A stretch of 64,000 nt of DNA from a virus (lineage: Duplodnaviria; Caudoviricetes): IMG/VR virus record IMGVR_UViG_3300025936_000020, positions 10,142 through 74,141 of that record. The stretch is one strand, 5' to 3'. Under the pieces are notes generated by a model. The model was not told where the DNA came from, made no database searches, and was given only the letters and a program-made list of their open reading frames with translations. Position numbers and translations under genes: made by a program. This document shows positions 1-64,000 of the stretch, one piece after another. Position 1 is the stretch's first letter. The number at the start of each line of letters is the position of its first letter.

Positions 1-1868
1 TTCGCCGTGGCGATGTAGACCGTGCCGCCTGCGCCCGTGCCAGTGCCTTGGCCGCCTTCAAGCGTGAAGTTCGCGCCTGCCTTGTCTGTGCCGGAACCGT
101 CCGCCGCCTTGAGCGCCTGGTTGACGGGCGTTGCAGCGTCCACGCCCATTTGAATCACAGCAGCAGCATCGCGCACGAGCTGTGTATCGAATCCTGCTCC
201 TGCTGTAATGGCTGAGTTTGCGGTGAAACCAATGGAGCCGTCAGAGGTTAAAGCAATAAACGTAGTGTCCATGACGCCGTTGGCCCTTATGCGTATCCGT
301 TCAGTCCCGCTGAGAGTTATCCCTATTGCGTCGAGAGATGGGCGGAAAAATCCAGTACCAGACCCATCGTCATCGACGAGCCACCCAATGCCCGGCTTGG
401 TCGCCGTCCCCGCCTGCACGAGGAACTGTCCGTTCGAGTTGATCGTGGAATAGTTCGTGCCCGCGCTCGACCTCCATTGCATCAAATCGTTGGTCTGCCC
501 CGAAGCGCCCACGGCGATGAATGGCACGTTATCAATCGTGCTTGCGGTGTTGGTTAACGGCCCAGTCATCGCATCACCCGCGAGCCGGACGTGATTGTTC
601 CACGTAGCGCCAGCGTAATACTCGTTTCGCGCAGTCGTCGTGTTGAACCGAGCCATGCCATTGGTCGGTGCCGCTGGACGTTGCGCGGTCGTGCCCTGCG
701 GCAGGTTGAATGCGCCTGTGCCGCCGACATACATGTTCGTGCCATCGTCGGTGAGCAACGAGTTGCCAAGGTTCGTCGTGCTCGTAAACTTCGCTACGGT
801 ATTCGCTGTGCCGCTGGCGGTCGCTGTGCCCGCTGGAATAATCGCCGTCGCCAGAATGTTGCTGCCGCTAACGGCCAGCGTGACCGTCGCCGTGTTTGTA
901 AAGTTCGGCGTCGTGACGTTGGTGCCGTTGACCGATACGGTTGTGCCACTCGCATTGGTCAGCACAGGAACCCCGTTCACGGTCGGCGTTGCGGCAAATC
1001 TCGCCGATGCGCCGGGGAAGAAGTAGTTGTAGGCGCTGTCGCCGAAGACGTAATCATTGCTGTTGGTCGCCTGCGCACCACTGCCGAGCATGAAGATGTG
1101 GGACTTGCCGCTCAGGCTAAGCGATTGACCAGCACTGGTGCCGAAGGCGTAGATGTCCGACACGTTCGTCAGCGTTGATGTTTCCAGCGTTCCATCACCA
1201 TAAGCGTAAACTTCCGACGAACCGCTCACCTTTGCATGGTCCAAGGCTGAACGGCCATACCCGTAAATTTGCGAACTGTTCGTGATCTTACCGGCAAACA
1301 GAGGTCCGCGTCCGAATCCGTAAATGTCCTGCGAGTTCGTGATGACCACACTTGAAAGGGCGAAATGGCCTATCCCGAACAGGTCGGTGCCGGTCTGTAT
1401 CACCGCCGAGTTGAATACCGAATGGCCTACGCCTATCAGATCGGAACTGTTCGTCACGGTCGTACTGTCGAATAGCGAGTCGCCAAGCCAAACGATCTGA
1501 CTGGAGTCTCGAAACAGGCTGTTCCCGCCTCCGCTGATGCCCAAGCCGTAGAATCCAAAAAGGTTGCTGGCCCCCACATCCGCAAGCGATCCCATGACGA
1601 AAATCTGCGAGCTGTTCGTGAAAGCGGAGGTTTGCAGCGCCGTCTCGCCAATCGCCACGACATCGGAGCTGCCTGAAAGCGTCGTCCCTGCCAGCGAACC
1701 GTTGCCCAAGCCAATGGCGCTGGATGTGTTCGTGATCGTTGAGCTTCCGAGGGTGAATGATCCAGTCCATTTGGGAACCAGGTTATTGGTGCCGGCTCCG
1801 GACGGATTGGCAGCGCGCGCGAAGACGAGCGAACAGAGAAGGAGCGCAACGGCGATAAAAAGTTTCAT
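1..1868 (-). CDS. Tail fibre/adhesin-like protein with N-terminal signal-peptide-like segment (partial, runs off window start)
   Basis: Read manually (not in ORF track): ATG at 1868 gives MKLFIAVALLLCSLVFARAANPSGAG..., read as open to position 1. Gly/Ser/Thr/Asn-rich, with ~14-aa beta-repeat-like units (IGVGHSVF, FGIGHFAL, YGFGRGPL, YGYGRSAL, YAFGTSAG) and the fibre motif LPQGTTAQRP...NGMARFNTT. Confidence 0.75.
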   Translation of the reverse strand, partial: MKLFIAVALLLCSLVFARAANPSGAGTNNLVPKWTGSFTLGSSTITNTSSAIGLGNGSLAGTTLSGSSDVVAIGETALQTSAFTNSSQIFVMGSLADVGASNLFGFYGLGISGGGNSLFRDSSQIVWLGDSLFDSTTVTNSSDLIGVGHSVFNSAVIQTGTDLFGIGHFALSSVVITNSQDIYGFGRGPLFAGKITNSSQIYGYGRSALDHAKVSGSSEVYAYGDGTLETSTLTNVSDIYAFGTSAGQSLSLSGKSHIFMLGSGAQATNSNDYVFGDSAYNYFFPGASARFAATPTVNGVPVLTNASGTTVSVNGTNVTTPNFTNTATVTLAVSGSNILATAIIPAGTATASGTANTVAKFTSTTNLGNSLLTDDGTNMYVGGTGAFNLPQGTTAQRPAAPTNGMARFNTTTARNEYYAGATWNNHVRLAGDAMTGPLTNTASTIDNVPFIAVGASGQTNDLMQWRSSAGTNYSTINSNGQFLVQAGTATKPGIGWLVDDDGSGTGFFRPSLDAIGITLSGTERIRIRANGVMDTTFIALTSDGSIGFTANSAITAGAGFDTQLVRDAAAVIQMGVDAATPVNQALKAADGSGTDKAGANFTLEGGQGTGTGAGGTVYIATA

Positions 1869-1873
1869 AATTT

Positions 1874-2104
1874 TCAGACCCAAGCCGCCGAGCCGGGATC
1901 CCACTGGGACAATGGCCCGCCGCCCGTAGGAAAGCTTAGAGCAGGCAGGCTTGGATCATCCGGGACCGGATTGTTCAGGAACACCTGCTGAGTTCCTCCG
2001 GAGCCGCTGCCGCCTCCGGAGCCGGAACCGGCATCCGGATCGGTTTGGGCCGGGGGACCCTCCAGATAACAGAACGGTTGGGCTGTGCAAATCACTTCCT
2101 GCAT
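1874..2104 (-). CDS. Small hypothetical protein with GS-rich linker (likely virion-associated)
   Basis: 76-aa ORF co-oriented with and adjacent to the fibre gene; GSGSGGGSGSGG linker. Confidence 0.55.
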   Translation of the reverse strand: MQEVICTAQPFCYLEGPPAQTDPDAGSGSGGGSGSGGTQQVFLNNPVPDDPSLPALSFPTGGGPLSQWDPGSAAWV

Positions 2105-2595
2105 GGTTCCTCCTCTGCGTTCACGGATTTCTCCACGGTGCCGCCGTGGACGTTGATCTGAATGGGACTGATCTGCGCTCCCGGCAGAAACGGTTTTCCC
2201 TGCGGCATGTTCGGGTGGGCGCTCCGCGTCTCGGCTACCTTGTTCAGTTCGAGTTGCAGGGCGACGTTCTCGTCGATGGCCTTTATGAAGCGCAGTTGAA
2301 GCTCCAGGTATCCCTGCCGGACTTCGTCGCTGATGCCGTCCCGGTTAGCCTGGGCGGCGCACGCAATGGCGGCTTCATAAATCATCTGTGAGGACCCGAG
2401 CAGGCGGCCATTTCCGTAACGGAGCAAGCCGACCTGGTCCAAAAACTGCCCGATGGTGGCGACGTTGTGGAGGCCTCGGGACGAGATGTTGAGAAGATTC
2501 AGCTCGCGCGCGGCCCGGTCCAACCTTCCGTCTGAAATCCGTTTCACCTTTCCGCTGGGTTCTCGGACTTCGATCTCTGTGGTAGCCTCGGGCAT
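2092..2595 (-). CDS. Hypothetical protein
   Basis: ORF track 2092..2640; ATG (MPEATTEIEV) at 2595 preferred; overlaps the downstream start. Confidence 0.6.
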   Translation of the reverse strand: MPEATTEIEVREPSGKVKRISDGRLDRAARELNLLNISSRGLHNVATIGQFLDQVGLLRYGNGRLLGSSQMIYEAAIACAAQANRDGISDEVRQGYLELQLRFIKAIDENVALQLELNKVAETRSAHPNMPQGKPFLPGAQISPIQINVHGGTVEKSVNAEEEPCRK

Positions 2596-2946
2596 ATGAT
2601 ATTCGGACTTCACCCTCCGCGATTCGCCCAGTGGAGGCAAGTTTTATTGCTGGAGCGAAAATTGCTGTGGAGCGCCGCGCCGCACATCCTCTGGACGTTG
2701 ATTACCGGCGTTGTTCATTTCCGTGGGCGCAGGGAGCGTTGGCGCCGGCGGATGCGGACCTGTTACCGGTGCCCGATCTTCAACCCGAAACTTCGTCAGT
2801 GCCGTCCGGAGCCGCCTCCTGGAGCTGATCCGGAACCGTTTCGGAAGGTTGGCTGTGGATGCTACACGCCGGCAATTTCGTTTTTTTATCCTCCTGGAAA
2901 ACCCTGTTGGGGGCGCGCCCGTTCCCCGGGGGTTGGCTGGGTTTGA
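2596..2946 (+). CDS. Cys-rich hypothetical protein (possible metal-binding)
   Basis: CxxC...C...CxC...C pattern (TCYRCPIF...RQC...GCGCYTP...CW); start uncertain. Confidence 0.5.
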   Translation: MIFGLHPPRFAQWRQVLLLERKLLWSAAPHILWTLITGVVHFRGRRERWRRRMRTCYRCPIFNPKLRQCRPEPPPGADPEPFRKVGCGCYTPAISFFYPPGKPCWGRARSPGVGWV

Positions 2947-4057
2947 ACGCGATCATCGCGTTGTGCCGTATCTGGCGTAGCGGCGTCTGGTAGTACGGTT
3001 TTCTCCGGTCCACGTCCGGCGTCCATTCCTTGAACGCGTCGTCCGGCGTGAGCGCGACCGCGTCGCAGATGCCGCGGCCGGGACGGACCAGCCCCTTCAG
3101 CACGGCGGGAACGAGCATCTTCGAACCGGTGACGATACCGTCAACGACGGTGGCCGGCGGATGGAAGACCCGGACCGCGTACCATTTCATGATCTCCAGA
3201 ACAGCCGGCAGATGGCTGGCCATCTCGTTAAGAATCCCGGAGGTGTAATTGCTCGCGCATAATTTCTGTTTCCTGGCCAGCTCGTGTTCTTCCATCCGCT
3301 TCTCCAGCTCCGGCGATGGGATCGTCTCGAGCGTCCAATGAACGAATTGCTTGCGCCGGTCGAACGCCAGAAGTTTCGGACTGGCCAGCGCGCCGTAGAA
3401 TCCTGACAGCGTGAAGGCCTCGTGCCGTTCCTCCGGGGCCTTTCCAAACATCGACATCAGACTGGAGAATCGGACGGCGATCGCTTCTTTCCAGTTTTGA
3501 CGGTACGGCATCGGGATGATTTTGATGAAGCCCAGGTCCAGGATCTTTCGCTCGGCAAGCCTTCGCACGGCCGCCGCCCTGACCTGAAGCCAGAACACCT
3601 TCAGCGCGTCCCAGCTGATTTCCGGGACCGTGTAGTGCAGATCCTTCAGGAACGCGAGTTCGATGCTGGAAAATCCCGGCTCCGGCGGAGGGTCAATCTG
3701 GTTGATAGTTGAGGGTTGATGGTTGATGACGCCGGGCCAGACGATGTAGTACTCGGGCGTGATCCCGGGCGCTTTAACGGCGAACCGTCTCAGGTCGGAA
3801 TCGCGGAACCACCAGCCGCGCTCGTCGGGGCTGTAGTTCCACGCGTCCAGGATCGGCGTGAGAACTTTGTGCTGCGCCGGTGCGATCGAAAGTTCAGACA
3901 TTGCCCGGCGCACGAACCAGATTACCGCGCCGTCGGTTTCGCTCTTAAACGGCGCGCATTTGATCGGGAGCGTGAAGGCGAAATCGTCCGGGAGCCGGCC
4001 GCTGACGGTCCAGAGTTCGAAATCGCCGCAGGGCTTAACGCTGATTGTATTCGACAT
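2780..4057 (-). CDS. Hypothetical protein, 425 aa
   Basis: Long ORF with globular composition; no family recognised. Confidence 0.65.
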   Translation of the reverse strand: MSNTISVKPCGDFELWTVSGRLPDDFAFTLPIKCAPFKSETDGAVIWFVRRAMSELSIAPAQHKVLTPILDAWNYSPDERGWWFRDSDLRRFAVKAPGITPEYYIVWPGVINHQPSTINQIDPPPEPGFSSIELAFLKDLHYTVPEISWDALKVFWLQVRAAAVRRLAERKILDLGFIKIIPMPYRQNWKEAIAVRFSSLMSMFGKAPEERHEAFTLSGFYGALASPKLLAFDRRKQFVHWTLETIPSPELEKRMEEHELARKQKLCASNYTSGILNEMASHLPAVLEIMKWYAVRVFHPPATVVDGIVTGSKMLVPAVLKGLVRPGRGICDAVALTPDDAFKEWTPDVDRRKPYYQTPLRQIRHNAMIAFKPSQPPGNGRAPNRVFQEDKKTKLPACSIHSQPSETVPDQLQEAAPDGTDEVSG

Positions 4058-4088
4058 CTCGGAGGTGAAGATACACGATCGCGCGAAA

Positions 4089-4973
4089 ATGAGCCGAGTA
4101 CTTATTTTGGGAGGAAGCGGATTCGTCGGAAGCGCGTTTGCGCGCGAGCTGGCTGCGCGAAGCGTGGACTTCAGTTCCTTGTCAAGGAACCAGTGCGACT
4201 ACACAAACTTCGCCGCGATCTACAGCCTGATGAAGAAAGTCCGGCCGGAGCTGGTCGTCAACTGCTCCGGGGTGACTGGAACTCCGAACGTCGACTGGTG
4301 CGAGTTGCACCGCAAAGAAACCATCGCCGGTAATATCATCGCGGCGGCGGCAATCTCGGACGCCTGCTACAACCTCGGGATCATTCTCGGGCACATTTCG
4401 ACCGGCTGCATCTACAACGGCGAACGGCCGCTGGGCGCGCCGTGGACGGAGGAGGACCCGCCCAATTTCTGTTTCGGCGAGGAACCGTGCAGCTTTTATT
4501 CCGGCACCAAGGCGTTGGCCGAATGGAAGATCGCCGGAAACCCGCTGGCCTACATCTGGCGGTTGCGGATGCCGTTCTGCGAAGAGGCCGACCCGAAAAA
4601 TCTGATCACAAAGCTGGTGACTTACCCCGCAATCTTCGATTCGCCGAAAAATTCCCTTTCCCACCTCGGCGAATGCGTCCGGGCCTGCCTGGACACCTGG
4701 GAGCTGGGCGTGAAGCGCGGGATTTACAACGTGGTCAACCCGGGGGCTCTGACAAACCGGGAGATCGTCGAGCTCATCTGCGAAATTCTGAAACCGAACC
4801 GCAGCTACGACGCTTGGGCTGATCAGATCCCGTTTTACAAGGAGCACGCGATGGCGCCGCGATCAAACTGCGTGCTTTCGTCCAAAAAACTCAGCGCGGC
4901 CGGGATAGAGCTGCGCCCGGTGTCGGAGGCGATGGCGGAAACGCTGAAGAACTACAAGCCGACCCCGCTATGA
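4089..4973 (+). CDS. RmlD-like NDP-4-keto-6-deoxyhexose (epimerase/)reductase, NRS/ER (UER1)-type SDR
   Basis: Rossmann GGSGFVG, GVTGTPNVDWCE motif, catalytic YxxxK (YSGTK); ATG at 4089. Confidence 0.85.
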   Translation: MSRVLILGGSGFVGSAFARELAARSVDFSSLSRNQCDYTNFAAIYSLMKKVRPELVVNCSGVTGTPNVDWCELHRKETIAGNIIAAAAISDACYNLGIILGHISTGCIYNGERPLGAPWTEEDPPNFCFGEEPCSFYSGTKALAEWKIAGNPLAYIWRLRMPFCEEADPKNLITKLVTYPAIFDSPKNSLSHLGECVRACLDTWELGVKRGIYNVVNPGALTNREIVELICEILKPNRSYDAWADQIPFYKEHAMAPRSNCVLSSKKLSAAGIELRPVSEAMAETLKNYKPTPL

Positions 4974-5737
4974 CCTTCGCCGCGACGATCGGAGCCTATG
5001 AACTCGCCAGTTTTGTGGAGCTGAACATCCGCGCGCTCCGCCGGGTGTTCGGAGATGACCTGCCGATCCTTGTTTCAGACGATTTGAACCGGTATTCTGC
5101 TGAGATTCGGGACGTTGCCGCCCGTTTTGACGTGTTCCATTACTGTAGCGACACCCACAGAGGCCATTTTGCTGGCGACGTGAACCAGGCGTGCAACGCT
5201 TTGGCCTTCGCCAAGGCGCAAGGAGCTGACATCGCCCTAAAAATCAGCCAGCGCTTCATCATGTGTGACCCAATTTGCAGGGAAATCCTCGAACGGTACT
5301 TCTCGGACCCTGAGGTATGGCTCGCCTTCCCTGGGAAGATTCACCCCAGCTCAATCAAGCGGGCCGAGTCTCGATTTTTCTCGAACTTCAGCACCGTGAC
5401 CGACTTTTTTGCCGTCAGGCCGGACAAATTAAGCGCAGAGACAGTCAAAAACCTGTACGAGACGCGGGTGAAAGAGCAAAGGAACCGCTTTGACACCCTT
5501 GCCGAGCCATTGTGGGGATTCATCGGCGACGTCACCCTGGCCGGGCACACCATCCGGATGCCCGAATTCAGCTCGCATTACCCCGGCAGACCGCCGATCT
5601 ACCTGCGAAAATGCCAGCAGGAACCCGCCGATTACCAGGTATTCGCCCGGGAGAACGGGATGGATGATTTCCTACCCCTTCTTGTAGAATGGCGGCAGAT
5701 GAGCACCGCCTACCGTCCGAGCCCGATTTTCATATGA
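4970..5737 (+). CDS. Putative GT-A fold glycosyltransferase
   Basis: ILVSDD motif, HxGHxxGD segment; ATGA-coupled to the reductase. Confidence 0.5.
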   Translation: MTFAATIGAYELASFVELNIRALRRVFGDDLPILVSDDLNRYSAEIRDVAARFDVFHYCSDTHRGHFAGDVNQACNALAFAKAQGADIALKISQRFIMCDPICREILERYFSDPEVWLAFPGKIHPSSIKRAESRFFSNFSTVTDFFAVRPDKLSAETVKNLYETRVKEQRNRFDTLAEPLWGFIGDVTLAGHTIRMPEFSSHYPGRPPIYLRKCQQEPADYQVFARENGMDDFLPLLVEWRQMSTAYRPSPIFI

Positions 5738-5925
5738 ACAACCAACTCACTGAAGCCGAGGTCCGCGCACTTCGCAATCGCGTGTTCGGACATCAAATCA
5801 CCGACACCGAATGGAAAGTCGCCGGACCGCACTGGATGAGTCCGGAGGGGATCGCGTTCCTCCGGGCCCACGACTTCCCGATCGGGAAACCAGTCTATAA
5901 TCCACAGGCTCAGAAAGCTTGCTGA
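5734..5925 (+). CDS. Small hypothetical protein
   Basis: ATGA overlap with upstream stop; MNNQLTEAEVRALRNRVFG... Confidence 0.5.
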   Translation: MNNQLTEAEVRALRNRVFGHQITDTEWKVAGPHWMSPEGIAFLRAHDFPIGKPVYNPQAQKAC

Positions 5926-6046
5926 AAGCCAAGGAAGCTGCCGCCTCCGGTCGGAGGTTCGAAACCGAAATAATTTGTTGACGCCGCGGCCGGGGTTTTG
6001 GCAGGATTACAGGTGTTCTGAACGGGCGAGTCACCCTGGTCAGAGC

Positions 6047-6075
6047 TTGCACTTACGGTTGCCTTAGCGCATTAT
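6047..6075 (+). promoter_or_regulatory. Putative sigma70-type promoter
   Basis: TTGCAC-17 nt-CATTAT; predicted start site about 6081, where the structured leader begins. Confidence 0.4.
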
Positions 6076-6080
6076 CACTT

Positions 6081-6232
6081 TGCGCCCGGTCTGTGGCGTG
6101 AGCCACGGCCCTGGCAGCATCCTTCCCGCTCGATGGGCGGACTAGGACCGGGCGCATTTCCCTTGCTCCAAGATGGTTTGGTCCGGATTCACCGCGTTTT
6201 CCGGAAACGGTCAGGTGAGCCACTTGGAGCAA
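6081..6232 (+). ncRNA. Structured two-domain leader RNA (or ssDNA structure) upstream of the replication gene
   Basis: Perfect helices TGCGCCCGGTC 6081-6091/GACCGGGCGCA 6146-6156 and TTGCTCCAAG 6163-6172/CTTGGAGCAA 6223-6232, each enclosing inner hairpins. Confidence 0.45.
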
Positions 6233-6242
6233 CCTCTTTTGC

Positions 6243-6911
6243 ATGAAGCGGGGCACTCCAGAGCACCCAAAGGTCGGCCATCTCGCTTCACTCTTAAACA
6301 TCAATCATGCCTGGGCTATGGGAATACTGGAGGCTATGTGGCATTTCACCGCAAGATACGCTCCGCAAGGGGACATCGGAAGGCATGCGGACTTGGTCAT
6401 CGCGAAGGCAGTGTACTGGGAGCGACCGACAGGTGAGAGGGGAGTGAAGCCTGAGTGCAAGCTAAGTGGAGCCTTAGTGACCGCCAGGTGGCTCGATACG
6501 TCGACCATACATCGCCTAATAGTGCACGACTGGTCGGACCATGCAGATGAGGCAGTTAGGAAATTCTTGTCGAGACACAGTCTCGACTTTGTCCGGACTG
6601 AGTCTAGCCTGCCTTTGCCTTTGCCAGTACCAGTGCCTTTGCCAGTACCAGCGACGGACGCAGACCCGACTTTCGAGCAGGCGATGGATAGAGTTCCGAT
6701 CCAACTCCGTGAGCAAGTGAGAATGGATTTTGCCAGGCATGTATTCGATGCCTGGAGCAGCGTGGACGGCAAGAACGGGGCCGGGGTTTCCTGCCGGTTC
6801 GAAAAGTTGCTCCAGAAACGATGGAACGCCGAAGGAGAACAATGGCGGAACGGGTGCCATTCAGCTCAGAAAAAACCGCAATCCACTCAGTCGCTAGAAA
6901 ACCAGATCTGA
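6243..6911 (+). CDS. Phage replication initiator/replisome organiser-like protein
   Basis: N-terminal HPK...LA..L...A.G.L..MW wHTH-like pattern, (LP/VP)n linker; upstream of the primase-helicase. Confidence 0.6.
   Translation: MKRGTPEHPKVGHLASLLNINHAWAMGILEAMWHFTARYAPQGDIGRHADLVIAKAVYWERPTGERGVKPECKLSGALVTARWLDTSTIHRLIVHDWSDHADEAVRKFLSRHSLDFVRTESSLPLPLPVPVPLPVPATDADPTFEQAMDRVPIQLREQVRMDFARHVFDAWSSVDGKNGAGVSCRFEKLLQKRWNAEGEQWRNGCHSAQKKPQSTQSLENQI
6617..6651. repeat. 17-bp direct repeat inside the replication gene
   Basis: GCCTTTGCCAGTACCAG at 6617-6633 and 6635-6651, encoding part of LPLPLPVPVPLPVPA. Confidence 0.8.
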
Positions 6912-6916
6912 CTTAC

Positions 6917-7144
6917 ATGGGCCTCGCCAAACTCAGCGATTTGGTCACCAACATCGGGGAATGCGTTTACAAGCCAGCCGAACAGTGCTTCTACTGCGCC
7001 GATCCGCTGGGCGGCGATGTGTGGATTTTCTGGAACGGGACCGACTGTCAGATCTGGATGCACCCGGCGTGCGCCAAGAGGCTGGCCGATAATCTGAACA
7101 AGGACTGGGAACGGTTCAAAGTAGCCTGCCCAGAGCTTCTATGA
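6917..7144 (+). CDS. Small Zn-finger-like hypothetical protein
   Basis: CFYC...HPAC; stop overlaps the primase-helicase start. Confidence 0.55.
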   Translation: MGLAKLSDLVTNIGECVYKPAEQCFYCADPLGGDVWIFWNGTDCQIWMHPACAKRLADNLNKDWERFKVACPELL

Positions 7145-8814
7145 CCAAAACATCCGAGCTGGCCGCTGAAATTAAGCGCCGCCTTAAACTGACCGATCAT
7201 CTGGCCGGCAAAGGATTCAGAGTCACGGAAAACAAACACCCACGAACCAACCTTTGCCCGGTCGCCATGCACCGCAAAGGCCACCTGTGCGTGTCAATTG
7301 ACACCGAGAAGCAGCTTTGGCACTGCAACGATCACGAAATCGGCGGGAGCATTATTGACTGGATCATGGCCGAGCGTGGCAAAACGATGGAGCAGGCCGT
7401 GATTGAGGTCGGCACTGAATTGGGACTGGTGGAGTCCGAGGAAGAAAAGAGGCCTGTGTCAGCAAGACCTTCCATCGTTGCCACCTACGATTACACCGAT
7501 CCGAATGGCAACCTGCTGTTCCAGGTTGTGCGTTACGCCCCGAAGGAATTCCGTCAGAGACGCCCTGACCGAGAAGGCGGCTGGATCTGGAACATGGAGG
7601 GGATCAACCGCGTGCCGTACCATCTCCCGGAAGTCCTAACCGCTGAAACCGTCGTTATCACGGAGGGGGAGAAGGACGCTGACAACATCCGGTCCTGCGG
7701 ATTCGGGTTCACTGCCACCTGCAACGTCGGCGGGGCCGGTAAATGGCTGGACGCCTACTCGGAGTTCGTCTCCGGAAAGAACATCGTCGTCATCCCGGAC
7801 AACGACGATCCCGGCCGAAAACACGCCGAGGCCATCATCAAATCTCTGGATGAGAAGGTGAACTGGCTGAAGCTCGTCCAGGTGCCGGCGCCTTACAAAG
7901 ACGCCTCCGACTGGCTGGATAGCATCGAACCTAGCGCCAGGGCATGTTCGCTCCGGGATCTGATCGAACGGACCCCGCACACCCTGAAACCACTGCCCGT
8001 CTTCACAATGGCCGAGTTGGAGGCGCAATACGTCGAATTCGCGCGATCGGTCGAAACCCGGACATTTGACCTGGCCCGGTTCATCCCGTCGCTCGGCCGC
8101 TCCGTCCGCCGCCTGATGCCCGGTGAACTGGTAGTCGTCATGTCCGATACCGGTGTAGGCAAAACCGCAATTCAACAATGCCTGGCCCGGTCCGCTGCCC
8201 CGCTACCGACCCTGTTCTTCGAACTGGAACTCCCGCAGGAACTCATGTTCGAACGGTTCGTCCAGATGGAAACCGCCTGGACGTCGGAGCACGTCGAAGC
8301 GCATTATCTGACTCAATGCGGTTTGTGGAGAACTTTCGAACACCTGAACCACATCCTCGTCTGCGCCGAGAGCGGCTTATCGACCGTGCAGATCGAATCT
8401 TTCATCGGTCGCAGCGAGCTCAAAACCGGCACCAAACCGGCCGTCGTCATCATCGATTACATCGGCCTTATCCGCGGCGAAGCGTCCCGCAGCCGCTACG
8501 AAAAGCTCAGTGCTACCGCCGAAGAACTCAAGGTAATCGCCAAACGTACGCGAACGATCGTCGTTCTCGGAACCCAGGTCGCGCGCCCGGAGAAAACCAA
8601 GGATTCACTCGCGCCCAGGCTCCACGACGCCAAAGACTCCGGATCCATCGAAAACTCAGCCGGCCTGGTTCTGGGCGCCTGGCGGCCCGATCATCAAACC
8701 CTAATGATCAAAGTCCTGAAGAACACCAAGGGAAGATCCGGCATCGTCGTCGAGTGCAATTTCGACGGCGAAACAATGCAGCTCACCGAACGCGATCAGA
8801 GGAGATTCTCGTGA
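7141..8814 (+). CDS. DNA primase-helicase (Zn finger + TOPRIM + DnaB/SF4 helicase)
   Basis: CPVAMH...WHC Zn finger, ITEGEKDAD and PDNDDPG TOPRIM motifs, Walker A SDTGVGKT, IIDYIGL, DSGSIENSAGLVL. Confidence 0.92.
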   Translation: MTKTSELAAEIKRRLKLTDHLAGKGFRVTENKHPRTNLCPVAMHRKGHLCVSIDTEKQLWHCNDHEIGGSIIDWIMAERGKTMEQAVIEVGTELGLVESEEEKRPVSARPSIVATYDYTDPNGNLLFQVVRYAPKEFRQRRPDREGGWIWNMEGINRVPYHLPEVLTAETVVITEGEKDADNIRSCGFGFTATCNVGGAGKWLDAYSEFVSGKNIVVIPDNDDPGRKHAEAIIKSLDEKVNWLKLVQVPAPYKDASDWLDSIEPSARACSLRDLIERTPHTLKPLPVFTMAELEAQYVEFARSVETRTFDLARFIPSLGRSVRRLMPGELVVVMSDTGVGKTAIQQCLARSAAPLPTLFFELELPQELMFERFVQMETAWTSEHVEAHYLTQCGLWRTFEHLNHILVCAESGLSTVQIESFIGRSELKTGTKPAVVIIDYIGLIRGEASRSRYEKLSATAEELKVIAKRTRTIVVLGTQVARPEKTKDSLAPRLHDAKDSGSIENSAGLVLGAWRPDHQTLMIKVLKNTKGRSGIVVECNFDGETMQLTERDQRRFS

Positions 8815-9011
8815 CTCATCCATTCCTCAGCCAGAAGGACCAGGAGTTCGTCGACAGGACCATCTACGATTGGACCGTCGGCGGAAGCCGTAGCAACAGC
8901 GCTATTCGCTTCAATCGCAATTACAGCGCCATCGCCGCCAGATGGTTCCTCGAGGGAAACGACGTTCTCCAGATGATCGCCAATGAAGATTACGAGAAAG
9001 GGAAAGTATGA
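8811..9011 (+). CDS. Small hypothetical protein
   Basis: GTG overlapping the helicase stop; stop overlaps the next ATG. Confidence 0.45.
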   Translation: MTHPFLSQKDQEFVDRTIYDWTVGGSRSNSAIRFNRNYSAIAARWFLEGNDVLQMIANEDYEKGKV

Positions 9012-9343
9012 AATACCGCAAGAAACCAGTCATTATCGAAGCCACGCAATGGTTCAAGAACGGCGATCACCCGAAGGACGACGTGATGCGCCCGTTCGAG
9101 GACACAGGCAAAACCCCAACCGAACCGCGTGAAGGCGCTGTCGTCCGCTATTTCCGGCGCCCGGATGTCAACGGCCGTCGCCTGTGCGTGCATTGCACTC
9201 GAACAATGCATGATCACGGCTGGATCGATACGCTGGAAGGCGGCCACATTGTATGCCCTGGTGACTGGATCATCACCGGCGTAAAAGCTGAACATTACCC
9301 CTGCAAACCGGACATCTTTGCCGCCACCTACGAACCGGTATGA
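9008..9343 (+). CDS. Conserved phage protein (YRKKPVxIEA...PGDWII...YPCKPDIF..TYE family)
   Basis: Characteristic N- and C-terminal motifs. Confidence 0.8.
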   Translation: MKYRKKPVIIEATQWFKNGDHPKDDVMRPFEDTGKTPTEPREGAVVRYFRRPDVNGRRLCVHCTRTMHDHGWIDTLEGGHIVCPGDWIITGVKAEHYPCKPDIFAATYEPV

Positions 9344-9630
9344 ATCTCGACCACCAAACCCTGCCCGAAGGCCATAAAACCGCCCGACGCCGCGGCTGGC
9401 GAATAACGCTCCTCCGGCGCCTCGCCAAATCCAGCCGATCGTTCACCGCTCGAGATCTGCTGAAGCTTGTTCCGCGTGGAACAATGTCCCTCCACCAGGC
9501 CCGCGCCCTCTGCCAAAGCTACCTCCGAAAAGGCGAGCTCAGGAGGCTCAGAAAGGGCATCGGTGGGTGCGATTCAGTTGAGGCGGTTTACACCGCTCAC
9601 CATCCGCTTGACAAATCTCCCCGCCTGTAG
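9340..9630 (+). CDS. Basic hypothetical protein, possible winged helix
   Basis: ATGA-coupled; FTARDL...VEAVY pattern. Confidence 0.5.
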   Translation: MNLDHQTLPEGHKTARRRGWRITLLRRLAKSSRSFTARDLLKLVPRGTMSLHQARALCQSYLRKGELRRLRKGIGGCDSVEAVYTAHHPLDKSPRL

Positions 9631-9644
9631 GATTTGTTACGCGT

Positions 9645-9720
9645 GAAGACTTTGCCAGCAGCTTCACGGTCGCCCGCTCCGAAAGGGGCACTACCCGGCA
9701 AAGGTTTTCACAGGGCGACC
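9645..9720 (+). ncRNA. Candidate H-type pseudoknot leader
   Basis: A 9645-9656 pairs A' 9697-9709; B GGTCGCCC 9668-9675 pairs GGGCGACC 9713-9720; inner GAAA hairpin 9676-9689; ATG at 9731. Confidence 0.45.
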
Positions 9721-9730
9721 GCCATTTTCC

Positions 9731-10279
9731 ATGCCTGGAACTCGTTCATATAAACGGCTCTGGCCAAAGCGCAATCGAGGCTTCTGGCACGGCGCTAAAC
9801 CACTGGACATTCCGTCCGGCGGCCGGTTCCTGCCAAACCAAACACGGCTCCTCCGAGCGTCGAACGAGTTCTTCACAGCAGGTGCCGTCTGGCAGCGCAA
9901 GGACGGCCAATGGTCTTGCATCCAAGCCGCCCCAATTCTTGCGTGGATGTTCAAATTAACCCCAACAGCAGCCAAACTCGAACTCGCCAGAAAAGGCTGC
10001 TCATGGGAATGGATTTCAGTCGGTCCAACCGGGATTCTTGGCGCCCCTACGGCTCCCGGCGTGTTAGAGCGGAATAGCCCAGCGAGCAGTACGCCCCACG
10101 TTAATCAACCCAACGTCCCACTCAAGGCCCTCAAGGTTCGGCTCCCAGGAGAGCCTACTGAAAGCGCACGTTTACTCTGCGCTACCCCAGGGGTACAGGT
10201 GAAACCCCACGGCGGCAGCTTTACCGGTAATACCCGAGATCTGCCCACCAGAGCGCCCTCAGACTCAATGCCATCGTAG
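9731..10279 (+). CDS. Hypothetical protein (N-terminal half protein-like, C-terminal half low complexity)
   Basis: FFTAGAVWQRKDGQWSCIQAAPILAWM looks globular; the rest is doubtful. Confidence 0.4.
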   Translation: MPGTRSYKRLWPKRNRGFWHGAKPLDIPSGGRFLPNQTRLLRASNEFFTAGAVWQRKDGQWSCIQAAPILAWMFKLTPTAAKLELARKGCSWEWISVGPTGILGAPTAPGVLERNSPASSTPHVNQPNVPLKALKVRLPGEPTESARLLCATPGVQVKPHGGSFTGNTRDLPTRAPSDSMPS

Positions 10280-10820
10280 TCACGGCCAAACGCCATCTGG
10301 CCATCGCGCTTTTTCTGGTGCTGCTATATTTGCAGGGGGGAGAATTGTCTCTCCATCGTACGGGCTTCATTGGAACATTGTCCAGAAGATTATGCCACAG
10401 AGAGGCTGAGTCGCGCATAGACTCCCCTATCGCGAGGCCACATGATACGGGCACACCCCGCCCCCCCCGGCCTGGATTGCGCTCATCTAACAGCAACCGT
10501 TTAAGCCAAGCCATAACTGCTTGACTTACAACGTTTTACGCAAGGAACTTGGGTCTATTCCATTCAGATTCAGCACCTTGCAAGGGTGTCGAAATGACCG
10601 CTCTGTTAGCAAGTTCTATTCCATTCGATGCCGACGAGTTTCCCCGATGTTGGAAGCGAGTGTTTCCCGCGTGATTGCGATTCCCCATACCATACTCTAC
10701 TTCGAGTTGAGGTCGTCTAAACTGGGCAAAGCCGACGCGAGACGAAGCCGGATCAAAGTTGAACGTGTGTGCGGCCAGTCGGCCCCACCATCGTTGCGAC
10801 TCACCGTCTGAAACCCGATG

Positions 10821-11500
10821 CTTGACGAGCTAACGCGGCTCAAGCGTAACACGGGATTAAGCGGTGACAGGGACTGTCAATCTGTCACCGTCAAAGACAG
10901 GGAACAATCGCGCAACGCTTCCTCGCAAGGGGAATTAGCAGACAGGGACACACGAACGACCGCGAGAGTAGTTCCCGTGAAAACCGATAGTCCACAAAAT
11001 CGTTATGCGTTTCCGCTTGGGCGGCGATGGAATAACCGACTTCACGGGAAGCAAGCCCCATCTCGACTTGGAGGTGGGGAAAGCCGGATTGCCAGTAAGC
11101 CTACGGTATTCCCGTAGCAGGAGCACAATCACGGCAAGGTCGAGTCCTTCTTGCTTGAAGCCTACAAACGGAGAGAACAAGCCCAGCAAATGCCCGTGTT
11201 GAGACGGGCAGGGCCGTTAGCGACGGCAGGGCTTGGGATGCTGTCTCAAGTGCTCAATCAACTTCTTCGGCGGTGACAATAAGGCGGTACGTCCATGCCT
11301 TGCGCGTGGCGCGAATCGGCGGAAGGTACTTCTCACCAACTAACGCTCGAACCTACCGGACACGAAGTAAAACAAACAGAGTCAATGGTGGCCAGTACGG
11401 TGGCCATTACTCAATTCATTCGCTTCTGACTTGGAAGCAATTTCACGCCAGTTGGCGTGTCTCGCTGGTTTAGTAGCCTCAGGGAGTTTCCAGCGAACAG
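10821..11500 (+). ncRNA. Candidate large structured non-coding RNA
   Basis: No convincing ORF; many nested helices mapped in 10821-11255 (see findings); strand and 3' end inferred from the downstream operon. Confidence 0.5.
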
Positions 11501-11538
11501 GGAGCATGTCTCCCAATAACGTCCCAAGGTTCCAAGTT

Positions 11539-12222
11539 ATGAAGAAGAACGAACAAAGCGGTACGTCCACGCCCAAAGCACCTGAACCTGCAAAGGAATC
11601 AGCGGTGGTGTACGACTTCCCGAGGGTCCAGGATGTCACGCCGGAATCTCCGGTGGTATTCGGGGACAGAAAGGAATCGTTGCAGGTGTCCGATACTGAA
11701 CGGGTTGAAATTGATGCGTATTTCTTCGCGTCGAAAACCAACCTGAAGTTGAAGAACATCAAAACCGCGCTGAACGGTCTCAAAAAGCAGGGGGTGAAAC
11801 TTCCTGACGGCAAGGAGATCGGGCAGAAGTGGTTCAACGATAATGTCAGGGACCCGTTTCACAAGGTCCTGAGGTACGCGGCGCGATTCTCCATTAATCA
11901 CGGCGCGCCAGTGTCGTTGGCATTCACCAAGCGGCTGAACAAGGATACCGGGGTGATTACCACCACGGCGAAACACGGGTTCGAGTTCAAGTCGGAACCA
12001 ACGAAACCGGCGGAAGTCGAGGACAAAGCGGACAAAGCGGCGGACAAAACCGCGAAGAAGGAAACGTCCAAGTCTAAGACACGGGCGAAACGGCAACAGG
12101 GGAAGAAAAACCTGCAACCGTTGGTCAGTCCTGAAGCGGCAAATCGTATCGACGCGCTGATCGAAAAGACGGCGGCGGACAAAGCGGCGAACGGTGCACC
12201 TGCACCTGAACCCGCGAAGTAG
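11539..12222 (+). CDS. Lys/Ala-rich hypothetical protein, first gene of the early operon
   Basis: ATG at 11539; basic C-terminal tail; followed by a terminator. Confidence 0.75.
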   Translation: MKKNEQSGTSTPKAPEPAKESAVVYDFPRVQDVTPESPVVFGDRKESLQVSDTERVEIDAYFFASKTNLKLKNIKTALNGLKKQGVKLPDGKEIGQKWFNDNVRDPFHKVLRYAARFSINHGAPVSLAFTKRLNKDTGVITTTAKHGFEFKSEPTKPAEVEDKADKAADKTAKKETSKSKTRAKRQQGKKNLQPLVSPEAANRIDALIEKTAADKAANGAPAPEPAK

Positions 12223-12251
12223 TCGGAAGCGAAATTGGTTCGAGGTTCACG

Positions 12252-12288
12252 GCCTCTGCCCCTGGAAACGGGGGCAGGGGCTTTTTTT
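12252..12288 (+). terminator. Rho-independent terminator
   Basis: GCCTCTGCCCCT-GGAAAC-GGGGGCAGGGGC then T7. Confidence 0.85.
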
Positions 12289-12373
12289 GTTTGTTCCCTC
12301 GGCGGCCTGGCGGATAAACGGGCTGCCGATGGGGCGAAACCTTTGGCGGAAAGGAAAAGGAGAAAGGAAATCT

Positions 12374-12586
12374 ATGCACCTATTGGAAATCGTGCGCGAC
12401 AAGGCGCTTATGCAGCCCACGCCACGGCGAACGGAGAACAGCTTTACGCCTGAGGAGGTGGACCGGGCGGCCAGACTGGAAATCTACGGCTCGGACTTCA
12501 GCGAGCCTGGCACGGATTACTGCCTGTTCATCCTGAAGGATGCGGCTGGCAGGGAGATTGCCCAGCGGAGGATTGCTGGGTATTGA
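12374..12586 (+). CDS. Small hypothetical protein
   Basis: AGAAAGGA SD upstream of ATG 12374. Confidence 0.65.
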   Translation: MHLLEIVRDKALMQPTPRRTENSFTPEEVDRAARLEIYGSDFSEPGTDYCLFILKDAAGREIAQRRIAGY

Positions 12587-12604
12587 ATCGGCACGTGGAA
12601 CTTT

Positions 12605-12681
12605 GCCCCGTCGTGAGTCTGATCGAGCGTGAACCACGGCCCAAGGCTCGTTCTATGGGCTAACGCCGCTGCGGACGGGGC
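12605..12681 (+). ncRNA. Intergenic structured element
   Basis: GCCCCGTC 12605-12612/GACGGGGC 12674-12681 encloses CGAGC/GCTCG; possible GCCCA/TGGGC pseudoknot. Confidence 0.35.
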
Positions 12682-12726
12682 TGATCTGAACTCGGTCAAA
12701 CTCGGTTAAACCAAGAAAGGAAAACT

Positions 12727-12939
12727 ATGCTGGAACTCTACACAAGTGGGCTTTGCTATTGCTCAGTCTGCACCGATCTGGTCGACCGGTCGGAAGTTGA
12801 GGCCGAGACCAATCGGGTGAATCCAACCGGGCTGGATCGTCCGTGGCGGATTGCTGATGAGCCGTTCGCCACCGGTGAAAACAATCCGTGTCCGTGCAAC
12901 CATCACAAAGGCAGGCAGCATTTCCTGCTGAGCTGCTGA
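12727..12939 (+). CDS. Small Cys-rich hypothetical protein
   Basis: SD AGAAAGGA; CYCSVC and CPC...HFLLSC. Confidence 0.7.
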   Translation: MLELYTSGLCYCSVCTDLVDRSEVEAETNRVNPTGLDRPWRIADEPFATGENNPCPCNHHKGRQHFLLSC

Positions 12940-12949
12940 AAGGAGTCCG

Positions 12950-13165
12950 ATGTTACCTAAACCCATGAGCCCAAAGGAATGGGCTGCGTACAAGCGGCGC
13001 CAGCGTGAGCGGGAGCAGCAGGCCGGGCGCTTGGCTGCCGGGCAGCTCACCCCTGAGGAGCGCGCGGCCAGGTTGGAAGAGGCGGAAAGGAACAGTCGGC
13101 ACGGGTTTGCTGTGTCTTACCCGGCTGTCGGAATTGTTTACAACAGAAAGAGCAGGATGCGATGA
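12950..13165 (+). CDS. Small hypothetical protein
   Basis: SD GAAAGGAG; coupled to the next gene. Confidence 0.6.
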   Translation: MLPKPMSPKEWAAYKRRQREREQQAGRLAAGQLTPEERAARLEEAERNSRHGFAVSYPAVGIVYNRKSRMR

Positions 13166-13553
13166 AATACTGGGACGAAATGCAGAGCAAGTGGGGCTTC
13201 GAGGACGGCGGCTGCGTGCCTGCCGGAGCCGAAGTCTATCGGGAGGTGTACATCAGGGCGGTGAATCTCATGGCTAAGAAGCTGGGCAGCGCAATGGAAT
13301 GCTACCATACGACCGTCCTGGATTCCACAACTGGTGCATCATCGGGTTCAGAAAGATTGGTGACTTGGAAGCCGATGTCGATGCGAACCCGGACAAATTG
13401 TTGGAGCAGGCAATCTCCATCTGCAGGAGTGAACTTGAGGAGGATCTCGACGGGCTTGTTGACTGCATTGTGCAGCCGCTCCAAGGCTGGGAGGATGAGG
13501 TCGAACGGCTGGTCGGCGGATACCCCGGAAAGGAACCCGATGACAAAGCTTGA
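13162..13553 (+). pseudogene. Frameshifted hypothetical gene (two frames joined near 13300)
   Basis: MKYWDEMQSKWGF...GSAMEC continues sensibly only in the 13299-frame (LPYDRPGFHNWCIIGFR...). Confidence 0.55.
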
Positions 13554-13734
13554 GGAGGCGTACGAGCAGGCCAAGGCAGCGCACCGTGCCGCCCAGCGCG
13601 CGTTGTTCGTTGCCGATGGTCAGAAACTACCGGCCGCGGATCTGATGCGCCTGCAAAGGGCCCTGGGAGAGGCGCAGGAGGCAAGGCGCCGGGCATTCGC
13701 TGCGTTCATGGATGAGATTCAGGAGGTCAAATGA
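13540..13734 (+). CDS. Small helical hypothetical protein
   Basis: SD GAAAGGA before ATG 13540; MTKLEEAYEQAK... Confidence 0.6.
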   Translation: MTKLEEAYEQAKAAHRAAQRALFVADGQKLPAADLMRLQRALGEAQEARRRAFAAFMDEIQEVK

Positions 13735-13856
13735 AGAAACCAAACAGAGAAGATTTCGAAGCGATCGCGCTCTTTATCATCGCGTTTTTCGCCCTGCTCG
13801 CTGTGGCCTTGTGCTGTTTGAAGATCATCACCGTTCTCCAGCGAATGCTTTGGTGA
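13731..13856 (+). CDS. 41-aa membrane peptide
   Basis: MKKPNREDFEAIALFIIAFFALLAVALCCLKIITVLQRMLW; SD AGGAGG; ATGA overlap. Confidence 0.5.
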   Translation: MKKPNREDFEAIALFIIAFFALLAVALCCLKIITVLQRMLW

Positions 13857-13870
13857 GAGGAGACTGACTT

Positions 13871-14005
13871 ATGGACGACGAAGAACTACGCGGCCGACTG
13901 AAGGACATCCATCGCAAGCTTGAGAAACAGGACGACAATCACGGCTGTTGCCTCTTATTCATCGCCGTCCTGTGCTTCATCATCTTCCTGCGAGGATGCC
14001 ATTGA
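13871..14005 (+). CDS. 44-aa membrane-anchored peptide
   Basis: MDDEELRGRLKDIHRKLEKQDDNHGCCLLFIAVLCFIIFLRGCH. Confidence 0.5.
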   Translation: MDDEELRGRLKDIHRKLEKQDDNHGCCLLFIAVLCFIIFLRGCH

Positions 14006-14412
14006 AAACCATTGCCGTCGATCCTGCCCGGATCGAGCATGCCCATTGGGACCAGAAGCTTCAGCGCCGGGAAGGAGGCGACATCGGCCTGGCCTACAGC
14101 GCGGACAAGATACCGGACGGCCAGATCCGAAAGCCGTTTCTCTGGCAGGGCCAGCTCATGACCACGGTCGGAGGCGGGCCAGGCGATTCATGGGAAGCCT
14201 ACCGTCTGGTGGAACTCAGGTTATTTGACGGCACGCCAACGACCTACAACGAGACGGATTTCGAAGCCGCGCGCAATAATCCGCTGGGCTTTTATCACGG
14301 GATGACGGTCAAGCACGGCGGGGAAACATACGTCATCGTCGGGCCTGAGATCCGGTTCGTCGGTGATCCGAAGCTTTCGGTTCAGAAAGTGGAGCAACTC
14401 AGCCTGCTTTAG
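13996..14412 (+). CDS. Conserved hypothetical protein of mobile elements
   Basis: GDIGLAYSAD...EAYRLV...FYHGM.VKHGG motifs; ATG 13996. Confidence 0.7.
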   Translation: MPLKTIAVDPARIEHAHWDQKLQRREGGDIGLAYSADKIPDGQIRKPFLWQGQLMTTVGGGPGDSWEAYRLVELRLFDGTPTTYNETDFEAARNNPLGFYHGMTVKHGGETYVIVGPEIRFVGDPKLSVQKVEQLSLL

Positions 14413-14454
14413 GCCTTGACAAACGCCGGCCGATTTGTTTTTGTCACGGCGTTA

Positions 14455-14484
14455 TTGCTTGATGCCCCTTGGGAGCCGTATCAT
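14455..14484 (+). promoter_or_regulatory. Putative sigma70-type promoter
   Basis: TTGCTT-18 nt-TATCAT. Confidence 0.4.
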
Positions 14485-14714
14485 GGGTTGCGGCCACCCG
14501 GTTGGACAGGAACCCTGAGCAGTCTCCCCGACTGCAACAGCCTGCCCCACGACAGCAATACAGGGGCACCCTTAACGCCGTGACTCCTTTACAGAAAGCA
14601 CTACAAGCTTTGCTCGCCTCACCGGTGAGCTGGGAACAATTCCGTTCCGGTCGCGTTCGCGTCTATCCGGCAAGACCCGTCCAGAAGAAGCGGCTCAAGA
14701 CACGGCGCACTGGC

Positions 14715-14987
14715 GGTGATTGTTCTCAGGCAAGCCGGAGTGACGAAGGCCTGACCGGAGGTTGCGAAAGGCTAGAACCGGAGTCTGGTGGGAAGTCATC
14801 TCCCTGGTAGGCTGGCCAAACCGGGAGCGATGACTGCGCCCCGGTGCGAAAGCGAAGCGAACGACCGACGGGGCTTCATCTTTCTCTTTCAGCAGCGCGA
14901 GTGCCCTGGGGGGTGCTCTGCTCTGCTCGCTCACTCCCTCTGAAGCTTCACCTTTCAGTTTGTATGCGCGCACCCACTTGAATCACC
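14715..14987 (+). ncRNA. Candidate structured RNA (~270 nt)
   Basis: Closing helix GGTGATT/AATCACC; inner TCAGGC/GCCTGA and AGTCATC/GATGACT; two GCGAAAG loops. Confidence 0.4.
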
Positions 14988-15026
14988 ACTTACCGGAGGA
15001 GATTTGTCCTTTAGAACGAAAGGAGA

Positions 15027-15263
15027 ATGAGTATGGCACTGAAACCGAACTATAGGGTGATGATGCAGAATGATAAGGCCGTTCTGATCGTTGACCTTGG
15101 TCCGTGGGATAAGCACCTCACCATCACAAACGGAGCGGAAGAGGTGGTTGCCGAACTTCTGCCCATGCTGAACGGCCGGCGCCTGGAGTACATCGACAGC
15201 GACGGGTATCTGGCCGAGATCAAGATAAAGGACGGGAAGTTCGACGGATTTTTACCGCTATGA
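15027..15263 (+). CDS. Small conserved hypothetical protein
   Basis: SD GAAAGGAG; DLG...TITNGAEEVVAEL...Y.DSDG. Confidence 0.7.
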   Translation: MSMALKPNYRVMMQNDKAVLIVDLGPWDKHLTITNGAEEVVAELLPMLNGRRLEYIDSDGYLAEIKIKDGKFDGFLPL

Positions 15264-15454
15264 AAGCCAATGGGAAAACGCAGTGTTGCAGCGCGCCGTG
15301 TGTGACCTACGCCGTGGAGTCAAATGGGAGAACTACCTGCGTTTATCTCCGTGACGGAACAAAGATAACGGTCGAGCGCGACGGAACTACAAGAGGACCA
15401 GCGTGGCTCAAGCTCTCCAAGCAGGCTCGGATAACAACAGCGCAACCATCATGA
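15260..15454 (+). CDS. Small hypothetical protein
   Basis: ATGA-coupled chain. Confidence 0.55.
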   Translation: MKANGKTQCCSAPCVTYAVESNGRTTCVYLRDGTKITVERDGTTRGPAWLKLSKQARITTAQPS

Positions 15455-15696
15455 AAGCCACGTTCGTTCGCTACTCAATGTGCATCTGCGGGTATCCGGT
15501 TCTCAGCGATTCGGTGCCGATTGGCACCGTGTTCACAGTGGATCCGGACAACACGGCGCCGATGACTGTAATCTGCGGAGGGTGCGGCAAGCACAATCCG
15601 GTGACGGGAGTATGGGTCCACGAAAGGAACGGAAGGCACGCCGGTTATCTGCCGCTGGAAATCTTTGAGTTGGAGAAGGAGAAAGGAACCGAATGA
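15451..15696 (+). CDS. Small Zn-ribbon-like protein
   Basis: CICG and CGGCG motifs; ATGA-coupled. Confidence 0.6.
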   Translation: MKATFVRYSMCICGYPVLSDSVPIGTVFTVDPDNTAPMTVICGGCGKHNPVTGVWVHERNGRHAGYLPLEIFELEKEKGTE

Positions 15697-15998
15697 TCCG
15701 CCGAACCGAATGCCTCAAATGTTTCAAAGTCCCGCGGTTCACCGAGCCTGACGTGTCGGCCGGCTGGACCTACCGGGTCACGACGGCCAAGGTGAAGAAG
15801 CCGGAGAAACACGAGACGAAGATCACTACCACGGACGACGACGGCAAGACCAGCACCGAGACGATCGTGCACGCGTCCATCCTGTGCGACCAGTGCGGCG
15901 AGCCGATCAAGGACGGCAGCCAAGCGAAGCTGGTCACGATGTGGAACAGGAACAGGGAAGGCGAACCGGGAAGGTGGGAGGAGGAGTTTACGATATGA
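15693..15998 (+). CDS. Zn-finger-like hypothetical protein
   Basis: CLKC and CDQCG; SD GAAAGGA. Confidence 0.65.
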   Translation: MIRRTECLKCFKVPRFTEPDVSAGWTYRVTTAKVKKPEKHETKITTTDDDGKTSTETIVHASILCDQCGEPIKDGSQAKLVTMWNRNREGEPGRWEEEFTI

Positions 15999-16270
15999 GC
16001 ACCACTGATGAGGCGGAGCTGTTGGTCTCTGCGCGTCTAGCGATGGCCCAAGTGATCAACACCGATCCAAAGGAGCGACCGGACTTGGAGAAGGAACACG
16101 GCCAGGTATGGGATACCGATGAGCTGGGCCGGGACTTCAAGGTGGAAGGATTCGCCATGCCGCTGGTCGTTGTCAGGCGCAAGTCCGACAACGCGCTGGG
16201 CTCCCTCTTCTTTCAGAGTCAACCTCGCTATTACTTCTGGTGGGAAGCGCATGAACCTGAGAAGAATTAG
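15995..16270 (+). CDS. Conserved hypothetical protein
   Basis: GQVWDTDELGRDF.V.GFAMP.VVVRRKSD...GSL.FQ..PRYYF motif. Confidence 0.75.
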   Translation: MSTTDEAELLVSARLAMAQVINTDPKERPDLEKEHGQVWDTDELGRDFKVEGFAMPLVVVRRKSDNALGSLFFQSQPRYYFWWEAHEPEKN

Positions 16271-16306
16271 TATCCATCAGTTAAACACCAAAGAGAAAGG
16301 AACGGT

Positions 16307-16480
16307 ATGCCAGCAGAAACAAAGACGGTGCGGTTCACGAAGAAGAAGGAGACACCGGGATGCAAGGTGTTTCAGGAGCAGGAGGTGGACGGCCAGCCGA
16401 TCGTCATCGGCACGCTCTACGTGAAGAATTGGTTCGCGGGCGCGGCCACCTCGGTCACGGTCACGATCAGCAAGGAGTAG
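16307..16480 (+). CDS. 57-aa hypothetical protein
   Basis: SD AGAAAGGA; MPAETKTVRFTKKKETPG...IGTLYVK. Confidence 0.65.
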   Translation: MPAETKTVRFTKKKETPGCKVFQEQEVDGQPIVIGTLYVKNWFAGAATSVTVTISKE

Positions 16481-16482
16481 GT

Positions 16483-16770
16483 ATGGGCAAACACACACCT
16501 GGAGATTGGCATTTCGATACCGTCTATTCCCTGATCCTCGGACCAAAAGGCGGCGAACAACAAATCGCTGCGATTCACGGCAGCGACCTCGTTCCAAAGC
16601 GGGAGGCACAAGCCAACGGTTATCTTATCGCTGCTGCGCCCGTCCTGCTGGCGGCGGCGAAGGAACAGTTGGCCAGCTATGACGGCATCAACTTGGCCCG
16701 CCTGTCCAAGGCAGAGAGGGGTAATTACGAACACTTGCTGGCAGCGATTGAGAAAGCGGAGAACCGATGA
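16483..16770 (+). CDS. Conserved phage protein (HTPGxW...ANA.LIAAAP family)
   Basis: KHTPGDW and ANGYLIAAAPVLL motifs. Confidence 0.75.
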   Translation: MGKHTPGDWHFDTVYSLILGPKGGEQQIAAIHGSDLVPKREAQANGYLIAAAPVLLAAAKEQLASYDGINLARLSKAERGNYEHLLAAIEKAENR

Positions 16771-16809
16771 TTTGCCGGATGACCCGGCAGAAAAGAAAGG
16801 AAGAAAGCA

Positions 16810-17712
16810 ATGAGTGATAACATCCAAACAGGCGCAGGCACGCAGGCTCTATTGGTGAGCCTCAGCTTCGGCCTCTGCCGGCAATCACGCCAGCTTCCAC
16901 GCGAAGCGGCGAAGGTGGAAGAAAGTAATAACGCGCAGCACGGCGTCGTGCGTGTGTCGTCTTTCTATTTCCAGCAGGTCAACGGGAAGGAAACGATCGA
17001 CGCGCTGGCAAACTTGAAGAGCCACATGGGAGAGTGGAGAAAGGAGCACATGCGCCTGACTCGTCCGTGGGACCAAGGCAACACCAGGCTGTTGCCGGCC
17101 GCTCTCATCCAGCAATACCTCGACATGAAGTCCACCTTCGAACAGGCCATGCCGCCGAAGGTCGACGAGTTCCTCTCTGTATATCCAGATTGGGCCGTCA
17201 CTGCACCTATCCGCATGGGCAGCCTCTACCGCGCTGAGGATTTCCCAACCCTCGAGCAGGTCAGAGAAGACATCAGTTGGAACACGGCCATGATTCCGCT
17301 GCCCACGGGAGAGCAGTGGCAAAGGATCTCGCTCATCTCTGCGGACCTTGCGGCAGACATGCAGCGGTCCACGAACGAACAGATCGCGCGCGCCGTGGAA
17401 GAGGCAAGGCGGCAGACATGGACCGACGTGCTCGCCCCGATCCAGCACATCGTTGACACGCTCTCCAAAGACAAGCCGCGGATATTCTCCAGCCTCATCG
17501 GCAACCTCACTTCGGTCTTGGACCTTGTTCCCGCATTCAACCTGTCCGGCGATGCCGAACTGAACCAGCTCGCAGCTGAAGCGCGGACGACTCTGGCCGG
17601 GATCGATCCGGAAGATTTGCGGGAAGACCCGGATGTCCGCAGACAGACGCTACAGAATGCGCAGGAAATTTTGCATCGCTTTGGCGCGCTCGGATCGCGC
17701 AGAATTGCTTGA
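16810..17712 (+). CDS. DUF3150-like helical protein
   Basis: SD AGAAAGGA; layout and motifs (TRPW...RLLP, YRAEDFPTLE, FNLSGDAEL) resemble DUF3150 family from memory. Confidence 0.6.
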   Translation: MSDNIQTGAGTQALLVSLSFGLCRQSRQLPREAAKVEESNNAQHGVVRVSSFYFQQVNGKETIDALANLKSHMGEWRKEHMRLTRPWDQGNTRLLPAALIQQYLDMKSTFEQAMPPKVDEFLSVYPDWAVTAPIRMGSLYRAEDFPTLEQVREDISWNTAMIPLPTGEQWQRISLISADLAADMQRSTNEQIARAVEEARRQTWTDVLAPIQHIVDTLSKDKPRIFSSLIGNLTSVLDLVPAFNLSGDAELNQLAAEARTTLAGIDPEDLREDPDVRRQTLQNAQEILHRFGALGSRRIA

Positions 17713-17736
17713 CTCCGGTAACAGGTTTCGTATCGT
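17709..17736 (+). promoter_or_regulatory. Putative sigma70-type promoter
   Basis: TTGACT-16 nt-TATCGT, just upstream of the pseudoknot leader. Confidence 0.5.
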
Positions 17737-17748
17737 TCATCCGCTGAC

Positions 17749-17834
17749 CTGAGAACTCAGTGCGATTTCGCTTGCGATGGGCTTCGGCCTGGCTCGTGCG
17801 TTCCCCAATGCACCGGTTCTCAGTCGCAAGCGAA
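17749..17834 (+). ncRNA. Candidate pseudoknot leader of the HNH gene
   Basis: CTGAGAAC 17749-17756/GTTCTCAG 17816-17823 crosses TTCGCTTGCGA 17767-17777/TCGCAAGCGAA 17824-17834; inner UUCG hairpin; ATG at 17837. Confidence 0.5.
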
Positions 17835-17836
17835 CT

Positions 17837-18433
17837 ATGACTTGGTCATTCTATCTCGAAGGAGTGGAGTTCAAACCGATACCGCAGGCACCGGGGTATC
17901 TTGCATCGCAGGACGGAAGGATTCTGTCAGTCCGCAGCCGCAACTATCAAAACGAGCCGCCGCACTTGCTGGCGCTGATGCCCAATCTCGGATACAGGCT
18001 CGTTACCCCAATGGTAAACGGTGTTGTCACGCGGCTACACGTCCACGTAGCGGTGCTCTCAGCCTGGCGCAGATTGCCAAGGCCCGGCGAACAAGGGCGG
18101 CATTTGAATGGAGTCAGGCACGATAACCGGCTTATCAACTTGGCTTGGGGGACTCCGTTGGACAACGGGAGCGACACACGCAGGCACGGATCATTAAAAG
18201 GCAGGAGGAATCCAGCAGTTAAGCTGACTGAGGATGATGTCATTCGTTTGCGGACTGAGCGCCGATACAAGAGCCTCAAGCAACTCAGGATGGAGAATCC
18301 ACAATGGAGCAAGGCCACAATCTGGGCGGCTGTCACTGGTTTTACATGGCCCCACTTGCCCGGCGCAGTGCCAGGTGGACGGCGCTGCGTGAAGGAGTGG
18401 TACAAACAACCGAAGACACAACTCACGATATGA
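17837..18433 (+). CDS. NUMOD4-HNH homing endonuclease
   Basis: KPIP..PGY.AS.DGRI; HVAVL..W...RHLNGVRHDNRLINLAWGT..DN; C-terminal HTH. Confidence 0.85.
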   Translation: MTWSFYLEGVEFKPIPQAPGYLASQDGRILSVRSRNYQNEPPHLLALMPNLGYRLVTPMVNGVVTRLHVHVAVLSAWRRLPRPGEQGRHLNGVRHDNRLINLAWGTPLDNGSDTRRHGSLKGRRNPAVKLTEDDVIRLRTERRYKSLKQLRMENPQWSKATIWAAVTGFTWPHLPGAVPGGRRCVKEWYKQPKTQLTI

Positions 18434-18669
18434 GCACCAAAAACGGCAGTAAAGAATTCCTCTTTGTCGTACGCCACATGCGCTGGATGCGAGTCGGCGA
18501 TCCGCTCACCCGCCGGATCAAAGGGGAATACATCGTCCGCTCGGATCACGAGCCTACTCCAAGTGAACTGGCCGATCTTCTCGGGTTGAACTACGACCCG
18601 AACAAGGACGACCTGGACATGCAGCGGTATGATCCGGACGCGCTGCCGGTTTTGCCGAAGAAAAAGTAA
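18430..18669 (+). CDS. Small hypothetical protein
   Basis: ATGA-coupled to HNH. Confidence 0.55.
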   Translation: MSTKNGSKEFLFVVRHMRWMRVGDPLTRRIKGEYIVRSDHEPTPSELADLLGLNYDPNKDDLDMQRYDPDALPVLPKKK

Positions 18670-18695
18670 ACCAACAAAAACAGAAAGGAATAGCA

Positions 18696-19103
18696 ATGTC
18701 CCACTTATTAACCGCACCGCTCCGGATCAAGAGCATCCCCGATCTCAGGCGCGCCGCTCAAGCACTGGGCGGAGAGCTGGAGGAGTCGGCGGTGTTCACG
18801 TCTTACGAAGGGGAATACAACAAGTGCAACTATAGGATTAAGCTGCCGGGCGTCCGATACCAAATCGGAATCCAGTTGCAGAAGCATGGCACGTATGCGA
18901 TGGCGCATGACCCGTTCGGTTATCAGAATTCCATTCACGACGGGCATAAACTCGTCGAGAAATTCGGAGAGGGACTGCGCAAACTCTCCGAGGAATACAC
19001 CGCCCAGGTCGTGACCACGCAGGCCAGAAAGAAGATCGGGTGGACCGTGGTTCGGAAGCGGTTGAAGAACGGCCGGCTGCAGCTTCGCATGGTCCACGCT
19101 TAG
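18696..19103 (+). CDS. DUF1257 (Ycf35)-like protein
   Basis: MSH...I.....L..A...LG, Y.IG, D, L...Y...V, W.V...G.L.L pattern; SD AGAAAGGA. Confidence 0.7.
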   Translation: MSHLLTAPLRIKSIPDLRRAAQALGGELEESAVFTSYEGEYNKCNYRIKLPGVRYQIGIQLQKHGTYAMAHDPFGYQNSIHDGHKLVEKFGEGLRKLSEEYTAQVVTTQARKKIGWTVVRKRLKNGRLQLRMVHA

Positions 19104-19134
19104 GGAAAAACAAAGGCAAAAGAAAGGCATAGTT

Positions 19135-19326
19135 ATGGCAAAAGAAATCATCATCGAGATCGGGGAGAACGGTGAGATCGAGCTGCGCGCCGAGGGTTAC
19201 AAGGGGAAACAGTGCAAGGCGGATAGCAAGGATATCGAAGAAGCGCTCGGGATCAGCGACGGCAAGCGGAAGACATTACCCGAGTACCACCTGACCGAGG
19301 TCGTCAAACAGAAACAGAAAGCCTAG
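19135..19326 (+). CDS. DUF2997-like protein
   Basis: EIIIEIGENGEIELRAEGYKGKQC...IEEALG. Confidence 0.8.
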   Translation: MAKEIIIEIGENGEIELRAEGYKGKQCKADSKDIEEALGISDGKRKTLPEYHLTEVVKQKQKA

Positions 19327-19328
19327 CC

Positions 19329-19658
19329 GTGAAACCCAAAACCGAAGTCATCACCATCAGCGAGGATGGAAAGTCCGTCGAGTTCATCGAGGGGTCCTCC
19401 CTTGATCTTCCGCTCGGCAACGGTAAGCGGATCAGGCTCTCGCACATCAGGCCGGATAAGTTCTGGAAGAAGGCGGCGTTCATCATTCTCCGGAAAATGT
19501 TCGGGGACACGGGCAATATCGCCTTCTGGACTCGGAAGTGGCGTGGGCCTTGGAGGGCAACCATCATCTCCACCGGACAGACCGCAGTGTTCGAGACCAG
19601 GGAAGAAGCCATCCAATTTGAGTTGGAGATTCTTAACGGAGCGTTGTTCGATCTATGA
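19329..19658 (+). CDS. Hypothetical protein
   Basis: Follows DUF2997; F.TREEAI..E motif. Confidence 0.65.
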   Translation: MKPKTEVITISEDGKSVEFIEGSSLDLPLGNGKRIRLSHIRPDKFWKKAAFIILRKMFGDTGNIAFWTRKWRGPWRATIISTGQTAVFETREEAIQFELEILNGALFDL

Positions 19659-19900
19659 ACGTCATCACTCCAACCCCGACCGGGATCACGGTGGCGAACC
19701 TCAAGCAGTGGCTTGAGAGATTGCCTCCTGAATTCCAGAACGCGCCGGTCGAGGCTTTGGTTCACGGCTGTCCGTGCAACCTTAAGCGGATCGTGGCCTA
19801 CAGCACCGAGGACGGTAGACGTGCGGTCGTTGCAAATCCGATGGGCACGCATCTGCCGTTCGATGATTCCTTGAAGTGGTACTTCTCACTGCAAGGATAG
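19655..19900 (+). CDS. Small hypothetical protein
   Basis: ATGA-coupled; ITVANLKQWLERLP. Confidence 0.6.
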   Translation: MNVITPTPTGITVANLKQWLERLPPEFQNAPVEALVHGCPCNLKRIVAYSTEDGRRAVVANPMGTHLPFDDSLKWYFSLQG

Positions 19901-19913
19901 AAAGGATTTTGCA

Positions 19914-20237
19914 ATGCCAAGATCACTAACCAAAGTTTGGGTGTTCGCTTCGAACAGTGATCCAAACCGGCGCTATCAGACGCTGCAATTCTCTGACGGA
20001 GCAATTTCTTGTGAGTGCCCGGGGTGGACGAGACGGGCAGTACGCTCCTGCCGCCACACTCGCTCCGTTGAATTGGGCACGGCGGATTCCGAGTGCGTCA
20101 CGTTCAGGGAATATCCTGAAGCAAAAGCTTTCCCAGCAGTACCGCAACACCAACCAAGAAAGGACGACAGCAATGCCAAAACAAAAGACGGAACGACCGA
20201 CACCAACGTCGGAAAGTTCAAACGGCGAATCGTGTAA
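19914..20237 (+). CDS. SWIM-type Zn-finger protein
   Basis: CECPGW...SCRH; SD AGAAAGGA. Confidence 0.75.
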   Translation: MPRSLTKVWVFASNSDPNRRYQTLQFSDGAISCECPGWTRRAVRSCRHTRSVELGTADSECVTFREYPEAKAFPAVPQHQPRKDDSNAKTKDGTTDTNVGKFKRRIV

Positions 20238-21783
20238 CGAGCAGCTCACCGCCTACATCCGGAGCGGGAAATCGGGCATATATCTCACCACGTTCGAGGA
20301 GGTCCGGGCCGAAGCGGAGATGCTCAAGATCATCCCGTTCCTCAACTCGGTGAAGAAGAATCCCAAGGACAAGGACTGGGATTTCTATATCTGGTCGGCG
20401 TGCAAAGGGATAACCAAGCTGACCATGCCCGGAGGCGGCAAGCCCGGCAAGATCGAGGAGACGGAGAACCCGATGGAGATGCTGGAGAACTGGATGACCA
20501 AGTGCCCGGAGAGATCGCTGATGTTGGCTCAGGACTTCCACGGATTCCTGGCCGGCGATCCTGATCCAATCCTCGTGCGAAATCTCAAGGAAGCGCTGAT
20601 GGCTGGCAAGCAGCTCAACAAGGTGTTCATCATCTGCGGTGCCAAGTTCAATCTGCCGATCGAGCTGCACAAGGAGATGGCCCAGGTGGACTTCAAGTTG
20701 CCAGGCAAGGAGCAGCTCGGAGTTGTGCTGGATGCAATCGCCAGCGGATCGGGCATTCACCTGGACGAAGAGGAAAGAGACGCGGTGTTGGATGCAGCTT
20801 CCGGACTGACAACATCGGAAGCCGAGGACGCATTCGCCATGAGCATCGTGAAGCGGGAGAACATCCTGCCTGCGATCATCGCCAAGGAGAAGGCGAACAC
20901 GGTGAAGAAGAACGGGATCTTGGAGATCGTCGAGAGTCCTCTGAAACGGGACGACATCGCAGGTTCGGAGAACTTCATCGAATGGCTGGGCAAGAGGGCC
21001 AGCGCATTCACCAGGGAAGCGAAGGAATACGGACTGCCGACGCCGAAGGGAGTCTTGGTTTGCGGGGTTCCAGGGACCGGCAAAACTTTAGCCGGGTTCA
21101 TCGCGGCCAACATCCTTGGCGTCCCGATGCTAAAGCTGGATGTCGGCAGGGTGTTCGCCGGTCACGTCGGCGAGTCGGAAGCCAACATGCGGATCGTCAT
21201 TGACACGGCTGAAGCGGTTGCGCCCTGCGTCCTCTTCCTTGACGAAATTGAGAAAGCGTTCTCCGGCACAAAGTCCAGCGGACAGACGGACGGCGGAACA
21301 ACGAGCAGGGTGTTCGGCACGTTCCTGTCGTGGTTGCAGGACAAGACGGCCCCGGTCTTCGTCTTCGCCACAGCGAACAGTATCACATCGCTGCCGCCTG
21401 AGTTCCTGAGGAAGGGAAGGTTTGATGATTTGTGGTACGTCGACTTGCCCAATGCGGAGGAGAGGGAAGCGATCTGGCGGTTGCACATAGCCAAGCGAGG
21501 ACGCAAGCCCGACAAGTTCGACCTGGCAGCGCTGGCCGCGCAGACCGAGGGTTACACTGGTGCCGAGATCGAGGCGATGGTGGCCGAGTCGTTGTATGCC
21601 AGCTTCGATGACGGCAAGAGGGAGTTGAAGGAGAGCGACCTGATCGCTTCGATCCACAACACCGTTCCGCTATCCCGGACGATGGCGGGTGAGATCGATG
21701 CGCTGCGGGCATGGGCGAACGGAAGGGCGCGGCGTGCGTCGGCAGTCAAGGAAACCACGGCAAGAGGGAGGAAGTTAGCATGA
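20173..21783 (+). CDS. Ycf46-like AAA+ ATPase
   Basis: Degenerate N-terminal AAA domain, then Walker A GVPGTGKT, Walker B VLFLDEIEK, TAN, LPPEFLRKGRFD; ends PLSRTM..EI..LR.WA..RAR.AS. Confidence 0.9.
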   Translation: MPKQKTERPTPTSESSNGESCNEQLTAYIRSGKSGIYLTTFEEVRAEAEMLKIIPFLNSVKKNPKDKDWDFYIWSACKGITKLTMPGGGKPGKIEETENPMEMLENWMTKCPERSLMLAQDFHGFLAGDPDPILVRNLKEALMAGKQLNKVFIICGAKFNLPIELHKEMAQVDFKLPGKEQLGVVLDAIASGSGIHLDEEERDAVLDAASGLTTSEAEDAFAMSIVKRENILPAIIAKEKANTVKKNGILEIVESPLKRDDIAGSENFIEWLGKRASAFTREAKEYGLPTPKGVLVCGVPGTGKTLAGFIAANILGVPMLKLDVGRVFAGHVGESEANMRIVIDTAEAVAPCVLFLDEIEKAFSGTKSSGQTDGGTTSRVFGTFLSWLQDKTAPVFVFATANSITSLPPEFLRKGRFDDLWYVDLPNAEEREAIWRLHIAKRGRKPDKFDLAALAAQTEGYTGAEIEAMVAESLYASFDDGKRELKESDLIASIHNTVPLSRTMAGEIDALRAWANGRARRASAVKETTARGRKLA

Positions 21784-21965
21784 AGAAGGTGAAGCGTTCC
21801 GAGCTGGCAACGATAAGGATGGTCGGCCACAACGAGAAGAAGTTCAGCGTCGTGCTCATGCCTGAAACCAAACTCTACCGGAAACGATGGGTCGGTTTCG
21901 GCTGGGTGGATGAGGGTGAAGCCTCTGCCGATGACATCAAGAAGTATCCAGTCGTCGTCGATTAA
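21780..21965 (+). CDS. Small hypothetical protein
   Basis: ATGA-coupled to the ATPase. Confidence 0.6.
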   Translation: MKKVKRSELATIRMVGHNEKKFSVVLMPETKLYRKRWVGFGWVDEGEASADDIKKYPVVVD

Positions 21966-22041
21966 ACAATTTCGGCAGTGCGGAATAGCGAAAGAGGATG
22001 CGCGTCGGGCTCGGTTGATTCGACTGGAGGAAGGAGATTTC

Positions 22042-22299
22042 ATGAGTGATTCCCGCGAATTGGTATTTCAATACGTTGGACGCTGTCCACAGTGCAATGC
22101 CAGGCATGTCGCATTATTAGTCAACCGCAGCAGTTTCATCCCCTATCCTTCTTTAGAGGCTGCATGCCAGTGCCAGCTTCCAGCCATTGCGCTAAAAATG
22201 GTTTTTGATGGGCCGGCAGAGGAGAAGGTTTTGCAGTCCATCACCTACGTCGCCGCCGACACCTACGTCCACGCGACGTTCATCAGGAGGATAGTATGA
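22042..22299 (+). CDS. Zn-ribbon-like hypothetical protein
   Basis: SD AAGGAG; CPQC...CQC. Confidence 0.5.
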   Translation: MSDSRELVFQYVGRCPQCNARHVALLVNRSSFIPYPSLEAACQCQLPAIALKMVFDGPAEEKVLQSITYVAADTYVHATFIRRIV

Positions 22300-22694
22300 A
22301 GAGAGAGATCATTGAAGACGACGAGCGTGCCAAGGCCATCGCGGATAGTCACGGAGCGAGCGAAGGGATGATTGCTGCGGCAGAGAAGCAACTACCAGAA
22401 TCAACGGCCGCCGGTATTGGCATCGTGATCGTAGCCAAGCGAGCCATGCCCATCGAAGCGACAGGCCTGGGCGGTCCATTCGAGTTCGTGTCCATCTTCT
22501 ACTTCGCCGGGTTCATCGAAGGCGAGAACGGGTGGTCGGTGATCCGCTGGTACGACGTGGGCTGGGAGGACATGCCGCAGCTCGTCGAAGAGATGACCCG
22601 CGCCGAGAAAGAGCTGTTGCCGCAGGCCGTTGGAACGGAGTCGGCAACGAAGAAGATCGAGGAATACAGGAAGTTTGGAGGGAACCCATCATGA
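22296..22694 (+). CDS. Hypothetical protein
   Basis: 132-aa ORF in the coupled chain. Confidence 0.6.
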   Translation: MKREIIEDDERAKAIADSHGASEGMIAAAEKQLPESTAAGIGIVIVAKRAMPIEATGLGGPFEFVSIFYFAGFIEGENGWSVIRWYDVGWEDMPQLVEEMTRAEKELLPQAVGTESATKKIEEYRKFGGNPS

Positions 22695-23122
22695 AATTCG
22701 AGAGAACAACCTGCGCCTGCGCCGAGTGCGTGGCTTGTTGCAAGAGACAGGCCGGGCCGCTGGTCCCAGGCGACTTCGAAAGGATCTCCGCGTTCCTTGG
22801 CGAACCAGTGGAGCCTTACCTGGTGGCTTCACGCGGATCATTAACCCTGGACACGCGGACCGGTGAGCTGCGATGGATCGGATCGATCACGCCGAAGATG
22901 GAGCATGGGCGCTGTGTATTCCTCGATGAGAACGACCGGTGCAAAATCCATCCTGTGTCTCCTGCCGGCTGCGCTTTGCTCGACACTCACATGGGCATGG
23001 TGGACGGTCAGAAGCGCGCCGTGTGGGTGACGATGCAGATGGAGAGCGAGGACTACCAGAGGCTCAGGTCAACCCTTCCGTCCAACCAAAACCCAGGATA
23101 CCACCCAAAGGACCGCGCATGA
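22691..23122 (+). CDS. YkgJ-like cysteine-cluster (Zn/Fe-chelating) protein
   Basis: CACAECVACC...CVFLD...CKIH...P.GC. Confidence 0.75.
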   Translation: MKFERTTCACAECVACCKRQAGPLVPGDFERISAFLGEPVEPYLVASRGSLTLDTRTGELRWIGSITPKMEHGRCVFLDENDRCKIHPVSPAGCALLDTHMGMVDGQKRAVWVTMQMESEDYQRLRSTLPSNQNPGYHPKDRA

Positions 23123-23586
23123 GCGAGATCGCCACCATAAAGCAGTTCCTCGAAACCCACATCGAACGCCTGAGATCCCACGGGGTCAACCATTGCGGGA
23201 TCAACGGCTACTTCTGCATCATGGATTTCATCCTGCAGCACGGACGGGTATGGAATCCGGGCACCATTTGCTGGGGCAAAGGCAAGATGAACTGCTTCCG
23301 GCATGCGAGCAAGGCAGCGCTCAGGAACCGCGATTACACATACGTGGAAGGCTATGCCTCCCTGCTTATCCCGGTGCACCACGCCTGGCTCCTGGACAGG
23401 AACGGTGCCGTTATCGAAACGACTTGGCCGCACATGGGCAGCGCGTATTACGGGATACCGTTCCGGGCAGATTGGGTCAGGATGCAGCAGCGCGAGTCCG
23501 ATCATCTCTCCATCATCGACCAGTGGACCACTGACTGGAAGACGATGCGAACACCGAAAGAACAGTGGCTGCGGTCCAAGTTATGA
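23119..23586 (+). CDS. Conserved phage protein (possible transglutaminase/papain-like Cys-His)
   Basis: CFRHA...YVEGYA...HHAWLLD...IETTW...YYGIPF. Confidence 0.65.
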   Translation: MSEIATIKQFLETHIERLRSHGVNHCGINGYFCIMDFILQHGRVWNPGTICWGKGKMNCFRHASKAALRNRDYTYVEGYASLLIPVHHAWLLDRNGAVIETTWPHMGSAYYGIPFRADWVRMQQRESDHLSIIDQWTTDWKTMRTPKEQWLRSKL

Positions 23587-23876
23587 AAAACAAAAAAGAA
23601 CCACAACAACCCACGCGCTTCACCAAGGCGCTCAACCAGATCTTCTATGATCGCGGCTGGAATTTGCCCGCGCCTTACGTTATCGAAGTGTATGAATCCC
23701 ACATCCGACGGCTCGAGGCCAGGATCGACGAGTTGAACGGATCAACCGCAACGCGCCGCATCGATCCGATAAAACAGGAAGGGAAATCAAATGCCAGATC
23801 AACCAAACTTCGAAGCAATGGAAAAACAACTCCTGCTCGAAGACGAGAAGTTCAAGGAGTTCGTCCGGGGCCATAA
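23583..23876 (+). CDS. Hypothetical protein
   Basis: ATGA-coupled; 3' end overlaps the next gene. Confidence 0.45.
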   Translation: MKNKKEPQQPTRFTKALNQIFYDRGWNLPAPYVIEVYESHIRRLEARIDELNGSTATRRIDPIKQEGKSNARSTKLRSNGKTTPARRREVQGVRPGP

Positions 23877-24372
23877 CAAGTTCACGATCGACCGGCTGAA
23901 GGAAGAATCCACTGAAGGACTGCACCCAGAGCTGGTCGTAATGACCAAGGACATGGATCTCAAGGAGGAGATCACCCTGCTGCTCATCGCCAGCGGCTTC
24001 AACGAGTCCGAAGAGAAGCACAAGATCCTGTTCGGCGTCGGCCGTAAGTTCTATGAAGATCAGAAGATTCCGGTGGCCATCATCTTGGCGTCTGAAGCGT
24101 GGTGCTCGAAGCGCGCGGAGAACGAGGACTGGAAGGACTGCCAACCGCGGCACGACCCGATGAGGACTGAGGGGATCATCGTTGCCGGGCAAAGCATGGA
24201 CCAGAAGCAGTGCATGACGATCATGACTCCTGTAAAGCGGGATGAGAAGAACCGCATCGTCATCGACGGGGACTCAGATGAATCCGACGGGGCGGCGTTC
24301 TTTCTGATCTCGCACTTCTGGAGGGGCTACTTCTCGGTGGTGGCGGAAAAGGAGGCGAAGAAAAAGAAATGA
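23791..24372 (+). CDS. Hypothetical protein
   Basis: 193 aa; SEAW...RTEGIIV motif. Confidence 0.7.
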   Translation: MPDQPNFEAMEKQLLLEDEKFKEFVRGHNKFTIDRLKEESTEGLHPELVVMTKDMDLKEEITLLLIASGFNESEEKHKILFGVGRKFYEDQKIPVAIILASEAWCSKRAENEDWKDCQPRHDPMRTEGIIVAGQSMDQKQCMTIMTPVKRDEKNRIVIDGDSDESDGAAFFLISHFWRGYFSVVAEKEAKKKK

Positions 24373-24995
24373 ACATCGGACCTGCCGACTACCGGCCGCG
24401 CTCGTTCAAGGATCTCATCGGCGTCTCGCGGAGAATCGGGGAGATGCTTCACAAGAAATGCGAGAGGGCATCGGGCCCGTTAAAGATCCTGCTATACGGC
24501 TGTCCCGGCACCGGCAAGACGGAGTTGATCAAGATGTCGGCGGTCCAGCTCACCGGCCTGCCGCTGGATAAGTCTGGCAATTCCTTTGCCACCGAGAGCG
24601 TCAATGGCAAGAACGTCAACTCGGAGATGATCCGCCGGTGGATGGAAGGGCTGAGCTACCGGCCGATGCACAGGTTCGAAGTAAAGTGCGTCAATGAAAT
24701 TGACCGGATGCATCCCGATTCGCAGGTGCTCATCCTGGATTATCTCGACGCGATGGGCGAAGGCAGGGCGTTCTTCGCCACGTCAAACCTGGAACTCAAC
24801 CAGCTCACCGAACGGTTCGAGACGCGGCTCCAGCAATTCAAGGTAGCCTCGCCAACCACGGCGGAGATCGCCGCGTTCCTCGTCAGCCATTGGCGGATCA
24901 GAAAGGCGCGCGCGATGGAGATTGCGGTTGGTGCTCGCGGGAACGTGAGGTGTGCATTGATGGATCTTCAGTCGGTGCTCGATGCGGAGAGATAA
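24369..24995 (+). CDS. Clamp-loader-clade AAA+ ATPase (small)
   Basis: YRPRSFKDLIG, GCPGTGKT, NEIDRM, TSN, GNVRCAL. Confidence 0.8.
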   Translation: MNIGPADYRPRSFKDLIGVSRRIGEMLHKKCERASGPLKILLYGCPGTGKTELIKMSAVQLTGLPLDKSGNSFATESVNGKNVNSEMIRRWMEGLSYRPMHRFEVKCVNEIDRMHPDSQVLILDYLDAMGEGRAFFATSNLELNQLTERFETRLQQFKVASPTTAEIAAFLVSHWRIRKARAMEIAVGARGNVRCALMDLQSVLDAER

Positions 24996-25022
24996 AAAAT
25001 CCCCCGGCAGCGGAGCCGGGGG
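24994..25022 (-). terminator. GC-rich hairpin; terminator-like on the minus strand, may act both ways
   Basis: A6 then CCCCCGGC-AGCGGA-GCCGGGGG. Confidence 0.6.
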
Positions 25023-25095
25023 AATCTGTCCAGTTATTAACCACTAACCAATACTCGTTGCCTTTCGGCGGCACCAAGATACCGTAAGCGGCATC

Positions 25096-26088
25096 TTGAG
25101 CAAGAGTATTCTCATTTCCGGCGGCTGCGGTTTCATCTCTTCCCACCTCGTTGACCATCTTCTTGAGAACACGGACTGGACGATCACCGTACTGGACGGG
25201 CTAACCTACGCGGGCGATCCAGCCAGGCTATACGAGTCGGCAAAGTTCGACCGGGCCAGGGTCCGCATCCTGTGGCACGACCTTAACGCGCCCATCATGG
25301 ACACGCTCATCCGGCGCATCGGTGGCGTGGATGCCGTGGTCAACATGGCCAGCAATTCACACATCGACAAGAGCATCGCCGACCCGGTGCCGTTCGTGAA
25401 AAACAATGTCAACATCGCGCTGCACATGCTCGAGTACGCTCGCGCCGTGAGCCCGGACGTCTTCGTTCAAGTGGGAACTGATGAGGAGTACGGATCCATC
25501 GAACCGGACGGCGTGCCATATAAGGAGTGGGCGCCGATCAATCCGAGCAATCCATACAGCGCGTCGAAAGCCGCGATGGTCGCCGTCGCCATCGCCTACT
25601 GGCGCACCTACGGCGTCCCCGCCATCATCGTCGAACCGATGAATAACTTCGGGGAAAGGCAGGACCGAGAAAAATTTATTCCCAAGTGCGTCCGCACAGT
25701 CTTGGCCGGTGAAGAAATGGTTCTGCACGGCACGCCTGATAACATCGGCAGCCGCTATTACCTGCACGCACGCAACACAGCCGACGCCATCCTGTTCCTG
25801 CTGCGCCGGCCTGTGTCGGCTTATCCGAAGACCGACCGCCCCGACCGCTACAACATCGTTGGCGACCGGCGCGTTGATAATCTTGAAATGGCGCAGCGCA
25901 TCGCCAAGATTCTGGATCGCCCGCTGCGCTACCGATTTGATCATAGCCCACGCAGCCGGCCGGGCCACGATCTGCATTACGGATTGGACGGCGCAAAGCT
26001 CGCCGCGCTCGGCTGGCAGCCGCCCGTGGACTTCGATACCAGCTTGGAAAGGACCGTGAAATGGATGCAAAGCAATCAACATTGGTGA
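25096..26088 (+). CDS. RmlB-like NDP-glucose 4,6-dehydratase
   Basis: GGCGFISS, DGLTYAG, TDEEYG, YSASKA, NNFGERQ, RPGHDLHY. Confidence 0.9.
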   Translation: MSKSILISGGCGFISSHLVDHLLENTDWTITVLDGLTYAGDPARLYESAKFDRARVRILWHDLNAPIMDTLIRRIGGVDAVVNMASNSHIDKSIADPVPFVKNNVNIALHMLEYARAVSPDVFVQVGTDEEYGSIEPDGVPYKEWAPINPSNPYSASKAAMVAVAIAYWRTYGVPAIIVEPMNNFGERQDREKFIPKCVRTVLAGEEMVLHGTPDNIGSRYYLHARNTADAILFLLRRPVSAYPKTDRPDRYNIVGDRRVDNLEMAQRIAKILDRPLRYRFDHSPRSRPGHDLHYGLDGAKLAALGWQPPVDFDTSLERTVKWMQSNQHW

Positions 26089-27323
26089 CCGCGATCACCG
26101 CCTGCCGCGCCTGCGGGGAGGAGAACCTTGAGTCCTTGATGAACTTCGGCCATCTGCCGCTGGCCAACCGGTATCTGGTCAGCCCGGATGAGAAGGATTT
26201 CTACGCCCCGCTTGAACTCGTTCTCTGCAAGAATTGCTGCTGCGTGCAGCTCCGGCACACCGTCGATCCAAAGATCTTATTTGGCGAATATCTCTACGCC
26301 TCATCCACGTCCGGATCGCTGGCTGAACACTTCAAGGATTACGCCCAGGAAACCACGGATAAGCTCGGGTTCAAGCCGGGCGATGAACCGTTCATTATCG
26401 GCATCGGTGGCAACGACGGCTGCCTGGAGCGGGAGTATCAGCGGCTCGGGTTCAAAGTTCTCGACGTTCTGAACGTGGAACCTGCCAGCAATCTAGCGGC
26501 GCTGGCGCGTGCTAACGGTGTGCCAACCCTCAACGAATGGTTCAACGAAAACACCGCTCAGCGCATCGTCGCGCAGCATGGCCGCCAAGCCGATCTCGTC
26601 ACCTGCAACCATTGCTTCGCCCACATGCCGGATGTCAACGGCGTGGTGCGCGGGGTAAAGGCTCTGCTCAAACCGGGCGGCACATTCATCTTCGAAGAGG
26701 CGTACTGGCCAGACACGGTGGCCGGTTCCCACTTCGACCAGATCTACCACGAGCACGTATTCTATTGGACGGTCGAAGCGCTGGATGAATTGTTCGCCAA
26801 GCATGACATGAAGATCGAGGACATGCAGTTCAGACCGGAGCAGGGAGGATCGATCAGGGTCTTTGTGCGGAATGAGTCGTACAAGCAGAAGCTGGAGCTG
26901 CGCAATGTCCTGATGAAGGAGTTCAGGAACGGGCTGTACGATCCCAGCACCTACATGAAATGGTGGGAGAAGATTATGGCATGGAGGACAAAGTGCCGTG
27001 ATTTCCTGCGGCCGCTGGACTCCATCTCCTGCTACGGTGCGCCGGCCAAGTTCACGATGATCTCCGAACAGCTTGGATTCTCGCACAGATGGATCGCCTA
27101 TGCCGTGGAAGACTCGCCGATCAAGGTGGGAAGGTTCACGCCAGGCTCGCACATCCAGATCGTTGCCAGGTCGCACTTCATCGATCATCCGACCGAGCAC
27201 TGTATCATCACCGCGGCGAACTACGCCGATCTCATCGCCAAGTCCAACCCGCAGTACAAGGGGAAGTGGATCATCCTGAATCCGGAACCGAAGTTTTATG
27301 AGCGGTCTTCAGAAACACACTGA
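26061..27323 (+). CDS. NDP-hexose C-methyltransferase-like (Zn-binding N-terminus + SAM domain)
   Basis: CRACG...PLANRYL...C..C.VQL, IGGNDG, NHCFAH, FDQIYHEH, YGAPAK. Confidence 0.88.
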   Translation: MDAKQSTLVTAITACRACGEENLESLMNFGHLPLANRYLVSPDEKDFYAPLELVLCKNCCCVQLRHTVDPKILFGEYLYASSTSGSLAEHFKDYAQETTDKLGFKPGDEPFIIGIGGNDGCLEREYQRLGFKVLDVLNVEPASNLAALARANGVPTLNEWFNENTAQRIVAQHGRQADLVTCNHCFAHMPDVNGVVRGVKALLKPGGTFIFEEAYWPDTVAGSHFDQIYHEHVFYWTVEALDELFAKHDMKIEDMQFRPEQGGSIRVFVRNESYKQKLELRNVLMKEFRNGLYDPSTYMKWWEKIMAWRTKCRDFLRPLDSISCYGAPAKFTMISEQLGFSHRWIAYAVEDSPIKVGRFTPGSHIQIVARSHFIDHPTEHCIITAANYADLIAKSNPQYKGKWIILNPEPKFYERSSETH

Positions 27324-27705
27324 CATAGTTCTCCAATGTGAGTTGTGCCCGAGAGAGACGGGCGTCGTTCTCAAGCTGGGGGACCTTGCCAAGAAGATAC
27401 CCGGCCTGAAGCTGGAGGGGAAGGGGAACCGCTTTCAGCACGGCGTCTGCGAAGTATGCAAGAAGGAGCTGGAGGGGGGTTGCACGTTCTTCATCGACGA
27501 CATCGGCCGGTGTATGAAGGTGGGGCTGGAGGCGACGAAGGAACATATCTTACCGGAGTACTGGGGCAAGGTCGTCAAGATCCCCCGGGCGGCCATGAGC
27601 GAGCTCGTTCGAAGCTGGGCAAAAGAGAACCTGAAGCTCGCGCCTATGGAGGAGGATCCAACTCAATCTCCACCAGCACTCCCGGGGCCTGAACAGGGCC
27701 GCTGA
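27298..27705 (+). CDS. Hypothetical protein with two Cys pairs
   Basis: CELC...CEVC. Confidence 0.6.
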   Translation: MSGLQKHTDIVLQCELCPRETGVVLKLGDLAKKIPGLKLEGKGNRFQHGVCEVCKKELEGGCTFFIDDIGRCMKVGLEATKEHILPEYWGKVVKIPRAAMSELVRSWAKENLKLAPMEEDPTQSPPALPGPEQGR

Positions 27706-28093
27706 CGTATCGCTTCCTCAAAACCTCCGTCACGATCTGCGAGTCATCTGCATACACCAAGCCGCTCAAGGCATCTTCGACAGCTCTGGCGAGCTTGAGC
27801 AAGTCAGGCCTTGCGGTCGGATAGGCAGGCGCCAAGATCGAAAGTCCGCTCTTTCTGAAATGCCCTTTCGGTCTGGCGAGGTAGAACGTAAACGTAGCTT
27901 TGAGCGGACCATCGAGCAACGGGCCTTTGTATTCCTCGTCAGCGAATCGTTTCACGTCGCCCTTCCAATCCTTCGAGCCCTTCGAAGCATCAACCACGGC
28001 GACTCGTCCTGTCAGGACTCCGGCCTTGCGTAAGGCAAATGCACGCTTACTGCCAGAGGGCTTAGGGGTTCCAGGTACGAAAAACGAGATCAT
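27644..28093 (-). CDS. rusA: RusA-like Holliday junction resolvase
   Basis: VPG.PKP, RPDLLKLARAVEDALSGLVYADDSQIV...KRY. Confidence 0.85.
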   Translation of the reverse strand: MISFFVPGTPKPSGSKRAFALRKAGVLTGRVAVVDASKGSKDWKGDVKRFADEEYKGPLLDGPLKATFTFYLARPKGHFRKSGLSILAPAYPTARPDLLKLARAVEDALSGLVYADDSQIVTEVLRKRYVSGPVQAPGVLVEIELDPPP

Positions 28094-28299
28094 TGCGGTG
28101 GCGGCGGAAGTTCCATCCAGTATTTGATACTCCATTCTGCCGGGTTATCCCATCCAAGCGGGAGCCAATTTCCTTTGATCATCCGCGCGATTATCCAAAC
28201 GCAACGCGCCCCGCGACCTCTTGTTTTACCCCTTCTCGCCCAAACGAGGACAGTGCGGTAGGTGCTCGGCAGGGCATCCTTTACGCTGATTGCGTTCAC
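28090..28299 (-). CDS. DUF551-like small phage protein
   Basis: ISVKDALP...VLVW...YWMELPPPP; GTGA/ATGA coupling. Confidence 0.7.
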   Translation of the reverse strand: MNAISVKDALPSTYRTVLVWARRGKTRGRGARCVWIIARMIKGNWLPLGWDNPAEWSIKYWMELPPPPQ

Positions 28300-28757
28300 G
28301 TCTTCTCCGGCAGTAGCGCCTTGTAGCCGCCGTCCTTCACGTGTTGGTAGAACGTGCGTTTCCCATCCCAAACGTAAGGCATGAAGACCTCCAGAGTATC
28401 AGCCTGCTTCATCTGAATCAGCGACATCTGGACGCCGACCCAGTCCTGCATGAGTTTCCAAGCGGTGCGTTCGGCTTGTTGCGCGAAGTCTTTGCGACTC
28501 TTTCTGCGCTTCCAATCATGCGGATGCCTCTCGCAATAATCCGCCCAAAACGCGTTGAGTGCGTCATCACGGTTGGCCGGCAATCGAACGGCAATCTTCG
28601 ATTCGCCCTGATCGATATGGAACGTCAACGCAACCGTTTCACCCTGCGGCCCATACTCCTTGGTGATTCCCCGGACACCGCACTGGATCAGGATTGATTC
28701 AATTCGGCCGATGGTGACAGCCACCGGAACTGTGCTTGTGTAATTGCGCAGGAACAT
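28296..28757 (-). CDS. Conserved phage hypothetical protein
   Basis: NYTS.V....TI..I..IL...G, QAERTAWKLMQDWV..Q. Confidence 0.75.
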   Translation of the reverse strand: MFLRNYTSTVPVAVTIGRIESILIQCGVRGITKEYGPQGETVALTFHIDQGESKIAVRLPANRDDALNAFWADYCERHPHDWKRRKSRKDFAQQAERTAWKLMQDWVGVQMSLIQMKQADTLEVFMPYVWDGKRTFYQHVKDGGYKALLPEKT

Positions 28758-28815
28758 GCAACCGGACTCTGACAGGATTCGGGCTGGCGGCAAGGAAATT
28801 AAATGAAAATATGTA

Positions 28816-28843
28816 TTGCCTGTAAACTGAAGCTCTGTATTCT
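28816..28843 (+). promoter_or_regulatory. Putative sigma70 promoter, near-leaderless
   Basis: TTGCCT-16 nt-TATTCT, 8 nt before ATG 28852; AT-rich upstream. Confidence 0.5.
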
Positions 28844-28851
28844 GCTCGGGC

Positions 28852-29022
28852 ATGAGCAAACAAGTTGAGCGAACCACCGTGGTAAGAATGTCGAAGTCAC
28901 TCCACGAGCGCATCAAAGCCCTGGCCGCAAGTCGCGGGATGAAGCTCCATGCGCTCGCCGATACAATGGCCAGAGTCTGGCTGTCGCTTCCCGAACATAA
29001 AGCGTTTCCGAAGAACAAGTGA
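28852..29022 (+). CDS. Ribbon-helix-helix DNA-binding protein (56 aa)
   Basis: Manual translation MSKQVERTTVVRMSKSLHERIKALAASRGMKLHALADTMARVWL... Confidence 0.7.
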   Translation: MSKQVERTTVVRMSKSLHERIKALAASRGMKLHALADTMARVWLSLPEHKAFPKNK

Positions 29023-29567
29023 GACAGCCTGGATTGTTTCAATGCGAGATCTGGAGGCCCGTTCCAGGGTTCGAAGGATATTATGAAATTTCCTGTCACG
29101 GCAGGATACGGTCGTTTGTTCCGCCAAATGGCAAAGGGCAGTGCCGACAGCCTAAGATTCTTGGTCCCGGCAAGCCGCGCTGTTACAGGAACTTTGTGTT
29201 TCGACGGCCAGGTGCCAGATGGAGGATTGGAGTGCATATCCTCGTTGCCAGATTGTTCATCGGTGTTCCGATGGGGTGCGGCCAGGATGCGGAGCCAAAC
29301 CACCTTGACGGAGATAAGTCCAATAATCATGCGGACAACTTGGAGTGGACAAACAGATCCGGAAATATTCAGCACGCCTACGACATGGGCCTTTCGAAAA
29401 GCGGCGAACAACATCCCTACGCCAAATTAACTGAGGAGGAGGTCAGGCAAATCCGGTCGCTAAGAATGCAGGGCATCAGTCAGTCTCAACTGGCGTCCAG
29501 GTTCGGCGTCTCTCAGAGTCGAATCAGTTTCATCGAGCACAGAAAATCATGGAGAAAAGTATTATGA
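29019..29567 (+). CDS. NUMOD4-HNH homing endonuclease
   Basis: EIWRPVPGFEGYYEIS..GRIRS; HILVARLF...NHLDGDKSNNHADNLEW; HTH. Confidence 0.9.
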   Translation: MRQPGLFQCEIWRPVPGFEGYYEISCHGRIRSFVPPNGKGQCRQPKILGPGKPRCYRNFVFRRPGARWRIGVHILVARLFIGVPMGCGQDAEPNHLDGDKSNNHADNLEWTNRSGNIQHAYDMGLSKSGEQHPYAKLTEEEVRQIRSLRMQGISQSQLASRFGVSQSRISFIEHRKSWRKVL

Positions 29568-30793
29568 ACGACTCAAACAACCCATTCGCCATTGCCGCCC
29601 TTCAGAGCGGCAGCGTATCAATCGCCCAAAGCCGCGCTGCTCAGGAAGTGCAGGCAGCAATGGTCATCGCCAAGAAGTTCCCCCGAAACGAAGAAGAGTG
29701 CATCGAGCGCATCCGCCGTTCGTGCAGTCGGCATTCTTTGGCAGAGGTCGCCACGTATGCTTACCCGCGCGGCGGGGCAACCGTCACCGGAGCCAGCATC
29801 CGACTGGCTGAATGCCTCGCGCAGAACTGGCAGAATATCGACTTCGGAATTGTCGAACTTGAGCAGCGCGATGGAGAGTCCACCGTGATGGCTTTCGCCC
29901 ACGACTTGGAAACAAATTCAAGGCAGACCAAGATCTTTCAGGTCCGACACGAACGCCGAGTTGGGCGCGGCGATGACTTCCGAATCGACAAGCTGACGGA
30001 CCCTCGGGACATTTACGAATTGGTAGCGAATCAAGGTGCTCGCCGCCTGCGGGCCTGCATCCTCGGAATCATCCCTGGCGACGTGACAGACATAGCTTTG
30101 GATCAATGCGAGAAGGCACTGGCCAGCGGCAACAAAGAACCTTTGATTGATCGCGTCAGAAAGATGGCTGCTGCCTTCGGCGAGTTCGGTGTGGTGGTGG
30201 CAATGTTGGAACAGCGGCTCGGTCATAAACTGGAAGCAACCATCGAGCAGGAACTTGTCGGACTCCGCAAAATCTTCGTCAGCCTAAAGGATGGAATGAG
30301 CAAGCGCGAAGACTGGTTCGACGTTAACGCCGTCCCGATCACTCGCCCCAAGTTCGACCGCGACGAGAAAGAGGAATCCGCCGCCGGACTGGCACCAGCG
30401 CAACCCCAATCTCCGCCAGCCGAACAACCGAGGCGCGGGCGAAAGAAAGCGGCAGAGGCCCAAAGCAACGAGTCCCAGGCCGCAGCGCCCGCGCCTGTTC
30501 AGCAGGCGGCTGCTCCAGTAACACCAACGCCCGCCCAAGCGCCGGTTCCTGCACCTACTCCAGCTCCAGCCGCATCCCTGTTCCAAAGCCCGGCCTACAC
30601 CCAGCTAAGGACCTGCATGACATCGAGCGGCGTCACGGATGCCGAACTGATCCAGCTCTGCCGGCATCGCGGCGTGATGACACCGCAGCAGGAGGAACTG
30701 ATGCAGCTCTCCGATGCCACACTGACTGATCTCACGAACAACTGGACTATTATCGCCGGGCAAGTTCGGCAGGATCGGAGAAGGACGCAATGA
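29564..30793 (+). CDS. Phage recombination (single-strand annealing-like) protein with Pro/Ala/Gln tail
   Basis: EVQAAM.IAKKFPR...YAYPRGG...GASIRLAE...ARRLRACIL..IP; next to a PD-(D/E)xK nuclease. Function inferred. Confidence 0.6.
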   Translation: MNDSNNPFAIAALQSGSVSIAQSRAAQEVQAAMVIAKKFPRNEEECIERIRRSCSRHSLAEVATYAYPRGGATVTGASIRLAECLAQNWQNIDFGIVELEQRDGESTVMAFAHDLETNSRQTKIFQVRHERRVGRGDDFRIDKLTDPRDIYELVANQGARRLRACILGIIPGDVTDIALDQCEKALASGNKEPLIDRVRKMAAAFGEFGVVVAMLEQRLGHKLEATIEQELVGLRKIFVSLKDGMSKREDWFDVNAVPITRPKFDRDEKEESAAGLAPAQPQSPPAEQPRRGRKKAAEAQSNESQAAAPAPVQQAAAPVTPTPAQAPVPAPTPAPAASLFQSPAYTQLRTCMTSSGVTDAELIQLCRHRGVMTPQQEELMQLSDATLTDLTNNWTIIAGQVRQDRRRTQ

Positions 30794-30963
30794 GACAAAA
30801 GCATAAAGCAAAGCAGCCAAGAGTGAAGCGACGATGCTTCCGATGCGACGGCACTGGTCAAGTCTGCAACGTGTGCGGCGAAACCGAATCGCAATGCAGG
30901 TGCGAGGGAGCGGATGCGGGAAACTTGGGCGATTGCCCTGACTGCAAAGGAACAGGAAAATGA
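30790..30963 (+). CDS. DnaJ-type Zn-finger small protein
   Basis: CFRCDGTG...CNVCG...CPDCKGTG; ATGA overlaps at both ends. Confidence 0.7.
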   Translation: MRQKHKAKQPRVKRRCFRCDGTGQVCNVCGETESQCRCEGADAGNLGDCPDCKGTGK

Positions 30964-31145
30964 ACGAAACACCACCCGAAGTACAGAACGCGGTCCTGAT
31001 AGCTGGGGAATTAGCGGGACTGAGTTTCAAGTTAAACGCCGATGCACTCGAAAAGTGGCTCGACACGAAGCCCGAAGGATTCAATTACGAATCGTGGTGC
31101 CGTGCGGCCATTGCCTTCAAGCGGGCAGTCCATACCATCCTATGA
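30960..31145 (+). CDS. Small hypothetical protein
   Basis: Coupled chain. Confidence 0.55.
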   Translation: MNETPPEVQNAVLIAGELAGLSFKLNADALEKWLDTKPEGFNYESWCRAAIAFKRAVHTIL

Positions 31146-31390
31146 ACCCCGCCCTGTTCCGCCCATCGTCCATGCTCCGAAGATCGAAGTGTCCGGGGTC
31201 GATGGCTCTTGAATCAACGATCACGCAGATCGACGACGAAGACGAGTACCAAGCGGAAGGGAACTTATTGCATGCCCTGACAGCGGACCCGTTACAATCC
31301 AGGGCCGGGCTGGAACCCGCCCAGCTTGATCTTGTCGAGACCGTGGAGAAGGCGGAAGCTGAGTTTATCGAGAAGATCCTGAAACTTTGA
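31142..31390 (+). CDS. N-terminal fragment of a Cas4/AddB-like (DUF2800-like) nuclease
   Basis: FRPSS...CPGS...EG..LH: typical N-terminus of phage PD-(D/E)xK exonucleases; stops after 82 aa. Confidence 0.7.
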   Translation: MNPALFRPSSMLRRSKCPGSMALESTITQIDDEDEYQAEGNLLHALTADPLQSRAGLEPAQLDLVETVEKAEAEFIEKILKL

Positions 31391-31480
31391 CGCGAGGCGT
31401 CTGCTGGGCAGAAAGGGTTGGCGGTGGAGAAGTAGCCCTTCTCTCGCGCACCTGTCCACCAGCCTGAAAGGTGAAAGGCG
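31391..31480 (+). ncRNA. Structured element directly after the nuclease N-fragment stop
   Basis: CGCGAG/CTCGCG outer helix, AGAAAGGGTT/AGCCCTTCT hairpin, loop GGTGGA complementary to downstream TCCACC, GAAA tetraloop. Confidence 0.45.
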
Positions 31481-31503
31481 CACGAGAAACCGTCATAAAA
31501 TCT

Positions 31504-31773
31504 ATGCACAAAGAACAACTGCTGGCCGCAGTGAATCTCGAACAAGAGGAACTGCCAAAAGACTGGGAGCTTCCAGTACACTGGGATATGACCTGCCTGA
31601 TAGCAGTCATCGGAACGCTTCAACTCGCCATGCGCCATCCCCAGTTCAAGAAGCGGCCCACGCATGCGATGATCCGGCAGGTCATCGATCAACTCATCGG
31701 CGGTATTCCGGAAAACATGCCAGCCACGCGCGAGCTGGCCCGGCTGGGAGACAATCCGAAGTACGATCTCTGA
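31504..31773 (+). CDS. Small phage protein inside the split nuclease
   Basis: ...IAVIGTLQLAMRHP...; 89 aa from ATG 31504. Confidence 0.65.
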   Translation: MHKEQLLAAVNLEQEELPKDWELPVHWDMTCLIAVIGTLQLAMRHPQFKKRPTHAMIRQVIDQLIGGIPENMPATRELARLGDNPKYDL

Positions 31774-31775
31774 CC

Positions 31776-32627
31776 GTGCTGGACTACTTGGAAATCACCG
31801 AGCAGGAGTTCTCGCTGAAGCGTGGCGACAAGACCATTCTCAAGGGAACCCCGGACTCGGTGCGGGTGTATCACAGCCGGAACCGGGTGGCCGTCTTCGA
31901 GCGGAAGTTTGGATTCAAGGAGGTCCAGCCCGCCGATGCAAACTTGCAGCTGCGCACATACTTGGTGATGGTAGCCAGAACTTATCCAGCCGCCAATTAC
32001 TATGGGTGCCTTACCCAGCCTAGAATCTCCTCCAAACCGCAGATCGTTCAGTACACCGAGGCTGAAATCTTCCAAGCCGAGGATGAGATCTTCCGGATTC
32101 ACGACGCCTGCTACGGTGAAGATCCGCCGCGCCATGCGTCCAACGAAGCGTGCGAACACTGTAGCGCCAAGGCCCTGTGCCCTGAGTTCGCCCAGTGGAC
32201 ATCGGCGGTGGTGAAGGCTCAGCATCTTCCGGTAGGACAATGGACCGACGCTCAGATGGAGACTTTCCTTTTGCGCCAAGGCATCCTGGTAAAGTTCATC
32301 AAGGATACTCTCGATCAGATCAAGCTCATCAAGCAGGCTAATCCAGAACGACTCCCCGGCTGGTCGTTCAAACCTGGGAACGAAGTCCGCACGGTGACGG
32401 ACCTTGTTAAAGCCTGGAGCGCCCTCCAATCTCACATGAGCGCCCTGGAGTTCAGCGGTGAGTGCGACGTGAGCATCGGCGGTCTAGAGAAGGTGATCTG
32501 GCAGAAGCGCCAGGACGACCCATCGCTGGGCAAGCTGACGCAGAAGGGCGTGAAGGCGCTGGTGAACGATTTGTTGAAGGATGTGTTGGTCAAAAAAAAG
32601 AATCGGCCAAGTCTGGAGAAGGAATGA
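31776..32627 (+). CDS. C-terminal fragment of the Cas4/AddB-like nuclease
   Basis: GTPD...FERKFG (PD-ExK), QLRTY, CEHCSAKALC (CxxCx5C). Confidence 0.75.
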   Translation: MLDYLEITEQEFSLKRGDKTILKGTPDSVRVYHSRNRVAVFERKFGFKEVQPADANLQLRTYLVMVARTYPAANYYGCLTQPRISSKPQIVQYTEAEIFQAEDEIFRIHDACYGEDPPRHASNEACEHCSAKALCPEFAQWTSAVVKAQHLPVGQWTDAQMETFLLRQGILVKFIKDTLDQIKLIKQANPERLPGWSFKPGNEVRTVTDLVKAWSALQSHMSALEFSGECDVSIGGLEKVIWQKRQDDPSLGKLTQKGVKALVNDLLKDVLVKKKNRPSLEKE

Positions 32628-32818
32628 AAAGCGAACTCAATCCGGCCAAGCATAATATTTTGACCGGATCAACTGTAGTCGAAATCTGGTACGACGGACA
32701 ATATATTGGCGCAGTCTATGGAGCTGACGGACCTGGCATCCGCGTAATCAGCAAGCACGAGATCCATGTCGAGACTCTTGTGGATGGGCTCAACGTGGCC
32801 GAAATCCGTCTGAAGTAA
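32624..32818 (+). CDS. Small hypothetical protein
   Basis: ATGA-coupled. Confidence 0.55.
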   Translation: MKSELNPAKHNILTGSTVVEIWYDGQYIGAVYGADGPGIRVISKHEIHVETLVDGLNVAEIRLK

Positions 32819-32823
32819 TCGTT

Positions 32824-33207
32824 ATGCTTGACGAAGAACGTATCCCGCCGGCCGCACCTCCAGGCCTGGTCGAAACCTTGGACCGCCTCCCGCCCTGCAT
32901 CGTGCGGCTGGTCGCGCGCAAGCCCGGCCACCACGGCCAGCGCATGTCCCTGCACGAGATCGCCAGGGCTTCTGGCCTGTCCTATGGAACGGTGCTCCGG
33001 TTGTCCATGAAAAAGACCTGGGCCAACGTGCCGCCGAACCGGATCGATCCGTTCTGCAAGGCCTGCGGTGTGAACCTGCTGCACCCGAGCAAGACGCGTC
33101 GGTATTTGAAGCGCGTGCTCAACCTGCCGAATGGGTATAAACTGCTGTCTGCGAAACGCGGGCTTGGATGCCCTGCGAATGTAATGAAACTGCTTATATC
33201 TCTATGA
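32824..33207 (+). CDS. HTH (XRE-like) DNA-binding protein
   Basis: MSLHEIARASGLSYGTVLRL helix-turn-helix. Confidence 0.7.
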   Translation: MLDEERIPPAAPPGLVETLDRLPPCIVRLVARKPGHHGQRMSLHEIARASGLSYGTVLRLSMKKTWANVPPNRIDPFCKACGVNLLHPSKTRRYLKRVLNLPNGYKLLSAKRGLGCPANVMKLLISL

Positions 33208-33404
33208 GCACTAAATCTGTGAGGTTTGAATTGGAAGGGCAACACGTTCACGGCTCACAGTGGTCGGTTATCGAGATTCACACGACAGAAGGCGCAGCTC
33301 GAAAAGGTGAACGAGAGTATAGGAAGTTCAACTCCGCGCAAAAAGTCAAAGGGTGGCGTGGCTTTCGAGTGATGCAGGTAACAACAGTTCGGAAAGTATT
33401 ATGA
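33204..33404 (+). CDS. Small hypothetical protein
   Basis: ATGA-coupled at both ends. Confidence 0.55.
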   Translation: MSTKSVRFELEGQHVHGSQWSVIEIHTTEGAARKGEREYRKFNSAQKVKGWRGFRVMQVTTVRKVL

Positions 33405-34378
33405 GCGAAGAACAACCCATCTCCCCACTGGGACCGAACAAGGCCCCGACCGTCGCCAACTGGGTGGAGCAATACAAGGAACTGAACAAACATCGCTGGT
33501 CGTGGGGCCATCTTCAGATCGTCGATCTGGAGATGCGACGACTGGCGCTGTTCTTCGGCCCCAGGGAGTTCACGCCGCAGGTGCTCGCCGAGTTTTGGGC
33601 GGAGACCCATGCCAGGAAAGCGAAGCCGTGGACGATCCATAAGACGCTCAGGGAGGTCAGGACTTTCGTTCTGTGGCTCGACGCAATGGAGTTCGTGGAT
33701 TACAAGAGATTCGCGAGCATCATCCGCGTGCCGCCCCCGCCTAAAGTAGCTGCGAAGATCTTCACTGAGACCCAGTACGAGAGACTGAAGGCGGCGGCCA
33801 AGGGGACGTATTGGTACTACGCGGTGATCATGGCCTACAGGACCGGAGCGAGGTACTCGGACGTCGCGCTGCTGAAGTGGGAGAACGTGCATCTGGACGA
33901 ATGCTACGTGCGCTATCTCCCGTTCAAAACCCGGAAGACGGGAAAGGAAGCCGTGTGCCCGTTCGATGTGGGCGGGGATCTGCACCAGGTCCTTCAGGAG
34001 ATGAGCCTGTGCAAAGGCGCGAACCTGAATGGATGGGGGGCCTACGTCTGCCCGGACATGGCCATGACCTATCCGGTCAACGGCGGAGCCTGCGGTGCCG
34101 GACCGCAGAAACGGCTTGCGTTCAAAACGCTTTGCGAGAAGAACGGATGCGCCGGCCTTTCATTCCACAAACTCAGAAACTCCTTCATGTCCCGGCTGGT
34201 CGGCAGCGGTGCGTCATATCCGCAAGCCACTCAGATCACCGGGTTGGCCACTACAGCGGTGTTCAACGCGTACGCCAAGCCGGACGTCGAAGCGCTCAGG
34301 AAGGTGGTGGAGAAGGCGGACAAAAAGGATGATCCGCCCACCGAGGGAACGATCATCAAACTACCGGGGGCTGCATGA
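33401..34378 (+). CDS. Tyrosine recombinase/integrase
   Basis: YRTGARYSDV (R), PFKT (K), FHKLRNSF (HxxR), C-terminal FNAY (Y). Confidence 0.85.
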   Translation: MSEEQPISPLGPNKAPTVANWVEQYKELNKHRWSWGHLQIVDLEMRRLALFFGPREFTPQVLAEFWAETHARKAKPWTIHKTLREVRTFVLWLDAMEFVDYKRFASIIRVPPPPKVAAKIFTETQYERLKAAAKGTYWYYAVIMAYRTGARYSDVALLKWENVHLDECYVRYLPFKTRKTGKEAVCPFDVGGDLHQVLQEMSLCKGANLNGWGAYVCPDMAMTYPVNGGACGAGPQKRLAFKTLCEKNGCAGLSFHKLRNSFMSRLVGSGASYPQATQITGLATTAVFNAYAKPDVEALRKVVEKADKKDDPPTEGTIIKLPGAA

Positions 34379-34379
34379 C

Positions 34380-35036
34380 TCATCTCCAACGCCTAATAAT
34401 CAACGGCGCGAAGAATGCAGTTTCGGTTTCCCATCCTCTTCGGATTCGAGCACGGACACGATTATAACTAACTCCGAAATGCGAGCAGACATCCTTAAGG
34501 CAGCCGCTAACGCCGCGCACCGTAACTGTTATGATCTTGCGACCATTCCTGCGCTGCTCCGGTGTTGTCTCCCAGCGGCAATTCGCTGGCGAATATGGGC
34601 CATCGTTGTCTCGGCGATCCAGCGTGAGTCCGGCGGGTGCTTCTCCCATATCGTAAAGAAAGTTAACGAACGACGACCGCCAGCGTTCGCAGACTTGGAT
34701 TCCACGACCGCCGTAATCACAGTAGCTATGGTTATTCGGGTTCTCGCACCTTTGAATCATGTTGGCCCAGGCATGGTAGGTTTTGGTCATTCCGGTCCTG
34801 CTAGAGTGCCCGTGAGTTGTGCATCTCTGAGTTGTGACTTGAGGCAGAAGGCATCCGCAAGACCGAGTACTGCCCATTCTCAAACAGTAGTTCCGAACAA
34901 TAACCTCTCTTCCGCAATCACATCGGCAAAGGCTCGCGCTTTGACATTTCCCGTTTCCGCCGCGAATAGAGGCGGCGATTGCAATCACGGTAAGTCTTCC
35001 AAACTGCGAACCGACAGGCAATCTTATGGCAGGCAT
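34380..35036 (-). CDS. HNH-like homing endonuclease (FGRLTV...CRCDCG...SCGC type)
   Basis: GSQFGRLTVI, CRCDCG, SCGCL, YGGRGI.VCERW, TLDRRDNDG.YSPANCRW. Confidence 0.85.
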   Translation of the reverse strand: MPAIRLPVGSQFGRLTVIAIAASIRGGNGKCQSASLCRCDCGREVIVRNYCLRMGSTRSCGCLLPQVTTQRCTTHGHSSRTGMTKTYHAWANMIQRCENPNNHSYCDYGGRGIQVCERWRSSFVNFLYDMGEAPAGLTLDRRDNDGPYSPANCRWETTPEQRRNGRKIITVTVRGVSGCLKDVCSHFGVSYNRVRARIRRGWETETAFFAPLIIRRWR

Positions 35037-35121
35037 AACAGCGACCCTTTCGTTGTTGTGTTTAGTTGCGGAGGTCAGCATCAACTGGCCTCCGCAACGA
35101 TCATGTGCGGTTCTTAATTCT

Positions 35122-35709
35122 ATGCAAGTCCAATTCAGAGACATACTGCAAGCCGTCTCGGGGAAGCACAAAGGAGTATTGTGCCAAGTATTATCAGTCT
35201 CCGACGACGGGGCCGATGTGTTGAGCCTGTCATTCGATGGCTCACAGTATTTAATCAAGATCCCATCATCGGAGTTTGATTCGTGGCGGAAGACCGGAGG
35301 CCTCGCGGTGCTTGGTCCGAAACCAGATTCCATCGTGGGCACGGCAGCGCTTGGGCCTGGAACCGGGGCTTCGCCTGCTCCGGTTTTACAGCCTGCCGTG
35401 CCCCCTCCGCTTAATCCAGAGGAACTGCTTGCACCGTTGCCTCCAGAGGTAAAAGCGCAACCGATGAATCAGCCGGCGAATGAACCTAAGAAACCGAAAG
35501 AGAAGAAGCCGAAACCCGAGCCGTTCTCCGGAGCCTTGGTGCCCTACATCTTCACGGTGACCAATGGCGCAGGGGACACGGCCGAAGTCCCTCTAAAGGT
35601 GCGCGCGGACAAGAAGACTTCTCGGTACAAAGGAGCCGCCATCATCCAGGCGCTAAAGGTGCTCGCACCGACAAAGCCCTACAAGGTGGAGTGCAGGAGG
35701 ATCGATTGA
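35122..35709 (+). CDS. Hypothetical protein with Pro-rich linker
   Basis: SH3/KOW-like N-terminus, P/K-rich middle. Confidence 0.6.
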   Translation: MQVQFRDILQAVSGKHKGVLCQVLSVSDDGADVLSLSFDGSQYLIKIPSSEFDSWRKTGGLAVLGPKPDSIVGTAALGPGTGASPAPVLQPAVPPPLNPEELLAPLPPEVKAQPMNQPANEPKKPKEKKPKPEPFSGALVPYIFTVTNGAGDTAEVPLKVRADKKTSRYKGAAIIQALKVLAPTKPYKVECRRID

Positions 35710-36479
35710 ACTTGGGCGTTGTTGCGTACTGCCCCCCGAAGGGCGTTCTGAACAGCGATGCCTTCTACGACAACATTACGAAAACGAAGGCGCACCATCC
35801 CCTGTTCCTGTTCAGCGACGATTCCAGGTGGAACCCGTCACAGTTAATCAAGTGGCCGGAGTTCTCAGGGAAGCGGCCGGGGTGGACGATCAATAATTTC
35901 GTGTTCTTCAAGGCGCTGGAGATCGCCAGGGCGGCAAAGCTCGATTACTACCTGTACGTCGAGTCGGACTCCAGGGTATGTGGGGACGGCTTCGACCAGT
36001 GGATCTTCGACGATTTCTTCGCTCGCTATCCGAATGGGATCTGTGCGGCCGGATCGCCCGTATGTTGGGACGTGTGCGCCGGCGGCCGCGAGTTCGCCAA
36101 GCGCGTGATCTCGGAGGCGTGGAAGTTCCAAGAGGCGACTGGTATCCCAATGTCGTTCTACTCCGGAAAGAACCCCATGGATTGTTCCGGGTCGGCCTAT
36201 TATCCCAACGGATCGTTGGCAGTGTATCAGACCGAGGCCCTGCTCAAGATTTTCGCTGGATTCGATCTGGACATCGTGAGTTATTCGCGGCGTATCACGG
36301 CATTCGACCTTGCCCTGGGCAGGGCTCTTTGGAACTACCACGGGCCAAAAGCCGTCGAGCATGTGGGCTGGCTTTCGGCCTGCTACTCGGCCTACGGCAA
36401 TTGCGTTACCACGGAGAAGGAGAGGCTTGAGTTTCTTGCTGCTGGAAAGTTCGCGGCAGTGCACCAGGTGAAAGGATAA
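35691..36479 (+). CDS. Putative glycosyltransferase
   Basis: YLYVESDSRV (DxD-like), NG.LAVY, AFD motifs; GT-A-like layout. Confidence 0.55.
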   Translation: MQEDRLNLGVVAYCPPKGVLNSDAFYDNITKTKAHHPLFLFSDDSRWNPSQLIKWPEFSGKRPGWTINNFVFFKALEIARAAKLDYYLYVESDSRVCGDGFDQWIFDDFFARYPNGICAAGSPVCWDVCAGGREFAKRVISEAWKFQEATGIPMSFYSGKNPMDCSGSAYYPNGSLAVYQTEALLKIFAGFDLDIVSYSRRITAFDLALGRALWNYHGPKAVEHVGWLSACYSAYGNCVTTEKERLEFLAAGKFAAVHQVKG

Positions 36480-36830
36480 ATGAACTTCGATTTCACTGAC
36501 CCCGACAAGATCGCGATTGAATGCGGCATGTTCATTCTTGACGGGCGTCAAGTCATCCCGACGGAGAGTATATTGGAGTGGGGGAAGTGTTTCCAGGATT
36601 CCGAAAAGCGGATAGTCGCCCGCACCGAGATCGGGAATATCACAGTGTCCACTGTGTTCCTGGGTGTTGATCACGGATGGGGACCTCGCAGCGAAGGCCT
36701 GGTATTCGAGACGATGGTGTTCGGGTACGATGGCAACGAGCATATGACGACGCGCTACCGGACCTGGGAGGAAGCGGAGAACGGGCACAACAAGATAGTA
36801 GGGGAGATCGAACGAACGGAGCAGCCATGA
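36480..36830 (+). CDS. Conserved phage protein (VSTVFLG.DH...FETMVF)
   Basis: Signature motif VSTVFLGVDHG...FETMVFG...RY.TWEEA..GH. Confidence 0.8.
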   Translation: MNFDFTDPDKIAIECGMFILDGRQVIPTESILEWGKCFQDSEKRIVARTEIGNITVSTVFLGVDHGWGPRSEGLVFETMVFGYDGNEHMTTRYRTWEEAENGHNKIVGEIERTEQP

Positions 36831-37558
36831 CCAACGACCTCTTCATCAAAAGCTGCGCCAAGGACGTGGAGTGGCTGAAGTACAGCCTCCGGTCCATCCA
36901 GAAATTCTGCACCGGATTCAGGGATGTTGTTCTCCTGTTCCCCGAGGAGGAGAAGGATGCGCTGGTTCCGTTGAACCTGAAGGCCGAGAAGGTCCACTTC
37001 ACCCGGGAAAGCGGGGACCGCTACCTCTGGCAACAGGTGGAGAAACTGCGGGCCTACTGCTACTCAGACGCGCAATTCTTTACCTACGTGGATTCCGACG
37101 TGGTGTTCACCAGGCCGGTGCGCCCGGAGGATCTATTCTTTGAAGGGAAGCCGACCATTCTGTATACGCCCTACTCGGTGCTGGTGAAGAAGGATGGAAC
37201 TCCCGATACGCCGTGGCAGCGGATTACCGAGGCCGCGCTGAAGCATCCGGTGGAGCATGAGTTCATGAGGCGCCATCCGATGACGGCCTCGCGTTGGCTG
37301 CTCCAGGAATTTAAGGTGTTCATGATGGGCGCACACGGGAAGCCCTTGGAGGATTACATCATGGCGCAGAAGGACCGGGCATTCAGCGAATTCAATGCCC
37401 TCTTCGCATTCGATTATTACGACGCGTCGGAAGGAAGGAACAGTCACTTCGTCAACACTGAGCCTGCGCCGATCCCTGCGCCTGTGGCCCGCCAATTTTG
37501 GAGCTGGTCCGGAGTCGGAGATGACGAGCGCAGGCAGATGGAGGAGATATTGAAATGA
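36827..37558 (+). CDS. Putative glycosyltransferase (DUF6492-like)
   Basis: WL.YSL.SI, WQQVEKL, YVDSDVVF (DxD), FSEFN. Confidence 0.65.
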   Translation: MTNDLFIKSCAKDVEWLKYSLRSIQKFCTGFRDVVLLFPEEEKDALVPLNLKAEKVHFTRESGDRYLWQQVEKLRAYCYSDAQFFTYVDSDVVFTRPVRPEDLFFEGKPTILYTPYSVLVKKDGTPDTPWQRITEAALKHPVEHEFMRRHPMTASRWLLQEFKVFMMGAHGKPLEDYIMAQKDRAFSEFNALFAFDYYDASEGRNSHFVNTEPAPIPAPVARQFWSWSGVGDDERRQMEEILK

Positions 37559-37758
37559 CGCAGAAGCACGCCATAGTCGAAGTGTCCGGCTACGAGATCC
37601 CGCTCATCGGCATCCCGGTGGGCGAAACACTTGAGACATGCGATCTGTGCGGGGACGTGTTCTCGATTTGGCAGGTGGAACTGACTCGAAACGGCAAGCA
37701 GTTCCTGTGCAAGCGTTGTCGATCAACCGAGAAGGAGATACTCAATCGACGTGGTTAA
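37555..37758 (+). CDS. Small Zn-finger protein
   Basis: CDLCG...CKRC. Confidence 0.65.
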   Translation: MTQKHAIVEVSGYEIPLIGIPVGETLETCDLCGDVFSIWQVELTRNGKQFLCKRCRSTEKEILNRRG

Positions 37759-38161
37759 AGACCCTGAAAAACTTCGGCGCAGAAAAGAGATGACCCGAAT
37801 CAGGGTCGCTATTTGGAGATCAAAAAACCGTGACCGCGCTTTGCAGATGGCTCGCGAGTGGCGCGATCGCAACCCGGAACGTCAGCGGAAAAACCATCAG
37901 CTTTGGCTGGCTCGAAACCGAGAGCATTGGCTTCAACAGCAGCGCGAATATCGGCAGCGCAATCCGGATGCCAGGCGCGAGTACGCGCGATCATGGCGCC
38001 GCAGGTTGCCCGACAAATATCTGATCAGCCTGATTTTCCATCCGCGCCAGCGCAACTACAAGCCGGTCCCGAGACGGCGATTCAGCTGTGCTCCGGCTCT
38101 ATTGACTTTGAAGCGGGCCCAAGTTCAGCTAAAGCGGGCCATCCGAAACGCTCATGGATAA
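37751..38161 (+). CDS. Arg/Trp-repeat helical protein (HNH N-terminal repeat-like, no nuclease motif)
   Basis: Repeats WRxxNxE/D; ends LKRAQVQLKRAI. Confidence 0.6.
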   Translation: MVKDPEKLRRRKEMTRIRVAIWRSKNRDRALQMAREWRDRNPERQRKNHQLWLARNREHWLQQQREYRQRNPDARREYARSWRRRLPDKYLISLIFHPRQRNYKPVPRRRFSCAPALLTLKRAQVQLKRAIRNAHG

Positions 38162-38402
38162 AAGAATAAAAGCTATGGACGAGGTGCTGGCAATTCTCAG
38201 CGAGCATCTTGAGAAGTTGCGCCCGGTGAACAAGCCTCAATACAACGACATCTCAGCCGCTTGCACCGCCGCTAAGGTAGTGGACGCTTACCTGAACACC
38301 GTGATGACCTGCATGGAATACTACAAGATGAGCGACCAAGAATTGGACTTTGACTTCATGCAGCTCGGTATCGAAGACAAAACCAAACCGCCTAAGAAAT
38401 GA
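38154..38402 (+). CDS. Small hypothetical protein
   Basis: Coupled chain. Confidence 0.55.
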   Translation: MDKRIKAMDEVLAILSEHLEKLRPVNKPQYNDISAACTAAKVVDAYLNTVMTCMEYYKMSDQELDFDFMQLGIEDKTKPPKK

Positions 38403-38701
38403 ACACCTCAGAAAAAACCGCAGTCACACTTATCGCATTCGGGGCAGCAATGGTGGTTGCCGGGTTCCATGACTTAATGCTTCAAAAGAAGATCGCCGTC
38501 ATCGAACGACGCGTTGAAAACCTAGACATCGGCATGGCAGACCTGGCCACGCGACAGACGATGACAGAATTGAAAGCTACCGAAGCGCTGGCGGACCTTG
38601 CAGCATTGCGCCAAGCGATTTTGGCGGCGGGTCGGAATCTGCCGCGCTGGACGACGACCAACACAATCGACACCAACCTAAACGCCCCAACCAAACCATG
38701 A
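38399..38701 (+). CDS. Membrane-anchored coiled-coil protein (spanin/Rz-like position possible)
   Basis: N-terminal hydrophobic segment then heptads. Confidence 0.5.
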   Translation: MNTSEKTAVTLIAFGAAMVVAGFHDLMLQKKIAVIERRVENLDIGMADLATRQTMTELKATEALADLAALRQAILAAGRNLPRWTTTNTIDTNLNAPTKP

Positions 38702-38910
38702 ACACTTGGAAACAATACCGACGAAAAGGACTGAGCGAACTGCGACCGTACTTGCCCGGCGAGGACATGACTGGCATTAGCATCAGCGAGCCGGACAAAC
38801 AAGCAGGATCTCCAAAGGAAGGCGACATGATCGCCAGAAATCCCAAGAACCATGCCGACCAATGGCTCGTGGCCAAGAGATACTTCGAGGACAATCTGGA
38901 GGCGGTGTAG
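38698..38910 (+). CDS. Conserved small phage protein
   Basis: KQYRRK..SELRPY.PGE...GDMIARNPKNH.DQWLV...YF.DN. Confidence 0.75.
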   Translation: MNTWKQYRRKGLSELRPYLPGEDMTGISISEPDKQAGSPKEGDMIARNPKNHADQWLVAKRYFEDNLEAV

Positions 38911-38911
38911 T

Positions 38912-39523
38912 TCACGCCTTCTTCCGAACCACGCACAGCCCCTTCCGGAACGTGATCGTGTCGATGTCCGACCACAGATCGGACGGTTCCGGCTTTCCAA
39001 TCGCCTTGGCTCCCCTCCCCTGCATCTCCGTGGCGATCCGAGTCATGGAGTCCATGATGTTCTCGGCGGCATCGCACAGTTCCGGAGCGGCGTGGCTATG
39101 CAGATCCTCGATGCAGTAGAATCCTCCGGGAACAATCCTAGGCCAGAGAGCGTTGAAGGATTTGATCTGAGCCGAGGCGAAGTGACCCCCGTCATCGACA
39201 CAGATATTGAACACGGTCAATCCAAGCAGTGTATTCAGCTTCTCCGTATCCTCCTGGCGGCAGTTCAACAGGTGGACCCTTGCGTCCTCGATCGGCTGGC
39301 AGAATTCTGGATGCGGGTCCAGCCCATAGATTCTGGCCGACGGATGGGCGAAGTATCTCGCCCAGGTGCGTATCCCAGCCCCGCCGAGCACGCCTATTTC
39401 CAAGAGCGCAACCGGATCGTACCGGATCTGATGGAACAGATCTCCGTAGGTCCGCATGTAATCATGCAGCCCGTTCGATGCCCGGTCGGTTCCCTCCTGG
39501 CAGGCGATAAAGTCCAGGGTCAT
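38912..39523 (-). CDS. Class I SAM-dependent (sugar O-)methyltransferase
   Basis: LLEIGV..GA, DDGGH, GGFYCIEDLH. Confidence 0.85.
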   Translation of the reverse strand: MTLDFIACQEGTDRASNGLHDYMRTYGDLFHQIRYDPVALLEIGVLGGAGIRTWARYFAHPSARIYGLDPHPEFCQPIEDARVHLLNCRQEDTEKLNTLLGLTVFNICVDDGGHFASAQIKSFNALWPRIVPGGFYCIEDLHSHAAPELCDAAENIMDSMTRIATEMQGRGAKAIGKPEPSDLWSDIDTITFRKGLCVVRKKA

Positions 39524-40350
39524 ACCTTCAACGGCTCAATCGGATCCGACCAGCTCAAGCCGTATCCGTCAACGTCCAACTGGGTGACCGCGGTGCACGG
39601 CCTTGCGAAGATGTCGAGCGAATCAATCGACTGCCAGTAAGCGTCATCAAACGGGAGCAGCAGGTACTTCTCGTTCAGCCGGCGGAACAGGTAAAGGGTG
39701 AAGTGCCTGGACACATGGTTGCCGGTCCAGAAGAACCGCTTCTTCGTCCACCATTCCTTGAAGTGATCGGCCATCTCCGGAAAGCTGGACAGGGTGCAGA
39801 TATTGTAGAACTTCTCCAGGGCAGCAAGGCCGCGGTCAACCATCTGCTTCGAAATCTCCGGCGTCATGCCCGATGCGTGGATGATGTCGCGCAGTGCCTG
39901 ATCGAACTGAACCTGGTCGTTGAACAGCAGAAATCTGTCATGCCAGTTCGGAAGGCAAACATCGATCTTCGGGTTCAGGCCGAACTGATAAATATTTTTC
40001 GCCCATTCCTTCGACGAGTTGAACATCCCGTACCAGGCGTAGTATTCGTGGACGTAAATCTCGGCCGACTGCAACACTCCCAGGATCCTCGGGTCCTTCT
40101 CGCAGGCTTTGATCCGCGCTTCGAAATCAACCGTTTTTCCGCTCTCGTCCCAGTGCCAGTCGGTTGGATCGATCCGGTAAATGGTCAGTTGATTGCCAGA
40201 CCTGAGGTTCCAGATGACCAAATAGTTCAACAACTGTAGGGTTCTGCAGCTCCCTAAAATCAGAATCTTTTTAGGCCCTGAACCAGACCGGTAGTATCCA
40301 TTCTGGAGCTGCTCCTTCTGTGTTTGGACTGTGCTGATAAATGAATTCAT
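39520..40350 (-). CDS. WcbI-like polysaccharide modification protein
   Basis: ILGSCRT (cf. GNCQ motif of WcbI), FFWT.NH.. Confidence 0.5.
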   Translation of the reverse strand: MNSFISTVQTQKEQLQNGYYRSGSGPKKILILGSCRTLQLLNYLVIWNLRSGNQLTIYRIDPTDWHWDESGKTVDFEARIKACEKDPRILGVLQSAEIYVHEYYAWYGMFNSSKEWAKNIYQFGLNPKIDVCLPNWHDRFLLFNDQVQFDQALRDIIHASGMTPEISKQMVDRGLAALEKFYNICTLSSFPEMADHFKEWWTKKRFFWTGNHVSRHFTLYLFRRLNEKYLLLPFDDAYWQSIDSLDIFARPCTAVTQLDVDGYGLSWSDPIEPLKV

Positions 40351-40823
40351 ACCGGATTCAGCCCCGCCCATTCACCGCGTCTTTCGAGAGCCGCCCTATT
40401 ATAGGCGCGAGCCGCATCTTCTTCCACGGGGAATGTCCCGAGGTGTGTGCTTATGCCGTCCTGTTTGATAGCAGCCGCGTATCCCCACCGAGTTCTGTAA
40501 ACCCCAAGAAACCTGGATGACGACCCTCTGGCAGAACTTTTGTTCCACTGGTTCTGCGTATGCGTGCAGGCGACGATGTTTGCCCGCCAGTTGTGCAGGC
40601 CGTTATGATCTCGGTGGTGAACCTGTATTCGAGGGTCAGTCACGTTCAGCAAAAACCGATGCATCCCTTGAATCTTCTGGTTGCCTTTGCCGTGACCGGT
40701 CTGCCGCGCTGCGTAAAAAGTCCACGGGTTTCTCATTGCGAACCAATTGTACTGTGCCAGCACCTCGAAGTCCTCGTCATCGACGATGGCGACTTGTCCT
40801 TGCGAAAGTTGTATTTCTCTCAT
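40347..40823 (-). CDS. HNH-AP2 homing endonuclease
   Basis: IQLSQG.VAIVDDED, MHRFLL...VHHRDHNGLHN...N, AP2-like LGTF..EEDAARAYN.AA. Confidence 0.9.
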   Translation of the reverse strand: MREIQLSQGQVAIVDDEDFEVLAQYNWFAMRNPWTFYAARQTGHGKGNQKIQGMHRFLLNVTDPRIQVHHRDHNGLHNWRANIVACTHTQNQWNKSSARGSSSRFLGVYRTRWGYAAAIKQDGISTHLGTFPVEEDAARAYNRAALERRGEWAGLNPV

Positions 40824-41542
40824 GGCGGTAGGTGCTGTTTTAACAAACGCATCACCAGCGCGTCAACGCTTCTGTCCGGATCGTGTTTACACCGGAAGAA
40901 ATATTGGTCGTCGGCTTTGGCGACGTCACCCCAGTCCACGAAGTCGAATCCCGGTTTTCCGCCGTAGGACAGGACGTTCCATCCGGTGTCCGTCTTGTTG
41001 ATCGAACACATCTTTCCGTTGGACAGGACGTGGCCGCAGTCCTGGGCCAGCTCCGACATCGCGACGTCCTCCATCAGGGTGTGGCGCCATTTGGCCTGCT
41101 GGCCGACGAGGTCTTCAACTACGTCGTGCGACATGATGTATTGCCCGCCGCCCCACATGAATGGGCGAAGCACCTGGCAATGGTAGGTCGGCAGGGCGAC
41201 GATACCCTGCATGACACCGCGCTCTGGAAGGGACTGGCAATGATCCAGCAGGAGTCTCTTCCGGACATAGCAGCTTATGTTCGGGCGGGCCAGGTAATCG
41301 AACTGCCAGGTCTTTAACGCGTGGGCGAATGCAGCCAGGGTGATGCGCCCGACGAAGTTCAACTCGTCCGGAACCGAGAAGGAAAGGATCCGATCGGTGT
41401 CCCCGCCGGTTGGTCTGCCGGTGTAATACACGGTCCGGGTCCCTTCCAACGGTTCGGCGTCCCATGTTTCCATCGCCGTATCGATCATCTTCCGGTATGG
41501 TTCCTTCTTGGACGACAGGACGTAGATGAGGACAGTTTTCAT
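40820..41542 (-). CDS. Putative glycosyltransferase (GT31/galactosyltransferase-like)
   Basis: FDYLARPN, GGGQYIMSHD, EDVAMS; ATG 41542. Confidence 0.7.
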   Translation of the reverse strand: MKTVLIYVLSSKKEPYRKMIDTAMETWDAEPLEGTRTVYYTGRPTGGDTDRILSFSVPDELNFVGRITLAAFAHALKTWQFDYLARPNISCYVRKRLLLDHCQSLPERGVMQGIVALPTYHCQVLRPFMWGGGQYIMSHDVVEDLVGQQAKWRHTLMEDVAMSELAQDCGHVLSNGKMCSINKTDTGWNVLSYGGKPGFDFVDWGDVAKADDQYFFRCKHDPDRSVDALVMRLLKQHLPP

Positions 41543-41545
41543 TTT

Positions 41546-41803
41546 ATGAATCGAAAGCAAATCGCCGAGACACTCAAGAAGCACAACATCAAAGTCCTCT
41601 CAGTCGAGGAGTGCGCCAAGTGCGACTGGCATCTCTGCGTCGATCATCGGATGGCCGAGACCGATGCGGAAGGCAAATGCTTCGTGTGCGGCAAGCCGGT
41701 CTTCTTCAAAGACAAGTTTCCCGAAGGCGGTCCTCAGCCCAAGAAGATCTGCATTCAATGCGCTGTGGATTATTCGAGAGGCGAGAAGGCGTTCGGGGCA
41801 TGA
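41546..41803 (+). CDS. Small Zn-finger protein
   Basis: CAKC, CFVCG, CIQC. Confidence 0.55.
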   Translation: MNRKQIAETLKKHNIKVLSVEECAKCDWHLCVDHRMAETDAEGKCFVCGKPVFFKDKFPEGGPQPKKICIQCAVDYSRGEKAFGA

Positions 41804-41813
41804 TGGTCTATTT

Positions 41814-42029
41814 ATGAAAAACTACACCCTTCGAGAAACGCTTATTGTGATCTCACAGCTGATCGGATTCGTTTGGTTGCTGCACATCGACATGCGGCTG
41901 TGTTTGATCATGTATTTGATCAATCCGGAAGTAATTCTAAAGCGCCAGCCTCCGGAGCCTCCGACCCACCCGCGGCCTTGCCAGAACAGGCCTGAGCAGG
42001 TTCCTGGTTCGCCGCCCTCTGGCCAATGA
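41814..42029 (+). CDS. Small membrane protein
   Basis: Hydrophobic N-half, Pro-rich tail; overlaps the 3' end of the giant gene. Confidence 0.4.
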   Translation: MKNYTLRETLIVISQLIGFVWLLHIDMRLCLIMYLINPEVILKRQPPEPPTHPRPCQNRPEQVPGSPPSGQ

Positions 42030-45000
42030 CCGGCTCCTGAACGATGACCGAACCGGCCTCGGTGCCAGCGACAGCGTTCCTTGGCCGCCCAGTCCAACCA
42101 CGCCAGGTCCCGCTATAAACCCTCCCAGCGCTGCCGACCGTGGCAGACCCGCACGTAACCCTCCAGCACCGGCAATCGCCGCTCTGGCACCCCCTGCCGC
42201 CCCGCCTCCACCCCCACCGTAACGACTCGCAAGTTCTTCGAAAGCCGAATTGGCCTTGTCCACTGCTTCCCTGCCGGCCGGTTTCAGCCGGGAATACACC
42301 AGATCCCGTTCTTCATCGGTCAGCCTGCGCGAAAACACTGCAGATTCCGGAGCTCGGGTCCGGATGGCGGATACGATCGCTTGTTCCGGATTCGGGATTC
42401 CGAGCGCCGTTGCCTGGGCCACAGCCCTTTGAAAGACTTCGTCAGCCGTGCCCCAATCACCGGCCATCGCCGCATTCAGGATGGCGTTGTAAAGCGGGGT
42501 CATCGGCGTGGCCCTGATATCGCTTCCGGACGCTGGCTGCCTGCGCCGCGCTTCCAGGCTATCCGGCGTGGCTGCCCTGAGCGCATTGCTGGCGTTCCTA
42601 AGATCAACCAGACCTTCGCGGCCCGGCAACCGGTTGATGACGGCGCGCAGAGCCGGGTTGTAGCGCGCGAGCAGATCCAGCGTCGGGCCCGTGTAATCCC
42701 CGCTCTGCCACATCTTCGCAGCCGCTCCGGCCAGGTCGGTCGCAAGATTGTAGAGGAAGACCGGGTTCCGGTATCCGAGCTTCCCGGGCGTATCGGTAAA
42801 CATCTTGATCGCGCTGCCGATCATTCCCCAATAATTCGCAGATATGGAGGTCAGGATCTTCAGCCGTTCTTCGTCCGTTTCCGCATCCCAAAACCCGGGC
42901 GTGTTGGCCAGCGTATTGTAGAGCGCCTGGTTCACCTTCTGGCCTGCCGTCGTTCCAAAGAGGGAGGCTACTGCGGTAGCCGTCAGGAACCCGAACACGG
43001 CGGGCAGGTAACGGGCGGCGTAGGTCTTCTGGCCGCGAACCTTGGAATACAAATCCCGCATCCTATCCGTGTTCCAGAGCCACCATTGGCTCAAGACTCC
43101 AAGCATCTGCCGCTCCCTGCTGCCCATGAAAAACGTTGGCCGGGTGTTCGGCGTGGCCATGTTCGCGTCTTCGGCCAATGTGAACTGGAGCGCCCACCGT
43201 TGGCCGGGTGTCATGAAAGCCGCGTTGCGGTCCCCGTTCGCGTTCCTCTGGTTCCACCAATACTTCAGCATCACCAGATCCACCGGATCATTGTTTCGCG
43301 TGAACATCCGCCGGATCATCACCGCGGCCTTCCGCACGTTGAGCGGGTTGTACCGGCCAGTCAGCTCGGCCGGGGTAAGCATGATCCCGAGATGATGCTC
43401 GCCCAGCAGGTGCAGGGAGAACTGTTTGAAGTTGTTCCCGTATTGTTCGTAGAGTTGCCGAAACTTTGGATCGGATTCCAGGCGCGCGTCGAAGGATCGG
43501 ATGGCCCTCTTGCGCAGCATGTCGGCGATGGAGTTGCTGATGGCGATTGCCTGGACGTTGATCGAATTATCCACCTGCCGCATTCCAACCTTGCGCCACA
43601 GCGCGGCCCATCCCCTTGGCAGCATTCCCAGCCGGCCAAAGATTTCGGAGCGCAGGCTCAGGTTCGGCTCGGCGCGGATGTCCCGCAGCGCATCCAGCGA
43701 TCCGCGAAGGTTCTGGAGCAACGGCCGTTCCCTGTCCCAACCAAGCGCGTCCTTGTAATCGTAGGCGTCGATGACCCCTGATCTTCGCATCTGTTCCCAG
43801 TCCTGAATGTCCGCAAGCAGACCGGTGAACTGTTCGGCCACAGGCTCCATCGCGTCGGTCATCAGGCTTTTCATGATCCGTTCGCGGTCGGTCTTCGGAA
43901 CAAACTGCCGCTGCACGGCGCGCATGAACGTCTTAACGTGATTCTTCAGGAGCGTGGGGCCTGCCCTCAGCCAGCCTCCGCGCATGACTTCGGCCAGCTT
44001 CATCGCCCAGGTCACTTCGCCGGATGCCCGGTTAACAATCCATGTCGTTGGCGAAAGCAGCACCGTTCCGACTGAGGCGTCGAACATGGGCTTGGCCAAC
44101 TGGCTGATAAGATCGTCTCCGTAGAATTCCTCGCGCCTGCGGATGATGTCGTTGAAATTACCGAGAAGTTTTCCAACCCGATCAATGTTGGCATTGAGTT
44201 CCTCGAGCGTCATTTGGTGGCGTTGGAGCAACGACGGGCCTTCTTCACCGATTCCTTCTGTGACCACCTTCGCGGCTTTCATCCGCGTTCCCACCGATTC
44301 GTTTCCGTAGACTTCGTTCAGCGTTCCCAGCAGCTTCCTTTTCTCCTCCAGCAAAGCGTTCTCCACCAGCTTCAGGTAATCACGAACCCGCACCACATAC
44401 GGTTCCAGCGCGTTGTTCCCCTTTCGGATCACATCGATCGGGTCGGTTATCCCGTAGCGATACAGGGATCCAGGCGCCACCTTGCCTCCGCGCGCCTGGG
44501 TGTATTCGTTCTCGTAGGAGACGATCCCGACCCTGGCCGAGGTCTCCTTCTTTTCGTTATCCTCCTGCATCTTTCGCATGTAGCCTGAGACTTCCTCGAT
44601 CAGGGCCCTCCGGACATCCCCGGCGGTGGCCGGCATCTCCATTTCCCCCAGGTGCATGTTGTGGAGATCGGCGACGAACTGCGACAGGTCCTGGATGTTG
44701 GTCGGCATTTGGTTGTTTGCCATCAACTCCTGCTCATCCTGCCGGATCCGTTTGTAATCGCTGGCGAACCGTCCCTTGCCGAGCATCACGTAGTCGCGAT
44801 CGTCTTCAAGGACATGGCCCAGGACCAACTTGATGAAGTTGTCGTTCTGGTTCAGGAACGTGTCCACGTTGTTCCGCTCGACAGCCAGCTTCCACTGGGC
44901 CGGCAGCGCCCTGGATTCGTCGGTGAGGTAGCGGGTTGTTGTTCCCGGGCCCCTGGACAGCGCGAGCCTCAGGACATCCATGCTGCGCTCCTTGCGCCCG

Positions 45001-48000
45001 GGCACGGCAGGCTCCTTGACCATCGTCTGGAACTCGCGCACAGCCGGGATCTTCTCAGCCCCGCCGCTCAGTTTGATCAGGCGCTGGTCGTAGCCGTACT
45101 GGCTCTTTACGGCCTTCATGTCCTCGGCCGTGATGACGTGGCCCCATCCGCCGATTCGGTCGCCTTCCCGATAAACGATCTGCCCGAAGTGCTGCATCGA
45201 ATCGATGATCGGCCCGGCCACTTCATCGCGCCATTGCCGCAGCGTCTTGACGTCGTCCTTCAATCCGTTAGTGTGCGAGCGCAGGGCGATCAGGTTGTCG
45301 TTGAGCATCCGGTTCCTGAACACGCGCGCGATCTCGTATTCGGTTTTGACCGCGGAGGCAAAAGCCCCAAGGGCGCGGGTGGTTTGCGCCGGAAGGATTC
45401 CCGGGATCTTGGACAGGTTGCTTTCCACCAGCAGGAAGTATTTCAGCTTGGTGATTTCCTTGATCGGATCGAAAATCGGGTCCTTCAGGATGTCGAAGTT
45501 CGGGTTCAACGCCATCAGCGGGTGATACAAGTTCTCCTCAAAATGCCGCCACCATGCCGCCTTGAGCGGATCTGCGTCTGGACGATTACCGTACTCCAGA
45601 CCTGCCTCGGCCAACTGTGCCATCATCTTCAGCGTTTCCTGGCTTTCACCCTTTTCAAATCCGAGATTCAACCTGACTTCGTTCCCGGTCAGCGGATGCT
45701 TCAGCTTCACGATCCATCCGTCATCGGTTCGCTCCATGCCAGATATCGCGCCAGTCGTCTCCTGCATGGCCTTCTCGAAATCCTTGAGGGTTGGGTCGGT
45801 GGCATGCTGGTTGATGAACTCCACGCCTTGTTGCAGGTTATTTCGGCGCTCCTCGAGATTGATTATCTTTCGGTTCAGACGATTGGAGGCGGAACGTAGC
45901 GCGTCGGCCTCGACCTGTGCCGTGGCATATTGCCTCAGGATGGAGTCAAAACCCCTCGGAACCCGGGCCCGAAGGTCGTTCAGGTATTCCGCGTTGAACC
46001 GGCGCAGCGTACCGTCGTCGGCCATGCGCGCTTCCAGGAGTTCTTGTTTCCAATCGCCGCACTGCCGAAGCATCCAGAGCGTTGCTTCGATGACGTCCTC
46101 GCTCGCCGCTATGACGTTGTCCCCGTCGGGATCGCGCATGCGGTCCAAGTGCCGAGCGAGCGCCCTCACCCATTCGGCCGGCGTCGCGAACACGCCGCCC
46201 TCGAATCCGCTGCGCGCGGATATGAGTTCTAGGACTTCTTCGCCGGGCCGTTCCTCGGTCAGGGCCCTTCTGCCGACAAGATCACTGATGTCGCGCAATG
46301 CGTGCGACATGCCCACGGGCGATCTCAGTAGATCATTGAGCGCATCCAGATGGTCAATCCCTTCACGTATGCGCTCATTGACCTGAGCGCCTTCTGCTGT
46401 CTTCTCACGCTCTTCCTTGATTTTATCCAAGACCTGTCCGAGGGAATTCGTAGCGCGCACCTCCGCCTCGTTCGTTTCCGGGATGGCTTCGATGGCGTCC
46501 AGAGTTAACTGCTCCAGCTTCCTGTTCGCCGTTGCCAGCCGGTTCTTTATCTTCTCCTCGTCGGCCTTGAAGCCCTGCCACTCCATGAGGGCATAGCGGG
46601 AATAATCGGATTTCTCCTCCGGTGTAAGGTCCGGGTTCCGCATGACTTCGCGGAACGATGGCCCGGCCTCTTCCTGGTGCGTGGCGATGCGGCCGCCGTA
46701 GAGATCCTTCAGTTCTTCGCGGACGCCCTCAGGCAAAGCTGCGAACCGACCAGCCGCCTCCGGGTTGATCAGGCCCTTGTTGAGCACGGACGCAATCTCA
46801 TGGAACTTCTCCGGCGTCTCGGTTTCCTCAAGCGGCTCCAGGAACTTTTCGATCTTCTCCGGCGACTCAAGCATCGCCTGTGGATCCCGGAGTTTTCCGT
46901 CGGGCGGCAGCACGTCGTAATTGCCCGACAAGATCTGCTTTCGCAAAGCGTCAGCCTGGGTGCGAAGACCCGGAACACTGCGCTTGATCGCTTCAATGAT
47001 GACGCGGATCAGCTCCTTCACCTTCGCAACGAAACCGTCCTGAGCTGCCATCGCATCCTTGGCCTGGCCCCAAACCCCGATGCGTTCCTGGTTCCAGCGC
47101 TCGGTCAGCATGTGCGCGAAATACTCTTCCACGCTGGAGTACCGATACAGCTCGCGGTTGATGCCTGCGTCAATGAACTGGCGAACGCTATATTCGGATG
47201 CGGCCAGTTTCTTCAGATCCTCAAGATCCTTTCCGGTGGCCGTCTTCATCTCGCTGGCAATGGCCTCGTCGCGCCAACGCTTCAGGTTGTTCAGATCCTC
47301 CTGCTTCAGCATTTCGAATAACGGATGGAAGAACTCATGCGCGCCGCTCAAGGGATCGCCGGTGCGGGTCATCTCGATGAGCTGCCGGGCCGTATCGTAG
47401 CGCGCGTCAAGGTTTCGCAGATAATCCACCAGCCTGAACCGGATCGGGCGCGCTGTGAAATACTGCATGACCGGCGAGTCCAGCATGGCCCTGAGCACGG
47501 CCTTGGATTCATCGGGAAGGCCGTTTCTTGGATCATCGACCAACCTTCTGGCATCTTGGAGGTTCGCCTCTTGCGGTCCGCGAGTCACAGAATCTTCAAA
47601 AAATTCACGCTGTAATGCGAGGTCTCCGAGCGCTTTTATTACCTCCTGTTCGTTCAGACCTTTGGCCTTTAACCAGGCCATGTAACGTTCCGGATTATCG
47701 ACACGATCAAATCCTGCGATTGGCACGTTGCCGCGCCCTTGAATTTTCACGGTCGGAATTAATGCGCCGCGCTCGCTCACTCCCCGCTGCAACTCATCCA
47801 TCACTGCCCTCGCGCCTGCAATGTTGTCTCTGGCATAGTCCTTAAGCGGATGGCGCGTCAAAAACCACGCTATGTCCTCGGGCTTATAACCGAGGATCGC
47901 GCCGTGCAGATATCCCCACGCTGGCATCAATTCCCGCGTGTATCTGGCGACGTTCAACAGGGCCATTCTACGCTTCGCTTCAGCGGCGTTCTCCGGCTTA

Positions 48001-50990
48001 TAGAAATAGACGTTGCCTTTACCGAATCTGTCCGTTCCTTTTTCAAGGACCAATCCCAACTCCTGCGCGAGTCTCAGCCCTTCTCGGGCGCCTACCTCTG
48101 TTCCCAATTCCACGTACCCGAAAATGCGTTCTCCATTGGCCACAGATTCAACGGCGGCTTCTGCGTGCGAAAGACCTTCAGGCGGTTCCGGGCCAAATGT
48201 TCCTTTCTTACCCAAAGCCTTTAGCTCGGCATCGGATAACTTCAGCAGATCGAAGAACGGAAGAAGTTCTCGCGCCAATTCTGGAGTCACGCCTCTGCCG
48301 ATCATTCCCTGCTCCCCAAACCCTCCCGGCGTCTCCTTCCTTACCCGAAGTTCATTGAGCATGAGATCGATCGCCTGGGCCTGTTTTTCAGGCGTTGTGA
48401 TGTTGCTTTTGGGATCGATCTGGAATTCTTTCTGGGCGGCGATCGCTGCTCGGACTCTGCCCCAAAATTCTTCGCTCAACTGTTCCGCCGGTTTGTCCAG
48501 AAGATCGTTGAACAGCTCCGGATGATCCTTCAGGAGGTTGTCAAAGGTCCGTTTGACGATGCCGGACATCCGGCTGATATAGCGCGGTTCGGCGGTTACG
48601 ATGTTGCCGACCGTTCCTTCTTCTCCAGCCGGCTGATCAAGGCTTACATTTCCGGTTACAGTCGTGCGCGGTCTCCCTGGCTGAGGCACGGTCCCGGCCG
48701 GTGTCTTGGTAGTAACGCCCCTGATCGTGTCGATGTCCCGGCTGGTGAAGTATTCGTTTTCACCGGAAGCGTTCCGGTTAGCAAACCTGCGCTCGTTGTT
48801 GGAGAGAAAGGCGAGGATTGCCCGCTTGTCGAACCACGCGCCCCCAGGAAGTTTGCCCCACGATCCAGTTGGAAGTTCTGATAACGGAATCCGGTACGAG
48901 TAATGTTTCCCGCGCAGGAAATTCAGGAACCCGGCGGACGCACCAGACGGATTGTAGAGCATCCGCGCGGGCTTGATGTCGCCACTGTGCGGTTGAGGAG
49001 CCGGATGACGCCGCATCCGTTCCAGAGGAAACTCAGGAAGATCGATGGCCTGGTTGTTTTTGACTTCCATCCTGGCCGCCTTGTTCTCGGCGAGTTCCCT
49101 GGCGAGACCGGTGTTGAAGATGAACTCGTCAACCGGCGTGTCCACGTTCTCGATCTCTCCCGGCAGAGCAGCATCGGCCGTTGTTTCCTTCTCGGTGAGT
49201 CGAGGAACTTTAGACGGCTTGGCCAGAGGCTTTGGCGGATACAGCGCGTTCAGCCGGGTGACGATGTAATCTGACGACGGGCCAATGAAGTATGTCACCC
49301 CTCCGGATCCATCCACCCTCCGGATCTTCAGCCTCCCGGTGGCCTGGTTGTAGGCGTTGCGCCACGGTTTGCCTCCGCCAACAGCGGGTTCGTAAACGTT
49401 TCCTTTCCAGATGATCTTCCCGTCCTGCGTCACGGTCAGGCGCAACTTGACGGGTTCGTTGGCCTCAACGATCCGGCCGTCACTCAGTTGAATGATCGGA
49501 CGCCCATTCTCGTCCTTGGTGTATTGCCCGACGTAACCGTAGAGCTCTACGATGTCGCCTTCCTTCGCTTCCGGGAGCGGGACCTGGACGACTTCTTCAC
49601 GGGCAACCCCGCCGCCTCGTGCGCCAGCTTCCGCGCCACCGACATCGGCGGGCACTTTCCCCGCGCCTTCCGTCGTCCCTCCGGGCTGCTGCACAGTCCG
49701 AACAGGCCTTTCTGTTTCGATGTGTACGGCACTTGGAACCTCCGTTGTTGTTGGTGTCGGTTGCGTAATTCCAACCGGCGTTCGAACTTCCTCTTGAGCG
49801 AATTGGGCGGCAAGTCGGCGCAGTGGTGAAGCCGCTGGAATATCCCGCCTCAGCGCGCGCCTGAAGTCCCGTTCCAGAACTTCTCTTTGCGGTTCAGGAA
49901 TGGCGGGCGGGCCTGCTGGCCGAATCGGGATTACTCCAGCCCGCATAGCAGCCGCAGTGCGCTCCTCGGGAACCTCCAATGTCTGCAATGTTTCCCGAAG
50001 GTTCCTGAAATTGACCTTCTGCAGCTCCCGCTTCAGCCGATCTGTCTCGATCAGGATGTCGCGCTCGTACTCGGCCGGGTGCCCGCGCGCATAGCCGATC
50101 ACCCTGGGCACAGCGAACAGGAGGATGTTGCCGACGTTCTCCGCTATGGCATCGGCGATCTGGTCGTCCTTTCCCTGCCTGACCATCTCTGCGTACTCGG
50201 GCAGGCTAATGACTTGGGTGGCGGCCTGCATGAGCGCCTGGTCGACGACCGTCTCGATGGCTTTCTGCGCGACTGGGCTTCCGGAAGCGCCAAGCTTATT
50301 GATCAAAGTCGCGGCCGTCGGCTTCACCCAGGTCCCGACCAGCGGGTACAGCGCGCCGATGGTCGCCGCCTTGAGAGCTTCATATTCGGACCCGGTGCGT
50401 TCGTAGGCTTCCGCTCCGAACAGGCCGGAATAAACGGCGGCAGGCGGCAGCTTCGTGACGCCGGAGATCACAGCTCCGGCTGCGAGCGTTGGGGCGGTTT
50501 TGACGGCCGAGATGCCTCCCCTGGTCAGGGCCGCGGAAACACCGGGAACCTGTTGAAGATCCCGCTCCAGAGGTGTCGGTTCGTATGTCGTGAGAGCGCT
50601 CCGGACGTTCTCGAGAGTCGGGGGCTGACCTGTTTCCGGATAGGCTGCTCCAAGGCCGATGTCCTCCACTGCGCCAGCGGCTACGTTGCCAAGACCGCGA
50701 AGCCCCCGGAAGAACGTGCCCAATGGATCAAACCGCATAACCAGGTCAGGAACGGCGGTTTGGGTGGCTAGGAGATTTTTCTGCTGCCAAAGATCCTGCC
50801 TGCGCTGATCCCTGGCTAAGGCCTCGTCGAAGTTGGCGCTGCGCCCGATCGCGTCAAGATCGATTGGGGCGGGAGGAGGCGGAGGTTCAGGAACACCGGT
50901 GAGCGAGGGTTCCTGGTCAGATCCAATCGCGGTCCCCTCGACGGTTCCAGCTAATCGCCCGATCCTCTCCAGGTCCAGGGTGTCTGGCAT
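41937..50990 (-). CDS. Giant (3017 aa) internal virion / DNA-ejection protein, large-polyvalent-protein-like
   Basis: Position after tail and small pilot genes; zincin motif AHEFFH...EEYFAH; helical C-terminal region with hydrophobic segments. Confidence 0.8.
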   Translation of the reverse strand: MPDTLDLERIGRLAGTVEGTAIGSDQEPSLTGVPEPPPPPAPIDLDAIGRSANFDEALARDQRRQDLWQQKNLLATQTAVPDLVMRFDPLGTFFRGLRGLGNVAAGAVEDIGLGAAYPETGQPPTLENVRSALTTYEPTPLERDLQQVPGVSAALTRGGISAVKTAPTLAAGAVISGVTKLPPAAVYSGLFGAEAYERTGSEYEALKAATIGALYPLVGTWVKPTAATLINKLGASGSPVAQKAIETVVDQALMQAATQVISLPEYAEMVRQGKDDQIADAIAENVGNILLFAVPRVIGYARGHPAEYERDILIETDRLKRELQKVNFRNLRETLQTLEVPEERTAAAMRAGVIPIRPAGPPAIPEPQREVLERDFRRALRRDIPAASPLRRLAAQFAQEEVRTPVGITQPTPTTTEVPSAVHIETERPVRTVQQPGGTTEGAGKVPADVGGAEAGARGGGVAREEVVQVPLPEAKEGDIVELYGYVGQYTKDENGRPIIQLSDGRIVEANEPVKLRLTVTQDGKIIWKGNVYEPAVGGGKPWRNAYNQATGRLKIRRVDGSGGVTYFIGPSSDYIVTRLNALYPPKPLAKPSKVPRLTEKETTADAALPGEIENVDTPVDEFIFNTGLARELAENKAARMEVKNNQAIDLPEFPLERMRRHPAPQPHSGDIKPARMLYNPSGASAGFLNFLRGKHYSYRIPLSELPTGSWGKLPGGAWFDKRAILAFLSNNERRFANRNASGENEYFTSRDIDTIRGVTTKTPAGTVPQPGRPRTTVTGNVSLDQPAGEEGTVGNIVTAEPRYISRMSGIVKRTFDNLLKDHPELFNDLLDKPAEQLSEEFWGRVRAAIAAQKEFQIDPKSNITTPEKQAQAIDLMLNELRVRKETPGGFGEQGMIGRGVTPELARELLPFFDLLKLSDAELKALGKKGTFGPEPPEGLSHAEAAVESVANGERIFGYVELGTEVGAREGLRLAQELGLVLEKGTDRFGKGNVYFYKPENAAEAKRRMALLNVARYTRELMPAWGYLHGAILGYKPEDIAWFLTRHPLKDYARDNIAGARAVMDELQRGVSERGALIPTVKIQGRGNVPIAGFDRVDNPERYMAWLKAKGLNEQEVIKALGDLALQREFFEDSVTRGPQEANLQDARRLVDDPRNGLPDESKAVLRAMLDSPVMQYFTARPIRFRLVDYLRNLDARYDTARQLIEMTRTGDPLSGAHEFFHPLFEMLKQEDLNNLKRWRDEAIASEMKTATGKDLEDLKKLAASEYSVRQFIDAGINRELYRYSSVEEYFAHMLTERWNQERIGVWGQAKDAMAAQDGFVAKVKELIRVIIEAIKRSVPGLRTQADALRKQILSGNYDVLPPDGKLRDPQAMLESPEKIEKFLEPLEETETPEKFHEIASVLNKGLINPEAAGRFAALPEGVREELKDLYGGRIATHQEEAGPSFREVMRNPDLTPEEKSDYSRYALMEWQGFKADEEKIKNRLATANRKLEQLTLDAIEAIPETNEAEVRATNSLGQVLDKIKEEREKTAEGAQVNERIREGIDHLDALNDLLRSPVGMSHALRDISDLVGRRALTEERPGEEVLELISARSGFEGGVFATPAEWVRALARHLDRMRDPDGDNVIAASEDVIEATLWMLRQCGDWKQELLEARMADDGTLRRFNAEYLNDLRARVPRGFDSILRQYATAQVEADALRSASNRLNRKIINLEERRNNLQQGVEFINQHATDPTLKDFEKAMQETTGAISGMERTDDGWIVKLKHPLTGNEVRLNLGFEKGESQETLKMMAQLAEAGLEYGNRPDADPLKAAWWRHFEENLYHPLMALNPNFDILKDPIFDPIKEITKLKYFLLVESNLSKIPGILPAQTTRALGAFASAVKTEYEIARVFRNRMLNDNLIALRSHTNGLKDDVKTLRQWRDEVAGPIIDSMQHFGQIVYREGDRIGGWGHVITAEDMKAVKSQYGYDQRLIKLSGGAEKIPAVREFQTMVKEPAVPGRKERSMDVLRLALSRGPGTTTRYLTDESRALPAQWKLAVERNNVDTFLNQNDNFIKLVLGHVLEDDRDYVMLGKGRFASDYKRIRQDEQELMANNQMPTNIQDLSQFVADLHNMHLGEMEMPATAGDVRRALIEEVSGYMRKMQEDNEKKETSARVGIVSYENEYTQARGGKVAPGSLYRYGITDPIDVIRKGNNALEPYVVRVRDYLKLVENALLEEKRKLLGTLNEVYGNESVGTRMKAAKVVTEGIGEEGPSLLQRHQMTLEELNANIDRVGKLLGNFNDIIRRREEFYGDDLISQLAKPMFDASVGTVLLSPTTWIVNRASGEVTWAMKLAEVMRGGWLRAGPTLLKNHVKTFMRAVQRQFVPKTDRERIMKSLMTDAMEPVAEQFTGLLADIQDWEQMRRSGVIDAYDYKDALGWDRERPLLQNLRGSLDALRDIRAEPNLSLRSEIFGRLGMLPRGWAALWRKVGMRQVDNSINVQAIAISNSIADMLRKRAIRSFDARLESDPKFRQLYEQYGNNFKQFSLHLLGEHHLGIMLTPAELTGRYNPLNVRKAAVMIRRMFTRNNDPVDLVMLKYWWNQRNANGDRNAAFMTPGQRWALQFTLAEDANMATPNTRPTFFMGSRERQMLGVLSQWWLWNTDRMRDLYSKVRGQKTYAARYLPAVFGFLTATAVASLFGTTAGQKVNQALYNTLANTPGFWDAETDEERLKILTSISANYWGMIGSAIKMFTDTPGKLGYRNPVFLYNLATDLAGAAAKMWQSGDYTGPTLDLLARYNPALRAVINRLPGREGLVDLRNASNALRAATPDSLEARRRQPASGSDIRATPMTPLYNAILNAAMAGDWGTADEVFQRAVAQATALGIPNPEQAIVSAIRTRAPESAVFSRRLTDEERDLVYSRLKPAGREAVDKANSAFEELASRYGGGGGGAAGGARAAIAGAGGLRAGLPRSAALGGFIAGPGVVGLGGQGTLSLAPRPVRSSFRSRSLARGRRTRNLLRPVLARPRVGRRLRRLAL

Positions 50991-50994
50991 TCAA

Positions 50995-52119
50995 TCAGGG
51001 AATTGTTAATGGGCTGGTTGCAGCGCCGACCCTTGGAACATATCTTCCCCTGCCGGCTTTGACGAATTGATCGACCATCACCTGGTACGCGATTGCCTTC
51101 TGCCTGTCACCTCCCTGGACCATCGGAAGCTCGCGGACGATGATCGCTGAATCTTCTGGAAGGAGGAGCACGTCGCGGTTTGGACCGGCTGCATGACGGA
51201 CAGCGCGAACTCCGGGACTCAGATATTCGACCGAAGGCGTGGCAGGTGCGGCAGGTGCACCGGTCGTTGTTGTCGTCGGCGTGGCGGTTGCGCCGAACAC
51301 CGTCGGCATCGCACCGACCATAACGGCTTTGAACATATCTCCAACGCCGCTGCTTGAAGTCGTTGGAGCCGGAAGATCCCGGACAGTGATCGATTGGTCC
51401 TCCGGAAGAACACCAACCGGAGTGGGCACAGCATTTGTGGTCACGCCAAGAGCAGCCGGGTTGTTGGTCGGTATGACGAGATTACCAGATGCGTCCAGTT
51501 GGGCCGGTCTGAACGTCTTGGTCTTTGGGTCGGGAATGACGAGCTGAAGATCTTTGTCTTTGTCAGTAATCAACTTTCTGAGCACGCTGTTGTAGGTGTC
51601 CGTCTCTACCTTGAGCCGCTTCGGATTGTTCGGATCAGCCCATGTATCCTCGAGTTCCTTCATCGAGCCGGGCCAGAGGCCGTTGAACCACATTGATTTT
51701 CTGTCGGCCTCCTTTTGTGCGGCAAGATTAGTCTCCAAGGCAGAGTCGTACGCGGCCTTGTACCTGGCTGCGGCGGCTTGTGCCGCGGCGTTGACTGAGG
51801 AAATCCTGATTTTCTCCGGATCAGCTTCGTAAAGCTTGAGCTGCCGGTCGATCTGGCTCTGCCGGACTTTCTCGGCATCCTGTCTGGCCTCAAACTCCCG
51901 TTCCCTGAACAACCGGTTGTAGTCCTGATTCGCCCTGGCTTCTTCCAACTGCTCCTGGGCAAGCTGCGACTGAGCGCCGATCTGCGCCCGTGCTATGGAG
52001 CCTGCAGCAGCCCTGGCCGCCGCTTCACGATCCGCCTGGCGCTGCGCGAATTCGCGCGTGAACAGGGCGTCGATCGCCGGATGCGTGCTGGCGAAGGGTT
52101 GAATGTCGTAGGCTGCCAT
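50995..52119 (-). CDS. Putative internal virion (ejection) protein
   Basis: Ala/Gln-rich coiled N-terminus; position in the ejection cluster. Confidence 0.65.
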   Translation of the reverse strand: MAAYDIQPFASTHPAIDALFTREFAQRQADREAAARAAAGSIARAQIGAQSQLAQEQLEEARANQDYNRLFREREFEARQDAEKVRQSQIDRQLKLYEADPEKIRISSVNAAAQAAAARYKAAYDSALETNLAAQKEADRKSMWFNGLWPGSMKELEDTWADPNNPKRLKVETDTYNSVLRKLITDKDKDLQLVIPDPKTKTFRPAQLDASGNLVIPTNNPAALGVTTNAVPTPVGVLPEDQSITVRDLPAPTTSSSGVGDMFKAVMVGAMPTVFGATATPTTTTTGAPAAPATPSVEYLSPGVRAVRHAAGPNRDVLLLPEDSAIIVRELPMVQGGDRQKAIAYQVMVDQFVKAGRGRYVPRVGAATSPLTIP

Positions 52120-52122
52120 AGA

Positions 52123-53193
52123 TCAATTCCGCGCTGTTGGCGTCGGCGATGTCCACGGATTTTGGATTGTGTATGGGCTTCGGGTGCCGTACATCCTCGC
52201 AAAATAAGCGAGCATGTCTCCGTATCCCCCACCCCCACCTCCACCACCGACGTACGGCCTGCTGTCGTACTCGTAGCCTGGAATGCTCAAATCTTCAGCG
52301 TTGGCCCTGTCTGCCGCAGCAGACGACATCCACTTGCCGGCGCCCTTTGTTCCGGCAGGACCGCCTCCGGCAACGCCCATACCGCCCAGCATGCCGCTGC
52401 CGTACGCGCGCTCGTAGAGATCCAGGACGTCAGAGACTTCGTTGTAGATGCCGGACTGGACTTCGTTGAACCCGCGCGCGATGCGTTCCGCGCGGCCCGG
52501 CTGCCGGTAATACGCACGGTTGAGGTCCTCCTGGCCGGCCACGTCCTTGAGCAGGCCGAGATTCGCCGCGACATCCGATCGGGCCAGGCGGGTAGGTTCG
52601 AGATAACGCAAGGCCGGAATGTCCAACTGCCGGTACTGTTCGCCGCTGCCGATGATTCCGAGCCGGTTCAGGAGGTTCTGTTGTTCCAGATTCCCGGCCG
52701 TTCCGTAGGCGGCTGTCGAATATCCGAGAAGGTTCGGGACGGCCTGGGATGCCAATGCTTGGAGAGTACGGTCCTGGAGGAGTTGATCGTAAGTTCCGGT
52801 CCCCTGGTTGCCGTATCCGGCGCGCGCCTGAGCCGCCTTGCGTTGCCGAACCAATTCGTTCAGGGCAGGATTGATCAGAAAGTTTCCCAGCGCGTCCTGG
52901 TTCAGATGCAGAATGTCGGCGTAGGACTTGGTTGGGTCGTAAGCGCCGGTCGCGTACTGGTTCAGAAAGTTCAGGTTGCCGGAAGCGATCCGCCGGGCTT
53001 CAGGAGTATTCGCTGCGTAGGCGGCCAGGTAATCCGATTTGCCGGCAGGTGAAGCGCCGACATCGTACTCGTTCCAGATGTTGTTGAGCCTGGCCTGTCG
53101 CGACGGATCGACGGTCGTGTAGCGAATGTCCGGACGATCCGATCTGAAGGCGCCAGCGATTGCACCAGGGATGCTATTACCAGGCATGATCAA
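52123..53193 (-). CDS. Putative DNA transfer/pilot protein
   Basis: Gly/Ala/Gln/Asn-rich composition typical of podoviral pilot proteins. Confidence 0.65.
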   Translation of the reverse strand: MIMPGNSIPGAIAGAFRSDRPDIRYTTVDPSRQARLNNIWNEYDVGASPAGKSDYLAAYAANTPEARRIASGNLNFLNQYATGAYDPTKSYADILHLNQDALGNFLINPALNELVRQRKAAQARAGYGNQGTGTYDQLLQDRTLQALASQAVPNLLGYSTAAYGTAGNLEQQNLLNRLGIIGSGEQYRQLDIPALRYLEPTRLARSDVAANLGLLKDVAGQEDLNRAYYRQPGRAERIARGFNEVQSGIYNEVSDVLDLYERAYGSGMLGGMGVAGGGPAGTKGAGKWMSSAAADRANAEDLSIPGYEYDSRPYVGGGGGGGGYGDMLAYFARMYGTRSPYTIQNPWTSPTPTARN

Positions 53194-53196
53194 TCC

Positions 53197-53766
53197 TTAC
53201 GCTTTAAGTTGCGGTGCCGCAATGGGTTTTTTCACGAACCAAGACAGGCACTCGCAGAGGACCGGCTTCAAACTCTCCTTCTCGCAGAACTTCGTCACCG
53301 CAGTTTGGACCCCGCATTTGAAGTGCGGATCATCCCTGTCGTAATAATCGTGCCCTCCAAAGATCGCGCCTGGCTTCACTTTCGGCCACCAAAGGCGGAT
53401 GTCCCGGGTGATGTTTTCAAGGTTGTGATTGGCGTCCAGATACACGAAATCCAGCGATTCGGCGGCGAACATCCTGGAGGCCTGCTCGGAGGTTTCGCTT
53501 ATGAAGAACTTGTTCTGGTAGGGCTGGAGTCTTGCCACAGCCAGACGCCTGGCCTCCTCGTAATCGACCATGTTGGTGCAGTCGGTATAGACATCATCGG
53601 GCCACCGGACGTATGGATCGACCAGGAACAATCGGGCGCACTGCCATCGCTGAAGGATCTTTTCAGCGTTCTCCCCATAGAGCACCCCAATCTCTGCTCC
53701 GTCGCCATGCAGTTCCATTGAATTGAGCAGGTCACCGATCTGGTCCCGGTGCGTTATGTCCATCAT
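53197..53766 (-). CDS. Class I SAM methyltransferase (Methyltransf_24-like)
   Basis: GAEIGV..G, LVDPY, LDFVYLDANH, GAIFGGHDY. Confidence 0.85.
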   Translation of the reverse strand: MMDITHRDQIGDLLNSMELHGDGAEIGVLYGENAEKILQRWQCARLFLVDPYVRWPDDVYTDCTNMVDYEEARRLAVARLQPYQNKFFISETSEQASRMFAAESLDFVYLDANHNLENITRDIRLWWPKVKPGAIFGGHDYYDRDDPHFKCGVQTAVTKFCEKESLKPVLCECLSWFVKKPIAAPQLKA

Positions 53767-53984
53767 GGCGGAACGTCTCTGGCGGCCAGCAAAGCCTCGG
53801 CCAGAAGATTCTTCAGCCGGTCGTAGGACAGCTTCTGCCGCTCGTTGAAATCCAGCACGGCCTTCTGCATCTCCGGGAACCGCGCGAACGGCGTCACGTC
53901 AATGAGCGGGGCGTCTCCCAACGAAAGGCTTTTCAGCGCTTCGCTGCGGCGTGCGATTCGGACAACGTCAGCGGCGGTGGCCAT
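53763..53984 (-). CDS. Small hypothetical protein
   Basis: Coupled to neighbours. Confidence 0.55.
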   Translation of the reverse strand: MATAADVVRIARRSEALKSLSLGDAPLIDVTPFARFPEMQKAVLDFNERQKLSYDRLKNLLAEALLAARDVPP

Positions 53985-54154
53985 TAGTATCCTCCGCGTA
54001 TTCTACGGAGTCGGGGATTTTTTCTTTTGGCTGAGGCGCTGGCCTTCCGACCCGAAGAAGCCAAGATGGCTCCAGCGCGTTTGGTTGAGATTCCTTGCTT
54101 CTTGGCAATATCGGAGGCGACCGCCCTGAAACCGGGATGGGAGTTCTTTTTCAT
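53984..54154 (-). CDS. 56-aa basic phage protein
   Basis: Manual translation MKKNSHPGFRAVASDIAKKQGISTKRAGAILASSGRKASASAKRKNPRLRRIRGGY. Confidence 0.7.
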   Translation of the reverse strand: MKKNSHPGFRAVASDIAKKQGISTKRAGAILASSGRKASASAKRKNPRLRRIRGGY

Positions 54155-54160
54155 TCAGTC

Positions 54161-54189
54161 TTGACAGTGGGCCAATCGTACGATGAGAT
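54161..54189 (+). promoter_or_regulatory. Putative promoter of the RAMP cassette
   Basis: Perfect TTGACA, 17 nt, weak -10 TGAGAT. Confidence 0.4.
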
Positions 54190-54313
54190 CAAGCCACATC
54201 GTTTAAGGCCGATGATTCGAACAAACATACTTTGCTCCTTCGTCCGTCTGGGTCGGGTCTCCAGACTCCACCGCCTTAACTTTCGGGGGAAGGAGCGCTT
54301 TCAAGGTTGAGCT

Positions 54314-54940
54314 ATGAAACCAGTAATCATTGGAGCAATTGGAGGGACCACGCCAACGGACGGTGCGAACCGGCTAATCAATTTGAGCGAACCATACATC
54401 GCTGAAGTGCAGCTAAAAGGCATCGCGGATCTTTTGTTTCACCGATGGAATTGCGAGGCCGTGGCAGAGAAGGCGGCATCCAAGAAAGGATCAAAGCAGA
54501 GAAAAACTGACGATTTGGAAACGTTCGTTTATCGCAATGAACAAGGACTTCTCTGTCTTCCTCACACTTACTTGCGATCATCCATCGTGAATGCGTCCAA
54601 GTTCAGGCAAGACCCGCGTAGCACTCGAAAAAGCGCGATGGATCTTTTCAAGGCGGCAATTGTTGTTTCGCCTCCGTTGGCAACACTTGGAGTGAAGGAC
54701 TGGGATTATGAACATAGATGCCGCGTAACGATTCAGCGCAGTTCGATTACGCGATGCTTCCCAGCCATGCGAGCAGGGTGGACAGTGACGTTTCACGTTC
54801 AGGTCAATTTACCGGAGTACGTCGATGCAGATGCTTTGTTGGAAACGGTAGCGATGGCTGGAAGGCTAATCGGGTTCGGTGATTTCAGGCCGACCTATGG
54901 AAGATTTGCGGTTGTGGGTTTCAAAATCCTGACCGCTTAA
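54314..54940 (+). CDS. Solitary RAMP/Cas7-like RNA-binding protein
   Basis: LCLPHTYLRSSI (cf. RAMP PxxP.SS.KG..R) and C-terminal glycine loop GRLIGFGDFRPTYGRF; opposite strand to flanking virion genes. Confidence 0.7.
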   Translation: MKPVIIGAIGGTTPTDGANRLINLSEPYIAEVQLKGIADLLFHRWNCEAVAEKAASKKGSKQRKTDDLETFVYRNEQGLLCLPHTYLRSSIVNASKFRQDPRSTRKSAMDLFKAAIVVSPPLATLGVKDWDYEHRCRVTIQRSSITRCFPAMRAGWTVTFHVQVNLPEYVDADALLETVAMAGRLIGFGDFRPTYGRFAVVGFKILTA

Positions 54941-54943
54941 TGT

Positions 54944-55081
54944 GCTGGGCTGGGATCGGTCTTGTTCTGCTGCGATTAGATCGGTCTTTGATGTGATGTG
55001 TTCGGGTGGATTACGTTGGGATGGGCTGGATTTTTGCTTGGCTCTGATAGGATATGCTGTGCTGGGCTTCCGTCTGATCAC
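54944..55081 (+). repeat. 5-nt-periodic array: three blocks of 9 x (G-N-Y-N-N) + 1 nt
   Basis: 27 pentamers; position 3 is pyrimidine in 27/27, position 1 is G in 24/27; blocks start at 54944, 54990, 55036 (46-nt period). Confidence 0.85.
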
Positions 55082-57396
55082 TGTTCAGCCTTGGCAATAT
55101 CCAACCCAATCATCGAAAAACAGGCGCCACCGCCGCGGCCTCTAATTGCCAAACGATAGCTGAGAAACCTACCGCGCACGGCGGCATTGAAATAACCGGG
55201 CATCGAAGCCCGCGTGTTATTCGCGTCGTGCTGGGCTTCCGAAAATTCCGTGAGGCATCTGAGCGGGACCCCATTATCCGTCGTCATGTCCGGATTGACG
55301 ATTCGAAGGTTCTTGAAGCGCATGCAGGAGGCCTCCGCTCCGTATCCAAGCCATCCGAGCAGTGTGCTCGGCGTGGTCTGAGGTTCGGCCTTGTACTCGA
55401 CCTTCAGCCCTTTGCATACTTTCTCCTGATCGAGCCCGACGTTCTCGGCGCCGCTCTGAAGTATCGTGTCGTACGGGTTCAGGACGTAGAGCGAATTCTC
55501 AATCATCTCCCGGTAATAAAGCCCGTCGGCGTATTCCTTCAGCGCCCGATCCACAGCGCTGGCCATGACGAATCGCTTGATCCCGACGCAGCCTTTGCAA
55601 AAATCCTCCGGGTATTTGTTGGCCAGTACCGCGCAGAGTGATTCCGGACTTGCCGGCAGATCGGGATTCTCAGTCTCGTTCCAGATGCTCGTCGGGCTGG
55701 ACGTGGGCTCCACGTCATCAGACGCCGGGTCGCCTTCCTTGATCGTCGGCGGCATTTCGCTGCGGTCGCAGACGCCGAGTTCAACCAGCCAATCAGCAAC
55801 GGTCGGGAGCCGGTCAGATTCATAAACGCAGAACGCGGTGAAGCCGTGATCCACCAGGTCCGCTGCCTCCTGCCCGCGCGTCAGGTTGAAAACCACGGAC
55901 ACGTTCGGGCAGAGGTTTTCATCGGTCGGCCACGAAAACCAAAGCTCTTTCAGGATCGCGTTGTAGCCGCCGGTGACCAGATCGCACTGGTCGTTGTTCA
56001 GGATACCGTAGGTCGTTTCGAACTGGTCGATGCCCTCGAAGATCAGCTTGCTGGTGGCGCGCATCCAGGGGACTTCAATCGGGTTGGCGTCGGACAGCGT
56101 CATCAGCATCAGCTTGTCGGCGGACAGATAGAAATGCTCGGTGCCGGTGTTGACCAAGCTGAACTTGTATTTCAGGGCGTCCTGCCCGCGATAGATCTGC
56201 TCGAAGTTGAACGTCTCGCCGGTGGAAACCAGGGAGCCGCGGTGAATCGCCTGGTCGGAGTAGAGATAGATGTAATCCCCCAGCACTTCCATGCGGAGAA
56301 TGCGTTCTCCCGATCCGATGTCCTGGAATCCGGCCAAAGAATCGGTTGTCGGAATGAAGCTGATCGCATTCTTGAAATCGCTCCAGATGACCCGGTGCGG
56401 GAAATAAGCCCCGTCCTGCTCAACGTCGGCCAGAAACATGAAGCCCTTGAACTCGCACACGCATCCGACCTTGGTCACGTTCAGGTCCTGCAGGTCAGGG
56501 ATCGGTCGCGCGCTCCACAGATCGCAATTGCTTCCGTCTCCAGGTTGCGCCGAATCGTCGAAATACCAATACAACGGCGGATCGAATTCGTTAGTGAACA
56601 CCATGATCGAATCCAGCTGCGCGGAGAGAAACCGGCGCTGGGAGCAGCCCGCGCAATCCAACGCCGGATCCACTGTTCCCCCCAACCCGTCGGCCAGGAT
56701 CCGCCAGTTGCCCGTGCGCTCGTTCAGCGCGTACAAGCGGCTCTTGGTTCCAGCCAACAGCTTGCGGAAATTTCGCGGGCTCCTGAACTCGGCGAGGTAA
56801 GTGATGGCTTCACGGCAGCCAGAGCGCAAGAGCGGGACATCACCGCAGTAATCGGAGGTGTAACCGAAGACTGGATCGTAAATGCCCACGTAGGGCCCGT
56901 ACGGATACCCTGGCAGATCATAGCCCGGGGCCCCCATGTGGCACATGGTCCTGTAGTACGCGAACGGCGGGCCTGGGTAGAAGAAGTAGGCCCAGCAGGC
57001 GTTAGGGGTAAATCCAAGGTTGTATCCGCCCGTGTACGGGTTCCCGAGATGATTCAGGCTGTCCGCAGAGAACAGGCTGAAGCCAGCGTGATATCCGGTT
57101 GGATGATAGTACGAGTAGGCGTAATGGTCGAACTGCCCACCGCCGCTGAGGAAGGCTGAATACCCCAAATAATATTCCTGAAGGTCGATCAGCTGATCGT
57201 GCAGGTCCCAATTGTTCGAGCCGTAATCGGTGAAGAGTTTAGTCCATCCGCCACGCCGGCATCTTCGTCCGATCGCGCGAACTGACGCGTTCTTAACGAG
57301 GACGAAACTGCCCGCCGAAACGTCGTCCGGAAGTGACCGTACATCGAACAGGCCCGAAAGGGGTCGTACGGGGACTAGCCTGTATTGGGATGGCAT
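55078..57396 (-). CDS. Tail tubular B / stabilisation protein (beta-propeller-like)
   Basis: 772 aa; VIWSD...F.P, LGDYIYLYSD, ELWFSWP, RGRFLSYRL; position in the podovirus-like order. Confidence 0.7.
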   Translation of the reverse strand: MPSQYRLVPVRPLSGLFDVRSLPDDVSAGSFVLVKNASVRAIGRRCRRGGWTKLFTDYGSNNWDLHDQLIDLQEYYLGYSAFLSGGGQFDHYAYSYYHPTGYHAGFSLFSADSLNHLGNPYTGGYNLGFTPNACWAYFFYPGPPFAYYRTMCHMGAPGYDLPGYPYGPYVGIYDPVFGYTSDYCGDVPLLRSGCREAITYLAEFRSPRNFRKLLAGTKSRLYALNERTGNWRILADGLGGTVDPALDCAGCSQRRFLSAQLDSIMVFTNEFDPPLYWYFDDSAQPGDGSNCDLWSARPIPDLQDLNVTKVGCVCEFKGFMFLADVEQDGAYFPHRVIWSDFKNAISFIPTTDSLAGFQDIGSGERILRMEVLGDYIYLYSDQAIHRGSLVSTGETFNFEQIYRGQDALKYKFSLVNTGTEHFYLSADKLMLMTLSDANPIEVPWMRATSKLIFEGIDQFETTYGILNNDQCDLVTGGYNAILKELWFSWPTDENLCPNVSVVFNLTRGQEAADLVDHGFTAFCVYESDRLPTVADWLVELGVCDRSEMPPTIKEGDPASDDVEPTSSPTSIWNETENPDLPASPESLCAVLANKYPEDFCKGCVGIKRFVMASAVDRALKEYADGLYYREMIENSLYVLNPYDTILQSGAENVGLDQEKVCKGLKVEYKAEPQTTPSTLLGWLGYGAEASCMRFKNLRIVNPDMTTDNGVPLRCLTEFSEAQHDANNTRASMPGYFNAAVRGRFLSYRLAIRGRGGGACFSMIGLDIAKAEQ

Positions 57397-57406
57397 CGCA
57401 CGCGGA

Positions 57407-58072
57407 TCAGGTTTTTATGTAGGCGACCAGTGCGATGAACGGCGGGAGATTGTTATGCGCATTGTTGGCCGTGCCAGTTCCAAGCGGGATGTCCGTGTTG
57501 GTTATGTCTGCGCCGTCATGGACGTGCCCGCCGATTTGCACTCCGTTGAGCGTAAGGTCATGCAGGTTTTCGGTGGAGTTCCCGCCGTCGCATTTGTTCA
57601 TATTCGCGCTGGTCACAGTCAGCGTGCCAGGCCGGGCTTCGAGTGAAGTCAGGATGTGCGTTTCCTCTCCGCCAGTGTCGCCGACGTTCTGAGTACTTTT
57701 TTTGCCGACGATGAATTTACCTTCGATGTTCGGCACGTTGAACGTGGTTACACCGTCGCCGGCGCCGAATGTCGTTCCGATGACTGAAAACAGAACAGGG
57801 TTTTCCGCCCTGGAAACCGGCTGACCGTTGCATTGAAACCAGCCGGTTGGAGTAACCGTGCTGGCCCGCCAGAGAACCATTCCGGCGGGAATTATCTGCG
57901 CGTCTTGTTTGAACGCGTCCGACAACGTGCCGTCTGGATTCAGCATCCAAGTAAAGAAATCACAGAGCGTCTTCGGCATCTTCAGGAAGACGGCCAGAAG
58001 GCGGTCGCAGAGGCTCGAAGTTCCCGAAGGGACCAGGGCGCAGAACTCGGTTGGTTTGAGCGGGCTCGGCAT
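57407..58072 (-). CDS. Tail collar domain protein
   Basis: PTGWFQCNGQ.VSR...LFSVIGTTFGAGDG.TTFNVPN..G.F...GGEETH.LT..E...HNNLPP. Confidence 0.85.
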   Translation of the reverse strand: MPSPLKPTEFCALVPSGTSSLCDRLLAVFLKMPKTLCDFFTWMLNPDGTLSDAFKQDAQIIPAGMVLWRASTVTPTGWFQCNGQPVSRAENPVLFSVIGTTFGAGDGVTTFNVPNIEGKFIVGKKSTQNVGDTGGEETHILTSLEARPGTLTVTSANMNKCDGGNSTENLHDLTLNGVQIGGHVHDGADITNTDIPLGTGTANNAHNNLPPFIALVAYIKT

Positions 58073-58073
58073 A

Positions 58074-59849
58074 TCAGTTCGTTGTCACGCTGTTCCCGGC
58101 GATAATCAATGCGGATTTGTCCGCAGTACCTTGGCCGCTAGGACCTGCGGCTGTTCCGCCGGAGGTATCAATCGTCGCCGATGTCACTCCGCTGGCGATG
58201 CCGCGAGCAAGGATGTGATTCACGGACGCTGCGCTCAGGGCGTTGTTGTCGAAGGAGTACGTTCGACCGTTCGACATGATGAAGCTGGCGAGATTCACGG
58301 TGACGAGCGCTCCGTTGGGGAACGGACCAGGGCAATCGATGTTTCCACCGACAAAGGTCAACACCGGCGCGCTGAGCGTGACCATGTTGGGTATCAACTG
58401 AAGGTTGAAATCACCGACCAGGATGGCGGTCAGCGAGGGCAGGATGGCTGAGGGCATGGCTGACTGGGCCAAGCTGAACTCTAGATCGACTTTTATGAGG
58501 CTGTCCAGATTGAACGAGCCAAGCGTCGTCATTCCGTCGAGGAATACGTTTCCGCGAAAACGGAGCATACCGCGCAGATCCAGCGATGTGACGGCCGGCG
58601 GGTTATCCGCACCGAAATCTCCGAACGCCATCATCCAGGTCGGATGACTCACAGCGCCGGTCTCGAGGAAGAACATATCCTTGACCGCGCAGCCTTCGTT
58701 CGAAAACTCTGATTCAACATCGCCCGTGACGCCGCGGACTTTGTAGCAAAAGATGTCCATGCTCGCCATCGGTGTGGTGTCCGTGAAAGTCGTGAGGTTT
58801 CCAGCAACCGAACCCACCATCGCGAACGCCCCGCCGTTGACGCTCCTCCAGATCTCGTAAGTCTCCGGTTCCGTGCCTTCGGGCTCCCAGTTGATGATTT
58901 TGTTGCTGGACTCCGAGTTGATGTCCATTGTCATCACCGGGGCATCCAGCTCCACCGGAGCGGTAGCGCTCGATGTCGCGCAGGACTCCCCAATCTGCGT
59001 CGGGTAATTGTTGTCCGGATAGATCTGCACCAGCTCGGACAGGTCCAGGCCTTCAACGCAAACCCGGGTCGCGCGCGGCTTCAGGTCCTGCTCCTCGCGG
59101 AAGATGATGTCGCCGGCTTTCATCCGGTAATCGGCGTAAAGCCTGTCAGCGGTGGCCTGGTCTTTGTCTACGCGCCGGGCGACTTCCGATTCAACGTAAC
59201 AGGCCACGGCGTCCTTCAGATCGTCGTCGTCTGGCACGTAATCGTTGTCCAAGTAGGATCTCCGGATTCCCCGCCAGTGAACCCCGACCACGTACCCGCA
59301 GGGGAACCTCGGGAACAACCAGATCTTCTGGTTCGGTCCAACGGCGAAAAACTTCTCTGACAGCTTGAACCCGCAGTCGTCTTCAGGCGTAGCCGCAAGA
59401 TAAGGCGGCTGGCAGCCCGTGTTCCCGGAGACGTAATCCCCGCAATAGTACGGGTTCGCCACGTAGAGCGACGGCTCTGAAAACATCGATTGCCCGCAGC
59501 AGCATTGTCCGGTCTGATGACAGCGGCAGTGCTCGTAAAGGCAGGAGAGTTTCTCCAACGACGCCGAATCGTAGAAATGGCGCTGGCACCGGCAGGAGGG
59601 CTTGAAGGCGTACACCGCACCGATCCTTCCGCGGCATCCCTGGAGGATGGAAAGGCCGCAGTCGTCCCAGGACTGGTCTTTGTCGTAGAAGTTGACGTTA
59701 ACAAGTTGATACGACTCGACGAAGGTCTGGAGCTGAATCAGCGCATTGACGATGAAGTTCCGGAAAAGCGGGACCCTGGTTTCCGCTTGGCCGTCCGGAA
59801 ACACCAGCGTGTTGATCGCCGTCCTGAACGCGCTGAAGGTGATCATCAT
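58074..59849 (-). CDS. Head-tail adaptor-like protein fused to FN3 and LRR/receptor-L-like repeats
   Basis: Cys-rich N-half; FN3-like NW...YEIWRS...FTD...YKVRG; L..L..V.G.F repeats. Confidence 0.6.
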   Translation of the reverse strand: MMITFSAFRTAINTLVFPDGQAETRVPLFRNFIVNALIQLQTFVESYQLVNVNFYDKDQSWDDCGLSILQGCRGRIGAVYAFKPSCRCQRHFYDSASLEKLSCLYEHCRCHQTGQCCCGQSMFSEPSLYVANPYYCGDYVSGNTGCQPPYLAATPEDDCGFKLSEKFFAVGPNQKIWLFPRFPCGYVVGVHWRGIRRSYLDNDYVPDDDDLKDAVACYVESEVARRVDKDQATADRLYADYRMKAGDIIFREEQDLKPRATRVCVEGLDLSELVQIYPDNNYPTQIGESCATSSATAPVELDAPVMTMDINSESSNKIINWEPEGTEPETYEIWRSVNGGAFAMVGSVAGNLTTFTDTTPMASMDIFCYKVRGVTGDVESEFSNEGCAVKDMFFLETGAVSHPTWMMAFGDFGADNPPAVTSLDLRGMLRFRGNVFLDGMTTLGSFNLDSLIKVDLEFSLAQSAMPSAILPSLTAILVGDFNLQLIPNMVTLSAPVLTFVGGNIDCPGPFPNGALVTVNLASFIMSNGRTYSFDNNALSAASVNHILARGIASGVTSATIDTSGGTAAGPSGQGTADKSALIIAGNSVTTN

Positions 59850-60373
59850 GGCATTGGAGAAGGAGCAGGAGCGGCTGGAGCAGGTGGCGGCGGTGAAAGC
59901 GAAGAGGGCGCCCTTGGGATTCGGCCGACTTTCGGCTTCGTAAACTGGCTAGGTGTCGCCAGAGGTTCAACCTTCTGCTGGCTGGCCTGCTGCTGCGCGT
60001 GCCCGGGCCCTGCAACCACGGTCGGCTGCCCTGGAGCAATCCCGCTAACGACGGCGGCTGCGCCCGCAGCACGAATGGCTTGCAGTTGCTGGAATGGGAT
60101 CGGCCCCAGCACTTCCCGGTCCTTGGGCTGCGATGAGCTCGAAGATTGCTCCGAGGCTTTTTTTTTCTCAACCCAGGTCCCGTACTCCTCCGCGCCCAAA
60201 GCAACGACTCCGCCGACGTGCATCTTCACCGCCTTGTCCAGCTCGGTGATGAGGTATTGGTCTTCGGTGGCAAGAAGTCCATAATCGCCGCCAACGCTTT
60301 CAAACGGGGCCTTCGCGCCGTTTGGGAGATATAAGGGGCGTGTTAACTTTTCCTTTAAGAAGAATCGACTCAT
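59846..60373 (-). CDS. Hypothetical virion-region protein with Pro-rich tail
   Basis: Coupled to the adaptor gene. Confidence 0.6.
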   Translation of the reverse strand: MSRFFLKEKLTRPLYLPNGAKAPFESVGGDYGLLATEDQYLITELDKAVKMHVGGVVALGAEEYGTWVEKKKASEQSSSSSQPKDREVLGPIPFQQLQAIRAAGAAAVVSGIAPGQPTVVAGPGHAQQQASQQKVEPLATPSQFTKPKVGRIPRAPSSLSPPPPAPAAPAPSPMP

Positions 60374-60389
60374 GTGTGGACTGTCCTAC

Positions 60390-61214
60390 TTATGGAGGCG
60401 GAGGGCAAGAGGGGAGTTTGCGCCAGCCTGTTGCTTCTGTGGCAGATTTTCTCTGATGATCCTCATACCAAAGCGGCTGTGTGTTCGAGCAATGAAATGC
60501 CGCTCGCTGACCTTCGAGCGTGCTGAGATCGTGGGTGTCTATTGGCGTGATGTGATCGATCTGCCAGGTGCCAGCTCCGATGCCGAGATTTTCCCATGTC
60601 ATTCCCGGCTGAAATTTGGATTCGAGATGAGCCTTGAATTCCTCGCGGGAGCAGCCGAGCAGGCCAATCGTCGTGTCGCGCTTTAGTTCACCGGCTAGAG
60701 CTTGGTGAATTCGAGTGGCCATCAGGCAGCGAAGCCTGAACACCGGATCGGATTGCACCCTGTTCCTCTTTGTGTCCCTAGCAATCTGACGGTGTTTATC
60801 GGGATTGGCGAGTTGCCAAGCCTTGTTGGCAGCCAACCTTTTCGCCCGATGCTCTGCGTCGTTTTTGTAGTGCTCGCGCGCTCTGCGGTTGTCACAGTCT
60901 GGATCTTTAGCCAGTCGCCTTGCGCGCGCGGCTTGCTGCTCAATGCGCCGCTGTTCCTGTGTGAGTGCGGAGTATCGGCGGCGACACGCCTCCTTGTTGG
61001 TTCCAGGATGTTCGTCGCGATATCGCTTTGTATCAGCCTTCAGCTTCTCCCGATTCTTGGCGTAATACTTCTGGTTGTATTCGCGTTTTCGGGCGCCCTC
61101 CGAGTTTTCCGTTTCGGCGGGAGGCGCGTTGTTTCCTGGTGGATTTTGAACGGCCCCCGGCAAGTCCACCAAGTCGGCCAAGGGCAACTGCGTGTGGGTT
61201 TTTTCGCATAACAT
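60390..61214 (-). CDS. HNH-like endonuclease with N-terminal helical repeats
   Basis: LLGCS...HLE.KF..GMTWEN.G..WQIDHI.P...FH.SNTQPLW; start placed at ATG 61214 from the promoter position. Confidence 0.8.
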   Translation of the reverse strand: MLCEKTHTQLPLADLVDLPGAVQNPPGNNAPPAETENSEGARKREYNQKYYAKNREKLKADTKRYRDEHPGTNKEACRRRYSALTQEQRRIEQQAARARRLAKDPDCDNRRAREHYKNDAEHRAKRLAANKAWQLANPDKHRQIARDTKRNRVQSDPVFRLRCLMATRIHQALAGELKRDTTIGLLGCSREEFKAHLESKFQPGMTWENLGIGAGTWQIDHITPIDTHDLSTLEGQRAAFHCSNTQPLWYEDHQRKSATEATGWRKLPSCPPPP

Positions 61215-61221
61215 CGCAAGG

Positions 61222-61250
61222 ATGTTAATAACCCAAAGCGCTGCTGTCAA
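61222..61250 (-). promoter_or_regulatory. Sigma70-type promoter of the HNH gene
   Basis: TTGACA (61250-61245)-17 nt-TAACAT (61227-61222). Confidence 0.65.
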
Positions 61251-61262
61251 TGGCTGATTCAC

Positions 61263-61288
61263 AAAAAAGCCGGGCTGTTAACCCGGCT
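61263..61288 (-). terminator. Rho-independent terminator after the capsid gene
   Basis: AGCCGGG-TTAACAG-CCCGGCT then T-run on the minus strand. Confidence 0.8.
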
Positions 61289-61318
61289 GTGTACCGTCAA
61301 ATAATCAGGCCCAAAGAC

Positions 61319-63025
61319 TCAGTACGTCGAATACAAATCGTAAGGCAAAGGTCCTGTCCTGCCGGTACTTACAGGCTTTATGCTTGCGAAGTTTTCCAAC
61401 ACGAGGTGGTTCGCTGGGCATTCGACTACGGCGGTCCAAGTCGTTGAGTTCAAGGTGACTGTGGACGTTGGCCGTTCCATAACGCAAGCGAATGCTTCGT
61501 CAATTCTTGCGAGATCATTCAGGGCTCCACTCGTAAATTGCTTTCGATTTGAGCCGATGATACCCGGGTAAACTCCAGCCCAGTCCAAAATAAACATAAA
61601 ACGGCCAGAGCCCTCCATTCCAGCGGTCGTGGCTGCCGCAGCCAGGTCGTCAAAATAAAAGTGGGAAATCATATTGATTGTCACACCCTGCGGCCAAAGG
61701 AGCCTGTACGAATTCCACTTCATGCCGAGCTGCTCCATCTCTCCTGGCGTCACGTTGACTTTGATCGTTCCGCTGCCGTACTGGGACTTGTAATAATCGA
61801 TCATGGCCAGCTCGAACAGGTAGGCCGTTGTCGAGTCTGTGAGGATGTCCACCGAATGCGTGTCCATCGCCGAGCCCATGTTGTCGCGGTTGCGGATGAG
61901 CTGATAGATCTGGTCGAAGAATTCCAGGAGGTTCAGCACCTGGCCCTGGAGGTCATAGACGCGGTCGCATTCGAGGAGCTGTTCGTAGACGCCGACGGCA
62001 TTGGCGCGGAACCCTACGCATCGTCCTTCGGACCCAGGCAAATAGAGATCGCCACTGGCATAGGTGGATATTTCAGGAAGCGAGCGGTAATTCGAAAGCG
62101 TCTGGTTGGTGTTGAGGCGCGTGTTCCAGAAAAAGCTGTTGAGCCACTCGCGCTGCGCGATTTCGCCCAACTGCCGGTTGCGTTCCGCCATCGGCACATC
62201 GCCGAAGATCCGGAAATATTCGTTGTTCTTGATGAGCCGCGCGAAAGTCTCTTCATAGAGCTGGTCCGAGCAGAGCGTGTAACGGCTGGTCTGAATCCAG
62301 AACGGCACGCGCTTGTTCGGGTTGAGCGCCGGCCGGTTATGGCACCATTGCTCAAAATCGTTGATGTTATTCGTTCCGCGAACGAGCACGCCTCGGGTCG
62401 GAACATTGGTCGTGTTGATCGAATTGTACGAAGCCGAGCTGCGGCCGGTTGCCGTGACGGCAAGGACGCTCGTGCCAGCGAACGTGGATGCCACCGCCTG
62501 AGTGATCTGCCAGGCCGTGCGCGCCGATGAACCGCCGGCCGTGCGCGAAGCGATGTAGATGTAGTTATCGACCACGAACCATTGCGGATCCAGCTCGATG
62601 GCATTCCGGTTGATGACGTAGAACGTCGCCGATGTCGTGCTGCCGGTTGACCCGATGACTTCCCAAAACTCGGCGTTGATGATCGATTTCTGGCTGGCGA
62701 GAATGAATGGCTGGATTTCGTCGAAGCCGCCGCGGACGGTTTGTTTACTGATTAGCTTGCCCATCGGCTTGGCGTTTGCCATGAGCAAATCGTAGAGACC
62801 GTTGACGCGGGCGCCGCACATTTTGAGCTCGAGCTGCGTCGTCAGCAGCGAACTCATGTCCCGAAAATTTCCGGCACCGTCCGTGAAGATTTGGGCCAGG
62901 ATGGCCGGGGTTGCGGTGACGATGGAACACTTGGTCAGCGTTCCGCAGGAGGAGAGGGACGTCCCAATGGCCGGCAGACAGCGGCCGTGCGAACTGGTGG
63001 AAAAGATATTGGCGGCGATCGACAT
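61319..63025 (-). CDS. Probable major capsid protein
   Basis: 568 aa; follows a scaffold-like gene, has its own terminator, upstream of adaptor/tail genes. Assignment mainly positional. Confidence 0.65.
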   Translation of the reverse strand: MSIAANIFSTSSHGRCLPAIGTSLSSCGTLTKCSIVTATPAILAQIFTDGAGNFRDMSSLLTTQLELKMCGARVNGLYDLLMANAKPMGKLISKQTVRGGFDEIQPFILASQKSIINAEFWEVIGSTGSTTSATFYVINRNAIELDPQWFVVDNYIYIASRTAGGSSARTAWQITQAVASTFAGTSVLAVTATGRSSASYNSINTTNVPTRGVLVRGTNNINDFEQWCHNRPALNPNKRVPFWIQTSRYTLCSDQLYEETFARLIKNNEYFRIFGDVPMAERNRQLGEIAQREWLNSFFWNTRLNTNQTLSNYRSLPEISTYASGDLYLPGSEGRCVGFRANAVGVYEQLLECDRVYDLQGQVLNLLEFFDQIYQLIRNRDNMGSAMDTHSVDILTDSTTAYLFELAMIDYYKSQYGSGTIKVNVTPGEMEQLGMKWNSYRLLWPQGVTINMISHFYFDDLAAAATTAGMEGSGRFMFILDWAGVYPGIIGSNRKQFTSGALNDLARIDEAFACVMERPTSTVTLNSTTWTAVVECPANHLVLENFASIKPVSTGRTGPLPYDLYSTY

Positions 63026-63072
63026 AAGGTTTTCGGGAGCAAAGACGGGTTTATCCCGTCAAAATGCTTACC

Positions 63073-64000
63073 CTACGACCTTAAGCGGTGAAACAGACTA
63101 CCCAAAATAACTTCGGCCTCGCCTGGTGCGGGCTTACCGTCCTTGCCGGTTGGTGTCTTGATACTGGTTTTTGAAATAGCCTCAGGCGACGCCGTAGTAG
63201 TCGTTGTCTTAGACGGTTGCGCCGACTTGTCCCCGGCAGGCTTGGTCTCCTTTTTCGCCCCGTCGATCTTCTTGTATCCGAGCCGTTCCGCCGTCGCGTT
63301 GAACTTTTCGATCTCGGCATCGCGGATTTTTTTGGCCTGAATCGCGTATTTCTGCGCGAGAAGGTAGGCGATATCGTCCTGGTCGAGGAACCAGTAAGCT
63401 GGTTTCTGGTCCTGCGCCAGCCGGCCGAACGCCATGCGCCCGATGAACCGTTTTCCATCGCGCATCTGGTCCTCCCTCGGCAACTTGGAGATCCGGTCCT
63501 CCTGGCTGAGGATGAAATCAGAGAGCTCCTTGTGCGCCGGGTTCGCCGGATCGTAGTTCACGCCGCCATTCGGATCGTGCAGGCGTACCAGCTCGGCGGT
63601 GAGCGAGCTGACCGCGCCGGCCATGTGATTGAGTATCCCGGCGGTGATCGGGTCCCGTTCAAGCAATCCCTTCACTCCGTCCGGTTTTTTGATCTCACCG
63701 GCTATCTCAGGATCGAACTCGTTCAGGAGCATCTCGACGCTTTGCAGGACTTTCTGTTGGATGACCGGTTCCAGGGTGGTCCGGGCCCGTTCCTGCTCCA
63801 TCGCGGCGATCTTTTCGTTGAGCGGTTTGACCGCCTGCGAAGCGATTTCCCTGGCTCCAATCGTTATTTCGGCCTTCTTCCAATCATCCTCGTCCACGAC
63901 CGGCTCGATGCGTTCGAAGAACGCGTTGTGTTCCTCGGCGTCGGGATCGAATGTTTGACCTGGGTTTTCCTTCGCCCAGGTCTTGACGTAATCCTGGATC
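63073..64000 (-). CDS. Probable capsid scaffold protein (5' partial)
   Basis: Frame open to the window end; charged helical body and K/T/P-rich tail; directly upstream of the capsid gene. Confidence 0.55.
   Translation of the reverse strand, partial: IQDYVKTWAKENPGQTFDPDAEEHNAFFERIEPVVDEDDWKKAEITIGAREIASQAVKPLNEKIAAMEQERARTTLEPVIQQKVLQSVEMLLNEFDPEIAGEIKKPDGVKGLLERDPITAGILNHMAGAVSSLTAELVRLHDPNGGVNYDPANPAHKELSDFILSQEDRISKLPREDQMRDGKRFIGRMAFGRLAQDQKPAYWFLDQDDIAYLLAQKYAIQAKKIRDAEIEKFNATAERLGYKKIDGAKKETKPAGDKSAQPSKTTTTTASPEAISKTSIKTPTGKDGKPAPGEAEVILGSLFHRLRS

Follow-up and report, generated by a model that had tools for sequence, protein, structure and literature searches.

Several enzyme genes of T4-like phages occur in pieces: nrdA of Aeh1 is split by mobE, T4 has genes 39 and 60 with mobA, and gene 43 is found as 43A/43B in phages 25 and 44RR (PMC2988022). 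The split nrdA, gene 39/60 and gene 43 encode working two-chain enzymes, and the segment intervening between the parts of gene 43 differs between phages, being either an untranslated spacer or a seg gene (PMC2988022). In such cases inserted DNA has divided an enzyme gene that relatives carry in one piece, so that it forms two cistrons; each polypeptide is made on its own, and where this has been tested the two reassemble into active enzyme. The cistrons are often translationally coupled via overlapping stop and start codons. In fractured genes, split inteins flank a homing endonuclease gene (PMC2677866). Here, too, an inserted ORF interrupts the gene at a single site, and each half is translated on its own. 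A third kind of interruption is provided by group I introns, which are present in the phage T4 genes td, nrdB and nrdD.

The locus described here, located in a 64,000-nt stretch of phage DNA (the window, by which we mean the whole stretch analysed), resembles the T4-like pieces: inserted DNA separates, as two cistrons, the parts of a gene that is uninterrupted in relatives. An N-half gene encoding 82 aa occupies positions 31142..31390 of the + strand (TGA stop at 31388-31390), and its ATG overlaps the stop of an upstream 61-aa ORF (ATGA). It is followed on the same strand by a C-half gene encoding 283 aa (31776..32627), which has a GTG start placed 2 nt past the stop of a passenger ORF. The N ORF, the 89-aa passenger ORF and the C ORF are in three different reading frames. 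The N half contains the motifs RPSS, CPGS and EG..LH, whereas GTPD, ERK (ExK), QLRTY (QxxxY) and CxxCx5C are in the C half; the coordinates and motifs that an earlier note, made from the bare sequence, had assigned to the two fragments were borne out when ORFs and motifs were checked again.

Both fragments matched the same protein families. With Pfam DUF2800 (PF10926) the N half scored 21.3 bits (cut-off 21) over profile positions 2-52 and the C half 43.4 bits over positions 106-340, and the 'exonuclease' family phrog_69 matched them at 85-151 and 192-457, respectively. The C half also matched Pfam Cas_Cas4 and PDDEXK_1. Together, the two halves cover unsplit homologues of 351-376 aa; in this comparison with uninterrupted homologues, which the earlier note had proposed for fixing the junction, the junction residues fitted the unsplit length to within one residue. 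Taking into account that the halves match complementary parts of the same Pfam and PHROG profiles and tile the unsplit homologues, the N and C ORFs are, on sequence grounds and far beyond chance, halves of one DUF2800/Cas4-like PD-(D/E)XK nuclease, as had been supposed in that note.

The cut separates the cluster-type cysteines, C17 being on the N half and C126, C129 and C135 on the C half. All four cysteines, the first in the N part and the others in the C part, are invariant in an alignment of 117 family members, as are D108, K125 and Q139. In Cas4 and AddB, four cysteines of this pattern hold an iron-sulfur cluster. The present nuclease shares with Cas4, AddB and AdnAB the PD-(D/E)XK core with its D, ExK and QxxxY as well as the single N-terminal cysteine and the CxxCx5C motif, but it has an extra helical C-terminal domain of ~130 aa, which the C half contains along with the core and the three C-terminal cluster cysteines; the nuclease also differs from them in having its cluster ligands on two polypeptides. 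The score with the CRISPR Cas4 equivalog TIGR00372 was 32.6 bits, below the cut-off of 65, and no cas genes adjoin the nuclease. Judged by these features, the split nuclease is not a CRISPR Cas4.

A scan of viral contigs with the single protein gave no match, and relatives in these contigs were retrieved only when an alignment was used as query. At least 13 related phage contigs share the split at the same site, giving 14 distinct architectures with the window included. About 35 of 45 homologues with 50-89% identity are 282-292 aa long and start at the same residue as the C half, and every split locus for which upstream sequence was available has an N-half ORF upstream. The N halves of the 13 other split loci are 63-93% identical to that of the window, with C17, G40 and H44 invariant. 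The spacers between N-half stop and C-half start were -1, 3, 156, 175, 193, 358, 385, 462, 488, 526, 701, 869, 898 and 1214 nt long. Their ORFs are unrelated between split loci, some spacers are entirely coding, and among relatives the gap is variously filled by small genes, tRNAs and a folded RNA that is conserved. Two lineages have a split gene but no insert, and in one of the two the frame is different: in L007 there is zero insert and stop and start overlap (TGATG), and in the three independent contigs L026-28 only TGA-ACA-ATG stands between the halves. An alternative genetic code that would read through the in-frame TGA of L026-28 is unlikely, because the neighbouring genes are intact under table 11.

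We consider it highly probable that the locus encodes a naturally split two-chain DUF2800/Cas4-like nuclease as two cistrons, one of the options listed in the earlier note, which gains from the occurrence of the same split in diverged relatives, from the coupling of the cistrons and from purifying selection. The gap would then be an ordinary gene boundary that is filled differently in relatives, so the locus is better described as a gene in pieces than as a new kind of intron. The two chains would be translated separately, with no splicing or excision needed. The N chain (82 aa) would form a helical arm supplying the first of the four invariant cysteines, and the C chain (283 aa) would supply the catalytic core and the other three. 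We infer that the two chains associate without a covalent link to form one enzyme, share an Fe-S cluster, which would act as an inter-chain staple, and constitute an active nuclease.

The fold was predicted for the unsplit homologue P0030 and not for the window protein. The AlphaFold model of P0030 had a pLDDT of 94.9, and a Foldseek search with it found AdnA/AdnB nuclease domains, RecE, Cas4 (4ic1, 8d3l) and Exo5 with E values from 5e-7 to 1e-3; the modelled fold is that of a RecB-like nuclease. In the model a loop (80-85) links a helix (59-79) to a strand (86-89), and it is in this loop that the split falls. The break would thus lie at the protein surface, in the loop by which the N-terminal helices are connected to the first beta strand of the core, and in terms of the model the N half is a helical arm bearing the first cluster cysteine (C17 in CPGS).

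In the relatives, the ATG of the C half overlaps or abuts the stop of the preceding ORF, whichever ORF this is (ATGA, TGATG or TAATG), and the GTG of the window's C half is aligned with these ATGs. By this arrangement of stop and start codons, the cistrons are translationally coupled, as they often are in T4-like pieces; in the window, termination-reinitiation at TGAccGTG is the probable way in which translation of the C chain begins. The C half of the window has a GTG start and no obvious Shine-Dalgarno sequence, which makes its expression level uncertain. No sigma-70 promoter or intrinsic terminator was found on the + strand of the insert. Purifying selection on both halves is indicated by dN/dS values of ~0.17 (N half) and ~0.19 (C half). 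The two pieces are thus conserved neighbours that can be translated separately and evolve under purifying selection, as is expected of an enzyme encoded in two cistrons.

The same data bear on the possibility that the gene is broken, with the C half working alone, or neither half working, and the N ORF being a remnant or repurposed. In P0104/L046, a distant homologue, the N half is absent from the 900 nt upstream of a C-half-like gene, which suggests that the nuclease core alone may function in some lineages. One published Cas4 is reported to retain its endonuclease activity when the cluster is missing (PMC8610317). However, the N half is kept beside the C half in 14 of 14 split architectures at 63-93% identity, its cysteine and EG..LH motif are invariant, and its dN/dS is as low as that of the C half; a remnant would not persist across lineages whose C halves are only 50% identical. 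A broken gene is therefore an improbable explanation. P0104 and a second distant family member, P0163, were also examined for independent splits; both are on short contigs.

The first option listed in the earlier note was that the 385-nt insert might be a novel compact intron-like element. According to this explanation a self-splicing RNA would be removed from the mRNA and one ORF restored, with a hypothetical junction ...KILKL/(T)VLDYLE, a KLTVLDYLEITEQ-type peptide. Deleting 31388-31772 does join the frames, a U precedes the insert and a G ends it, and the first ~118 nt of the insert are a conserved structured RNA. In-frame removal, however, is true by construction, because the deletion begins at a stop codon and ends right before the start codon that follows, and it carries no weight as a sign of an intron. 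The U is the third base of a Leu codon and is not conserved (CTA in L003, L002 and L030), and the TGAC noticed at both junctions consists of two TGA stops, each followed by C, in which relatives differ. Searches of Rfam with the window region (E<=5) found no intron or ribozyme family and no group I or group II signal, in agreement with the missing group I core already remarked upon; with seven related loci (E<=1) the only match was a tRNA in L041, and a group I P3-P9 core was matched neither in the window region nor in the seven loci. The whole insert folds no better than shuffled sequences (z = -0.48). Inserts of relatives range from 156 to 1214 nt and are unrelated, several being all coding with overlapping stop and start, and the two insert-free lineages stay split. 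In L045 the RNA element is found outside the nuclease gene, and in L025 and L041 it is away from the junction. Thus, although group I introns likewise place an ORF-carrying insert in a DNA-metabolism gene, with the U before and the terminal G seen in the window, they differ from the present case by their P3-P9 core and Rfam matches and by boundary bases that are here unconserved; moreover, the insert varies in content, and some relatives lack it at this site although their gene is still split. Comparison with the relatives has already largely refuted a spliced intron, which we regard as scarcely credible.

Removal at the DNA level, also suggested in the earlier note, fared no better. No repeats longer than 4 nt flank the insert, no att-like sites were found, and there is no second copy of the insert in the 74-kb phage record. 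No intein halves were detected at the fragment ends, and the halves sum to the unsplit length within one residue with no extra domains; in contrast to the fractured genes, there are no extra intein residues and no endonuclease gene in the gap.

The structured RNA at the head of the insert (model R1, ~118 nt, 31386..31503 on the + strand) extends from the N-half stop to just before the passenger ATG. It is predicted to fold into a three-way junction, in which the inner helices are invariant and the two distal hairpins variable, and a conserved CCGTCA motif is located near its 3' end, 10 nt upstream of the passenger ATG. Copies in L039, L022/L029, L025, L041, L045 and L060 scored 111-137 bits, giving seven independent copies. 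In the RNAalifold structure 94% of cells were paired, and seven pairs were changed on both sides, compared with 2.5+-1.2 in shuffles (0/500). R1 had no match in Rfam. A 20-mer scan of 185,579 prokaryote genomes yielded one chance match (Bhargavaea) and no model match, and a scan of viral contigs for the 3' motif yielded one chance match inside a minus-strand ORF. These results point to R1 being a conserved structured RNA without an Rfam family, which in several loci heads the cargo at its 5' end. A more far-reaching proposal is that the gap is a cargo bay fed by mobile cassettes with R1 at the 5' end, that R1 represents a new RNA class (a processing site, a ribozyme or a Shine-Dalgarno-independent translation leader for the following small gene), and that the split of the Fe-S ligands lets the phage make nuclease assembly depend on both cistrons around the cargo being expressed; we hold this combination to be rather unlikely.

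A recoding mechanism would keep the enzyme in one chain. In the window, a programmed +1 frameshift at CUU UGA C (31385-31391) could fuse the halves via a 128-codon linker into one polypeptide, since the frame of the C half is the N-half frame +1 and is stop-free from 31383 to 32627, a property found in only 1.4% of shuffles; the structured RNA moreover begins at the N-half stop codon. The prfB frameshift site has the same heptamer CUU UGA C with a Shine-Dalgarno-like stimulator 3 nt upstream. The window's stop-free C frame, which is peculiar to it, and the sequence ending its N half thus leave a small opening for recoding. However, among 11 relatives with inserts the C frame is kept open in none, the N half ends differently from one to another (CUU UGA U/G, CUA UGA), and the site lacks the stimulator present in prfB. 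Read in the +2 phase, all homologues of the passenger ORF have only 0-1 stops, even one located outside a nuclease gene, so the open C frame is mostly an effect of composition. The linker would be an unconserved Arg-rich peptide inside a loop, and there is no common recoding rule, since the insert-free L007 would need a -1 shift and L026 readthrough. We give the frameshift a very slight chance. Translational bypass of the T4 gene 60 type was dropped as a candidate; the gap is 385 nt, there is a stop after the candidate landing codon, and relatives share no take-off/landing pair.

The earlier note had correctly recognized an unrelated 89-aa gene in the insert; the ORF was confirmed at 31504..31773 (+ strand). 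It encodes an all-alpha protein ('family A'), which we take as an independent small phage gene and not as part of the nuclease. Family A has 15 homologues with 55-88% identity, some of them in other gene contexts. It had no Pfam or PHROG match and no PDB fold match, and its AlphaFold model had a pLDDT of 90.5.

Such cargo could have entered as mobile DNA if the gap were a dedicated site for insertion driven by a homing endonuclease or a recombinase. On the tree, split forms are scattered among unsplit ones, with at least five changes of state, and a single clade of split forms was rejected (p-AU 5e-53); cargo changes fast between relatives that are 71-89% identical; R1 is at the cargo 5' end in several loci; and genes for an HNH endonuclease (29019-29567) and a tyrosine recombinase (33353-34378) are nearby, HNH and GIY-YIG genes being present elsewhere in the operon. 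In contrast, the sampled spacers contained an endonuclease or recombinase gene in no case: among the spacer ORFs of the 14 architectures there was no HNH, GIY-YIG or LAGLIDADG gene, which sets the locus apart from the T4-like pieces. The single-copy insert without flanking repeats or att-like sites also speaks against a mobile cassette, and small ORFs vary equally at all the remaining gene boundaries along the conserved backbone of the operon. A split gene without insert differs from an unsplit one by a point mutation or a 1-nt indel, and phage recombination can carry the junction state between lineages; repeated changes of state therefore need no special mechanism. Taken together, a dedicated insertion site seems very unlikely. 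With the two-cistron nuclease as the preferred explanation, the break, once made, would behave as any other boundary in a highly mosaic early operon, where small accessory genes, tRNA genes and the ~118-nt structured RNA would be gained and lost.

Beyond the absence of homing endonucleases, the locus differs from the T4-like pieces in the type of enzyme, a DUF2800/Cas4-like Fe-S nuclease cut so that one cluster cysteine is parted from three, in its cargo, which consists of uncharacterised small ORFs, tRNAs and the structured RNA, and in its distribution, as uncultured soil phages throughout a broad clade share the split, some of them with an empty gap. These comparisons remove a false lead, that of a new compact intron at 31388-31772. 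What they suggest in its place is a natural Cas4/AddB-type nuclease with its iron-sulfur ligands divided over two polypeptides, and a small conserved structured RNA, without an Rfam family, that heads a variable small-gene cargo. Gene callers and pangenome pipelines will report a truncated 283-aa protein and an orphan 82-aa ORF across this soil-phage clade. The split nuclease would also offer a ready system for asking whether an "iron staple" can join two chains and to what extent the N-terminal arm is an independent module. Permuted natural relatives also bear on the modularity of this arm.

The nuclease gene lies in a + strand operon of a viral record (IMG/VR) of 74 kb, estimated to be ~95% complete, where cistrons are tightly packed and ATGA overlaps are frequent. 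Three ORFs, each in a different frame, follow one another there: an N half of 82 aa (31142-31390, +) with the motifs RPSS, CPGS and EG..LH, a passenger ORF of 89 aa (31504-31773, +), and a C half of 283 aa (31776-32627, +) with a GTG start and the motifs GTPD, ExK, QxxxY and CxxCx5C. Every motif listed in the earlier note was found, in the first and third ORFs. The N and C halves matched complementary parts of the same profiles, positions 2-52 and 106-340 of Pfam DUF2800 and positions 85-151 and 192-457 of phrog_69 'exonuclease'; the C half also matched Cas_Cas4 and PDDEXK_1. In the alignment with uninterrupted homologues that the earlier note had called for, proteins of 351-376 aa were tiled end to end by the two halves, and the junction (...KILKL + (M)LDYLE in the window, ...KVLPS-GLDYLE in the unsplit homologue P0020) agreed to within one residue. 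The complementary profile matches and the tiling confirm the proposal that the two ORFs are halves of one enzyme.

The wider nuclease family (2709 matches at E<=1e-3) is overwhelmingly unsplit, with proteins of 345-400 aa. Alignment of 117 unsplit members showed four invariant cysteines, one located in the N part and the other three in the C part; a four-cysteine Fe-S module is present in all Cas4 family members (PMC5704561). Going by what is known of Cas4/AddB clusters, two chains would have to hold the Fe-S cluster of the split form between them. In the AlphaFold model of the unsplit homologue P0030 (pLDDT 94.9) a helix (59-79) is followed by a loop (80-85) and the first core strand (86-89), and the split position maps to the loop. 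With this model Foldseek matched the nuclease domains of AdnA/AdnB, RecE, Cas4, Exo5 and lambda exonuclease. We infer that the two chains assemble into one enzyme.

A search with the C half returned 45 homologues, about 35 of which (50-89% identity) were 282-292 aa long and had the same starting residue; only 7-9 were full-length proteins. About 40 related phage contigs were retrieved and both halves were located in each. The N-half ORF ended in ...EKIL(KL) directly before the stop in every split locus having upstream sequence, and the C half of the split loci began with M(M)(L)DYLEITEQ or a near variant. Residues C17, G40 and H44 of the N half were invariant in 14 of 14 split architectures. 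With median pairwise dN/dS values of 0.17 (N) and 0.19 (C), both halves are under the same purifying selection.

The spacer between the halves measured -1 nt in contig L007, 3 nt in three independent contigs (L026-28), 156 nt in L030-32, 175 nt in L003/20/21, 193 nt in L002, 358 nt in L019, 385 nt in the window, 462 nt in L023, 488 nt in L025, 526 nt in L035, 701 nt in L039, 869 nt in L041, 898 nt in L036-38 and 1214 nt in L022/29. Several spacers were wholly coding, each ORF's stop overlapping the start of the next. The 89-aa ORF (family A) occurs in the window, L019, L022, L039 and L060, an 85-86 aa family (B) in L022, L025, L041 and L037, a ~105 aa family (C) in L022 and L039, and a 67-68-aa family is common to L022 and L037. 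Singletons include a membrane 'moron' (phrog_18620, L003) and a phrog_11227 protein (L035). Two gaps carry tRNA genes, one at L041:658-739 (Rfam, 39 bits) and one for tRNA-Trp, of 87 nt, at L023:1464-1550 (ARAGORN); L019:1373-1461 resembles a degenerate tRNA 3' half, called by neither program. No homing endonuclease gene was found in any spacer of the split loci sampled. Of the 15 homologues of family A (55-88% identity), some sit after DUF7694, CxxCxxCC or NTP-transferase genes and not within a nuclease gene. Family A is an independent small phage gene; the earlier note had called it unrelated. Its model shows a confident all-alpha fold (pLDDT 90.5), for which a PDB fold search gave no match.

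These spacers bear on the options raised in the earlier note, of which an intron-like element was one. The strongest point against it is that relatives are split at the same site with unrelated inserts or none. Removal of the insert does restore the frame, as had been pointed out, but this is uninformative, since any deletion from a stop to the next start restores a frame. The U before the junction, likened to a group I splice site, is a synonymous third base that is A in three lineages, and the TGAC at both junctions is merely two stop codons, each followed by C. An Rfam search of the region and of seven related loci found no intron or ribozyme, in line with the earlier note, which saw no group I core, and the insert folded no better than shuffled sequences (z = -0.48). 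DNA excision fared no better: no repeats longer than 4 nt flank the insert, which occurs once in the genome. Split inteins are ruled out because the halves carry no extra residues. In relatives the C-half ATG abuts or overlaps the preceding stop (ATGA, TGATG or TAATG). The C-half start of L007 is overlapped by the N-half stop itself (TGATG, different frames); in L026-28 the N-half TGA is followed by ACA and ATG, one frame throughout; the window has TGA-cc-GTG, its GTG aligned with the ATG of the relatives. This arrangement is the signature of translationally coupled cistrons and not of sequence that needs removal. With the split conserved, the cistrons coupled and both halves under purifying selection, the remaining option, a natural two-chain nuclease, gained ground. 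Very probably, a DUF2800/Cas4-like nuclease is here naturally split in two cistrons whose products would assemble.

The end of the window's N half, CUU UGA C, matches the heptamer of the prfB +1 frameshift site, and the +1 frame, which is that of the C half, runs without stops from 31383 to 31776, across the whole 385-nt insert, as in only 1.4% of shuffles. That a +1 frameshift joins the halves is nevertheless very improbable: the C frame was kept open in 0 of 11 relatives, the relevant phase of the passenger ORF has just 0-1 stops in every homologue, including one outside a nuclease gene, and an upstream Shine-Dalgarno-like stimulator is absent.

A tree was built for the C-half region and rooted on distant unsplit members; in it, split forms were interleaved with unsplit ones, and the state changed at least 5 times. 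A forced single split clade was rejected (delta lnL 181, p-AU 5e-53), the group being defined post hoc and recombination ignored. One point mutation (L026 type) or a 1-nt indel (L007 type) is all that separates an empty split from an unsplit gene. As this step is small and phages recombine freely, no special mechanism has to be invoked for the repeated changes. A crude synteny map showed a conserved backbone of phrog_3657 protein, N half, C half, HTH protein and tyrosine recombinase, with small ORFs gained or lost at every boundary; thus the gap behaves like one more boundary. The phrog_3657 protein (29549-30793) is conserved, 414 aa long, with an Ala/Pro-rich, low-complexity C-terminal third, and gave no match in a Pfam/NCBIfam search. 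In most related loci that extend far enough, its gene precedes the nuclease, and the protein may be a recombination partner of the nuclease. A free-standing HNH homing-endonuclease-like gene (29019-29567; NUMOD4 + HNH_3 + HTH, phrog_59) overlaps the start of the phrog_3657 gene; in the related phage L002 the corresponding position is taken by a GIY-YIG/NUMOD gene. The tyrosine recombinase (33353-34378; weak XerC/XerD/XerA-like matches), ~1 kb downstream of the nuclease, is conserved in split and unsplit relatives.

The known cases that come closest are the 'genes in pieces' of T4-like phages, such as Aeh1 nrdA/mobE and T4 genes 39/60 with mobA; in 43A/43B the gap is an untranslated spacer or a seg gene, and wherever this was tested the two polypeptides came together again as a functional enzyme (PMC2988022). 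Here, in contrast, the enzyme family is another one, the Fe-S ligands end up on both sides of the cut, the gap showed no endonuclease gene, and the cargo is diverse across a clade. The window case adds a variant to the known phage genes-in-pieces. Our literature search found no paper describing a split DUF2800 or Cas4-like nuclease, which is not proof of absence.

A sister lineage of the nuclease is permuted (P0043, P0044, P0046 and P0048; contigs L008 and L040; record G002 at 15527-16396). Its single ORF of 370-385 aa begins with a segment corresponding to C-half residues 1 to ~65 (GTPD...ExK...QxxxY), followed by the N-half equivalent (FRPSS..CPGS..) and the remainder. The split site is exactly one breakpoint of this permutation, so that the N-terminal arm acts like a module that can be moved. 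A distant C-half-like gene on a short contig (P0104, L046:899-1771; 31% identical) has the same structural starting position and is immediately preceded by a Phage_int_SAM_4-like fragment, with no N half within 900 nt upstream; it may have been truncated independently, or it may belong to a split gene whose other half lies far away.

The first ~118 nt of the insert (R1, 31386-31503) were 80-86% conserved in L039, L022/29, L025 and L041, and R1 was also conserved in L060 and in L045, where it follows the phrog_3657 gene and the nuclease gene, a permuted one, is 2.6 kb away. Only one copy occurs per phage; Rfam has no family for it, and a 20-mer scan of 185,579 prokaryote genomes found no copy. 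RNAalifold predicted a three-way junction with 94% of cells paired. The inner helices are invariant and therefore uninformative for or against structure; the length and sequence of the two distal hairpins differ between copies, but their pairing is kept. Pairs changed on both sides numbered 7, compared with 2.5±1.2 in shuffles (0/500) and 0-5 in slid controls, and L060, outside the model-building set, added one more compensatory change. We regard R1 as a candidate structured RNA, as the set comprises seven sequences, six of which gave the structure; the comparison between loci favours a structure, though not a pseudoknot in particular. An ATG follows the conserved CCGTC(A/G) at the R1 3' end by 5-13 nt in 6 of 7 copies, and by 27 nt, with the Shine-Dalgarno-like AAAGGAAAG, in the seventh (L022). 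The ORFs after R1 differ from locus to locus, and R1 may serve the cargo as a leader or a processing element.

Follow-up and report, generated by a model that had tools for sequence, protein, structure and literature searches.

A predicted phage-borne VIPR guide array with a G-H-U scaffold and a Vipr homologue in which the G2-clamping arginine is replaced

Genomic context of the vipr cassette

The window (the whole stretch of 64,000 nt analysed here) belongs to a metagenomic virus record of 74 kb that is about 95% complete and carries integrase, primase-helicase, tail collar and virion genes. On its plus strand, a gene encoding a 208-aa protein predicted to be Vipr, a stand-alone Cas7-like RAMP (vipr, 54314..54940), is followed 3-4 nt past its stop codon by a tract of 138 nt (54944-55081), which is made of 27 pentamers arranged in three 9-unit blocks with one spare base after each. 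The last bases of the third block overlap the stop codon of a convergent 772-aa virion structural gene on the minus strand (55078..57396; phrog_3287, E=1e-15; 88% identical in the closest relative, L079), and this convergent gene bounds the array on its 3' side. A terminator-like hairpin with a T-run was observed on the minus strand at 55126-55139, within the final ~20 codons of the 772-aa ORF; this gene or its transcript may in truth end elsewhere than in the ORF as called.

The vipr cassette lies inside the block of virion genes, which are encoded on the other strand. Most relatives carry vipr within the replication module, flanked by a DUF669 gene (44 loci) and a ResIII/Helicase_C helicase (29 loci); in L001, L079 and the window it instead stands alone and converges on a large virion gene. 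No vap gene was found beside vipr, there was no conserved plus-strand neighbour, and the small frames upstream of vipr had no homologues in the relatives apart from the non-coding leader. The presence of a tyrosine integrase (33353-34378; phrog_1) points to a probably temperate phage. Neither tRNA genes nor a tRNA-like att fragment were found in the 74-kb record, and the isolate phage relatives were uninformative on the host.

A candidate -35 element, TTGACA, is present upstream of vipr on the plus strand (54161..54166), with TTGAC at the same place in L001. It is read here as the putative -35 of the cassette's own promoter; a sigma-70 consensus scan called no promoter at this position and the -10 is weak. 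The 5' leader of vipr (54197..54296, plus strand) is predicted to form a long-range stem, GCUCCUUC/GAAGGAGC, around the hairpin GUCUGG...CCAGAC. The leader is ~70% identical to that of L001 and contains perfectly conserved blocks, while the two proteins are only ~60% identical, and the leader blocks are also present upstream of vipr in L232. RNAalifold of the leader (two sequences) gave 25 pairs, 2 of them compensatory. The stem may sequester a Shine-Dalgarno-like GGAG, and the leader could be an autoregulatory element.

Layout and unit statistics of the pentamer array

Block 1 consists of nine units (54944-54988) followed by a T at 54989, with GG GG CG TT CT GC TA CG TT at the fourth and fifth unit positions (N4N5). 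In block 2 (54990-55035), the units occupy 54990-55034, the spare base is the T at 55035 and N4N5 reads GT GT CG GG AC GG GG GG TT. Block 3 (55036-55080, with C at 55081) reads TG CT AG AT GT GG TC CT CA. A candidate "unit 0", AATGT (54939-54943, plus strand), is in register with block 1, overlaps the vipr stop codon and is identical in L079; block 1 would possibly comprise 10 units if it were counted in.

Across the 27 units, position 1 is G in 24, A in two and C in one; position 2 is C or A in nine units each, T in seven and G in two; position 3 is T in 25 and C in two, so that it is a pyrimidine in 27/27; position 4 is G11/C7/T6/A3; and position 5 is G12/T10/C3/A2. The information relative to background was 1.21, 0.22, 1.85, 0.08 and 0.32 bits for positions 1 to 5. 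G1 and T3 occur together in 22/27 units when two +1 phase resets are introduced and in 9/27 without them, indicating that the phase resets are genuine. Shuffling the region 20,000 times gave a mean of 5.8 units and a maximum of 13, compared with the 22 observed.

The original prediction had described three 46-nt stretches, each of nine units plus one base that resets the phase, with T at position 3 in 25 of 27 units and C in the other two, a bias to G/T at position 5, and U-runs at the ends of blocks 1 and 2. The counts and shuffles bear out the block structure, the recounts of positions 3 and 5 (G12/T10 of 27) agree with it, and the U-runs closing blocks 1 and 2 are confirmed (CUU+U and UUUU+U). 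The prediction made no remark on the units that lack G at position 1. The richness in G/U at position 5 (22/27 in the window) was also observed in L079 (16/23 over 184-295), and the position is near uniform in the other relatives; the composition of the targets, or a pairing that tolerates wobble, could account for it.

The array is present on the plus strand only, and in the rest of the 64-kb window no score above ~10 was obtained on either strand, apart from shifted copies of the array itself. Tandem Repeats Finder reported no repeat for the array region, because just two of the five unit positions are fixed. Neither an Rfam family nor a CRISPR repeat was found in the surrounding 10 kb (50000-60000). 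The predicted fold of the array RNA was not significant (z=0.54), which fits a presented guide, for which absence of structure is expected.

The 208-aa protein and the VIPR family

The 208-aa ORF matched phrog_4652 (E=4e-17), which is annotated as of unknown function, and no Pfam family. A profile built from 32 homologues matched PDB 36pp, "SUSP1 Vipr protein", with E=1.5e-9; with the single sequence the E-value was 2e-4, and the alignable part was the C-terminal 75 residues only. In the AF2 model (pLDDT 83), a beta-hairpin thumb is predicted at residues 132-152 and a G-loop, GFGDFRPTYGRF, at 187-198, and the best Foldseek matches of the model were type VII Cas7 and type III Csm3 (E ~1e-6). 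By sequence and predicted fold, the 208-aa product is homologous to Vipr.

VIPR (Viral Interference Programmable Repeat), a CRISPR-like system for silencing DNA under RNA guidance, was first described in 2026 (10.64898/2026.04.26.720920, 10.64898/2026.04.26.720927, 10.64898/2026.10.15.759431). As set out in the text of the first preprint, Vipr is a small ancestral RAMP that polymerises on a vrRNA of 9-16 GGY/NN pentamers (10.64898/2026.04.26.720920); the two companion preprints treat the cryo-EM mechanism and phage-satellite biology (10.64898/2026.04.26.720927, 10.64898/2026.10.15.759431). According to the text of these preprints, the NN dinucleotides pair with double-stranded DNA, every third target base being skipped, transcription is thereby repressed, and in nature the system is directed at rival phages, satellites and prophages.

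Homologues of the 208-aa Vipr are encoded in 80 viral loci, and a further search at E<=1e-20 gave 4,897 in a large protein collection. Most of the viral loci have long arrays of period 5 with the consensus G-G-Y-N-N, which lie directly upstream and/or downstream of the gene. A G.T detector placed the array on the strand of the gene in ~40 loci, compared with 3 weak matches on the minus strand. Judged on these sequence relationships, the tract in the window is predicted to be the vrRNA array of a phage-borne VIPR system whose Vipr is encoded directly upstream on the same strand.

Register and code positions

The guide-array character of the tract, which the original prediction had proposed from the letters alone, is upheld by the adjoining vipr gene and by the pentamer architecture, strand and position that it has in common with the family. 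The prediction had left the register ambiguous between G-H-Y-N-K and K-G-H-Y-N; the former is correct, as it aligns with the GGY-NN arrays of the relatives and with the residues of SUSP1 that bind G1 and Y3. It had also offered two codes, one at positions 4-5 and the other at positions 2 and 4. The first is the published VIPR code and is the one supported by the comparison with L079, in which units 2-8 have the same N4N5 as window units 13-19 (7/7); the second fails, since position 2 differs in five of these seven homologous units.

The flanks of the window array and of the L079 array are ~95% identical, and the arrays themselves differ in length (27 vs 22 units) and in content. The common N4N5 run, GG AC GG GG GG TT TG, extends over 55005-55040 in the window, that is, units 4-9 of block 2 and the first unit of block 3. 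No run of at least 7 units was obtained in 5000 shuffles of the unit order. Inside the run, positions 1 and 2 differ at 7 of 14 sites (position 2 in 5/7 and position 1 in 2/7). N4N5 identity within the run holds by construction, and the informative observations are the length of the run and a scaffold turnover far above that of the flanking DNA. This long run together with the scaffold turnover indicates that the code is at positions 4-5, and N4N5 is the hypervariable, information-bearing part of the unit.

Covariation of the scaffold with the Vipr G2 contact

The scaffold of the window array is G-H-U and not the published G-G-Y. G at position 2 was observed in 2/27 units in the window, 2/22 in L079, 0/13 in L001 and 1/19 in L230, compared with 44-97% in 68 other loci. 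For the relatives pooled, G2 was 74%, and the values of 100% for G1 and for Y3 in this pooled scaffold are imposed by the unit filter. Among 70 scorable loci, the window and L079 were outliers, with 7-9% G2 and 85-87% U3, while U at position 3 elsewhere ranged from 9 to 71%. Over the four G-H-Y loci, G2 is present in 5/81 units against a background of ~29%.

The structural basis of the canonical scaffold has been reported for SUSP1. In the text of the VIPR structure preprint (PDB 36pp), G2 is held by a salt bridge with R138 of the thumb and by stacking on W178, and R138A abolishes silencing; E71, M72 and R179 shape the Y3 pocket. The contacts further include G1 by H17 and D177, Y3 by R179, and K33 to the target backbone at the skipped base (PDB 36pp). 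The Vipr of SUSP2 (GenBank), the numbering of which agrees with that of the SUSP1 chain and which is identical to it over the 72 residues compared, was added to the family alignment. In this alignment, H17, K33, D177 and R179 correspond to H43, K58, D190 and R192 of the window protein and are invariant in 32 sequences.

The G2 clamp, formed by R138 and W178 in SUSP1, is not kept in the window protein. At the position of R138, the window protein has F149 and L001 has W, while 30 of the 31 other aligned relatives have R; at the position of W178, the window protein has F191. E71 of the Y3 pocket corresponds to T85 in the window, to A in L001 and to E in 30 others. Among the 117 database homologues with a readable motif, the R138 equivalent is R in 113; the exceptions are P0001 with F (94% identical to the window protein), P0068 with F, P0103 with W (identical to or near L001) and P0025 with L. 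The change from R138 to F149 in the protein thus matches the loss of G2 in the array RNA.

All loci without the arginine and with a readable array have a G-H-Y scaffold, including L001 (13 units) and L230, the locus of P0068 (19 units); P0025 stands outside the comparison because its array lies beyond the contig end. In a quick tree, the R-bearing L003/L004 and L006 were placed between the F clade and the W clade, and the G2 content of these loci (62-64%) belongs to the lowest tier. Since the F and W clades are split by this R-bearing group, the change would have arisen once or twice. The G-H-Y scaffold and the change from Arg to an aromatic residue persist together across proteins that are 60-63% identical. 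As read from aligned proteins and arrays, loss of the R138 equivalent covaries with loss of G2, a clean protein-RNA covariation. Such covariation ties the array to its own Vipr and supports the structural model.

Three 9-unit segments as guides

By analogy with SUSP1, the array would be co-transcribed with vipr, and one Vipr protomer would bind each pentamer, sequestering positions 1-3. Positions 4-5 would then be presented to double-stranded DNA in an NNxNNx pattern in which one base is skipped, and the DNA so bound would be transcriptionally silenced. The extra base after each ninth unit would break the 5-nt register and give three 9-unit segments, each specifying a 26-bp gapped site, whether the segments are cut apart or stay on one RNA. 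The likeliest targets, again by analogy, would be a competing phage or a prophage.

That the VIPR array works as three functional 9-unit guide segments is the main reading, with a probability of roughly 60%. Nine units are within the published range of 9-16, and block sizes are equal inside each array, with 9/9/9 in the window and 11/11 in L079; L001 has a single block of 13 units, which ends at an intrinsic terminator. The blocks are separated by one base only, with no 3' tail or handle between them. For other VIPR types, the first preprint describes "staggered" arrays that have no tails, the end of one vrRNA being the start of the following one, as far as its text and the reference to fig. 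S18 go (10.64898/2026.04.26.720920).

It is also possible, although on the unlikely side, that the array is a VIPR array whose blocks are not separate guides, the +1 bases being incidental slips in T-runs or the guide boundaries lying elsewhere; in the latter form, there would be one long bulged RNP, or the RNA would be processed at places that have nothing to do with the phase resets. Both internal resets do lie in T-runs, and the block boundaries carry neither tail nor handle. The N4N5 run common with L079, which is in phase there, may cross the boundary between blocks 2 and 3 and goes one unit past it, which counts against three separate guides, but the chance expectation of this single extra matching unit is ~5%. 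Arrays without resets also exist: L230 has 19 units in phase, and 31-142 units were observed in other relatives. Across the wider family (52 arrays), shifts of phase in both directions were counted (-1 in 136 cases, +1 in 155, and others) with in-phase runs of up to 142 units, and phase shifts are not a general guide delimiter elsewhere in the family. Against incidental slips, blocks of equal size are improbable from random indels, as simple arithmetic gives 1/325 placements for 9/9/9 and 1/21 for 11/11. In addition, a one-base insertion breaks the register of one protomer per 5 nt, and distinct functional segments would be expected either way.

Other ways of ending modules were observed among the relatives. 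In L003 (4607-5019) and L006 (4603-5013), modules of ~31 units are closed by a small GGGCC-N4-GGCC hairpin; in the downstream arrays of L015 and L025, long hairpins separate the repeat tracts; and L054, L059 and L068 have conserved tails of roughly 50 nt.

A dead remnant of a decaying GGY array, in which the second G has eroded, is very improbable. The canonical G-G-Y consensus is indeed absent, and no vap, tail or target was found; however, G1 and Y3 are near-invariant and G2 is actively avoided (the 5/81 units against ~29% given above), which neutral decay would not produce. The vipr ORF is intact and all other contact residues are kept, the matched pair of G-H-Y scaffold and aromatic residue persists at 60-63% protein identity, and the window and L079 have N4N5 in common although their scaffold letters have changed.

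TRAP-like ring proteins bind RNA sites with a 5-nt period, and a 67-codon frame (54942-55145) is open over the tract, but it is hardly credible that the tract is no guide array and instead a small coding gene, a TRAP/CsrB-type RNA sponge or a DNA site (pac, origin or iterons), as this frame is interrupted by three stops in L079, a period of 5 nt is not that of coding sequence, no Rfam family matches, the array is strand-specific and tied to the Vipr gene in dozens of loci, and its scaffold covaries with the G2 contact of Vipr. The small ORF was ruled out because its frame is not conserved in L079, the readings as TRAP-like or sponge RNA, as pac/origin and as Chi-like sites were abandoned after the link to Vipr, and a G-quadruplex was ruled out also by an array without GG.

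Target searches

The target scans covered exact or near-exact matches and are of low power, with 18 informative bases per block. In the phage's own genome, with skip lengths of 0-3, the best self-target was 14/18 at a skip of 1, which is at chance level; the text of the VIPR preprint likewise has no self-target. The original prediction had proposed a search with gapped patterns of the three blocks, and these patterns gave no exact match in viral contigs, while in larger collections the matches were at chance level apart from one uncorroborated cluster. With exact 1-nt-skip patterns, viral contigs yielded 0 matches each for the three blocks, both L079 guides and the L001 guide; likewise, the two guides of higher information content gave 0 matches, the L001 guide in genome contigs and L079 guide 1 in metagenome contigs. 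Block 3 had 4 unrelated matches in metagenome contigs. A search of viral contigs seeded with the 7-unit core sampled 81 sites, whose extensions were no better than binomial.

Block 1 had 9 matches in genome contigs compared with a uniform expectation of ~17 (18 specified bases, 596 Gb). Five of them are singletons in different phyla, the annotated ones lying in housekeeping genes (Mfd, MutS, a DinG-like helicase and a STAND ATPase). The other four, exact over the 18 informative bases (L082:3536-3561, L083:3560-3585, L087:7447-7472 and L089:1234-1259), fall on one homologous secA promoter site in four related Verrucomicrobia-type MAGs and count as one independent event. The site is promoter-like (TTGAC-N17-TAGCGT) and ends 26 nt before the start codon of secA (SecA_DEAD, E=5e-100).

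That block 1 is a guide against the host secA promoter, rather than against a rival phage, is doubtful and regarded as quite unlikely. If it were true, a temperate phage would use VIPR to shut off an essential host secretion gene; no mention of a host secA-type target was found in the available text of the three VIPR preprints. In the genomes with the secA site, matches of blocks 2 and 3 with at most 3 mismatches were equal to the control level, the L079 guides had no match, Vipr was not found, and the integrase region had no DNA match. The 772-aa virion protein had no homologue in 401 genomes of the phylum of these MAGs, and tetranucleotide usage did not discriminate. With at most 1 mismatch, block 1 had 8 matches in 301 sampled genomes of the order of the MAGs, compared with 5 for the control, and ~3 of these 8 resemble the secA site by sequence. 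No target above chance was obtained in any search.

Significance of the variant scaffold

The scaffold rule of VIPR, in which G-G-Y is gripped by the protein and N-N left free, rests mainly on one coliphage system. The present locus and its three sister lineages are a natural experiment in which R138 has changed to Phe or Trp and G2 has been dropped, while G1 and Y3 are kept, and they provide independent support for the Vipr structural model. The scaffold "grammar" co-evolves with the protein, so that detectors based on GGY will miss such arrays. F149 and T85 are candidate residues for engineering orthogonal Vipr/vrRNA pairs, and tail-less equal blocks with single-base gaps suggest another way to delimit guides.

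Comparison with known systems

Class 1 CRISPR effectors of the Cas7/Csm3 type (types III and VII) likewise have an RRM core, a thumb and a G-loop, and likewise form a backbone with one protomer per guide repeat unit and a base flipped at each thumb. They differ in having a 6-nt period and a contiguous guide, whereas the window array has a 5-nt period and would be read as a gapped guide. A repeat-spacer CRISPR array was not found (Tandem Repeats Finder; Rfam over 50000-60000), nor were other cas-like neighbours, and the locus is not a CRISPR-Cas system.

The closest system is type II VIPR (SUSP1, Pseudomonas fulva prophage; PDB 36pp). As in the window, a stand-alone Cas7-like Vipr of ~20 kDa is encoded in a phage, a pentamer array lies by the gene on the same strand with G1/Y3 fixed and N4N5 variable, blocks are of 9-16 units (9 in the window), the residues contacting G1, Y3 and the backbone are kept, and there is no self-target. 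The SUSP1 Vipr sequence is, however, very distant from that of the window, and a vap gene is present there, while none was found in the window. The scaffold is G-G-Y there, whereas G2 is avoided in the window, and R138 and E71 are replaced by Phe and Thr; each guide there is capped by a 40-nt structured tail/pseudoknot, where the window has a single base.

Non-canonical VIPR arrays that are likewise tail-less or have a relaxed scaffold (NNNGG, YNNNG and NNNNG) appear in the text of 10.64898/2026.04.26.720920, the authors of which allow "a related consensus" beside G-G-Y. In the YNNGG notation, the window array is YNNGN, the G beside Y being lost and the other G kept. YNNGN is absent from the list of alternative consensuses in the Methods text of that preprint, figs. 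S17/S18 aside, and a link between loss of R138 and the scaffold was not found in the VIPR preprint text; the variant described here is tied to a specific contact residue of a solved structure (R138, PDB 36pp). The locus is thus not a new class and is a member of the recently described VIPR. What is new is the G-H-U scaffold with the matching loss of the G2-clamping arginine, together with tail-less equal blocks that are separated by single-base gaps.
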